The notes: generated by a model not told the origin, from the letters alone. Shown: positions 1-46,470, counted from the stretch's first letter. The stretch is 46,470 nt of DNA from Atractiella rhizophila (GCA_021432655.1 MU271281.1:62001-108470); one strand, 5' to 3'. Made by a program: numbers and translations.

Positions 1-533
1 ACGGTCGTATTCGAGGAAGCTAGAGACAGAGGCAGATATGCTGGGCTTAGAGGTACCTAGCATCCATTTCAGTATGCCGAGTTTGAAATGCTGAATCATA
101 CTGGCAGGTCATGGCTAAAGCAGGATACCATCCTCAAGCCGCTGTTGTCGTATGGGAGATTCTTAATGAGATGGATCAGGAGTTGCACAGCCATGGAAAC
201 GGCCAATCACTTGCAGACAAACTTCCGTTCCTTCGATCTCATCCACCAGGGCCAGAGCGAATCCAGGTAAGTTATTCGTCCACATTTCCCCTTCGGGCTG
301 AGCTAACCGGATAATAGAACATTGAGAAACACATGCCAATAGCAATGAAGCTGTTCGACGAGTACCAAGCGAAGAACCGCCCAAAACAACTGCCAAAAGA
401 GATGCATTCCCTTCCAACCCCGAATGAGATGGCAAAGAGTGCTACGAGCGAGATTAGGAAGTTGAACAAGACCGACTCCAAATCCGACGACTCTCAGCAA
501 TCCCAGACTCCAGACACAGTCGAGAAGCGGTGA
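1..533 (+). CDS. OMA1: M48-family metallopeptidase (Oma1-like), 3' end
   Basis: Exons 1-52, 108-266 and 318-533, joined by GT-AG introns, give RSYSRKLETEADMLGLEVMAKAGYHPQAAVVVWE...FLRSHP...ERIQNIEKHMP. SRxxExEAD and FLxxHP are M48 C-terminal motifs. The HExxH site lies outside the window. Confidence 0.85.
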
Positions 534-734
534 GAATCATCAAGATCAATGTACATACGCTCGTAGTTCGCACCGTGTTGATTGTTATCATTATTTTCCC
601 TGGACGCCTCTCAAATCCATGAGACCTTCCATTGGCAGGCTCCAATCTACATTGCAACAACAGCTTCGTAACTCAAGCAAGTAACCAAATAATCCAAAGT
701 GCCGCAAGCACAGGGAGAGCAATATTCAAACGAA

Positions 735-3700
735 TTAAGCTACAATAAAATCTTTATCGTCTTTCAACTGTTGGTAGAGAGCTCCCATTAGTATGAATTC
801 AGAATTGTAAACACAGAACCCAGTGTGTTTTTGGAGCAGGCCATCCCAAAGTGCTCTATCCTCTTCGCAGGAGATGAGGAACGAGTCTTTATCTATCAGT
901 TTCTGAACGATCCGCAAACTTGGCGTTTCCGTTTTGACCTATTAGAAACATGAGGAAATTATTGACAGACAAGGAAACAAACGAACCGTTCCACTTGCTG
1001 CTTTAATAATCTTGCTCAGAATGGCATGGTCGGGCTTGACATTTTTTGTGATATACACCGTTTTGCCCTTGAAAAATCCGCCTTTTTGAGATTTCTGCAG
1101 CGACTCTTTCAAGTTCATTTTGAACTTCTTTTCTCCGTCTGGGTCATGAAGTAGATACGCATCCTCCTCTGTCGCTCCATGAATTCCGGTATCGGATGTT
1201 GGAGGAAGAAGACTCACCAAGCCAAACCTTGTGTTTTAAAGAATCGTTCATCCATTTCTCAGTCACGATGTAAGCACCTCCCTGGGCAAGCGCACATAGA
1301 AACTTTTCGGTCCGCGAGATTGCATTGGTAATCAAATGGGTTGCCTCAGCAGCATCTTCTGTCTTTTTCGCTTTGAGCCCTTTGAGTGCCTGTACGCAAG
1401 TCAGATGTCGAGAATGAAGACGCTAATGCGACGCACTTTCGTTTGGTCAGCGGAGAGAGTGACGCCAGTCGTGCAAATTTTTATCGGCTTTCCGGCTGCT
1501 GAGACATGCGAGACCTTTACTTTCGGTGCTTCTCTTGGTTTCCTATTCACACATAGTCAGGTCTTTTCAAAATGACGGTGTTGCAACGTACCCAGGTGGT
1601 GCATCGAAAGAAGAGTAATCCTGTGACTTCTCAGGTTTTTTCTTCCCTGAACTTCGCAGCTCTTCTGTTCTGGAGACTACCGCCTTCTTGGACTTTATGA
1701 CGAGCTTCTCATCTGATTTTCCATCCTTCTCTTCCTCCGGAGAGACAGCTCGCTTCTTCCCTTTCCGCGAGACTGGAATAGGGTCCGCCTCATCTGGCTC
1801 CTCATCTTCCGCCCACTTGTGCTTCGTGGTGCGCCTGCTGATAGATTGTTTCTTCAGTGGAGCGGTGATTGAGAGTTCATCTTCCACGTCTTCCTCAGGA
1901 GCGGAGGCAGCCGTTTTCTTCTCCCGCACCTTCGTTTTGGTTTTAGATCGGGATTCTTCGACCTCTTCATCCCCTTCGACGCTCTTTCGTTTCTTCGACG
2001 ACTTCGCTTTCTGCTCCATGATCACGTCATCTGCATCTGCATCCTCATCGATGCTCTTCTTCCGACTAACTCTCTGCTTCGGTTTCAATTTCAACTCATC
2101 CTTCTCCTTCTTCCCTCTTTTCTTCTCCCCATCAGCCATCTCGACATCGTCATCCCGCTTCTCTTCCACCGCTGGCGGACGAGGTGGATCAACCTGCATG
2201 ACTTCATCATCGAACTCTTCTGCGCGAGACGGTTTCCGCTTCTTCTTCGCTCTCTCATCTCTGCTCGCGATTGGAGTCTTCTCCCGTTCGTCCTCCTCAC
2301 TGTCGTCTTCATTACGCCGCCGCTTCCTCTCCGTATTCCCGTTACTCTCCACAAGTCGCTCCTTCCGCTTACTCCCATACACTTTGCCTTTTTTTCCCAC
2401 ACTACCTCCCTCATCCGCCACGAAACTTGGAACTCGCCCGTCCAATGCACCATCATGCGGGTTGAGGTTGACGCCGCTTTCTTCTACATCCATGGGTATT
2501 CCTTCAAGAGCAGAACGAAGAAATCGAAGTGCTTTCTCCCTCTCCTTCTTCACATCTTCCATCTCCGCCCACCGCTGGATGGCTTCAGAAGTCAAAAGTT
2601 TGCTCTCCATCAAATGAATATCATTCAAGCCATCCCCAAAAGTCGTAAAAGGATCATTGGCGAAATGGACCTCTTTCCAGTAAAGGAAGCACTCCTGAAG
2701 CCACAAGTGGTTAATGACGGGTTGGCCCCAGTCAGATGCATGAAGAACTTTCTTCCCATGTTTCCTGTTCACGAATCACGCGTCAACGAATGTTGCTTGA
2801 AAAGGACACGACGAACTTGCTGGCGATGACGTGAGTTGTGAGCTTCGACATAGCACCTTCAAACTTTCCGCCTAAAGCTTCGATGATCCTCTTCACATAA
2901 TCGCGACAGATGGTCGTATAGTTAGATACCGTGAATTTCTAGCACACCTCTTCAGCCAAAGAAACAGTCTCAGATACTGAGAGAAAGCCTACGTAGTCTT
3001 TAAACTTCTTCAACCCATTTGGAGGCAACGGGAAGAGCAACAATCCCTCAAGCGGATTCCTGAAAACTCCATTCCCACAAATCTCATACAGCCAAGTCAA
3101 ATTACCGATCGTCTTCGCCGGTTTTGCCTCAAGGGCAGTCCAGAACTCCCAATCTTCCCTCCGCCAACAAATGACTATATCGCTCTCCTCCAACGCCTTC
3201 TTCCTCCCCTTCACATCCGTCAAGAGAGCTCCGACAGTGCACCGCGAAGCTGCGCACGACATGACCATGCTCTCAATAGCTCCAAGCATCCCCTCGCGAA
3301 TGTCCACCGTCGAGGAAATATAGACCTTTTTGCCCACCAACACGTCGTTCCCACTGGACACTCGCGGAGGCTGCATGATGCTCGATGTAGACCTCAACGG
3401 TCGGGGGGACAGGTCAGCGACTGATTCCGCGACACCAGTGGCAGCGGAAGCGGCGCGCAGGTTTCGATCGTCGTTCCCCGCCGAGGTGTTCGGATTCACC
3501 CTTTCCACGTCTTCTCCCCAGTGGCCGGTCCGGAAACGGTAGGCTTTGATGCTGGAGAGATGACGTTCGAGAGCATGCGTTACGGTGTCTATTTGGACAG
3601 CGGAAGAGGACGGAGTTGGACGTGTAGCGGACGAGGCGGGATGGAGAAGAGGGGGAGAGGGATGCTCGTATTCTGTTGTTGGAAGAAGTGAACGCACTGT

Positions 3701-6700
3701 GAGACAGTCGTCGATCCTGAACCAGTCCTTCCTTAGAACAATGAAAAAGAGAGAGTGGCGGACTGACCAGTGTGGGAGAACAGCTTTCATTCCATACTGC
3801 TGACCAGTGCTCATTACACGCTCATACTTTGCCTACGTTCATCTCGGTAACCCATTATTTTTCTTCCCTGAACTTCGCAGCTCTTCTGTTCTGGAGACTA
3901 CCGCCTTCTTGGACTTTATGACGAGCTTCTCATCTGATTTTCCATCCTTCTCGTCCTCGGGAGAGACAGCTCGCTTCTTCCCTTTCCGCGAGACTGGAAT
4001 AGGGTCCGCCTCATCTGGCTCCTCATCTTCCGCCCACTTGTGCTTCGTGGTGCGCCTGCTGATAGATTGTTTCTTCAGTGGAGCGGTGATTGAGAGTTCA
4101 TCTTCCACGTCTTCCTCAGGAGCGGAGGCAGCCGTTTTCTTCTCCCGCACCTTCGTTTTGGTTTTAGATCGGGATTCTTCGACCTCTTCATCCCCTTCGA
4201 CGCTCTTTCGCTTCTTCGACGACTTCGCTTTCTGCTCCATGATCACGTCATGTGCCTCTGCATCCTCATCGATGCTCTTCTTCCGACTAGCTCTCTGCTT
4301 CGGTTTCAATTTCAACTCATCCTTCTCCTTCTTCCCTCGTTTGTTCTTCTCCCCATCAGCCATCTCGACATCGTCATCCCGCTTCTCTTCCACCGCTGGC
4401 GGACGAGGTGGATCAACCTGCATGACTTCATCATCGAACTCTTCTGCGCGAGACGGTTTCCGCTTCTTCTTCGCTCTCTCATCTCTGCTCGCGATTGGAG
4501 TCTTCTCCCGTTCGTCCTCCTCACTGTCGTCTTCATTACGCCGCCGCTTCCTTTCCATATTCCCATTACTGTCCGCAAGCCGGTCCTTCCGCTTACTCCC
4601 ATACACTTTGCCTTTTTTTCCCACACTACCTCCCTCATCCGCCACGAAACTTGGAACTCGCCCGTCCAATGCACCATCATGCGGGTTGAGGTTGACGCCG
4701 CTTTCTTCTACATCCATGGGTATTCCTTCAAGAGCAGAACGAAGAAATCGAAGTGCTTTCTCCCTCTCCTTCTTCACATCTTCCATCTCCGCCCACCGCT
4801 GGATGGCTTCAGAAGTCAAAAGTTTGCTCTCCATCAAATGAATATCATTCAAGCCATCCCCAAAAGTCGTAAAAGGATCATTGGCGAAATGGACCTCTTT
4901 CCAGTAAAGGAAGCACTCCTGAAGCCACAAGTGGTTAATGACGGGTTGGCCCCAGTCAGATGCATGAAGAACTTTCTTCCCATGTTTCCTGTTCACGAAT
5001 CACGCGTCAACGAATGTTGCTTGAAAAGGACACGACGAACTTGCTGGCGATGACGTGAGTTGTGAGCTTCGACATAGCACCTTCAAACTTTCCGCCTAAA
5101 GCTTCGATGATCCTCTTCACATAATCGCGACAGATGGTCGTATAGTTAGATACCGTGAATTTCTAGCACACCTCTTCAGCCAAAGAAACAGTCTCAGATA
5201 CTGAGAGAAAGCCTACGTAGTCTTTAAACTTCTTCAACCCATTTGGAGGCAACGGGAAGAGCAACAATCCCTCAAGGGGATTCCTGAAAACTCCATTCCC
5301 ACAAATCTCATACAGCCAAGTCAAATTACCGATCGTCTTCGCCGGTTTTGCCTCAAGGGCAGTCCAGAACTCCCAATCTTCCCTCCGCCAACAAATGACT
5401 ATATCGCTCTCCTCCAACGCCTTCTTCCTCCCCTTCACATCCGTCAAGAGAGCTCCGACCGTGCACCGTGACGCTGCGCACGACATGACCATGCTCTCAA
5501 TAGCTCCAAGCATCCCCTCTCGAATGTCCACCGTCGAGGAAATATAGACCTTTTTGCCTACCAACACGTCGTTCCCACTGGGCACTCGTGGAGGCTGCAT
5601 GATGCTCGATGTAGACCTCAACGGCCGGGGGGACAGGTCAGCAACTGATTCCGCGACACCAGTGGCAGCGGAAGCGGCGCGCAGGTTTCGATCGTCGTTC
5701 CCCGCCGAAGTGTTCGGATTCACCCGTTCCACGTCTTCTCCCCAGTGGCCGGTCCGGAAACGGTAGGCTTTGATGCTGGAGAGATGACGTTCGAGCGCAT
5801 GCGTTACGGTGTCTATTTGGACAGCGGAAGAGGACGGAGTTGGACGTGTAGCGGATGAGGCGGGATGGAGAAGCGGCGGAGAGGGATGCTCGTATTCTGT
5901 TGTTGGAAGAAGTGAACGCACTGTGAGACAGTCGTCGATCCTGAACCGGTCCTTCCTTAGAACAATGTCAAAGGGAGAGTGGGGGACTGACCAGTGTGGG
6001 AGAACAGCTTTCATCCCATACTGCTGACCAGTGCTCATAACACGCTCATACTTTGCCTACGTTCATCTCGGCAACCCATTCCCAGAACAACAATCTCACA
6101 GAAACGACGTACAGTGCCAGGCTTCAAAACGATCAAATGCGTCACTTCCCGCGTCAATTCATTCTTCCACCAACCCCCTAGCGCGGACACCCCAGCCTTT
6201 ATTGCTTCGCTATCGCCCGGTGTAAGGTCTGAGGTGCAGATACACACCCCAGAGAAGACAGCTGCGGGAGAGGGCGAATAGTATCTCCTACTGCCATCCG
6301 GACAAAATGCAATTCAGTTGACGCTGGAAGGATGCGGAGCAAAAGAGACAAACTCTTGTAAGGATTCTAGGTCGTACGACCGCGTTATCCAGAAAGGCTA
6401 ACTCACCGTTGCAGCGAAAGACGGTCTTAAACCAAATAGGAGGAACGCACCGTGACGAGTCGTGGACCTTCTGAGTCCGAAGTATCCTCCGCTTCACTCT
6501 TGAGCAATGCATTGAGCCTATCAAACTCCGTCTTATCCAACACCTCCGTAAAGTAATGGGTGATCTGCTTCAGATCAAACCCTTCCTTCTCCTTCTCGTC
6601 TGCGACATTTTCAGCTCCCAGTGATGTGAGCAGTTGACATAGCTATCCCATCAGCGCATACCTAACTTCAGACGCGCTTCCTGTAAGCAGTGGAAGCAAG

Positions 6701-6823
6701 GCATACCGTAGTCCGCGTCTTCGAGTCTAGAGCTGGTGAGAAGTAAAAGTTGACTCCTCTGAAGAGCTCCTTGTGCTTGTAAGCCTGAACAGAGGGAAGT
6801 ATCCTGTCCAACCCGTAATCCAT
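735..6823 (-). CDS. RTT107: Multi-BRCT DNA-damage scaffold (Rtt107/Brc1-like), interrupted by an internal 2.2-kb tandem duplication
   Basis: ATG at 6823 (MDYGLDRILPSVQAYKHKELFRGVNFYFSPAL). BRCT-like exons include AGVSALGG..EVTHLIV, AVLPHW, GNLTWLY and VINHLWLQEC, followed by a long K/E-rich linker. The C-terminal BRCT pair reads ICTTG...ATHLITNAISRTEKFLCAL..IVTEKW and FKGKTVYIT..IIKAASG..VYNSEFILMGALYQQL, ending at TAA 735. Confidence 0.85.
1637..6080. repeat. Direct tandem duplication: 1637-3856 and 3858-6080
   Basis: Copies align end to end, offset 2221 before and 2224 after a 3-bp indel, with scattered SNPs. Junction is aacccatt-a-tttttcttcc at 3849-3867. Confidence 0.97.
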
Positions 6824-6954
6824 CCTCAATCTCTGCCTTGTCCTTCGTCGCGTTTCTTCGCCCGAAATGACTCACAACGCATATTTACATCACGTGCCTT
6901 AAGAACGCGCTCAAAACAACCAAACGTCGAGGGAATACCGATAAAGATAATAAG
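6824..6954. promoter_or_regulatory. Very short divergent (bidirectional) promoter between RTT107 and NDC80
   Basis: 131 bp between opposing ATGs. Contains CGCG cores (tcgcgt ~6848, acgcgc ~6905) and CACGTG at 6891. Confidence 0.5.
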
Positions 6955-9412
6955 ATGGACAGAAGACAAACGATCAATCCAGGCGCCTCAGTGCCCATGC
7001 CCTCCTCCGTCCTCCGCTCCCAAATTCCCCAAGCACGCTCACGCCAGTCCCTCGCGCCAAATCAGCCATTCGCCCCTCAACTTGGGGCATCCACTTCTGC
7101 TGCTGTCTCCGGGCCATCTCGCGGGCGACAGAGCGTGCTTCCTGGTGCTGAACTCAGACCACCGGCCACTGTGGGACGCTTAGGCAGCTATGGACGCGGT
7201 ATGATGGGTGGATTGGGCGATCAGAGCTTGGTCATGAGCGTGGGCAGACAAGGGATAATGGCTAGTTCGAGGAGAGGGGCTGGTGGGGTCTCGTACGTCG
7301 CTTATTCGTTTTTATTTTATGAGGTGAGGGAATTGAGAATTGTTCGGTGACTAGAAACACTCCGTTCAAAGGGCGTCAATCGCTTGCTCCCGCTTCTTTT
7401 GCTCCTCAGATACGAGTCACGAAAGATCCACGTCCTAAAGACAAGACAGCAAGTGCGAACAATATTCTGGACTATCTGCTTGGCCGAGGTTATCAAGACT
7501 CGCCCTTGACGCTCAAGACGCTGCTCCAACCGACAACAAAGGATTTTCAACTCATTTTCAAGTTCCTAGCTTCTAGATTGAATCCTTCCCAGAGGAATGG
7601 GGGCTTTGGAGGACAAGGAAAGAAGTGGGAAGACGAGGTCGTGCCTTGGTTGAAGACGAATGGTTATCCCTTTGCGGATACGATTACAAAGTCTCATTTG
7701 CAGGCAGTGGGGAGTATGCACGCTTGGCCCAACTTTTTAGCCATGCTGGATTGGCTAGTTAGCGTCCTCAAAGTTCGTTTTCCTCTTCCAATCTCCTCTT
7801 CCTCGAAAGTAGATTTAATGCGGAATCATGATGGTTTAGGTGCACGAGCAGATTTTCGAAGCTTCTTCCCTCAACGTCTTCCACGCAAACTCTAACCCAG
7901 ATATCACTCTCCCACCGCGCGAGTTTGCTAACGAACTCGAAGAGCGAGAGTGGATGTCGGTCGAAAACTGGGTCGGATACCTCTTCCAAACCTATCCCGA
8001 GTTTCTCGCCTCCGACGACTTTGATGTGTCCGCCGAGAAGGCCATTCTCCTCGAAAAATACGAGGCTCAATATGTTTATGTGAAGGAGGAGAATGAAAGA
8101 GATATGGAGGTGGTGGAAAAGATGGAGAGGGGAAATAAGGACCTGGAACGGGATGATGGAAGTTTGAAGGAGTTGAGGGAGAAGGAGAAGCTCATTGAGA
8201 GGGACCTACGCAAATTCGAGACGTACAAACAGCAGAGTATGGACTTTGTCAAGCAGTGGGCGGAACAGGCTCCAAAGATGTTCAAACAGCTCGAAGACGC
8301 AGGTCCGGCTTTCCCTCCCTTTTTTGTCATTTCTGACGAAAACGTTTTACTGCAGAGAAAGAAATTGCCAACAAACGAGCTGTCCACAACGACCTCGCAC
8401 GACGAGTAGAAGCCCAGAACTTGTCTCAACTCGAAGTTCAATCCATGACGGCCGAGCAATCTTCCCTGAAGTCCTCTCTCCATGCAACCCAAATCCAGAC
8501 GCAAGAGAAATGTTCCCTTGTGGGCGACTTAGAAGTCCGCCTTACTAGGAGCACGGATGCAGTCCGGAAACTGATCGACGGATACAATAAGCTCGTCAAT
8601 AAATTTCACCTCAACCCTCCGCCTGAGAAATGGGAGAAGAGGGGAGTATCCTTCCTGCTCGAAGATCTTGATGCGACGAAGAGGGGATATGGAGTGCTGG
8701 AGCTGGAGGAAACGGATTTGTTGAGACAGAGGTTGGGTGAGATTAAGCATGATGCTGGAAGGGAAAAACAATGAAAGAGGAGGCACTCATCGAATGCGAG
8801 GAAAAGGCACGTTTTGCACGTTTTACTTCTTGTTAAGGTGATTGACGGTCTTGCCTGTTAGGTGGAAGAACTCGATTCACGGTTCAGGGAGTTGGAGAAG
8901 GAGGTAAAAGAGGAAGGGGCGAAATTGGAAGTGCTGTTGGAAACACTGGATGAGAAGAAGAAGGTATGCGTTCTGCCCTCTCGAATTGAAGTGTTACTCA
9001 TGCATCGCAGGTGTACGAGCAAGAACACTCTTCCTCTCAGTCCAAGATTGATAAAATCCAGCGACATGTCCACGAGTTGAGGACCAACAATCCACAGAGT
9101 CGCATCTTCAATTTGGAACAAAAGATTGAGGAGGCAAAGATCAGGTAAACCCCTTCCGTTTAACTGAAGACCAAATGCTAATGTTTTGCTTGGACGGTTC
9201 ATAGGCAGAACGACGTGATTCAAGAACTCGGGGTCATTCAAAGGACTAGTGAAGCCGCATTCATGAGGCGGATAGAAACCATTGTTTTCTATTACCAAAG
9301 CCTGGAATCTGTCCGTGTCTTTCTTTTTCCTCGCCGCACAAACTGAAGCTGACTTGGGGAATAGAAAATATCAAAGATGCAACGAATGGTTGTTGAAGAT
9401 ATGAAGGCTTAA
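6955..9412 (+). CDS. NDC80: Kinetochore protein Ndc80/HEC1 (multi-exon; apparent 1-nt frameshift at ~8768)
   Basis: KDPRPKDK...LKTLLQPTTKDFQLIFKFL...WEDEVVPWLKTNGYPFADTITKSHLQAVGSMHAWPNFLAMLDWLV is the Ndc80 CH domain. A long coiled coil follows, ending at TAA 9410-9412. Confidence 0.93.
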
Positions 9413-9708
9413 CTCTGCGCTATCAGTTAATATTCTCTTCGTGCTTCCTGTCGATGACTAGGTTTCCATGCCTCTGTTTCTCTACAATTGCTTTTGCTCT
9501 GTTCTCATGTGTCGTACTATCAAGGAATATGGCGATTCTTGTTATTCAAGTTTGAACTGTTCTTATAACTAATACATGCAGCGGTACATTGAAGCCTTGA
9601 ATTGATATGAATGAGCTCGAAACCGAACAGCTTATGAGACTAAACACTCCAAATAATCAAAGGAGACGAAACAAATCGCAGAAGAGGACGAATCGAAAGG
9701 CCACAGTC

Positions 9709-12126
9709 CTACCCACTGAGGATAGGGAGAAATTGGCCACTGCATGGAGCATCATCAGGATCAAGATTCTTTCGGGGTTTTTGGGAGGGAAGAGCGTACA
9801 CGACGATTTGGGGACAGTTGAAGAGGTCCCTTTTGATGGTAAAACAGAAAGTACAAGGCACAGGTCTCTTCTTCGGCGTGAGTAGTACGCAAGTCGTCAT
9901 CACCGCCTGATCACGGAACGAGCGAGCGAACCCAACCGACCAAGTAAACAGTAAATAAAATCGCTCATGCACCTAAAAAGGAGGAACGGACCTGCGTGGT
10001 GTTCTCGAAAGCGTGCATGGCGAAAGCCTCAAAGTACTCCACCGTCGACGTGTGATCGAATATCTCGTAAATGTACTTCTTCTGTCCCAGCAACTCCTCC
10101 CGACTCCATTCCGTGAGGAGGCAGAATTCGGTTCCAACCAGGCAGAGTTCTCCGGTTCGACGGAAGAGCACGGTGGGGGTTCCGGACATCGCTATCAATT
10201 TATCGTATTCCTATTCTAGCCGATCAGAAAACCGGATGAAGCGAAGGAGGGGGAGGGGGACGGACGATGAGGGTGCGTTGGAAACAGCGCTCCACAAACA
10301 CCTCGTCTTCTTCCGTCAGCGGCATTTGGAGGGCTATCAAGCTCGGACGAAAGATAGACAGAGCGCGGACTATTCGGAGGATATCGTTTTTCTCGAAGCT
10401 GTTGCCACATCAGCATCATCTCACCCGACCTCTCCGAAGGGAGGACAAAGGGAGGGAAGGAGAAGGGACGGACTTCTCCTTCAGGTACCGAATGAGCCAA
10501 TGGTAAGCCTCTGTGTACGGATACGGCTTCGTGACCTTCCGATACACCTCTTGAGGGCTCATCACGCCCGTAGAAGAGAGAACCGGAGGGGAAACTTCTC
10601 TAGCGTTCCACGGGGGAATGAGGTTCTGATTCGTTTGTGAATTTCCTTGCGGAGGCTGAGGAGGCACCCGCATGCCGAGATTGAGGGTCGGCGAGAAGTT
10701 GGTGGGAGAGGAAGTGGGGGGCGGGAAGGCATTGGAAAAGGCCGGGGTCGGTTGCGGAGGCTGTGGTGGATAGTACGTTTGGGAGGAGGGTTGAGGGGGA
10801 TAAGTCGCGTTTGGAGGCATGGAGGGATCGGGTTGTGTGAAGGTTGGGGACGAGAAAGTTGGTTGGGCAGACGACTCGGGGAACGGAGGGGTTCTGCATC
10901 CATCCATAATCCGTCGTGTACGATTGGACATGAGTTACCATCAAACTGAAGGGTTTGGATGGGAAGGATTGGCGTACCCAGATGGATCGTTGGTCTCCCC
11001 AAAGTCGACGGGAAACCCATTCCCGCCCAACATGCTGCTCAAGATGGCATATTCCAGATTTGCGGCCTCCGATCCGAACTGTACGCCCATCGATTGGGGA
11101 TCGTACAGCTGCAAAGTGTTGGTCGGCGCCGCGCTAGGAGGCTCTGAAGCGAATGTATACTGGCTCATCGCCTCATTGGCTACCGTTGATTGGTTCGGTC
11201 CTGCGACTGGTTGTTCGAGAGACAAGGGGGTGAAGTGAGCGGAGGTTAGGGTTGTTTGGGCGGTGGGAGAGGAGAATGCGGGACACGAACCTTGGTCTGG
11301 ATTGACTTGGAAGTTGTGAGCGGCCTCGTGAGTGGGATAAGAACCCCTTCCCACCAACTCGTCCGGATAATCAGCTAGGTATTTAGCCTTCTTCCTATGT
11401 CCATCATGGCACTGTTCCGGTGTTCCTCTCTTCACACATCGTCCACACGGTCGATCTGCGACATAATCACGATCAGTCTTCTCTCAGGTTTGAGGCAGGA
11501 GAGGGAGAAAAGGAAAGACGGACCGTCATCACAAGTCAAATGAGCTTTCTGACAAGCCGCACAAGCCCTACTAGCCTTCTTCTTCCTCTCCTTCCCCGCC
11601 TCCTTCTTCCCCCTCCCCTTCTTCTCCTCCCCAACCCCGCCTCCACCTCCGCCCTGCATCTTGACTTTGACTTCCCCCTCACTAGCACGATCCAATGACG
11701 ACGTCCTACCCTCAGACGTAGTGTCCATCGCCGTATCCTCCACCCGCCGTCTCTTCCGCTGTCGTCCCTCCTCCTCCCCTTCTCCTCTTCCTCCTCCTCC
11801 ATAATCATACGCGAGAGGTCCGCTCCGATTCACCTGTTCGCTAGCCGCCGCCTGTCGAGAGAATCAGTCAATCATTCTTGCTTTTAGATGACGCGACTGA
11901 CCAAAGCCTGCAAGAACGATCCTTCCTCGTCCCGCTCCAACCCCATCCCTTCGCCCGGACTCGGGTTGGGATTCGCGTTCGAGTTCGGGACAGGAGTCGG
12001 TTTGATCAGTTTAAGGTTGGAGCCGATGGACGCAGGGGTCGGGAAGGCGTCGAAGGAGGGATGTTCGGCCATCCCAAACATGACCGAACTGCTCGACCCG
12101 TTCCCGTTCCCGTTCCCGGGGTTGGG

Positions 12127-12159
<33 letters not shown>

Positions 12160-12402
12160 CGTGGCGTGGAGAGAGGGAGAATGGTAGGCGTACGCGTCGA
12201 GGTCGGGGACGTTCCGTGGAAGCCGTCCCCCGCTGGTGAGGCTGATGTTGGAGGGGTCGTCGTATGCGGAGTGGGGATGGGTCGTGCTAGCGGTGGTGCG
12301 ACGACGACTGCTCGTTGTGGAGGTTGTGGAGAGAGACATGGGACTGGGAGCGAGGAGGGAGGGGTCGATGCCTGAGCATTCGTCGAGGGTGAATGAGAAC
12401 AT
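9709..12402 (-). CDS. ERT1: Zn2Cys6 transcription factor with C-terminal PAS domain (Ert1/AcuK gluconeogenesis-activator type); start uncertain (12402 or 12339)
   Basis: KKASRACAACQKAHLTCDD|RPCGRCVKRG..CHDGHRKKAKYL; FGSEAANLEYAILSSML; VYRKVTKPYPYTEAYH; SGTPTVLFRRTGE...CTFCFTIKRDLFNCPQIVV-GQFLPIL. Confidence 0.85.
12103..12158. repeat. Coding hexamer microsatellites (CCGTTC)n and (GCTGTT)n giving NSNSNS/GNGNGN on the minus strand
   Basis: Directly visible repeats within the N-terminal low-complexity part of the ERT1-like gene. Confidence 0.85.
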
Positions 12403-13080
12403 GTTTCCATCAACACAACAAGATGGTGTCGACAGTCGTGGGAAAGATAATGGCGAAGTAGGAGAAAAGGAAGAGGGAGAAGAAAGGGATGGGGAAAGAA
12501 GGAAAGACGCACAGTGATGAAAATGAAACGCTGAGATTTGACGTTGAGAATGTGTCGGACGACCTTGTGGACTGAATGAAGTCCCGCTTTGGATGCGATG
12601 CTCCCTTCAAACTTGACTTTCCAAATGCAAATTCCATCCAAAGTCGGGGCGACCAATTCTTTCATCCGCCAGCCGTAATATACACCTCGAGCTACTGCAG
12701 TCAATTTTCCAGCGAATTCCGAGCGTATTCGAGATGGAAGGCGAGAGACGACAGCCAATTGTGATGGACGAGTTACCGGAAGTGGTTTTGCCGGAGCTTT
12801 CACTAAATCCGTAGTGCCTGAATTCGCTGCCCAGAAGACCAGCTGTCTGCTGTCTGCAGCTGAATGAGGGACGCAACAAGGAATACTGAGGCTGCTGATG
12901 GCGATAAAGATGGTCAGCTCGCAAATAGGCTCACGGGGTCAAATTTTGCATCTCACGTGATTTGGAGCTTGGGAATTTGAAACATAAAGACATGAATCAT
13001 CGGAGGTTCCGACGCTAGCCGATCCATCAAAAAGCCACACAGGCGAGAGAAGAAGAGATAAGATACGGATAGGATATAAG

Positions 13081-14363
13081 GGAAGTCGATCGCACTGGAT
13101 CTCACCACGTCGTTCTCGCAGCTCCGCGAGCTCATCACGTCCGCCTCCGCCTCCGCCCGTACGTGTCTACCTCATCCTTACCTCATTCTTTTCTACCTCC
13201 ACGTCCACTTATCTCCTCTTACTTGCGCTCACATGATCCATATTCCCAGCCTACTACCTCCTCCTCCTCTTCGTACCGTTCGCCTTCCTCCTTCTCCCAG
13301 CCAAGGCACACAAAACTACTTCCTTCCACCCAAAGCACGTGCAGCTTCATCCCGAAGGAGAAGCACAAGTAAAGGAAGGAGAGGAGACAGAGACAGAGAC
13401 AGAAGCGAAGAGCAAGAAGAAGAAGAAGAAAAAGAAGGCGACCGTCAAATCTGCAGCGTCCCCATCCCCATCCGAGGATACAATAAAAGAGAAAGAGAAG
13501 GAGATGGATACTTCACAGGTCGGAGCAGGACTGGGAGGCGAGTACGGCTTCGGTAACTTTCTCCTCTGTTGGGGTAAAGAGCGGTACGTCTCTCCCTCTT
13601 CGCACAACATGTCATCGGGACCAAAGAAGAGGATAGCCTCCAACTCCCCCTCCCACCGCCCTCCACCCCCCTGTCCAACTTCCGCACCCTCATCGCCCAC
13701 CGCACCGGCGTCCTCCCGCACCACCAAAAGCTAATCTTCTCCGGCGCCGTGCTCAAAGACGACTCCGCCCCTCTCTCCGCCTACCACCTCTTCGACGACG
13801 CCTCCGCGGACTCGAACTCTGCTTCTAGTTGGGGATTCTCCGGGTGGGGATGGGGTGGCGCGCAGAAGAAGAAGGAGAAGAGGATCACGCTGATCGGCGC
13901 GCCCGGGGAGAGGGTCACCGATCGTCCGGACTTGAGAGCTCATGCTCAAGAGGAGGGGTCCACCGCTGCAACTGGCTCAGCAGCAGGAGGAGGATCAGGT
14001 TCAGCAGCAGGAGGTGGTGGAGGAGGAGGGGATGGAGGAGGAGAGGAAGAGATGCTTCGACGGATCTCGAAAGTCTTATCCGACTCAGTCGAACCCTTAT
14101 CCCTCAAACTGGACGAATTGGAGCGCGAAGTGAACGGCGTCCTAGAGTCCACTTCTCCCACTCCTCCGAACCAGAGGGCGATGTTTTTGGGTGAGACGTT
14201 GTTGCAGGGATTGATCAAATTGGACTCGATTGAGATTTCGACCGAGTTTAAGGAGGCGAGGAAGGAGAGGAAGGCCGGTGTTAAGAGGGTGCAGGATATG
14301 TTGGATCGGGTGGATACTTTGAAGGACGCTTTGAAGGCGAAGTCGAGGGGAGGGAATCTTTAG
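13081..14363 (+). CDS. BAG-domain Hsp70 co-chaperone with ubiquitin-like domain and probable N-terminal TM segment; start not resolved
   Basis: YYLLLLFVPFAFLLLP follows an acceptor at ~13249. UBL-like segment: FLLCWGKER|...LSNFRTLIAHRTGVLPHHQKLIFSGAVLKDD..LSAYHL. BAG-like segment: LGETLLQGLIKLDSIE..EARKERKAGVKRVQDMLDRVD. Confidence 0.8.
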
Positions 14364-14830
14364 CCTTCTCTTTCTCTTCCTCAGAGGAGAGTTTGGCTTT
14401 GGCTTTTGGCTTTTGCTTTGAGTCGTGGATAGATTAATACAGTATCTCGAATCGGTATAATACCATGCACCTTGTCCATTCACTCTCTCTTCTCTCTCCA
14501 TCGACTCTCCCCTACTTCCCTCCTTAGTCTTAGCCTTAGTATTGGAGGTTGAAGGTTGCGAAATGCGAACCCCTTGATCGAAATCGAAATTGAGGAAACA
14601 CAGATTAGATCGACCAACCCATTGGACCCACCAACGTCCTCCTTTTCCTCATATAGCTCCCCTTACCCATTTCCCAGTACCTCCAACCCTGTCCCCAAGG
14701 CCTCGAGTCGAATCAACCAACCCAAGCCGCACGTCCCCAAATCCTCAATTCCGGCTTCCCCTAACCTCAACCCCCCGTCAAGTCATTCACCAGAGTCAAC
14801 ACAATACCGAGCTCCAAGAGCAAGGGCAGG

Positions 14831-16816
14831 ATGGAAGCACAGCGGATGCCGAGCGCGCAGGTGGACGAAGGGAGAGTGGAACAGGTCCAGGAGCTGTTGA
14901 GGAGCTGTGGATACTTTTATAAGGACGCGGAGGGGATCAGTCCCCATTTGATGTGCTTTTGCGAGTACGTCCTTTCCTTTCCTTTTTCCTTTTGCTCTTT
15001 TATTCGTCTTTTGGTTTTGTACTCGGGATGGTGATGGTGATGCAGGTGGAGTATGCTTGGGAGCATTTATCTTGTGTTGACATGTGAGAGCTTCCTGCCC
15101 GGTTGAACTTGAGAAGGTGTTGAATGAGAATTGGAATTCTTGGAACTCTCTCGAAAGGACGTGTGTTCTTCTTCTACACAATCAATCGAGCTTCTCCTTC
15201 GATCCTTTTCCTTGTCCCTCAGCGCGGTGGATGCGCAATACCTGGTTCTTGTGAGACTTCTGCGGAGTGGTAGGGCTTTGACTCGCGCTCCTTTGGGCTG
15301 CACAAGAGTGTTATGCGCGAAGTGGAATGTGTAGAATCGAGCCGAAAGGGAGAGATGCGCAGGTGCATTTGTTCGAAGCATCTGTCATATCCTACAGCAA
15401 TTGCCCAAAAAAGTGCCTGCGGCCAGGATGTACAACAGTATTTGTGGATTGAGTAGGACGTTTACTTGGCTTCTAAACTTCTGTCTTAATACATTGTCAA
15501 ATGGGCATACTAAATATTATTTCGCAGGGAACCATTCCAAGATCCCGTCTCCACTCCATGCGACCACTACTTCTGCCGCGCCTGCATCGAACCCTGGATC
15601 AACTCTACTTCTCCGTCTTCCACCTGCCCAACCTGCCGCCGTCCCCTGCTATCCTCCCACCTCGTCTCCGCACCAAAACTCATCTCCTCCCTCCTCGACG
15701 ACCTCATCTGCATCTGTCCCCTCGGCTGCGGCCTCGAACTGCGCCGGGCTGACATAGTGAAGCATTTGGAGAGGGAGTGTGAGGAGGCGGAACGGAGCTT
15801 TGATGGTCATGGGCATGATGGTTCGAATGGGGTGGAGCATGTTGGGAGGATCGAGACGCTGGAAAGAGAGTTGAGGAGGACGCGTGCAGCGGTTAGGAGA
15901 CAAGGTGCTGAGCTCGCCAAATGGAAGAACAATGGAATGGAAACATTTGAAGCTTTGGTCCAGAGATTGACCAATCAGCCGACGAGTGTAAGCGCGAACG
16001 GAACCATGAGCACCACGGGGATTGCCACCACGTCGCGACCGAGAGATATACGATTGGGTCATTCGAGATCAGAATCTAGTGCTGGGGGAGGTAGGAGAGG
16101 GGACATGGCACATAATGCGAACTGCGACAAGTGTCGCAGGGATGGGATAGTGGGGACGAGATACAAATGGTGCGATCATTCCTAACGATTCTCAGAACGA
16201 CAATTGACGAAGCCTCACTAGCATGCAATGCCCTGGTTCGTCCATTTAGCTGAAATTGTTTCTTCCATCAATTTACTCAAATTTGAGTGAAGACTACGAT
16301 CTTTGTGGAACCTGCTACCCCACTGCCTCAACTTTCCATCCCCGCCATTCTTTTTTCCCTCTGACGGACATAGATAATCCTCGCGTCGCGCATCCACAGG
16401 AGTTCCTAACAGTTCGTCTCTGCTTCGCTTGATTCAGCAGAGCTAACATGTGTTGCCCCCAGCTCCACCCAACCAAACATCACCTGTGATGGTTGTCAAC
16501 AGACAATGAAGGGCACTAGTATTCTTTTCGTCATTTTTTCACACAGCTCACGTTTCTTTATTGCTTAGGTATACGATACAAATGCCAGCACCGTAATTGC
16601 CCCGATTTCGACCTTTGCATGAATTGCATATCCCTTCCTACTCCCAAACACCCAAGGGACCATTGTTTTCTTCGGTCAGTCCTCACTCCATTTTCCTTCC
16701 TCCGACAGATTGCATTTGAACTAATACGGACGAGCAGGATTGCTGTCCCCAACTCTCAGGCCACTCACCACCGCCTGTCTGAGCCAGTCGTCTTTCGAAA
16801 TCTCCCCATACCATAA
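14831..16816 (+). CDS. C3HC4 RING + TRAF-type Zn finger + coiled coil + two ZZ zinc fingers (putative E3 ligase)
   Basis: The exon from ~15528 reads EPFQDPVSTPCDHYFCRACIEPWI..CPTCR..LICICPLGCGLELRRADIVKHLERECE. ZZ motifs: HNANCDKC..IVGTRYKC..DYDLCGTCY and NITCDGC..RYKCQHRNCPDFDLCMNC..HPRDHCF. The 5' splicing is uncertain. Confidence 0.8.
15075..15493. mobile_element. Possible solo-LTR-like insertion inside an intron of the RING gene
   Basis: 419-bp block bounded by TGTTGACA...TAATACA makes this intron about 8x normal length. Only TTG is duplicated on the flanks. Confidence 0.35.
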
Positions 16817-17576
16817 ACATGCCATATGATATCTCGTTAACATTACGTGTCAAGAAATAAATTCTATTTGTTTATACATTGGCTGTAGGAAATCATGATA
16901 CAATATCCCTTGTACCCTTTGCCCATTGACCGGAGCAGAACCGGAAGAACGAGACGTCCACGACAACATGTAATAGCGCGTTAATGAACCGAGATTGACG
17001 ATGTTCACGAACCTGAGTGAGCCAGTGGACGAAGTCCCTGGTTTGAGACGGTTTCGGGCGGCGGGAAATAACTTTCCCACGACGGTACACAAGGCGGGAA
17101 GGACGTTCCATGCACTAGCAAGAGACGGGAAGGCAGATGCCGTTTCATAAGTACCATCACTTCCCCCTCCGCCCGTTCGCCACCAGATAACTACAACCAT
17201 ATCCCAATCGATCCCATCAGATTTCAAGAGCCAAATCCAGATAAAAGAAAGAGCACAGGATGCCTGTTCGGATAGACTCTCATCATGATCCGGCAAGTTC
17301 CGGTATGTTAACTTCTCCAGCTCTCCACCAAGCTGACTGATGTTGGACGCTGACGAGTAGGAAGTCTGAGTTCAAAGATGGGGACGACTAGAAGGAGAAC
17401 GGAAAACGATGATTCGGATTCCGATGCGACGATCGGTAAACTCTCAGTGTTGTTTGGAGGATGCACAGTGACATGTTCCAACGGCAGTTCCTAGAAGAGA
17501 ATATAGTCGAAAGCCAACAGCATCAAATGCTTCAAAGAGTACGAGACACGACCTAGGGAGAAGTAAGCTATTTTCC

Positions 17577-18245
17577 TTGAAAGCCGGAAAACACTTACTT
17601 TCTTTCCTTGGTCCAGCACCAGTCACTCGATCTCCGTTTAAGGACATCACAGTCTTGAGCCCGCCCAGCCACGGTAGAGCAAGCGAGGTTCCTTGTTCTG
17701 ACCCAAGGCGATACAACGGTCCCAGAGCGCCGGCGTCAACCTCATCAGGTATCCAAAGCCAGACTTCATCCGGTCTCAGCTCTGCCAGACAGTCTTGTTG
17801 CCCCCCATCAAACTCCCTCCTCACCACTTCGAGTCCTTTGTCCGATTTCATTGCATCTCTGGTGCATCAGCTCGAGCTAACATTATCCGCTCACTCTTTT
17901 TGCCTCCGCATTCTATCCGGCGAGGAGGAGGAAGAAGACGAGTTGACAGACGCCGAAATCGCTTATCTCTTGCTCATGAAGTCGAAGTTGGAAGAGGAGA
18001 AATGGATGCTCCAGAGGGAGTTAAGTAGGGCGATAGAGCAACAGAGAGAAGAGGAAAAGGCGGCGAACCAGGTGTGGCCAGAAGGCGACAGCCTGAGCAT
18101 CGAGAAGAACTTAGAGGAAAGAAAGTTGAGCTCGGTGGCTGTAGAGGAGGAACTGAGAAGAGGGTTGCCAGGAAGAGCACATCCACTGATGCGTTGCAAA
18201 GGCCAGAGGGGAAAGCCTAGACGCCCACCAGCAACACAGAATTAG
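17577..18245 (+). CDS. Hypothetical protein (S/P-rich then E-rich coiled coil); probably the last exon of a degenerate gene
   Basis: 222-codon open frame, with an upstream GTATGT...TAG intron at ~17303-17360. No recognisable family. Confidence 0.3.
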   Translation: MKAGKHLLSFLGPAPVTRSPFKDITVLSPPSHGRASEVPCSDPRRYNGPRAPASTSSGIQSQTSSGLSSARQSCCPPSNSLLTTSSPLSDFIASLVHQLELTLSAHSFCLRILSGEEEEEDELTDAEIAYLLLMKSKLEEEKWMLQRELSRAIEQQREEEKAANQVWPEGDSLSIEKNLEERKLSSVAVEEELRRGLPGRAHPLMRCKGQRGKPRRPPATQN

Positions 18246-18915
18246 AATTTAATGACCTTGTTAATCAACCATTCAAGCTGACCTTTGAGCTTGAACCGAC
18301 GTATACTCTGAAGGTCTGGAGATCTGAAGCCTGAGCTTGAGGGAATGCTTTCAAGTTGGTCCTGTTCTGTGTGTAAGAAAGTCACGTGTGCCGGTGATAC
18401 GAATGTTGATTTGATTTAGATACTTTGCTTTGATCCCAGGTGACAGGTGAGGAGGACAAATCGGTCGCTCAACAAAGAACCACGAAAGACAGAAGCACCA
18501 GTGGTAGGTGTGTGTCACACGCTTCTGAACCAACCTGAACAACACTCCGCACATACCGAGTTCACGAACAGAGATGTTGTAAGCGCTGAATCAAGCTCGG
18601 TGTTTCTCTCAGGTGCTGTGACTGTGCAAACATTTCACCATTGCGGGTTGGATGAGAGGTGCTTCGGGGAGGTAAGCGCTGATTCATTGAGCTCGGAACC
18701 TTTATCGTTCAGCATTTGGTACCATACTACACCCCTTGCAGCCCAATGATGTTTGTAACAACAGAGAATGGCTGATTCACCTTGGAATGCCGAGCTCTGC
18801 TTCAGAGATTCGACAGGTAGCAAAAGTTTATAAAAGCAGGTTGATGGCAATGAGGAATCCAACACCACAATCCACAGCCCAGCTCATTTGAGAACTCAAT
18901 TCACACAACTTCAAC

Positions 18916-20164
18916 ATGCTCTCTCAAGCCTCTGACGCGCTCAAGGTCGCCATCTTCGGCATCACAGGGAAACAAGGCAGCTCAGTCCTCAAAGCTCTTC
19001 GCGCTTCTCCTAAAGCATACAACATCATCGGTCTCACCCGGGACGCGTCTAAGGAACCCGCTGTCGCTCTTAGTAAAGAAGGAGTGCAGATCAGATCTGT
19101 CACCTTCGAGGTCGGCAAGGAGGAGGAGGTCAAGAAAGCGCTCGATGGAGCCGAAGCAGTCTTCGTACGCGTTCCGCCTTCCCTTGATTCTCCGTCAAGC
19201 GCAGAAAACTGATTCCGACGTCCGTTGTGGCAGTTGGTCACCAACTTCTGGAATCATTTGGATGTCGAAAGAGTGAGTTCTTTTCACCGTGAAAAAAGCA
19301 ACCAATTCACATTGTTACATTGATCAGGACTTCAACGAAACCAAAGTCGTGATCGACGCCGCCTTGTCCCTTCCCACGGTCAAGGCTTTCCTTTGGTCGG
19401 GTCTCCCCTCTTACGCCAAGTTGACGGGAGGGAAGTACACAAAGGTCTATCACTTTGAAGGGAAAGCAAGGGCGACAGACTACCTGTTTCAAGAGAGCAA
19501 AAAGAGGGAGGACGTAAGAGCGGTTTCTGTCGAAGTGAGAAATCCTGTTTCCCTTACAGCCAGTACATGGACTAACGACGTTTGAGCAATAGCCTGCAGG
19601 ATATATGCAGAACTTGCTAGGCCCTCAAATGACGTTTCAAAAGGGAGAAGATGGCGTATACATTCTGTCCACTGGCTGGAAAGCCGACACGAAATTGGCA
19701 TCCATCGATATCGAGGCAGACTATGGACTTTTCGTTCAATCCGCTCTGGAACATCCCGGGGAATTCCCCGACGGATCCATCATCCAAGCAGTGGGAGAGG
19801 ACCTTACGATGGACCAGATCGTAGAGCAGTTTACGGCTGGTTCGTTAACTTGCTCTACTCTAGGAAGTAAAGTATATGCTGACTGATCCCTACAGCGACC
19901 GGAGAGAAAGCAAAATACATCTATGCACGTTTTGAAGAAAGTTCGGCTTATCATGCCTCCTGTCATCCAGGATGACTTTAAGGACTTTTATTCAGCTGTC
20001 AATGAGGCGTCTTGTAAGCCGTACCCTTTGAGGTAACAATAATGCTAACATCGGGAATAGATTATGGGAAACACGACTTTGGCAAAAGTCTTAATTTCCT
20101 CTCAAGGAAACCCAATACTTGGAAAGGATTCTTCGAGCAGAACAAAGGGGCTTGGTTGAAATAG
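18916..20164 (+). pseudogene. NmrA/HSCARG-like NAD(P)-binding protein, copy 1, with C-terminal frameshift
   Basis: VAIFGITGKQGSSV, VTNFW, KVYHFEGKA and IDIEADYG. Same exon structure as copy 2, but 5 nt are missing at ~19951, giving TGA at 19973-19975. Confidence 0.75.
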
Positions 20165-20289
20165 ATGGACCAATGTAACAAACGTGTGCTTTCAAAATAG
20201 TCGATAGTGAAAACACTTTCACATACGTGCGGCGACATTTGGGAACATCAAAGTAAAATGTGTGACACTTTCTTTCAAACCAAACAGCC

Positions 20290-22180
20290 ACATAAAACAG
20301 ACTGCTGACTATTGAACCCTCGTGACCGGAGAGCTAGGGAATGTCGGGAGGCACAGGAGGGATGGAGAAGGTCGGAGAGCGCTGTGGGGTGTCTGGGATT
20401 GAGAGACCAAAGGGGAAAGGAAAGACGGCGGAGAAGTGATGAAGCGGAAGGGACTCGAACGCTGGAGAGGACGAGGAAGCAGAAAGGGAAGAGGAAATGC
20501 TTGAAGTCAGTCCACGGTTCAAGTTCGGATGGATTTAATGCACTTGGCGGCGAAGCCTTCCAATGTTGGAAGCGGCGTTTGCCTTGACAGCTTTTGACTA
20601 CTTCGCTGCCTTCAGCTCCCTGCTTACGGCAGAAAGCAAAGTGACTTCCTGGCTTCGCCGCTTTCGTATCTGATGCAACCCCCTAGGAGGTGTGTAGCAG
20701 CATGGCCTCAGAATCAGCGTCAGCGTCGTTGGAGACTAGGAGTGTGCAGTAGAAGTTGCGTTGTGTTATTGCTGTGTTATGCCATGCACTGTGCTGGCAT
20801 CAACAGCCATGCTCTTTCATCCTAGAGTGTTGAGCTAGTGTTTACAGGGAATGAAATCCTAGGCACCTGCCCGTAATAAGTAGATACTCTCCTTAAGTGG
20901 CTGGCATTCGCATCCTTAGACAAAAAGTTCGCAGTTTAAGGAGCAATAGCGACATGGCTACCAACAGCGGGCTCTTCGAGGCTTAACGTGCTGTATCTGC
21001 CATCGCTCTTTTCGTTTTCTTCATTTGCAGCGCAGTCTATCCGTACACCTCTCTGTTGGTTCCGAGCGCTTACGACCAACTGTAGTAGTAGTAGTAGGAG
21101 GCTTGACATTGGAAAAGTCATAATTCAGAGACTGAGAGTCAAAAACTACCAGTCGTGTGGTGTTGTTTTGGTCCTCTTTGTTCCCCGTTCTTAGTATCTC
21201 GATCTTCTATATTTTCCGTTTACACTTGTACTACACGTTCTCTCGCTCGCTTTCCCAATATGGCTCCGCTCGTCAGTCTCATAAAGAGCGTCTTCTCTCT
21301 TTGACGTGCATTCGTCTTATTCTTCAACATCTTACTTCGCTCTCACTGTAGAAAGCGCTTGTAAGAGCTGAGATAAGATCCTTAAGCCTTAGAAGCGCCG
21401 CGTAAGATGTTTTCTCTCCTTTATTTTCATTCCAATGCCACCGGCGCCTTTCTCACTCTAGTCATAACATAAACTACTGCCTTGACTTCCACATATGCAT
21501 CAGCATGCTCCTTAAACTCTTGAGGCATCTCATACAATAATCCAGAAATGATACCACCAGCCCACCACGGAGACAAACCTAATGGGTCAATCGAACGAGA
21601 ACCTGCCCATCGAATTGAATCAAACTGTCCCGTTCGAAACCCCCACTCCTTTTGGTTTCGATGTGGAACCATATTTCTCTCCCCGAAGAATTGACATTGG
21701 GCAGCCCATTCTTCGTCCAGTAGGTTGTGTAACGCGTCCACCTCTCGTGTCGTGTAGAATTCGGGAAAGACCGCGGCCAAGATAACCTGACGCACTCGCC
21801 GCGATCCTAGAATGGGAACCCCATCGCGTCGCTGCCAGGTAACACCTGATAAATAATGAGTACCAACCCCAATGAAGTGGCACACACGCTGGCGTACCAT
21901 TCATACTCTTTGTCATTGGTGATGACCGGCTTTTCACCAGCTCGTTACACACCTACGGCTGAATTAGTCCATGCATACAGGATTGAGAGCTTACATTTGA
22001 ACCCAAATTTCGCGATTGAGCGGTTCTTGTTTGGGCTGAAAATTGCTCTGTGGAACAAGTCGAGCCACGGTTCAAGTTGATCATACTTATAAATTTTCCA
22101 TATCTTCTTGAACATTATATACATGGATCGACTATGAAAACCCAAATACATGATCGCAAATGTGACTTGATGCATCAAGT
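20290..22180 (-). pseudogene. Decayed intron-containing gene(s) or element of unknown family
   Basis: Protein-like segments (157-aa ORF 21427-21900; YAALLRLKDLISALTSAFYS; YDFSNVKPPTTTTTVGRKRSEPTE) with GT-AG introns, broken by TAA/TAG stops and frame changes. Confidence 0.35.
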
Positions 22181-22426
22181 AAAATGCGACAGTGAGTCAT
22201 GACAATTGATTTTCCAACTGCAACTCTCACAGCTGCGCTTGTTATTTATCACAAGGCAATGTTCAGTTAGTGTTCAAATAATACTGTCCATGATAAAGTG
22301 ATAAAGTAATGAAGAAATTCCCACACAGTTAACATTCAGGCAATCAGGCTTCTTACTGCTTACTATGAAATTATGAATTCGTTTCATTTCTACATCATCC
22401 AGAACATGTCACATCGTGCGACAGCA

Positions 22427-22979
22427 TTAAATCAACAGCTCTGTACCAGTTGTTATCGAGAAAGCTGATTTACTCATCCCCATCTCCCCAAACCAGGGAA
22501 TGCCCGAATGTTTCCTTGAATTATCCTCCGTGCTAGATACCAGTATGAATAGGAGCCAAAAGCAGTCGAGCGGCTTCGAGACTACTCACGATGTAAATTA
22601 CTTCGTGGCCCTTCAGGACCATAAACCGGTTCTACTCCCTCCCTAAAGCCGTACTGGTTCCCCCTGGACTCATTGGTTGTGAACTGTGCTCGATACTTAG
22701 CTCTAACTTGATCCCGTAGCCGTTGGTCGTAACGACTACCCCTTGGCCTAGGAAATGTAGACGACGTCCAAGGATATAGTTCGGCGTCGTCCTTTTCATA
22801 ATGAGGGTGTAAGTTTGGATCATGGATCTCGCCGTTGGGCATGGTGATCGTCGATTTACGGGCGACCCTGCAGGATGAGTTATCATCAACAAGCTCATGT
22901 TCTGGCAATGGGCGACAAACCATCTCTTAGATTTAGTGATTCTACTCGAGTAAAGTGGATGCAGGTTGACCCAAGGCAT
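22427..22979 (-). CDS. Small hypothetical spliced gene
   Basis: ORF 22582-22923 continues through 57-nt GTGAGT..TAG and 53-nt GTTTGG..CAG introns to ...NLHPRRIIQGNIRAFPELLI*. Confidence 0.35.
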
Positions 22980-23174
22980 TTTAATGTTGTATCATTCGGT
23001 CTTCAAGAATTTATGTTGCGCCTAAAACTCTTTTTCTTTCGCAGAGGAAGTGTCTTTGGAGGAGACAGTACTAACTCGGAGCAGCTTTTATGCTCAGCGA
23101 GAGGGGGGCACCTTGTACACAGCAAATAATGTCAGTCAAGACTATGCCAGTGCAACGGAGCTAATCGAACCCAA

Positions 23175-23365
23175 AATCCCTTTGTGCAACAAGGAGCTTG
23201 TAACTTGTCGCCTTTTTCCGGGGAATGAATCGAGATGTTCGGCTTTGTAAACTTCCTAGATTCCTTTGTGTAACAAGGACCTTGTGACTTGTTGTGTTTG
23301 ACTATGAACTCATGCAAGATGGTTCATTATTTGGTAACACCCGAGTCCTTTGTGTTTAAGATACT
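23175..23365. repeat. Degenerate 84-bp-period repeat, three units
   Basis: The core tttgtg (within cctttgtg) recurs at 23181, 23265 and 23349. The first two units share ~33 bp. Confidence 0.7.
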
Positions 23366-24199
23366 TGCACCTCATTAACTTTGACTGTGCTCGATATATC
23401 ATTTGCTCCAAAGTTTCTATAGCTCTGGTAACCTTCAAAGAGCTAATCTCAGCACCTCGATTGCCAATGGCAAATGAGCTCTCAATTGAGCACACTCTTT
23501 GACTTGCTACATAAGGGACGCAAGCTTGCAATAGTGCTGCTTAGTTAGTTGAATTCCCTACGTCCCTTTATGTTCAGTCATCTTTACCTTGTTGTAACTT
23601 TGCTTCGTAGGATACAGTAGTTAGCTGATCTGCCCTCTATATTCTCATGATATAGTTCTGCTCGGTTCTGCTTACGCTCAAACCACCTATCCAGCCTTGA
23701 CAACCTTTTAGATAGTCAGGTACATGCACATTCGGATGCTATTTCGTAAGCAAGCGAGAAATACAGACAAGAACATCATAAAGAGGACATTACAGTGGGA
23801 ACAACTGGAGTCAGCAGTGAGACGACTTTGAGCACTTCCATTGGGTTATCAAAAGCACTTGAAACAAAATTTGAGGCCGGAACGTCACGTCTGCGTCATA
23901 CTTCACAAATATCTCAATTCAGATTTGAGAATGGCAACGATTGGCATGAAAACTCGAAGAGCTCATCATGATGTTGTCCTCGGAGTATCACTGACCTTGA
24001 TCTCTTCCTACAAGAGAAATTCATCGAAACTGAATAGAGGACAAGGAGCTAACACATTTCAAGAACAAAGATTGCAAGCCCATCACTTTCATGCTTGCCG
24101 ATTTTGATCGCTTCCTACAGGGAGTGTATGATATAAAGCTGTCGTGATGAGGAGGTTGAGGAGTCTAAGTCACTTTCATAACACAAAGAATAGTCAAGT

Positions 24200-25461
24200 A
24201 TGCTCTCTCATGGCCCTGATGCAGTTAAGATCGCCATATTCGGGATCACTGGGAAACAAGGTGGTTCTGTCTTCTCTGCTCTTCGCGCCTCTCCCAAGAA
24301 ATACAGTGTCATTGGTATCACCCGCGACCTGTCCAAGGAACCAACGATCACTCTTACCAAAGAGGAGGGGGTGGAAATGAGAGCTGCTACGGTCCAAGTT
24401 GGGGGAGAGGGAGAGGTCAAGAAGGCTCTTGATGGGGCTGAAGTAGTTTTCGTATGCATCCATTTGCTCCTCCTTCGATTCAATGAAACTAAACATATGT
24501 GCCAATAGTTGGTCACCAATTTCTGGGATCATTTAGATATGGAACGTGTAATGCTATCTTTCTTTCAAATCAACCAGTCACAAGTTTCTGATTACTGCAC
24601 CTTCTATGCAGGACTATGGCGAGATCAAGGTCGTTATCGACGCCGCCTTGTCTCTTCCTACCCTCAAGACGTTTCTCTGGTCGGGATTGCCTTCTTATGA
24701 CAAATTGACTGGAGGAAAGTTCACGAAGGTCTACCATTTTGAGGGGAAAGCAAGGGCAACAGAATATCTTTTCCGAGAAAGCAAGAAGAAGGAAAATGTG
24801 AGAGCGGTTTCTGTCGAAGTAAGACGTGTCTTCTCCGTGCTTTGGATGCTCAGCAAATGTGGAATAATAGCCTGCAGCAATATATGCAGAACTTTCTCCA
24901 GCCCCCAATGGAGTTCCAAAAGGGAGAAGATGGCGTATACGTTCTCTCTACAGGCTGGAAAGCCGATACGAAACTAGCATCCATCGATATCCAGTCGGAC
25001 TATGGAATTTTCGTTCAGTCTGCTCTGGAACATCCTACGGAATTCCCCAACGGATCAATCATCCAGGCGGTTGGTGAGGACCTCACAATGAATCAAATCG
25101 TAGAACAATTCGCGGCGGGTTCGTTTGTCCCGTTTATGTCCAGAAATGGAATAGCCATTCACTCCTTCTTTTGGAACGTAAAGCCACTGGAGAGAAAGCG
25201 AAATACGCGTACACGCCTTTTGAGAATAGTGCGGCTTACTCTCACATGCCTCCTATCATTCAGGAGGACTTCAAGGACTTCTACGGAGCGATTAATGAGG
25301 TTGAATGTAAGTCTATTCCCTCACAAAATCATTACCAAGGCAGACATACAAAACCAGATTACGGGAAGGATGACTTTGGAAAAAGCCTTGGCTTTCTCTC
25401 TCGAAAACCTAACACCTGGAAGAAATTCTTCGAGTTGAACAAGAAGACTTGGGCGAAGTAA
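24200..25461 (+). CDS. NmrA/HSCARG-like NAD(P)-binding protein, copy 2 (intact)
   Basis: IAIFGITGKQGGSV, VTNFWDH, KVYHFEGKA, IDIQSDYG and RKPNTWKKFFELNK; canonical introns; TAA at 25459-25461. Confidence 0.88.
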
Positions 25462-25986
25462 CAACCAAGCAGTTCCGTGTATTAGAAAGATCACAAATTG
25501 TTGAAACAACGTGTAAATATTCTGCCAGATTCAAAAAATGTACTCAGAAGATGTACGGTTAGAGGCTTGAACCAGTCTGCAATAATAAGAGAGGCAGCTC
25601 GCTGGATCAGCCATCGGGACGTCGAAAACGGAACAGCAATAGTAAATCAGCATTTGAGCCCCGTTCAAATAGACCTAACATTTTAAATTTGCAACATTTC
25701 ATATTGTTGTTTGTAGCTCCTTAATACGGAGGGTGAATGAGGAAGTACGCACAGTAATCTCAATCTCCTAAACGACTGAGCTTTTTGGGACAGTCCATCC
25801 CTGGCTGTATGCCTACCTCGTTAGAAAAATTTGTCTAACTCAAGAGACCCCGATTTGCCTTCAGTGATACCGTGACGAAGAGGGATTTTCTTGTTGCAGA
25901 CGTGATGGAGTGGGGTTTGGTGCAAGGTTCGGACCTTCGGACCAGTCATTGGAAGATCATCGTCCAGCTCCCCTGCAATATACAGC

Positions 25987-28391
25987 ATGGACTCATCCGT
26001 CAGAGAACTCATACAACAATGGCTAGCCTTAGAGTGAGCTTTATTTCTCTTTTACAACAAATCACTGATCGATCGTCCAGCAAAGTGAGTGTGCAAACAT
26101 GCCTTCATTTCAGCCTCAGGCTGATCGGACAACAGAATTCCTCCACACGAGCAGAGATCGAGTCTCTCCAGGCTTCAAACAATGTAGATGAGCTCAGGAA
26201 GCGTTTATCTACACGCATCGTGTTTGGAACAGCTGGTTCATCTTTATTGTTAATTCATCAGCTCCAGTATTTTCTGATGCTGCCTCAGGTTTAAGGGCGG
26301 CCATGGAGGCTGGATTCTCACGGATGAACGACGTAACTGTTCTTCAAGCTACGCAAGGACTCGTCGCACACCTAGAAGCTGCCAATAGCACAAACAAATC
26401 GGCAGTGATTGGGCATGACCATCGATATAACTCACAGCGGTTTGCCGAGCTGGCTGCTGGAGTCTTCCTAAGGAAAGGCTGGAAGGTTTACCTTTATCGT
26501 GGAGTGGTACTAACACCACTCGTTGTGAGTGCCTTGAATTGAGCTTTTGAGACGTGCTCACAATATGAGCAGCCGTTTGGAGTCCTTCAGCTCAAAGCCA
26601 CGGCTGGCATCATGATCACTGGTGCTTGCGTCTCTCCCTGTGATAATTCAACACATTTACAGCCAAAGCAGCCTCACATAACCCGAAAAACGACAACGGT
26701 TACAAACTCTACGCTTCCAACGGTGTACAAATTATACCACCAGAAGACTCACAAATTGAAGCCAGCATCTTGAACAACCTCGACATTGCTGATGAAGCAT
26801 GGGATATCAGCAATGTCGCGAAGAACTGCGAAGATCGGACAGAAGAAATGAAGGTTAAGTACAACCAAATGGCAGGCGAGATGGTCACAGCAGAGCAGAA
26901 GTGAGTTCTTCTTCCTTCAAGCGTTTTTAGAAACAAAACTTTCTCAAACAGCCATCTCAATGCCTCATCGTCCGTCAAGTTCGCCTATACTCCAATGCAT
27001 GGAGTCGGTCTGCCATTTGCCAAAGCAGCCTTCATCGCCGCAGGGTTTCAGGAATCCTCTTTTTCCATCGTAGAGGCCCAAGCGCAACCAGATCCTGAGT
27101 TTCCAACAGTGAAGTTCCCAAATCCTGAAGAGAAGGGGGCTTTGGTACGCTGGCTTAACCGCGCACATGTTTCCCTAACGAGTTCCATACAGGATCTCGC
27201 TATCAAGCATGCAGACGCAAACAAATGTCGGATCGTCCTTGCCAACGATCCAGATGCTGATCGTTTTACGGCCGCTGAGAAGGATCCTGTAACTGGAAAT
27301 TGGAAGCAGTTCTCAGGGGACCAGTTAGGAAGTATTCTTGGGCATTTCGTTTTCCAAAAGTACAAGGCGGCGGGAAAGGACGTTGGTGTGTTTCTCTGAT
27401 GGAAACTACATGGTTCTAACGGAAGTAAAAGGAAAACTGGCTGTTTGCGCATCAACGGTCTCGTCAAAGATGTTGAAAGCCATAGCAAAGAAGGAGGGTT
27501 TCACGTTCCGGGAGACCTTGACTGGCTTCAAGTGCATTTTCTTTCGTTCCAAGCTGAATTCCTTTTGATGGAGTGCAGATGGTTGGGCAACGAAATTCTC
27601 AAGCTAAAAGAAGAAGGATACTCTGCAGAGTATTCGTACGAAGAAGCGATCGGTTTCATGCTCAATGGAAATGTCCGCGACAAAGATGGCGTAACTGTGT
27701 CCTGTTGGTCGAGGAGTGTGCATTGATAAGAAGTATAGGTCACGGCGCTGATCTCGTTTGCTCAACTTGCTGCGAGTCAATACCAGAAGGGCTCGACGAT
27801 ATCAGCATATTTAGACGACTTGTATTCACGGTCAGACAAAATCTCTTTTTTGGCATGCCCTCTCTGAGTGAAGCTTCAGATATGGATATTTTGCAACCCA
27901 AAATTCATATTTCGTGTCTCCTTCTCCGGACACCACCAATTCCGCCTTCACAGCTCTGCGATATTCCCGATCAAGTGATGGCGAGCTTGCGCTTCCCGAA
28001 TCTCTGGTTGGAGGGAAGTACGCAGTGATAGGGATCCGCGACTTAACAGTTGGATACGACTCCGACAACCCTCCTTCCTTTGAGCCTACCTTGAGGAAGA
28101 CAGAAGAAGGGAGCCATATGATCACTGTTCGACTGGCTGCTGGAAAAGATGAAGATGTGGAAGATGAGACAGTCATCACGCTTAGAACTTCGGGCACTGA
28201 ACCCAAGGTAAGGAAGCCTTTGCTTATAGATAACGACAGGAAGTGATTTAGAGCTGTAGATCAAGTACTACATTGAGACTCGAGGTAGAGATCGCAAAGC
28301 TGTAGAGGAGAAACTGAAAGCGATAGAATCGGCTGTGGGTGACGAATGGCTGCATTGGTCGGAGTATGGATTGAAGAAAGCGGGAAGTTGA
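25987..28391 (+). CDS. Phosphoglucomutase/phosphopentomutase (PGM2/Prm15 type)
   Basis: FGTAGLRA, GHDHR, ITASHNP..DNGYK, YTPMHGVG, FPNPEE, ANDPDADR, TLTGFKW, YEEAIG, VRDKDG and RTSGTEPKIKYY motifs. Confidence 0.95.
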
Positions 28392-28761
28392 TTCTCAGCA
28401 CCTATTCTTATCGGGAAGAGTTAGTCAAGAAAAGCTGTACATTACCTACCAAAGCTTCAATATGTGTCATGTGACCCTTTTGTGCCATATATAACGACAG
28501 AGAACGTTGCCATTTGCACCGCGGAGAGCCCAGTAGAGGCGAGACAAGGCGAAGCTCTGGGCATAGACGACGAAAGTGTGCGCTGCTTACCCCGGAGTCG
28601 TTGCCTGAACTTCAGGCTCGGAGCTGATTATCAAGCGAGAGCAAGCTCTGGATAAACGACGGACGAACAACCAAAAGGTCCCAAGTCTCTTTCATCTTAG
28701 CTGGGACACACGCAATACCCACGATTCACGCCTTTGGAATCTCTGGAAGATACCCATCATC

Positions 28762-29773
28762 ATGTCCGAATTAGCAGCAGAACCAGCTCGATGCCTCCCT
28801 ACCCCAGTTCAACTGAACCACTATCCGAATGACAAAGCCTTTCTGAGGATGTGGGAAGAGCAACAGGTGCCTCAGGTGCGCCTCTCACCTAACCCTTCTT
28901 TCCCAGCTATGGATCCAGCTCATGATAAGCTGGTATTTGGATCAGACCATCCTCCAGCTTTGGTTTGGCGGTGTTCCATTGGACGACCCTCAAGGACCTC
29001 CACGGGATATGACGAAGCAATGGTGGGAGACGAATTCTGAGTTCAATGACATTGCACAGCAAGTCACCACCTCCCTTCTTCATCTATCTCTTTCGTTTGT
29101 AAAGGAAATTCTAATAGATGTTACAAAACAGAGGTCTCTTCGCCCCACTCCTCTCACTCATCAAGCCTCCAGGGTATGCGGCAGGCAATTATGCCGTCTC
29201 CTTCTCCTGCATCAAGCGAGCGGCATCCACTCCATCCCGTTGCCTCGCCATGATCATCTTGCTCGACCAATTCCCGAGGGCGATAGACTTGCCCGAGCAG
29301 GGCAAAGTTTTGTTTGATGATTTGGCACAAGAGGTGACGTTTTATGCGATGGAGGAGAGACGGTTGGATTACGGAGAAGACGGAAAGTGGAAGGCCTTGC
29401 CTGGACCACGTACTTGGTTCGTTTATCCTCTTCCCTCTTTTCGTCACATCCAATGTAACCTATGAACGTGTTGTGGTGTAGGTTTTATGCTCCTCTCCTT
29501 CACTCGGAAGCGCCTTGTTACCATGGAATGGCGAAAGAGGAGTTCAAGGACATCCTCTCCCTCTCTGACCTTCCAGAATCGAACCCAGCACACCAGTTTC
29601 TCCAACGGCTCGTGTACGTGAACGATCAGCAAACGGAGGTCCTGAACAAGTTCCATCGGTTCCCTTTCATGAATAGCTTGCTAGGGAGGGAGAGCACGGC
29701 GGAGGAGAAGGAGTGGTTGGATGGAGAGTGGCAGTCGTTGAAACTGATTTGGTCGGGAAAGGATTTGGATTGA
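28762..29773 (+). CDS. DUF924-family protein
   Basis: LWFGG..KQWW, LAMIILLDQFPRAI, FYAPLLHSE and FHRFPFMNSLLGRESTAEEKEWL motifs. Confidence 0.85.
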
Positions 29774-29960
29774 GGCGACAGTGTTGCTGGTGAAGACCAT
29801 GCGGAAGAATAGGTAGGGAGAAAGTAGAAGGAGTACACTTCTTGGACATTGCTGTGATACTTTTGCATCGGATTCGTTGCCTCGCCTTGTATTCCGTGCC
29901 ATATGTCTTTTAAGCTTTCTCGTAAGCCACAAAAATCAAGGGTCCACCACAAGCCTGTAT

Positions 29961-30936
29961 TCAGTCCTCCTCGTCCCATTCCATCAATTTGTACCGTAGC
30001 GACGGCGTATATCGCCACGCTCCCTCCATGCCTTTCCATCTCGAGATCAACATAGCGAGCGGGTAGCCTATAGCCCCCTCTTCATCCACATGGGCTTTGG
30101 CACGGTTCCAAGCCGCCTCATCTGCCCATTCGGCTTTCTCTTGACGAGAGACCGCGGAGGCAAAATCGATCAGTACGACGCGGTACGGCTTCCTGGTACT
30201 GACGAGAACGTTCTGGAGGCGAACATCGTAGTGGATGAGTTGATGGGCATGTACGACGGATTCGATGAGCTGGACGGAGGCATCGCATATCTCAGCGACG
30301 TCGGAAGGTTGCAATGAAGGTGTTGGGAGATGCGGTAGAGAGGAAAGGGTGCAGGAAGGGTTGATGTATTCCAGCAAAATTCCAGTCGTGCCGTATTCTT
30401 GCAAGCCATCCACAGCAGTGACTTCTGCGTAGAAACGGGGCACCAGAGAACCCTGCAAACTGGCAAGCTGAGCGTAAGCTGCTACTTCGCAGCGATGGAA
30501 GAGCTTGGCCACTTGGGCAAGATAGGCTTCGAATCTTCCCTCTAGAACTGCTTCTTCCCTGTCGAAATGTACTTCTGGATCCGGCAGCGGTTGTCCACTG
30601 AGCAGATAGGCTTGAAATGCGGCTTCCTTCTTCTCACTCCAAGGCTGAACATCCTTAGCGGTTCGTAGGTCCGTCAGGAAACGTCGGTCGTATAGCTTGA
30701 GGACAAGAAGACCTTCTGGCAAAGAACCAATAGCAGCGTCAAGTCGGACGGTGAGGACAGGAGAGAGGGTGCAAGGTGCGATGGCTCGTTCGATGCGACA
30801 ATAAACGATCGTCCCATCGACAAGATGCAAGGTCAGAGGCTTGCCAGAACTATAGGATTGCCTTGATTCAGCGGTGTCGTTAGCACATTCATGCCATTAC
30901 GGGAACACAAACTCACGAGAGATTCGGTTCGTCCAT
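29961..30936 (-). CDS. Fungal protein-kinase-like protein
   Basis: Short first exon MDEPNLS (ATG 30936) and a GTGAGT..AAG intron, then VLKLYDRRF, EVAAYAQL..LQGSLVPRFY, GILLEYI, HYDVRLQNVLV and VLIDFA. Confidence 0.85.
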
Positions 30937-31454
30937 GGCAATTGCAATCAGTAGAAATGGATAACAATGACCTTGAACACAACAGCAACCTTTCTGCAGC
31001 AAAAAAAGACTCAAGTAGGATAGGCGTTGGTCCCACCCCTGGTGGAAGTTATTGTATGAGAAAGATGGCTTACTCCAACGTCTGGTTCAGCGCGAATTCA
31101 GCGTTGAGTGGGTGAAGAAAGAAGCTAAAACACTCGCAAGACAAACAGAAAACGAGTCAGTCCAAGTTACTTGAGTGAGCTGAAAGGAGGAACTGTGACA
31201 TTGTATTCCCACCAGTCACCACCAGAGCCCAAAAAGTTCTCCATCTTCTCCTCCACAACGAATTCAAGAACACATCTCCGCGCGAAGTCTGCCGCGGGTG
31301 GTAAGTTTTGATGTCGACGTCATTTCAACAACCACCTCCAGCTAGAATATCAGCTTCTTCACCACTCTAGTCTCTGTGACATCTCTAACAGCTCCCTTGA
31401 TAACACCATACTTCAATATTCTCTCACAAGCGAATTGTCAACGAATTACGAATC

Positions 31455-31733
31455 ATGGACGCGTCCTCCCTCTCCCAACGCAAGCACACTCCGCCACTCG
31501 AGCCCTCCCCCGAAGCCATAGCGCTCTCCTCTAATCTCTCAAAAAACACCACCCCTCACAGCGACGACGCCTCCGAGCCAGCCGAAAGAACGACACGCAC
31601 GCCCCAAGTTCCCCCCGCGCTCCTCCTCCTCGCACTCACCGTCCTCCTGGGCACCATCTACTCCCTCCGTCTCTACAGCTCCGACGAGACCCTCTTCCGA
31701 AAAAAAAAAGTTTTGTCACTCTCGAAGCTGTGA
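31455..31733 (+). pseudogene. Truncated 5' copy of SCS3
   Basis: The first ~82 codons are nearly identical to those from 32535, then run into an A10 tract and stop. Confidence 0.85.
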
Positions 31734-31908
31734 GTGCCTGCACACAATTTAACAGATAATGTAGTTGCAAAGAAGTGTTATGAGTTATGAGTACTCAATC
31801 ACTGATTATCTCTCAGCATGTTCCTAACAGCATAGTCAACCACTTTTTATTGAAAAACAGCAGAAACTCAATGTGGTCCCCCCGAGGGACGAGGGGCCCC
31901 CCAGCTTG
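31700..31908 (+). mobile_element. Putative Helitron-like 3' terminus
   Basis: AT-rich stretch ending in a GC-rich imperfect hairpin (ggtccccccg...cgaggggcc), then cagCTTG|T. The homologous empty site in the other copy is A|T at 30816/30817. Confidence 0.45.
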
Positions 31909-32534
31909 TCCACAAGATGCAAGGTCAGAGGCTTGCCAGAATTATAGGATGGCCTTGATTCAGCGGTGTCGTTAGCACATTCATGCCATTACGGGAACAC
32001 AAACTCACGAGAGATTCGGTTCGTCCATGGCAATTGCAATTAGGAGTAATAGATAACAATGACCTTGAACACAACGGCAACCTTTCTGCAGCAAAAAAAG
32101 ACTTAAGTAGGATAGGCGTTGGTCCCACCCCTGGTGGAAGTTGTTGTATGAGAAAGATGGCTTACTTCAACGTCTCAGCGTTGAGTGGGTGAAGAAAGAA
32201 GCTAAAACACGCGCAAAACAAACAGAAAACGAGTCAGTCCAAGTTACTTGAGTGGGCTGAAAGGAGGAGCTGTGACATTGTATTTCCCCCACCCCAGCAC
32301 CACCAAGCCAAAAAGTTCTCCATCTTCTCCTCCACAACAAATTCAAGAACACATCTCCGCGCGATGTCTTCCGCGGTTGGTAAGTTTTGATGTCGACGTC
32401 ATTTCAACAACCACCTCCAGCTAGAATATCAGCGTCTTCACCACTCTAGTCTCTGTGACATCTCTAACGGCTCCCCTTGATAACACCATACATCAGTATT
32501 CTCTCAAAAGCGAATTGTCAACGAATTACGAATC

Positions 32535-33572
32535 ATGGACGCGTCCTCCCTCTCCCAACGCAAGCACACTCCGCCAATCGAGCCCTCCCCCGAAGCCATA
32601 GCGCTCTCCTCTAATCTCTCAAAAAACACCACCCCTCACAGCGACGACGCATCCGAGCAATCCGAAAGAACGACACGCACGCTCCAAGTTCCACCCGCGC
32701 TCCTCCTCCTCGCACTCACCGTCCTCCTGGGCACCATCTACTCCCTCCGTCTCTACAGCTCCGACGAGACCCTCTTCCGCTCCCGCTTCCCCGGCGCTGG
32801 GTCACACCATCCCGTGGCCAACCTCCTCGTCCCGCCCGACAAGCTGCCGTCTCGAAACAATCCTTTCGGATTGGTGTGGTGGCAGGACAAGACGAATCCA
32901 TTCAACGCTTACCTCGTCAAATTCTCTTGGTTCTGGACCACCACCGCCTTCATCGCTCTCGTGCTTTCAAAGGCTATCACGGACCCTAAAGGTTTTAGTT
33001 TGAGAGGAAGCGCTTATGCGAGAGCTTATGCGGTTGCGACGGCGGTATGGTACTTCATGACGCAGAAACTGCCTCTCCTAGGTCCGTCCATCTTTGATCG
33101 TATCATCGTCGCAACCGGTGGAGAATGTGTGCCCTCCTCCCTCTCCTCCGCTTCCATCACCATCCCTTCCGAAGAAGGTCAAACCTCCACCTCAATCCTC
33201 GATCCACACCACTGCTACTCGTACTCCCGGAGAGCATGGAGGAAACACCACGCCGCCAACCTGGGTGGAAGTCGACCGTACTGGAACGGAGGACTCGATG
33301 TGTCAGGCCACGCCTTCCTCCTCACCCTCTCCATCCTCTTCCTCCTCTCCGCCTTGGAGGTCACCAAGCCTTCTGCCACTTCGAACGGAAACGGGGGTGC
33401 GCGGAGAAGGAGAGAAAGTGAATGGATACGCACCGCCGCTTGGACGCTCGTCGGGATTTGGTGGTGGATGCTTTGGATCACGAGTGTCAATTTTCATTCG
33501 CCGGCGGAGAAGGTGTTAGGGATGTTGGTGGGCATGGCTGCGTGGGGAGTGAGTTGGGGAACTGTGCGGTGA
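32535..33572 (+). CDS. SCS3: FIT-family acyl-CoA diphosphatase (Scs3/FIT2), intronless
   Basis: KTNPFNAYLVKFSWFWTT, FDRIIVATGGEC, WNGGLDVSGHAFLL and WWWMLWITSVNFHSPAEKVLG. Confidence 0.92.
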   Translation: MDASSLSQRKHTPPIEPSPEAIALSSNLSKNTTPHSDDASEQSERTTRTLQVPPALLLLALTVLLGTIYSLRLYSSDETLFRSRFPGAGSHHPVANLLVPPDKLPSRNNPFGLVWWQDKTNPFNAYLVKFSWFWTTTAFIALVLSKAITDPKGFSLRGSAYARAYAVATAVWYFMTQKLPLLGPSIFDRIIVATGGECVPSSLSSASITIPSEEGQTSTSILDPHHCYSYSRRAWRKHHAANLGGSRPYWNGGLDVSGHAFLLTLSILFLLSALEVTKPSATSNGNGGARRRRESEWIRTAAWTLVGIWWWMLWITSVNFHSPAEKVLGMLVGMAAWGVSWGTVR

Positions 33573-33733
33573 GGCGTATTGATGAGGGAATGTCTAGTGA
33601 GGTGAGATTTCAGTTTGTTGAGTGGAAGGAGGAGTGATAGATTCATGCACAGGCCGGAAATTGATGGGACACCGCTGTGGGTGAAGGGGTAGATTTATGG
33701 ACATGGATTGTTCTACATCACAGGACTTGTAAA

Positions 33734-34631
33734 TCAAACATTGAACTATACCCGTCATACATCAGCTTCTTTTAGAGGTGGATTAAAGAAGAAACGCACG
33801 GTCCCCAAATACGACTCTGCTACGATCCTCGCTCGTGCGTTCAGACTGAGTTTCATTTCCGATATCTCTCTGTCTACGTCCTCCATGAACCTTTCCAAAA
33901 CGCAACACTCAGTTTCATCCCACCCAACGAAAACCACCATACGCCGTAACGACGAAAGAGGATAGAGACTTACTGAATGACGAAATCGACCAATTTATTC
34001 TTCAACATCTCCTCCGTATTCCTATTCGTGATCAGAAAGCTAATATCATAACCCTTGATCGGTCTCCTTCGCAGAATCACAAAGTTCTCCGCCCTTTGCA
34101 TCATGAAACGAGTGAACCGGTTCGTGAGGATGGTCTCTATCTCGTCCGCTTGCTTGATCTTGAGAGACACTCGGGTGCTGTTGATGGACGGTTCGATGAG
34201 GACGGCCTCGAGGGGAGTACGGGTGATGAGGATGGGGGTGAGGAGGACCTCGGGGGATTTTCTGGGTGTTTGCGTTCATCATAAATAAGTGGATTGCTGT
34301 AAGGGAGGTAGGGAGGACCTACCCGGACTCGATTTCGGGTCTTCAACCACGATTAAGACAGTTGAGTTGCCTCAGTACCTCCTGGCTCAATCGGATAAGG
34401 AATGGCTCACGCATTGTGCCTTTCTGATACCTATGAGACACCAATCAACTCCATTCGAAAGAGATCATTGTGTGGATGCTGGAGTGGAGAGACTCACTTC
34501 AGATGCGAAGTTCTCGAGGTTCAGCGCCGCGGTTAGAGAGGCGCGGACGCATTGAAGGTATGTTCGTAAAGTGTTGGACTGCCATTTCCTCAGCCAGAAA
34601 GTCAAAAAGGGGAGAACAGAACACTGACCAT
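33734..34631 (-). CDS. ARC19: Arp2/3 complex subunit 4
   Basis: ATG-only first exon, then [35 protein letters not shown] and [59 protein letters not shown]. Confidence 0.96.
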
Positions 34632-34767
34632 GATTGCGAAGAGCACCAACTCTTTCTCTGCAGTCAAGTCACGGCACTTAGAGAAGGCAATGCTGCGAAC
34701 CTTATTGCGTGTGACTGGTCAGTGGTCATTCCGAGACAACGACGAAGTCGACAGTTACAAACCCACT

Positions 34768-35842
34768 ATGGCTAGTACCTCGAGTTACACTCAGGCCCCT
34801 CCGTCCTATCAGCCCGCGAAAGCGACGGACAACCCCAACTCTCCCTTGTTGGAAAGAGGATCATTCGAAGACGAGCGGGATGTTCCAGAGGATTTCAAGA
34901 TTGGTACGTCCCCTTCATCCAGGAGTCGGTTCGTGTGTTGAAGATGCGCCATTGAAGGTGTGACGGTGTACCAGAGCTCGCCTCAGGTTCGACAGGCCTT
35001 CGTTCGAAAGGTCTATGGCGTTCTGTTCTGTCAATTGGTACGTCCTTCCTCCGCATGGCTTCCGCAGGGATAAGGATGTTGATATTCGGCGTCGGATGTG
35101 CAGCTCGCATCTACCTTGGTCTCGGCACTCTTTATCGGTCTCAAGCTTGGACCCTGGTTGGCAGAGAATCTATGGCTCATGTTCGCTTCTGGGCTCGTCA
35201 CCTTCTTGGTTTGTTTCTTTCGTCTAATCTAGGAGAACGATTCTCATATGAACTGTTTCAGTTGATATTCGCTGTCCACATTAAAGCGCAATCACATCGT
35301 AAGTGGTCCCTCATCCGCATGTCCCCCAATTGAGATGGGATCCAGCAACGAACATCATCCTCCTTGGAATCTGGACTATCTTCGAATCCATCTTCGTCGG
35401 TTCCGCCGTCGTATTTCGCGACGAGAAGGTCGTCCTCCAAGCATTCGTGATCACGACCTTGGTCTTCCTCGGCCTGACCCTCTTCACGCTCCAAAGCAAA
35501 TACGACTTTTCCTCCATGGGCACCTATCTCTTCGTCCTCCTCCTCGCCGTAGTCGTCACCTCCATAGTGGGCTTCTTCGTCACATGGAGCCGCACCTTCG
35601 ACATCTTCTTCGCTGGAGCCGGATGCCTCCTCTTCTGCGGTTACATACTCTACGACACGTACATGATCGCTAACCGATTCTCGCCTGATGATTGGGTCCT
35701 CGCTGTCATGGCCTTGTACCTCGAGTACGCCCTTTCTATATTCTTTGTTTCATGTAGCCAATGCTGATGGACGATGGTTGACAGCGTCATCAATCTCTTC
35801 TTTTTCATACTCAGACTCTTGAGCGACTTGCAGGATCGATGA
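34768..35842 (+). CDS. BXI1: Bax inhibitor-1 family (Bxi1/LFG) membrane protein
   Basis: VPEDFKIG, VRQAFVRKVYGVLFCQL, VLQAFVIT..LTLFTLQSKYDF and GYILYDTYMI..FSPDDWVLAVMALYLD. Confidence 0.92.
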
Positions 35843-36229
35843 ATGCGTTGCACGGGTACACGAGTACGAAAGTCGGTGCGGACGAATTGCAATGGACAGC
35901 TCCCAAACTAACGGTCACTAAGGCAGGCGAAGAGTGGTTTTTATGTTCGTCAGATGTATGATTCATTGTAGAACACGAATAATAGCGCAGTCTCTTGATC
36001 AAACACTAAACACGCACACTCATTAGTCCTCATCTGTATCCTCACATTTCCATTCCACACTTGAACCCAATCATTCTACTAAGCAATCGTTGGAGAGACA
36101 TTCGATGAGAGGAAGAGATCAAAACTACAACAATGCCGAACAATCATCAATAAAGCAGACTGATCGTCCATACATCCATGCTTCCCATTCCCATTCCTTT
36201 TCCCACTGCGCATATGCCATCAGTCCTGA

Positions 36230-37910
36230 TCATCCGGTGAAGTGTCCTCCAAATGAATGCTTCAAATCTCCCTCCGCCAAACTCTCGCTCAAACTCGCTC
36301 CCTCTGGTGGCTCAGCGATGGTCTCCCACACTTGACTCTGAGGGTTACGCCGAACGCCGACCTCCCATTTGTGGGCATCTTCTGGAGCCTGTTGGGATAC
36401 AGAGAATCAGGACGAGTTGGGAGCGGCAAATGGGAAAGGGATCGGAACACACCTTGGCGTACGCTGTTAGGTCGAATGTGAACTTTTCTCCTTCCTTCAC
36501 ACACCGTCCATGGCGTCAGATCCTATCGCGGAGAGGAGGAAAGACGAACTGTTCCGAAATTGGCTCGGATCTCCCCCTTCGTTGATAATATACCGACCGA
36601 GGGAAACAGCTCTCTCCGGGCTACAGAATGTACTGGCGCGGCTGTCGTATTCCGTCTTCTCATTCTGTTCTCTCTTCAATGGGGTACAGGACGAACCTAT
36701 GAGAGTCCCATTCTTGGTGAAGAAAATGCTGCCTCCATTCAGGTCCCAGTGAATGCCACACCCTGAATACCCTCACGGTAAGAAAAATAGAGAGGGAAAA
36801 GGGGAACGTACCCACAATGTCGTCCTTTCCAAACCGCCCATCGAACTCTTGATCGTTCACTGTCCAAATCGGTGTCGCGTGAGTGACGATCGATGCGTCA
36901 TCTACCGTCATTCGTCAGCAAAATGTTGAATGTACAAGTGAATAATGTGCCAGCATGGTATCCCTATGCCTACACTTCAGACTACGGATTCAACAGAAGA
37001 GACGGGAAGACGGACGTAGTCATCAGTGAAGATGCCCCAGCCTGGCATATCTGACAACCGCGACTCTTTCTCCATCAGTCCAATCCCGATTATCCTTTCC
37101 ACATCGGAGCTTGAATCAGCGAGGACTTCATGACAGAGATGGAGTATGAAAACAACCCAGTGTCTCCGGGATTTATGACTGCCGAAAAGCATCAGATTAG
37201 AAAGTCTCGCGTAACCGAGCTTGTGGAGATAAGACGCACCTTTGATCTCAAAATACCAGCAACCTTTTGCTGGAAAAGGGAAGACGGCGCGCACACTGCC
37301 TGCCATCTAGTGGCGAGATGTAGCGTGTCAGCGTCTATTTCTGCAATGAAAGGGAGAGCAAACCTTCGCCTGCTCATCTGGATGGCCAACAGGACCTGCT
37401 CATTTCACTATTCAGCATATTTCTCATTCCACAGTGAGAGATTTGACCTCTGTAAAGCGCTTGAAGGCCTTTGAACCGGTCAACATTGTGCCGAAGAAAG
37501 ACAGAAAATCACTCGCCATCGGACGAAAGGTCAAGGTTCCCCCGACAGTTCTCTTTGCTCCAGACTTGGCGTGCTTTTGGCATCTTTCCGTTTGAAGCCT
37601 AAGAAATAGCGTAGATAAATGAGAATATTGTCTATGTGCGCGATCAGTAAATTTCGTAAGGCTTTCCAAAGGGATTGGGATCGTGAGTTGGAGAGTTGAA
37701 GCTGGATATATCGCGGTAAAACTGAACAAAGGGATGGACTCACCCTCGCAAATACTGTCTTATAACTCGGCTGATTCCTCGACACCTAGGCCCCTCACAG
37801 CGTAATTGTTCGATTGTTCGATGTAGAAGCGGTTTTCCAGCTCTTCCAGATTGGGATAGCCAGTTTGGTTCCGCCTTCGGTTCCGCAGGACATTGATCAA
37901 CCCGCATTTT
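36230..37910 (-). CDS. SPRY-domain protein, possibly pseudogenised; 5' end uncertain
   Basis: SVRAVFPFP..CWYFEIK, IGIGL..MPGW, FGKDDIVG and GCGIHW..IFFTKNG are SPRY motifs. The upstream frame contains a TAA at 37760-37762. Confidence 0.6.
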
Positions 37911-38329
37911 TGCTTTATCCTGCTTTATCTTTCAAACCAGTTCTAGTCGCACATGTCCGAATGAAATCGGAAAGAGGAATTGGATGTGCTGGCAGCTATT
38001 CTGTGTTATTGCACTCTCAAGTGTACCTATATGCTCCACTATCTAGTCGTGGTTACTTCACCAGCAAGGTAAACACATCGTAAGGATGTTGTGGTCGCTC
38101 TCGCGCGAATTACACTCTATACGCAGTTTACGTCGCTTGTTTCTTGGCTAAACCAACACAACAAGGAGATCTACGCATTCCAGATGTGAAATAAACAAAC
38201 AAGGCAAGTAAGGTTGCGCAAGCCAAAGTCAAAAAGCCTTGAAACTTTGCGATACCGCACGAACCTCTTCCTTGTTATTTATTTAAAAGCTGAACTGGAA
38301 ACAGTCTCTTTCCTCAGTTTCTCGCTCCA

Positions 38330-39717
38330 TTGACTGGACGTGTTACTTGCACCAACACACAATCATACAGTTCCTTCTTCACCATATATTTCGATATAAT
38401 GACGCTTCAAATCTATTCATCTACCTACACATATTCCGCTCCTGCCTACATGAAGGCGCGAAGCAAGAAGGAGCTCCGGAAACAGAAGCGACTCACCAAC
38501 GACGGGTCCTCACAATCGTCTCAGCCTTCTCTCACTTTCACTTCCATGTCCACCATTAACTCTCCTTCACTTTCCGGTCTCTCAACTCCTTCCGACTCGG
38601 ATACCGACATCGAGATCCAATATTCGGAAAAGGTCGACTTAGCTCCTGTACTGAACCTATTCCCCAGCCCACCTTTAGGACTACACTCCAACTCAAATTC
38701 ATCTCTTCCCGCTATTAAGTTAGACTCCACGGCGTCTTCGTCGTCTATTGCGACAGTTAGGCAGAAAAATGAGCTTCGTCGACCCCCTTCACCTTTGTTA
38801 CACCAGCAGACACCTTCCGAACGGTCCTCAGCCGATTCTCCCGTTTTATCACCGCACTCTTCTGACACGTTGCCCGAAGATAAGGGAGAAAGCCTTTTAG
38901 ACGCTTGGTCCCACTTCATCGTTGACATCCAACCGCCTTCTCGTCATCGAGACCATGTCACACTACCAACAACTTGGATTGGTTTGTCGTCTACCTTCCC
39001 CGGGGTGGACGAATACCACGCCATGGCGCGCATCCCTTATTGCGAGAGGAAATATACGTGGTCTCTCCCTTTGAATGATGAGGAGTTGGTGAAAAGGAGA
39101 AGGGAACTCTTAGGTGAGATTCCAGCAGGCCATCCATCCCCACCGAAGGAGATGGCGTCTGGGAGGCCCATTGGCTGTCAACCGCTTCCTGATAAGAGTC
39201 CTGAAGCGGAAAATAAAGAGCAAAAGTGGTTGCTCGAATGGTTCAATCACAACACTGTCGCTTCCTCGACCGGAGGCTCCCAAAGGACTGTTTACAACCT
39301 CATGGAGGACAGCTCCGAAACGCAGGATATCCCACATCCCAAGCGATACAGCGACGTCCTTAGCTCTCGCTCTCGTACCAGGATCTCGGACCGAAAACGA
39401 CAGGTAGCAGCGTTGAAGATGCTGGAAGTGATAGAAGGGAGGACGTCGCCGGAACAAAAAGCACAAATAGCAACGAGGAACGAGGCGGACCTGGCTTGCG
39501 GTACAGATTTCGAGCATGATAAAACTCCTACGAAATCGGTATTCAGACGAAAGAAGCTCAGCTGGAAGAGGATGCCTGTTGATTCTTTAGCACTCACGGT
39601 GCGCTGTGGTTCACATTCCCGCGCCTGGCAACTAACAATGGTGCAGTATTAAGACCAAAGATTAAATCTCTCTATCGTTTCCCGTACATTCGCCTTCCTG
39701 CCGCAAAGCATCACCTA
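38330..39717 (+). CDS. Hypothetical S/P-rich protein
   Basis: 440-codon ORF (likely ATG ~38399 or ~38450) with a probable terminal GTGCGC..CTAAC..CAG intron. No recognisable domain. Confidence 0.55.
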
Positions 39718-40578
39718 ATGTTCAAACCTCTGTCCCATTTCCGTTCACCATTGTTCACGGACAACATTCCCACGGCAATCACTCCATAATAGCATTGAAT
39801 TTAAAGGCGGAACACAACTCGTAGCATCCGAGCAATAGTCAATCTATCTTCATAGCTTTCAGTTCAATCGTCGACTCTTCTTCCTCAATTCACGCTCCAG
39901 CTCATCTTCATCATTCGACTCAACCACTCTCTTCCTCTTGGGAATCGGCACGAACACCACCATCGTCCCCAATCCTTCCCCAACCTGCACCATAATTTCC
40001 ACCCGTCGAAACAATCGGCCATATCGAAACTTGGGGGCACCGAGCTCTGACGGGCAGGAACGACCGCGTCGATACCAAAGAGGAAGCGAAAAAGAAGGGG
40101 AGTCTGTTGAGGAGGAAGCAAGCGCGAATGTGGCTGAAGCTTCGAACGTGTCTAAATCAGCTTTTGTTTATATGTTTTACTCGTCTCACCCTTCTGGCTG
40201 CCAACAGTTCCCCCCAATCTTGTATGTGCTCGCGAATTTCCCCAGATCATTGTCAAGCTTCTTGTAAATAGTAACTTCCCTTAGTATGTCCAAGCAATGA
40301 ACAAGTTGAACTGTAGTTTGCGTTTGCTGAGGCATCTTCGTCGAAGCAATATCTAGTAGGACGAAAGAACAAGGACCTTTTACCAATAAACAAGGAACAC
40401 GGATGCCGATCACATGTGCGATTGCGCGATCAAATTCAACTTAAACAGACTAGCAGCAGCTCACCAAAGTCGATTCTTTTGGTTTCCGTATGCGCCTTTC
40501 AGGATTTGTAAAAGATACAGGTCCCAAGTAGGGATTAAACGACAAAAACAAAAAAATCTGGACAGCTTTCCGGCCTCA

Positions 40579-42710
40579 TTAATCGTCAATTACAGTTGTT
40601 GTATCAATACCAACCATCGCATCTGCTCTTCTTTTCTTCAACAGTTCGTCTTTGTCAATGAAATCTGATGCCTGAGAGGTATTGCTTTCCTCTTCTCGAC
40701 ACAAATGGCGCCGAACCATGACGTCTCATGGTCAGGGGTTCCTCCGGCTTTTCCTCTGTCGCGATGGATAGCAATCCTTCTTCTCTTCGACGTTTTAACA
40801 CGTCCTTCGGCTCGAGAAAAGATGACATGACCGAATTAGTCGGGGACGGATTTGCGGTATTGAGTGGGGTGGCGAGATTTGGGGACGGTGAAGAAGATGA
40901 GCCTGAAGCAGCTCCAGACACGCCAGGTTCGTTGATAAACGCTGCTGAAGCTAGGCCCGTTGCTACGACAGGCGCTGGAGCGCCTTCAAATGCGTTCCCC
41001 TTTATAGTTGGTCGGGTAGGGGGAGAGCCTTTCCTTCGCTGATATCTGATAGTGTTTTCGTGTAATTCCTCCTCGTCAGAAGGGGCCTGTGAGACTTGAT
41101 TCGTTTTCCGAGACGAACGAAGCCTTTCCTCGTCGTTTCTCTTGAACGCTTGGTCGATATATCCCGCCAGTAACAGAATAGCATCTTCAGCCTCTGGCAT
41201 AAGACTTATCATTTGAAGGAATCCGTGACTCCAGCCCTGGAAGCATGATTCAGAAATGGCACTCATAGACACCTTCCACTCACAGAGTAAATACGTGTGA
41301 CTATCAGTAAGGATTAGCCAAACACTAGTGGGAACAAAGGGAGAACAAACCAGCCCAATCGTCCTCGCACTGCTCAATAATGGGGTCGTCCGGTATACGA
41401 CTTGTCATCCTCAAATCACCCTGTCGATTCATTTTGGCTAGTGCTCGAGCTCTCCTCTGAGCCTTTGCTTGATGAATTTTCGCAGCCCAAAGCAGTGTAT
41501 CGTCGACGACGGGATCACGTTCACCTGGTTCGCTGTTCAGCAAAATAGGGTCACTATTGAGGCAGTGACCTACCACAAATCAGGTACACAGGTGGTAGTT
41601 GTTCTAGGAGCCTCGGTTCGCCAAGGATAGGAGAGATCATGTAGTTGTTCGTCAAATCAGGGCTATTTTCCCCTACATAACAAAGGGCCATCGTTCGCAT
41701 CTGCAAAAAAATCAATCTCGGTCTAGTTAAATCGGAAAGATTCTAACCATTGTTGGGGCAATGATTCTATCGTTGAAGAATGATGTCCTTGAAGTCATAG
41801 TCAGCCTCGTTCCAAGTGTTGTAGTCTGACGCCGAATAAGAGGCCTGCTCCCCCTCCTCGGAAACCTGATCATTTCGTCAACGGTTCTATCCGATTGCGC
41901 ATTCTGTTCCTCGTCACTGGTATCCAACTCGCTCGTCTCCACATCGCCCATGTCTGCGTCGGCATCAGTAGTCGGCTCGCTGAAGAGCTCAAATTTTGGT
42001 TTCTGTGGAGGAATCGGCGTCTTGACATCGTCATTAATTCCACCCGTACTTGAAGAGGATTTGTCAGCCTGAGCTGAGGGAGTACGTTCTTGGGATATCG
42101 CCCGAGTGAAGTTGATTCGGCTGATGCTTTTCCGTAAGCTACGTCCCCAACCTCCATTACGGTCTTTGGAATTATCTCGATCATCGTCCACGACGGCGAG
42201 TGGGGATTTGTGTCGCATGTGATCTTTGGTCGAAAGAAGGCTGCCCATATGAGTTGGTCCCTCCGCTCTTAGTGTTGCGAGATCCCGGGAGGTCATCCAG
42301 GCGTGAAAGTCGAAGTCGAGGGCTGGATACGCGTAAACGAGCCCGACAGGAAGAGGCAGACGATGCGCGGCCTCCAGTTCAAGGAGACGGTATGTCATAG
42401 CGGTAGATATGTTCGCGCCACTGTAGTCCCCGACTCAGAAAAGCAGTCAGAACATCGCTGTGGAACTTACGCTGAGTCTCCAGTCAGTACTATGTCGATT
42501 TTATTCCGACCCATTCCTATCATAGAACCTTTGGACTGCACCAAAATCTTGTACAAGTCGAGGCATTCATCGATTGCGTACGGATATGGGTATTCTGGTG
42601 CCTACTCCGATGTTATGAGTGCGTGCGTCAAAAGACAGGGAATAGTATTCACTTTACGATAATCAACGCTGAGAACCGGTTTCTGGGTCTTGAGTGCCCA
42701 CCGAAGAATA
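40579..42710 (-). CDS. Hormone-sensitive-lipase-family alpha/beta hydrolase, C-terminal exons
   Basis: ILRWALKTQKPVLSVDYRK, APEYPYPYAIDEC, LTGDSAGGN, YAYPAL, GERDPVVDD and GWSHGFLQM. Confidence 0.9.
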
Positions 42711-42750
42711 CTACACAAAATTAGCATTCGAGATGGTTCAAAAGATTGCA

Positions 42751-43389
42751 TCCTCGAGAAAGTGACAAGGGCTGCTTGGCTTCTACTTCCTGTGCGGTTC
42801 GAAGAGTGTGAGGAGGAAATGTGAGTTCCTGCGAAGTCGGCGTAAGCGGGTGGGCCGTAACGGTAACTTCTGCTCGCAGGTTAGAAGAAAGAGGAGACTA
42901 TTGTTGCGGCCCTTAAAGAAGCTGTCCCTCCGAGATAGGTTTAGAAGCTCGTCCCTCCGCAGTGGCATAACGGAACACAAGAGCTATCGAAACCTCTTTC
43001 TTCAGTTCTCGCTCGGAAGAACCCTTGGTTTCTAGGTTGGTCAGAACACTTTCACTCCAAACTTCTACCCCAGTCTTAGGGTATCTGATTCACGAAGTAC
43101 ACGTTCGAGTCACATATGTGCTAGGAGTATAAGACAAGCGTCCTAGACGAGTGACTAGTTGAACCTTGGATAGTTCTTGTGGTCCGTGTGAAACAAATTT
43201 AGACAAGGCCGCGAGTTACCTCTCCCTGTTCCCACAAATAGGTTCGTTTGTTGTAACGCTATGGGAAAGGAACGCTCCACTTCCCGGCAACTGTCAGGAA
43301 CTTTCGGCCTTACTCCCCCATAAGCAAACATTAGAAACTTCTACGGATGGTTTGCAAGGCGTGGGATGGTTATTTTAAAATAGTAGGTA
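42751..43389. CDS. N-terminal exons of the FAD-dependent fructosyl-amine/sarcosine oxidase, readable only right-to-left without complementing
   Basis: MDDKILLVGCGTFG|LSTALHLARKGYRNVVCLDKHPCPSPLSAGTDLNK|ILRTEYEDRVYTELAHEALSLWDSDPIFKPHFHKTGWIF...GNAGWANAAEASLSVKEECEKLGVSFIFGSSGTVKEL, with two GT-AG introns. Confidence 0.93.
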
Positions 43390-43748
43390 AAAGCTTTCTG
43401 AAGCTAACCTTAACTCCAATCTAATACCTTTCCTCGTTCGAAGAGGAACTAGTTAGTGCATCGGGGAAAACGACTTGTTCACGTTCAGGCAGCTTTAAGG
43501 GAGTCGCAGAAATAAATAGCCAACACGAGACTTCTTGCTTTACTAGATTGTCCGTTCCTCTCCAAAAGTTTAGATAAAGTTTAGTTTGGTTACGAATACC
43601 GTTGCATGCGTATTGCATGAGCCCGTCCATGCGTCGCACGACGTAACTAAAGTGTACAAGAGTGGGCGTTTGTTTTCCCTCACAGCGGTAGCAGCGGAAG
43701 GGTAGAGGGTTTTGTAATCTCGACGTCATGGTAATTTGATAAACGTCG

Positions 43749-44844
43749 TACTATCTAGTGGAGAATCCCGCAGGTTCGCAGAGAACCTTCGCTAGCGTCC
43801 ACGCAACAACGTGGTAAAAGTTCCGCTAACAAGTACCTCGAGTTACTACATCCAGAAAGAGCAGTAGTAAAAGACCAAAACCTCCAACGCTCAGCCTTTG
43901 GGAGCACCTGGAAAGAAAGAGTTTCCGAATTTGAAGTTTGAGGCATGCAATACGGGTAAAGGTACGAAACACGTTTCGAGTGAGAAAGGGCAGACATCCT
44001 GTTATAGTTGGTACCGTCGAGTAAGAGAGTTGAAATTATTCAGAGATACGTTACTCTTTGCGGCTATCATAGGAACCTGAATTAGCATCTGAAGAATGAG
44101 TGTGACACATCTCTATAGAACGACTCAACGTCCGACATCGTGGACTCGGAGAGCGGTTTTAGATAAGTGGATCAATGAAAGCTCGCTGAACCTAGTAGTG
44201 GCGGGAGCTGCGACCAAAGCGTTGCACATACGTGTAGTTCGGGTTCGAAACCTCTCTAGAAAACAGGAAGGAGAAACGCCACTCACAAGTTGAATGCCGT
44301 TAATACGTAGACTTTGACGTGTTCCCGATGAAGAACCAAATACGTTTACGACGACTACTTCACCATACAAAGAAGAAACGGGTGTTTTAGACCTTGATTA
44401 AAACTACTACATCAATTCTTTCGTAGCGCGCTCCACGTGGCAACACTCATAAGGCGCGACAGTCACACATCAAAGCGGATTGAGGTTTCATCCTGAAGGA
44501 AGCGTGTTGCAATCAGGAGAGTTAAGTGAGTTTTAAAAAGATTGGTTTATGTTCAACCCTCTTCTGGTGGTTGGGAAAGTAGGCGAAGAAGTGTGCGTTG
44601 CTGGCGGGTTAACATTTGTAAGCTGCGTCCGACCACTAAGGAGCTGGTCGCCCGAGTAGAATGTCCATGAGAAAGTAAACGTGGTGTCTTATCTAACAGT
44701 GAGTTGTCACACAGCATCTTTTGGTTATCAAACGACCGACATGAAACGCCCTTGACTTGATCTGGAACATCTTACATTTCTGAACTAGGAACTGTAAGGC
44801 CCTCCCCCTAAGCAGAGGTACTTAGGCAATGTGGTGCTTCTAGC
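43749..44844. CDS. N-terminal exons of the HSL-family lipase, readable only as the plain complement left-to-right
   Basis: MIDHLLGRPSVSWKRSQ|VFLVIIFWFWRL...YSPSYFRATWIITALDAGFATCMHIKPKLWRD...WEKTTNPFIRFF...LILDIPGGGFVSMNPLHHEDR, with canonical GT-AG introns. Confidence 0.93.
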
Positions 44845-44855
44845 CACCCAGAGAG

Positions 44856-44994
44856 NNNNNNNNNNNNNNNNNNNNNNNNNNNNNNNNNNNNNNNNNNNNN
44901 NNNNNNNNNNNNNNNNNNNNNNNNNNNNNNNNNNNNNNNNNNNNNNNNNNNNNNNNNNNNNNNNNNNNNNNNNNNNNNNNNNNNNNNNNNNNNN
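44856..44994. other. Assembly gap (139 N)
   Basis: Run of N. Confidence 1.
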
Positions 44995-45621
44995 GTAGCT
45001 GTGTGCGCAACGATGTGTCAGATGGTTTTGTCGAAGGATGAGGTGGAGCGGTATATGGATAACCCAGTCATAGACTGCAAGGGGAAGGGTTACTTCTTTC
45101 CTCCAGTTCTGCAATCGGATGGTACTGGCATATTGAAGGGATGTGATTTGACGAAAGGACGCCCGAACTGGGACGAGAGTGGAACTATTTCGACGCCTCT
45201 TATGCTTGACGTTAACGAGAACCCGAGCCAACCATTGAAGGAGAGGGATGAAGCCGGTGTCAGGAAATTACTCAGACTTTGGGTGCCAGACTTAGCTGAG
45301 AAGGAGTTTACCAAGACCCGCGTATGTCTCTCATTCGAAAAAAATGAAATTTCACGTGTCGGGAAATTTCTACAGATCTGTTGGGACTCAGAAAGTTTCG
45401 ACAAATCATGGATCATTAGCTCGCACCCGTCGTCCCCAAAAAGCTTGTTTCTCGCCACAGGAGGCAGCCGACACAGCTTCAAAAACCTCACGAACGTTGG
45501 AAAATACGTCGTAGAGTGCTTAGAAGGAAAAAATAGAGAGGAGTGGCGTTGGAGACCTGAAAAAGTAGTGTCGGACTGGGCAAAAGATAGAGAGGACATC
45601 AAAAGTGTGCTTGGATGGTAG
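44995..45621 (+). CDS. FAD-dependent fructosyl-amine/sarcosine/pipecolate oxidase family, C-terminal part
   Basis: GYFFPP, ILKGCD, ICWDSESFDKSWIISSHP, LFLATGGSRHSFKNLTNVGKYVV and WRWRP. Confidence 0.88.
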   Translation, partial: VAVCATMCQMVLSKDEVERYMDNPVIDCKGKGYFFPPVLQSDGTGILKGCDLTKGRPNWDESGTISTPLMLDVNENPSQPLKERDEAGVRKLLRLWVPDLAEKEFTKTRVCLSFEKNEISRVGKFLQICWDSESFDKSWIISSHPSSPKSLFLATGGSRHSFKNLTNVGKYVVECLEGKNREEWRWRPEKVVSDWAKDREDIKSVLGW

Positions 45622-46470
45622 AAAGAGCCTTTACTCTCCCCCTGTCAATGTCTTGACAAAATGTACAACATTCGAAAAAAGCAGGCCTGTCGCAAAACAC
45701 AATTCCCGCCACTAGCAATCAAGAAAATATGAATATCCACCACCATCATGAGTGACTTGATAACTTTCCTACCCGGTGCTTACTACGATAGGCAATCAAG
45801 GGCCAGGACGACGCTAATTTTACTGTATAACGCTCAGCCTCTCGTCGTCGCCTCGGATGCAGTATGGGCAAAAAGTGCGCAAGCGCAAGGATCATCGTCA
45901 TCTTGAGAGCGGGAACGAGACGCTGACAGCCCCCATTTGTTGAAACTGTGATGCCATCGTTCAAGCCATAACAGAACCCGTTTCTAATAACACACGCGGG
46001 AGTTCGGCAAGAGACATCTTCTTCAGCGCGCAGCTCGCCCTTGAGTTTGAGTGCTAGCCTCTTGCCATCGCCCTGGCCATTGCCATTTAAAGCCAATACA
46101 GACCATGATTCCATTCAAGTTGTGGTGAGAATAGACACAGTGTTTTGACGTACCCAAGATCCCCGCAAGGTGCCTTCAAATACTCCCTAACCGATCGCAG
46201 GTCCCAACTCCCCAGCCAACCCCCCGTCGAGTTTTGCACGCCATCAAGCGTTGTTCAAGCGATACTCAGAGTGGAACATTTGTCACATCTCTTATCTCTT
46301 TCCGGCGCTCCGCGGCACAATTCCGGCAGAGCTGCACTACCCATCGATTCGACGATTCAACGACCACCTGACCCCGCCGAAACGCCTGTCCTAGCTTTGC
46401 TTGGTTCTACCCAATCTCAGCTCAACAAAGCGACAGTAGCTCGGTGTCGAGGTCGAAAGAATCGAATCCT

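What the first reader, a model, noticed from the sequence alone, without database searches (positions are those of the whole stretch)
42751..44855. Mirror-written DNA: 2.1 kb reversed but not complemented, hiding halves of two genes
Seen: the block looks like stop-rich junk with excess CTAG/TTAG, yet simple string reversal (x to 87606-x) repairs the locus. The lipase intron becomes GTGGGTCTCTC+TGCAATC...GCTAATTTTGTGTAG (51 nt), joining HHEDR|ILRWALK in frame. The oxidase then runs GSSGTVKEL-[139 N]-VAVCATMCQ, a gap of about the size expected for the missing residues. Established: biological inversions give reverse complements, and no known polymerase or recombinase yields a pure reversal. Inference: a gap-filling, scaffolding or editing error next to the N-gap. 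If real in reads it would be unprecedented.
Basis: partly seen in the sequence, partly recalled or inferred. Interest (0 to 1): 0.9.

Follow-up and report, generated by a model that had tools for sequence, protein, structure and literature searches.

The report
Backwards-written block: a genome assembly error
About 2.1 kb of this fungal genome record, next to a gap, was written backwards without being complemented, a software error that hides the front halves of two ordinary genes and does not exist in the organism's DNA.

Summary
The block as written matches nothing. Reversing the string without complementing it restores the N-terminal halves of two diverging genes. One is a hormone-sensitive-lipase-like alpha/beta hydrolase (PF07859). 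The other is a fructosyl-amine-oxidase-like FAD oxidase (PF01266).

- **Homologues:** 0 of 60 lipase homologues and 0 of 150 oxidase hits touch the block as written. After reversal, 45 of 60 and 70 of 150 do.
- **Second copy:** the same public annotation (Atractiella rhizophila) holds full-length copies of both genes, P0212 and P0213. They match the reversed block exon by exon at 82-100% identity.
- **Public runs:** DNA contigs (X1/X2) follow the window to 42745. They then continue with 30 of 30 letters equal to the reversed end of the block. Spliced RNA contigs (X3, X5) join exon 42711 to the reversed block.
- **Composition:** a 5-mer model prefers the reversed direction, z = -6.0 against 20 controls.

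The window's own public gene models are cut short at the block edge (592 vs 841 aa) and after the gap (181 vs 415 aa). The fault therefore lies in the public record. It is not biology, and interest is low apart from its value for curation.

The parts
42746..44855 (.). Block of 2110 nt written reversed without complement. The true sequence is this string read right to left (map x to 87601-x).
   Evidence: Homologues hit it only after reversal. The DNA-contig loose end at 42745 equals the reversed block end, 30/30. The 5-mer score is -40.0 against controls of +55.2 (sd 15.9).
44856..44994 (.). Run of 139 N, an assembly gap. It hides about 43 codons of the oxidase (P0213 residues 183-225).
   Evidence: N run found. 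P0213 residues 183-225 are unmatched on either side. The contig loose end before 44995 translates to SLELGWNGQL, which equals P0213 216-225.
43749..44844 (.). Lipase (Abhydrolase_3, HSL-like) codons 1-231, in 8 exon segments. The coding strand is the complement of the written letters read left to right, that is, the minus strand of the corrected sequence. It includes the start ATG and the PGGG motif.
   Evidence: Ungapped tblastn of P0212 residues 1-231 gives 82-100% identity. The last exon matches P0212 at 42 of 42 residues and the first exon starts with M.
44845..44855 (.). First 11 nt (GTGGGTCTCTC on the true coding strand) of the 46-nt lipase intron that spans the block edge. The remaining 35 nt are window 42745-42711 on the minus strand.
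   Evidence: RNA contigs of X3 and X5 join 42711 to the reversed block, 30/30 letters. The 46-nt length and the GT..AG ends come.
40582..42745 (-). Correctly written part of the lipase gene. It holds the 3' 35 nt of the boundary intron (42711-42745) and the exons for P0212-type residues 232-841, including GDSAG. Introns lie at 42601-42651, 42421-42470, 41701-41747, 41523-41571 and about 41243-41351.
   Evidence: tblastn of P0001 and P0212. Spliced joints with CT..AC ends in X3 and X5 (table 5). GDSAG seen.
42746..43389 (.). Oxidase (DAO family, fructosyl-amine-oxidase-like) codons 1-182, in 3 exon segments. The coding strand is the written letters read right to left, that is, the plus strand of the corrected sequence. 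The ATG lies at window 43389 and the GCGTFG dinucleotide-binding motif at residue 9.
   Evidence: Ungapped tblastn of P0213 residues 1-182 gives 92.5-100% identity. End motif matches 10/10. M and GCGTFG seen.
43390..43748 (.). 359-nt spacer between the two diverging start codons, presumably a shared promoter region. It is also written backwards.
   Evidence: It lies between the two start codons mapped. The 500-nt composition windows across it are all negative.
44995..45621 (+). Correctly written C-terminal half of the oxidase (P0213 residues 226-415), with one intron at 45322-45375.
   Evidence: PDB fructosyl peptide/amine oxidases align to residues 243-410, E = 2.4e-16. P0213 and P0062 align here. 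A GT..AG joint 45321/45376 appears in X3.

Best explanation
The block 42746-44855 is a text-processing error in the public genome assembly, not a state of the organism's DNA. The stretch between the end of good sequence (42745) and the remaining 139-N gap was correctly determined. It was then written into the scaffold in reversed letter order without complementation.

The same string results from complementing an opposite-strand piece without reversing it. It also results from storing an outward contig extension in walking order.

The true locus holds two diverging genes separated by a 359-nt spacer:
- an HSL-like alpha/beta hydrolase on the minus strand;
- a fructosyl-amine-oxidase-like FAD oxidase on the plus strand.

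Because the block is unreadable as written, the annotation pipeline produced truncated models: 592 aa instead of about 841, and 181 aa instead of about 415.

Shown: the reversal itself, its exact edges, that contigs of public runs carry the reversed form, and that the public gene models are truncated. Inferred: which program or step made the error.
For: 1. **Homology only after reversal.** 0 of 60 lipase homologues hit the block as written and 45 of 60 hit it reversed. For the oxidase set the figures are 0 of 150 and 70 of 150 (first seen).
2. **A second full-length copy exists.** The same public annotation holds both genes again on a 70,499-nt contig: P0212 (841 aa) and P0213 (415 aa). They match the reversed block exon by exon. 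P0212 residues 1-231 fall in 8 segments at 82-100% identity, and P0213 residues 1-182 in 3 segments at 92.5-100%. One exon matches at 42 of 42 residues.
3. **Contigs of public runs (table 7).** X1 and X2 come from one sample. Their contigs keep the introns, so they are DNA. They match 42483-42745 with 0 differences, then run on for a median of 255 letters. The first 30 letters shown equal the reversed block end, 30/30. X3 and X5 have spliced contigs. They end at 42711 and run on for 241 and 185 letters, starting 30/30 with the reversed block from the position that gives a GT..AG intron of 46 nt.
4. **Composition.** The 5-mer Markov score LL(as written) minus LL(reversed) is -40.0 for the block. 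Twenty leave-one-out control chunks of the same length give a mean of +55.2, sd 15.9 and minimum +24.5, so z = -6.0. All 18 windows of 500 nt starting 42601-44301 are negative. Among 84 controls, 96% are positive.
5. **The fault is in the public record.** P0001 and P0062 have consecutive accessions on a 108,470-nt contig. They match the window's exons at 87-100% identity per ungapped segment. P0001 starts at an ATG at 42727, inside the boundary intron. P0062 starts just after the gap.
6. **The join is flush.** No base is lost or duplicated at 42745/42746, and the block ends exactly at the N run. This fits a one-sided extension or patch into a gap.
Against: - I could not read the DNA of the public record itself. 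No genome is held for this window, so the claim that the record carries the fault rests on the truncated gene models.
- Only the first 30 letters of each loose end are shown. The reads therefore confirm the reversed form directly at one edge only. The rest of the block rests on protein matches and composition.
- The laid data are contigs, not raw reads, and X1/X2 may be the very sample the assembly came from.
- In one search, one gapped HSP of P0212 on the window as written (residues 183-294, 53% identity over 137) runs 135 nt into the block, to 42880. It follows a chance open frame (42602-42880). The same residues 189-231 match the reversed version at 100%.
- Open-frame length after reversal (204 aa) is not beyond the shuffles (maximum 212 aa).
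- Five full-text searches found no described case of this error type and no named tool with such a bug.
Confidence: 0.96

Rival explanations
1. The reversal was made after the public record, for example in the handling of this window or as a deliberate spike-in control. On this reading the deposited scaffold is correct.
For: I could not fetch the deposited DNA. The oxidase model truncated after the gap (P0062) could be explained by the gap alone.
Against: The public lipase model P0001 begins at an in-intron ATG at 42727, 19 nt from the block edge. It lacks the 231 N-terminal codons that the second copy P0212 has. With a correct scaffold, these exons would be contiguous and the model would be expected to be full length.
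Confidence: 0.03
2. The block is real DNA in the organism, written in mirror order by some unknown biological process.
For: None found. The block sits in a deposited record.
Against: DNA-type and RNA-type contigs of public runs carry the reversed, normal form at the junction. No contig of the four laid runs showed the written form. A second copy in the same annotation encodes both genes normally. Established knowledge: template-directed polymerases and recombinases produce reverse complements, never plain reversals.
Confidence: 0.003
3. The block is an ordinary inversion (reverse complement), or unrelated inserted or junk sequence such as a degraded repeat. On this reading the match after reversal is chance.
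For: As written, the block has no long open frame and is stop-rich.
Against: Six-frame tblastn of the block as written covers the reverse complement and gives 0 of 60 and 0 of 150 hits. After reversal, 413 codons match the second-copy proteins at 82-100% identity. They lie in collinear order, with start codons, GT..AG introns and family motifs. The composition z-score is -6.0.
Confidence: 0.002

Closest known systems
Ordinary misassembly or scaffolding inversion (a piece placed as its reverse complement) next to a gap
   Same: It is caused by software, lies next to a gap, breaks gene models, and is absent from the reads.
   Different: A misplaced reverse complement is still a readable DNA strand and is found by any BLAST search. 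Here only the letter order was reversed, so neither strand matches anything (0 of 210 queries).
Reversed, non-complemented sequence used on purpose as a decoy or negative control (e.g. Dfam, PMC3531169; MPRA designs, PMC4971761)
   Same: It is exactly the same string operation, and it keeps base composition while destroying homology. I saw only the search listing showing the phrase occurs in these papers.
   Different: Those are deliberate and labelled. This one sits unlabelled inside a deposited genome scaffold.
Claims of 'swinger' RNAs with systematic nucleotide exchanges (Seligmann; e.g. PMC4942731, PMC7027195)
   Same: These are database sequences that match their template only after a systematic letter transformation. 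I saw only the search listing and the abstract openings. That the exchange set includes the full complement, which equals a plain reversal of the other strand, is my own inference.
   Different: Those papers propose a biological polymerisation mode for RNAs and ESTs. Here the run contigs carry the normal form, so no such process is needed or supported.
Natural mirror repeats (H-DNA motifs; PMC9171763, search listing only)
   Same: The letter order is mirrored without complementation.
   Different: Natural mirror repeats are short purine/pyrimidine tracts with both arms side by side. This is 2.1 kb of complex genic sequence with no partner arm in the window.
Hormone-sensitive-lipase-like alpha/beta hydrolases (PF07859) and fructosyl amine/peptide oxidases (PF01266; PDB 6iwe, 4rsl)
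   Same: The two genes hidden in the block belong to these ordinary families.
   Different: Nothing unusual, except a PGGG motif where, from recall, the HSL family usually has HGGG.

Membership tests
Reverse-without-complement writing error (assembly/post-processing artefact) | Homology and coding signal appear only after plain string reversal, on neither strand as written | tested here: met
   0/60 and 0/150 queries hit the block as written, against 45/60 and 70/150 after reversal. Exon-level identity to P0212 and P0213 is 82-100%.
Reverse-without-complement writing error (assembly/post-processing artefact) | Sequencing data of the organism carry the reversed (normal) form across the junction | tested here: met
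   Loose ends at 42745 (X1, X2) and at 42711 (X3, X5) equal the reversed block, 30/30 letters each. These are contigs rather than raw reads, and only the first 30 letters are shown.
Reverse-without-complement writing error (assembly/post-processing artefact) | k-mer direction statistics are mirrored relative to the rest of the genome | tested here: met
   Block score -40.0 against +55.2 (sd 15.9), z = -6.0. GATC/CTAG and TA/AT ratios are inverted.
Reverse-without-complement writing error (assembly/post-processing artefact) | The fault is present in the deposited record and traceable to a named pipeline step | tested here: inconclusive
   The truncated public models P0001 and P0062 imply that the record has the fault. 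The record's DNA and its assembly history could not be read, and no paper on the assembly was found.
Biological or assembly inversion (reverse complement) | The reverse complement of the block restores the genes | tested here: not met
   Six-frame tblastn of the block as written covers both strands and gives 0 hits.
Abhydrolase_3 / hormone-sensitive-lipase-like (PF07859) | Pfam domain above the gathering score; GDSAG nucleophile motif; HGGG-type oxyanion motif (both motifs recalled from knowledge of the family) | tested here: met
   P0212 scores 110.9 bits and P0001 98.8 bits against a cut-off of 25. GDSAG is present. The oxyanion motif reads PGGG, not HGGG.
DAO family FAD oxidoreductase, fructosyl amine/peptide oxidase-like (PF01266) | Pfam domain above the gathering score; N-terminal GxGxxG; similarity to solved fructosyl oxidases | tested here: met
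   P0213 scores 98.3 bits against a cut-off of 27.9. GCGTFG lies at residue 9, encoded in the reversed block. The window's C-terminal half aligns to 6iwe residues 243-410, E = 2.4e-16. Substrate was not tested.

The most novel reading that the evidence does not exclude
The error is systematic rather than a one-off. On this reading, the step that wrote this block backwards did the same at other gap edges of this assembly, and perhaps in other assemblies made with the same pipeline. That would leave a hidden class of mirror-written blocks in public genomes. Such blocks keep normal base composition, escape BLAST-based checks, and silently truncate gene models. A simple directional k-mer score, as, would find them.
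Probability: 0.3. Interest if true: 0.3.

Novelty: not a real feature. Interest (0 to 1): 0.1.

Why it matters
For biology, it matters little. The locus is an ordinary pair of diverging fungal genes.

For curation, it has some use:
- Two public protein models are truncated because of it: 592 aa instead of about 841, and 181 aa instead of about 415.
- This kind of error is invisible to GC or composition checks and to homology searches on either strand.
- The directional 5-mer score (z = -6.0 for 2.1 kb) and the inverted GATC/CTAG and TA/AT ratios offer a cheap screen for further cases.
- It is also a caution for sequence-only readers and language models. Stop-rich 'junk' next to a gap can be real genes written backwards.

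Tried and rejected
- **Pfam on window fragments.** The three fragments gave no family at E<=0.01. The families came from the full-length proteins instead.
- **First oxidase homologue search.** A word-index search for longer oxidase homologues found none. The exhaustive search replaced it.
- **PDB search with the lipase exon.** It gave only chance matches, E >= 0.33.
- **Whole-genome scan for further mirror blocks.** This was impossible because no genome is held.
- **Depth hole.** All four laid runs have depth 0 in the ten bins 42900-44899, while both flanks are covered. I rely on the loose ends instead.
- **Word share.** For a query made half of flank and half of block, no run of the 17 listed held half of the words. 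The best shares were 0.38, 0.37 and 0.30. This is suggestive only and is not counted.
- **Open-frame length.** As a test of the reversal it is not significant: 204 aa against a shuffle maximum of 212 aa.
The edges 42751-44855 and the 51-nt intron were rejected in favour of 42746-44855 and 46 nt.
- **A first count.** That came from my coordinate filter, because HSPs ran through the N gap in frame. It was corrected: 73 against 70 of 150.
- **Case-sensitive complement bug.** I considered a revcomp routine that fails to complement a lower-case patch, or a whole-scaffold flip with the same fault. By string logic, both give a complement-only block in place, not the reversal seen here. I dropped the idea.
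- **Literature.** Searches found no report of reversed, non-complemented blocks in assemblies.
- **Earlier notes of this scan.** Nothing relevant was found.

Full report
**What the window shows as written**

Positions 42751-44855 lie directly before the only N run of the window, 44856-44994 (139 N). The six frames of the block hold 28-50 stops each. The longest open stretch is 109 aa, which equals the mean of 200 shuffles, 108 aa.

Two gene halves flank the block.

- On the minus strand, below 42711, lies the C-terminal part of an alpha/beta hydrolase. Its best hit, P0001, is named 'alpha/beta-hydrolase [Atractiella rhizophila]' at 97% identity. Sixty further hits are hormone-sensitive-lipase-like proteins of basidiomycetes carrying PF07859.
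- On the plus strand, from 44995, lies the C-terminal half of a fructosyl amine/peptide oxidase homologue. It aligns to residues 243-410 of PDB 6iwe at E = 2.4e-16.

The window is therefore fungal, most likely from that species or a near relative.

**Test of the reversal**

In a script I built copies of the window with the block string-reversed and ran tblastn against them.

- Of the 60 lipase homologues P0002-P0061, 0 gave an HSP overlapping the block as written by 60 nt or more. After reversal, 45 did, all on the minus strand (first seen).
- Of the 150 oxidase hits P0062-P0211, 0 touched the block as written. Only 68 of these 150 proteins are 380 aa or longer.
- tblastn reads six frames, so the zero result also rules out a normal reverse-complement inversion.

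Open-frame length alone would not have proved anything. The longest frame after reversal is 204 aa, and the shuffle maximum is 212 aa.

**A second copy in the same annotation**

The clusters of P0001 and P0062 each hold one more protein from the same organism. These are P0212 (841 aa, alpha/beta hydrolase) and P0213 (415 aa, FAD-dependent oxidoreductase). They have consecutive accessions and sit on a 70,499-nt contig. P0001 (592 aa) and P0062 (181 aa) have consecutive accessions on a 108,470-nt contig.

P0001 is 98.3% identical to P0212 over residues 232-806. P0062 is 94.5% identical to P0213 over residues 235-415.

Ungapped tblastn on the reversed version gives these matches:

| Protein | Residues | Segments | Identity | Window coordinates |
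|---|---|---|---|---|
| P0212 | 1-231 | 8 collinear | 82-100% | 43749-44845 |
| P0213 | 1-182 | 3 | 92.5-100% | 43389 down to 42747 |

The last lipase exon in the block matches P0212 at 42 of 42 residues. Both first exons start with M. The oxidase exon carries GCGTFG at residue 9, as in P0213.

Pfam gives PF07859 for P0212 and P0001, and PF01266 for P0213.

**Sequencing data**

I asked for runs with a query made half of flank and half of block. No run of the 17 listed held half of the words, and the best share was 0.38. I then laid four runs.

- X1 and X2 come from one sample. Their contigs keep the introns, so they are DNA. They match 42483-42745 without a difference and then run on for a median of 255 letters that fit nothing in the window. 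The 30 letters shown are exactly the last 30 letters of the block read backwards. I compared them by eye with the block end printed.
- X3 and X5 have contigs that skip four lipase introns with CT..AC ends, so they derive from RNA. They end at 42711 and run on for 241 and 185 letters. These begin, 30 of 30, with the reversed block from window 44843 downwards.
- Before 44995, contigs run 25-63 letters into the gap. These letters translate to SLELGWNGQL, which equals P0213 residues 216-225. The gap therefore hides ordinary oxidase coding sequence.

The block itself had depth 0 in all four runs.

**Exact edges**

The DNA contigs leave the window at 42745, not 42750. With the block taken as 42746-44855, the reversed string abuts 42745 with no base lost or duplicated. 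Its other end reads ...SSGTVKELLR, identical to P0213 residues 173-182.

- The map is therefore x to 87601-x.
- The intron across the edge is 46 nt. It consists of 11 nt in the block and 35 nt at 42745-42711, with GT..AG ends.
- P0213 residues 183-225 (43 codons, about 129 nt) are missing, against 139 N.

**Composition**

I trained a 5-mer Markov model on the rest of the window, using both strands.

- Its score, LL(as written) minus LL(reversed), averages +55.2 (sd 15.9, minimum +24.5) for 20 leave-one-out chunks of 2110 nt. For the block it is -40.0, so z = -6.0.
- All 18 windows of 500 nt starting 42601-44301 are negative. Among 84 control windows, 96% are positive.
- GATC/CTAG is 2/12 in the block against 8.0/3.6 expected. 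TA/AT is 127/86 against 75.7/123.5. CG/GC and TCGA/AGCT do not differ.
- Elsewhere in the window, 1 of 167 windows of 1 kb is marginally negative (20501-21500, -2.3). I found no second block.

**Where the error sits and how it arose**

P0001 starts MLILCS..., from an ATG at 42727. That ATG lies inside the boundary intron, 19 nt from the block edge. P0062 starts at the first M after the gap. A gene caller given the correct sequence would be expected to find the contiguous upstream lipase exons, as it did for P0212. I therefore infer that the deposited scaffold already has the block backwards. I could not read the record itself.

The block is flush with good sequence on one side and ends at the residual gap on the other. 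This is the layout of a one-sided extension or patch into a gap.

By string logic, the observed form equals the true sequence reversed only. That arises in three ways:

- a correctly oriented piece is reversed without complement;
- an opposite-strand piece is complemented without reversal;
- an outward walk from a contig's 5' end is stored in walking order.

A reverse-complement routine that merely fails to complement would give a complement-only block in place. That is not what is seen. Which program did this is unknown, and these candidates are inference.

**Literature**

Four full-text searches found the phrase only for deliberate decoys and controls, for example Dfam (PMC3531169) and reporter-assay designs. 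I found no report of such an assembly error. I saw only the search listings.

A search on Seligmann's 'swinger' papers (listings and abstract openings only) shows the nearest published biological claim of systematically transformed sequences. The data here give it no support.

**Verdict**

The feature is not real biology. Its value lies in correcting two truncated public gene models and in a simple screen for similar errors.

Noticed in passing
window 40686-40688: All four laid runs lack one base at 40686 relative to the window (table 4). P0212 switches frame there: residues 622-806 end at 40688 and residues 807-841 start at 40686. The window's own model P0001 instead runs to a stop at 40658. 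This is either a real 1-nt difference between haplotypes or a second assembly error that alters the lipase C-terminus. The contigs laid there differ from the window at about 1% of positions, so they may be the other haplotype.
   Followed up: partly
window 42087-42297 and the whole locus: Two sequence versions coexist. X1, X2 and X3 each give one contig with 0 differences and one with 13 differences plus a 3-nt gap (table 8). The public annotation also holds a second copy of both genes on another contig, 98.3% and 94.5% identical at the protein level. This points to two haplotypes (a dikaryon or heterozygote) or a recent duplication, both of which were assembled.
   Followed up: partly
window 45625-45670: A 44-nt skip with non-intron ends (AG..AC), just after the oxidase stop codon, appears in contigs of X1, X2 and X3, so in DNA-type data too (table 5). 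It is probably an indel between haplotypes rather than splicing.
   Followed up: no
window 46352: Eight letters of the window are absent from the contigs of X1, X2 and X3 at full depth (table 4). This is either an indel polymorphism or a small assembly error.
   Followed up: no
P0212 residues 214-220 (window 44717-44844, reversed block): The oxyanion-hole motif of this HSL-like hydrolase reads PGGG. From recall, the family usually has HGGG. The GDSAG nucleophile motif is intact.
   Followed up: no
window 20501-21500: This is the only other 1-kb window (1 of 167) with a slightly negative direction score, -2.3. It lies within the spread of the 500-nt controls (minimum -7.1) and is probably noise.
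   Followed up: no
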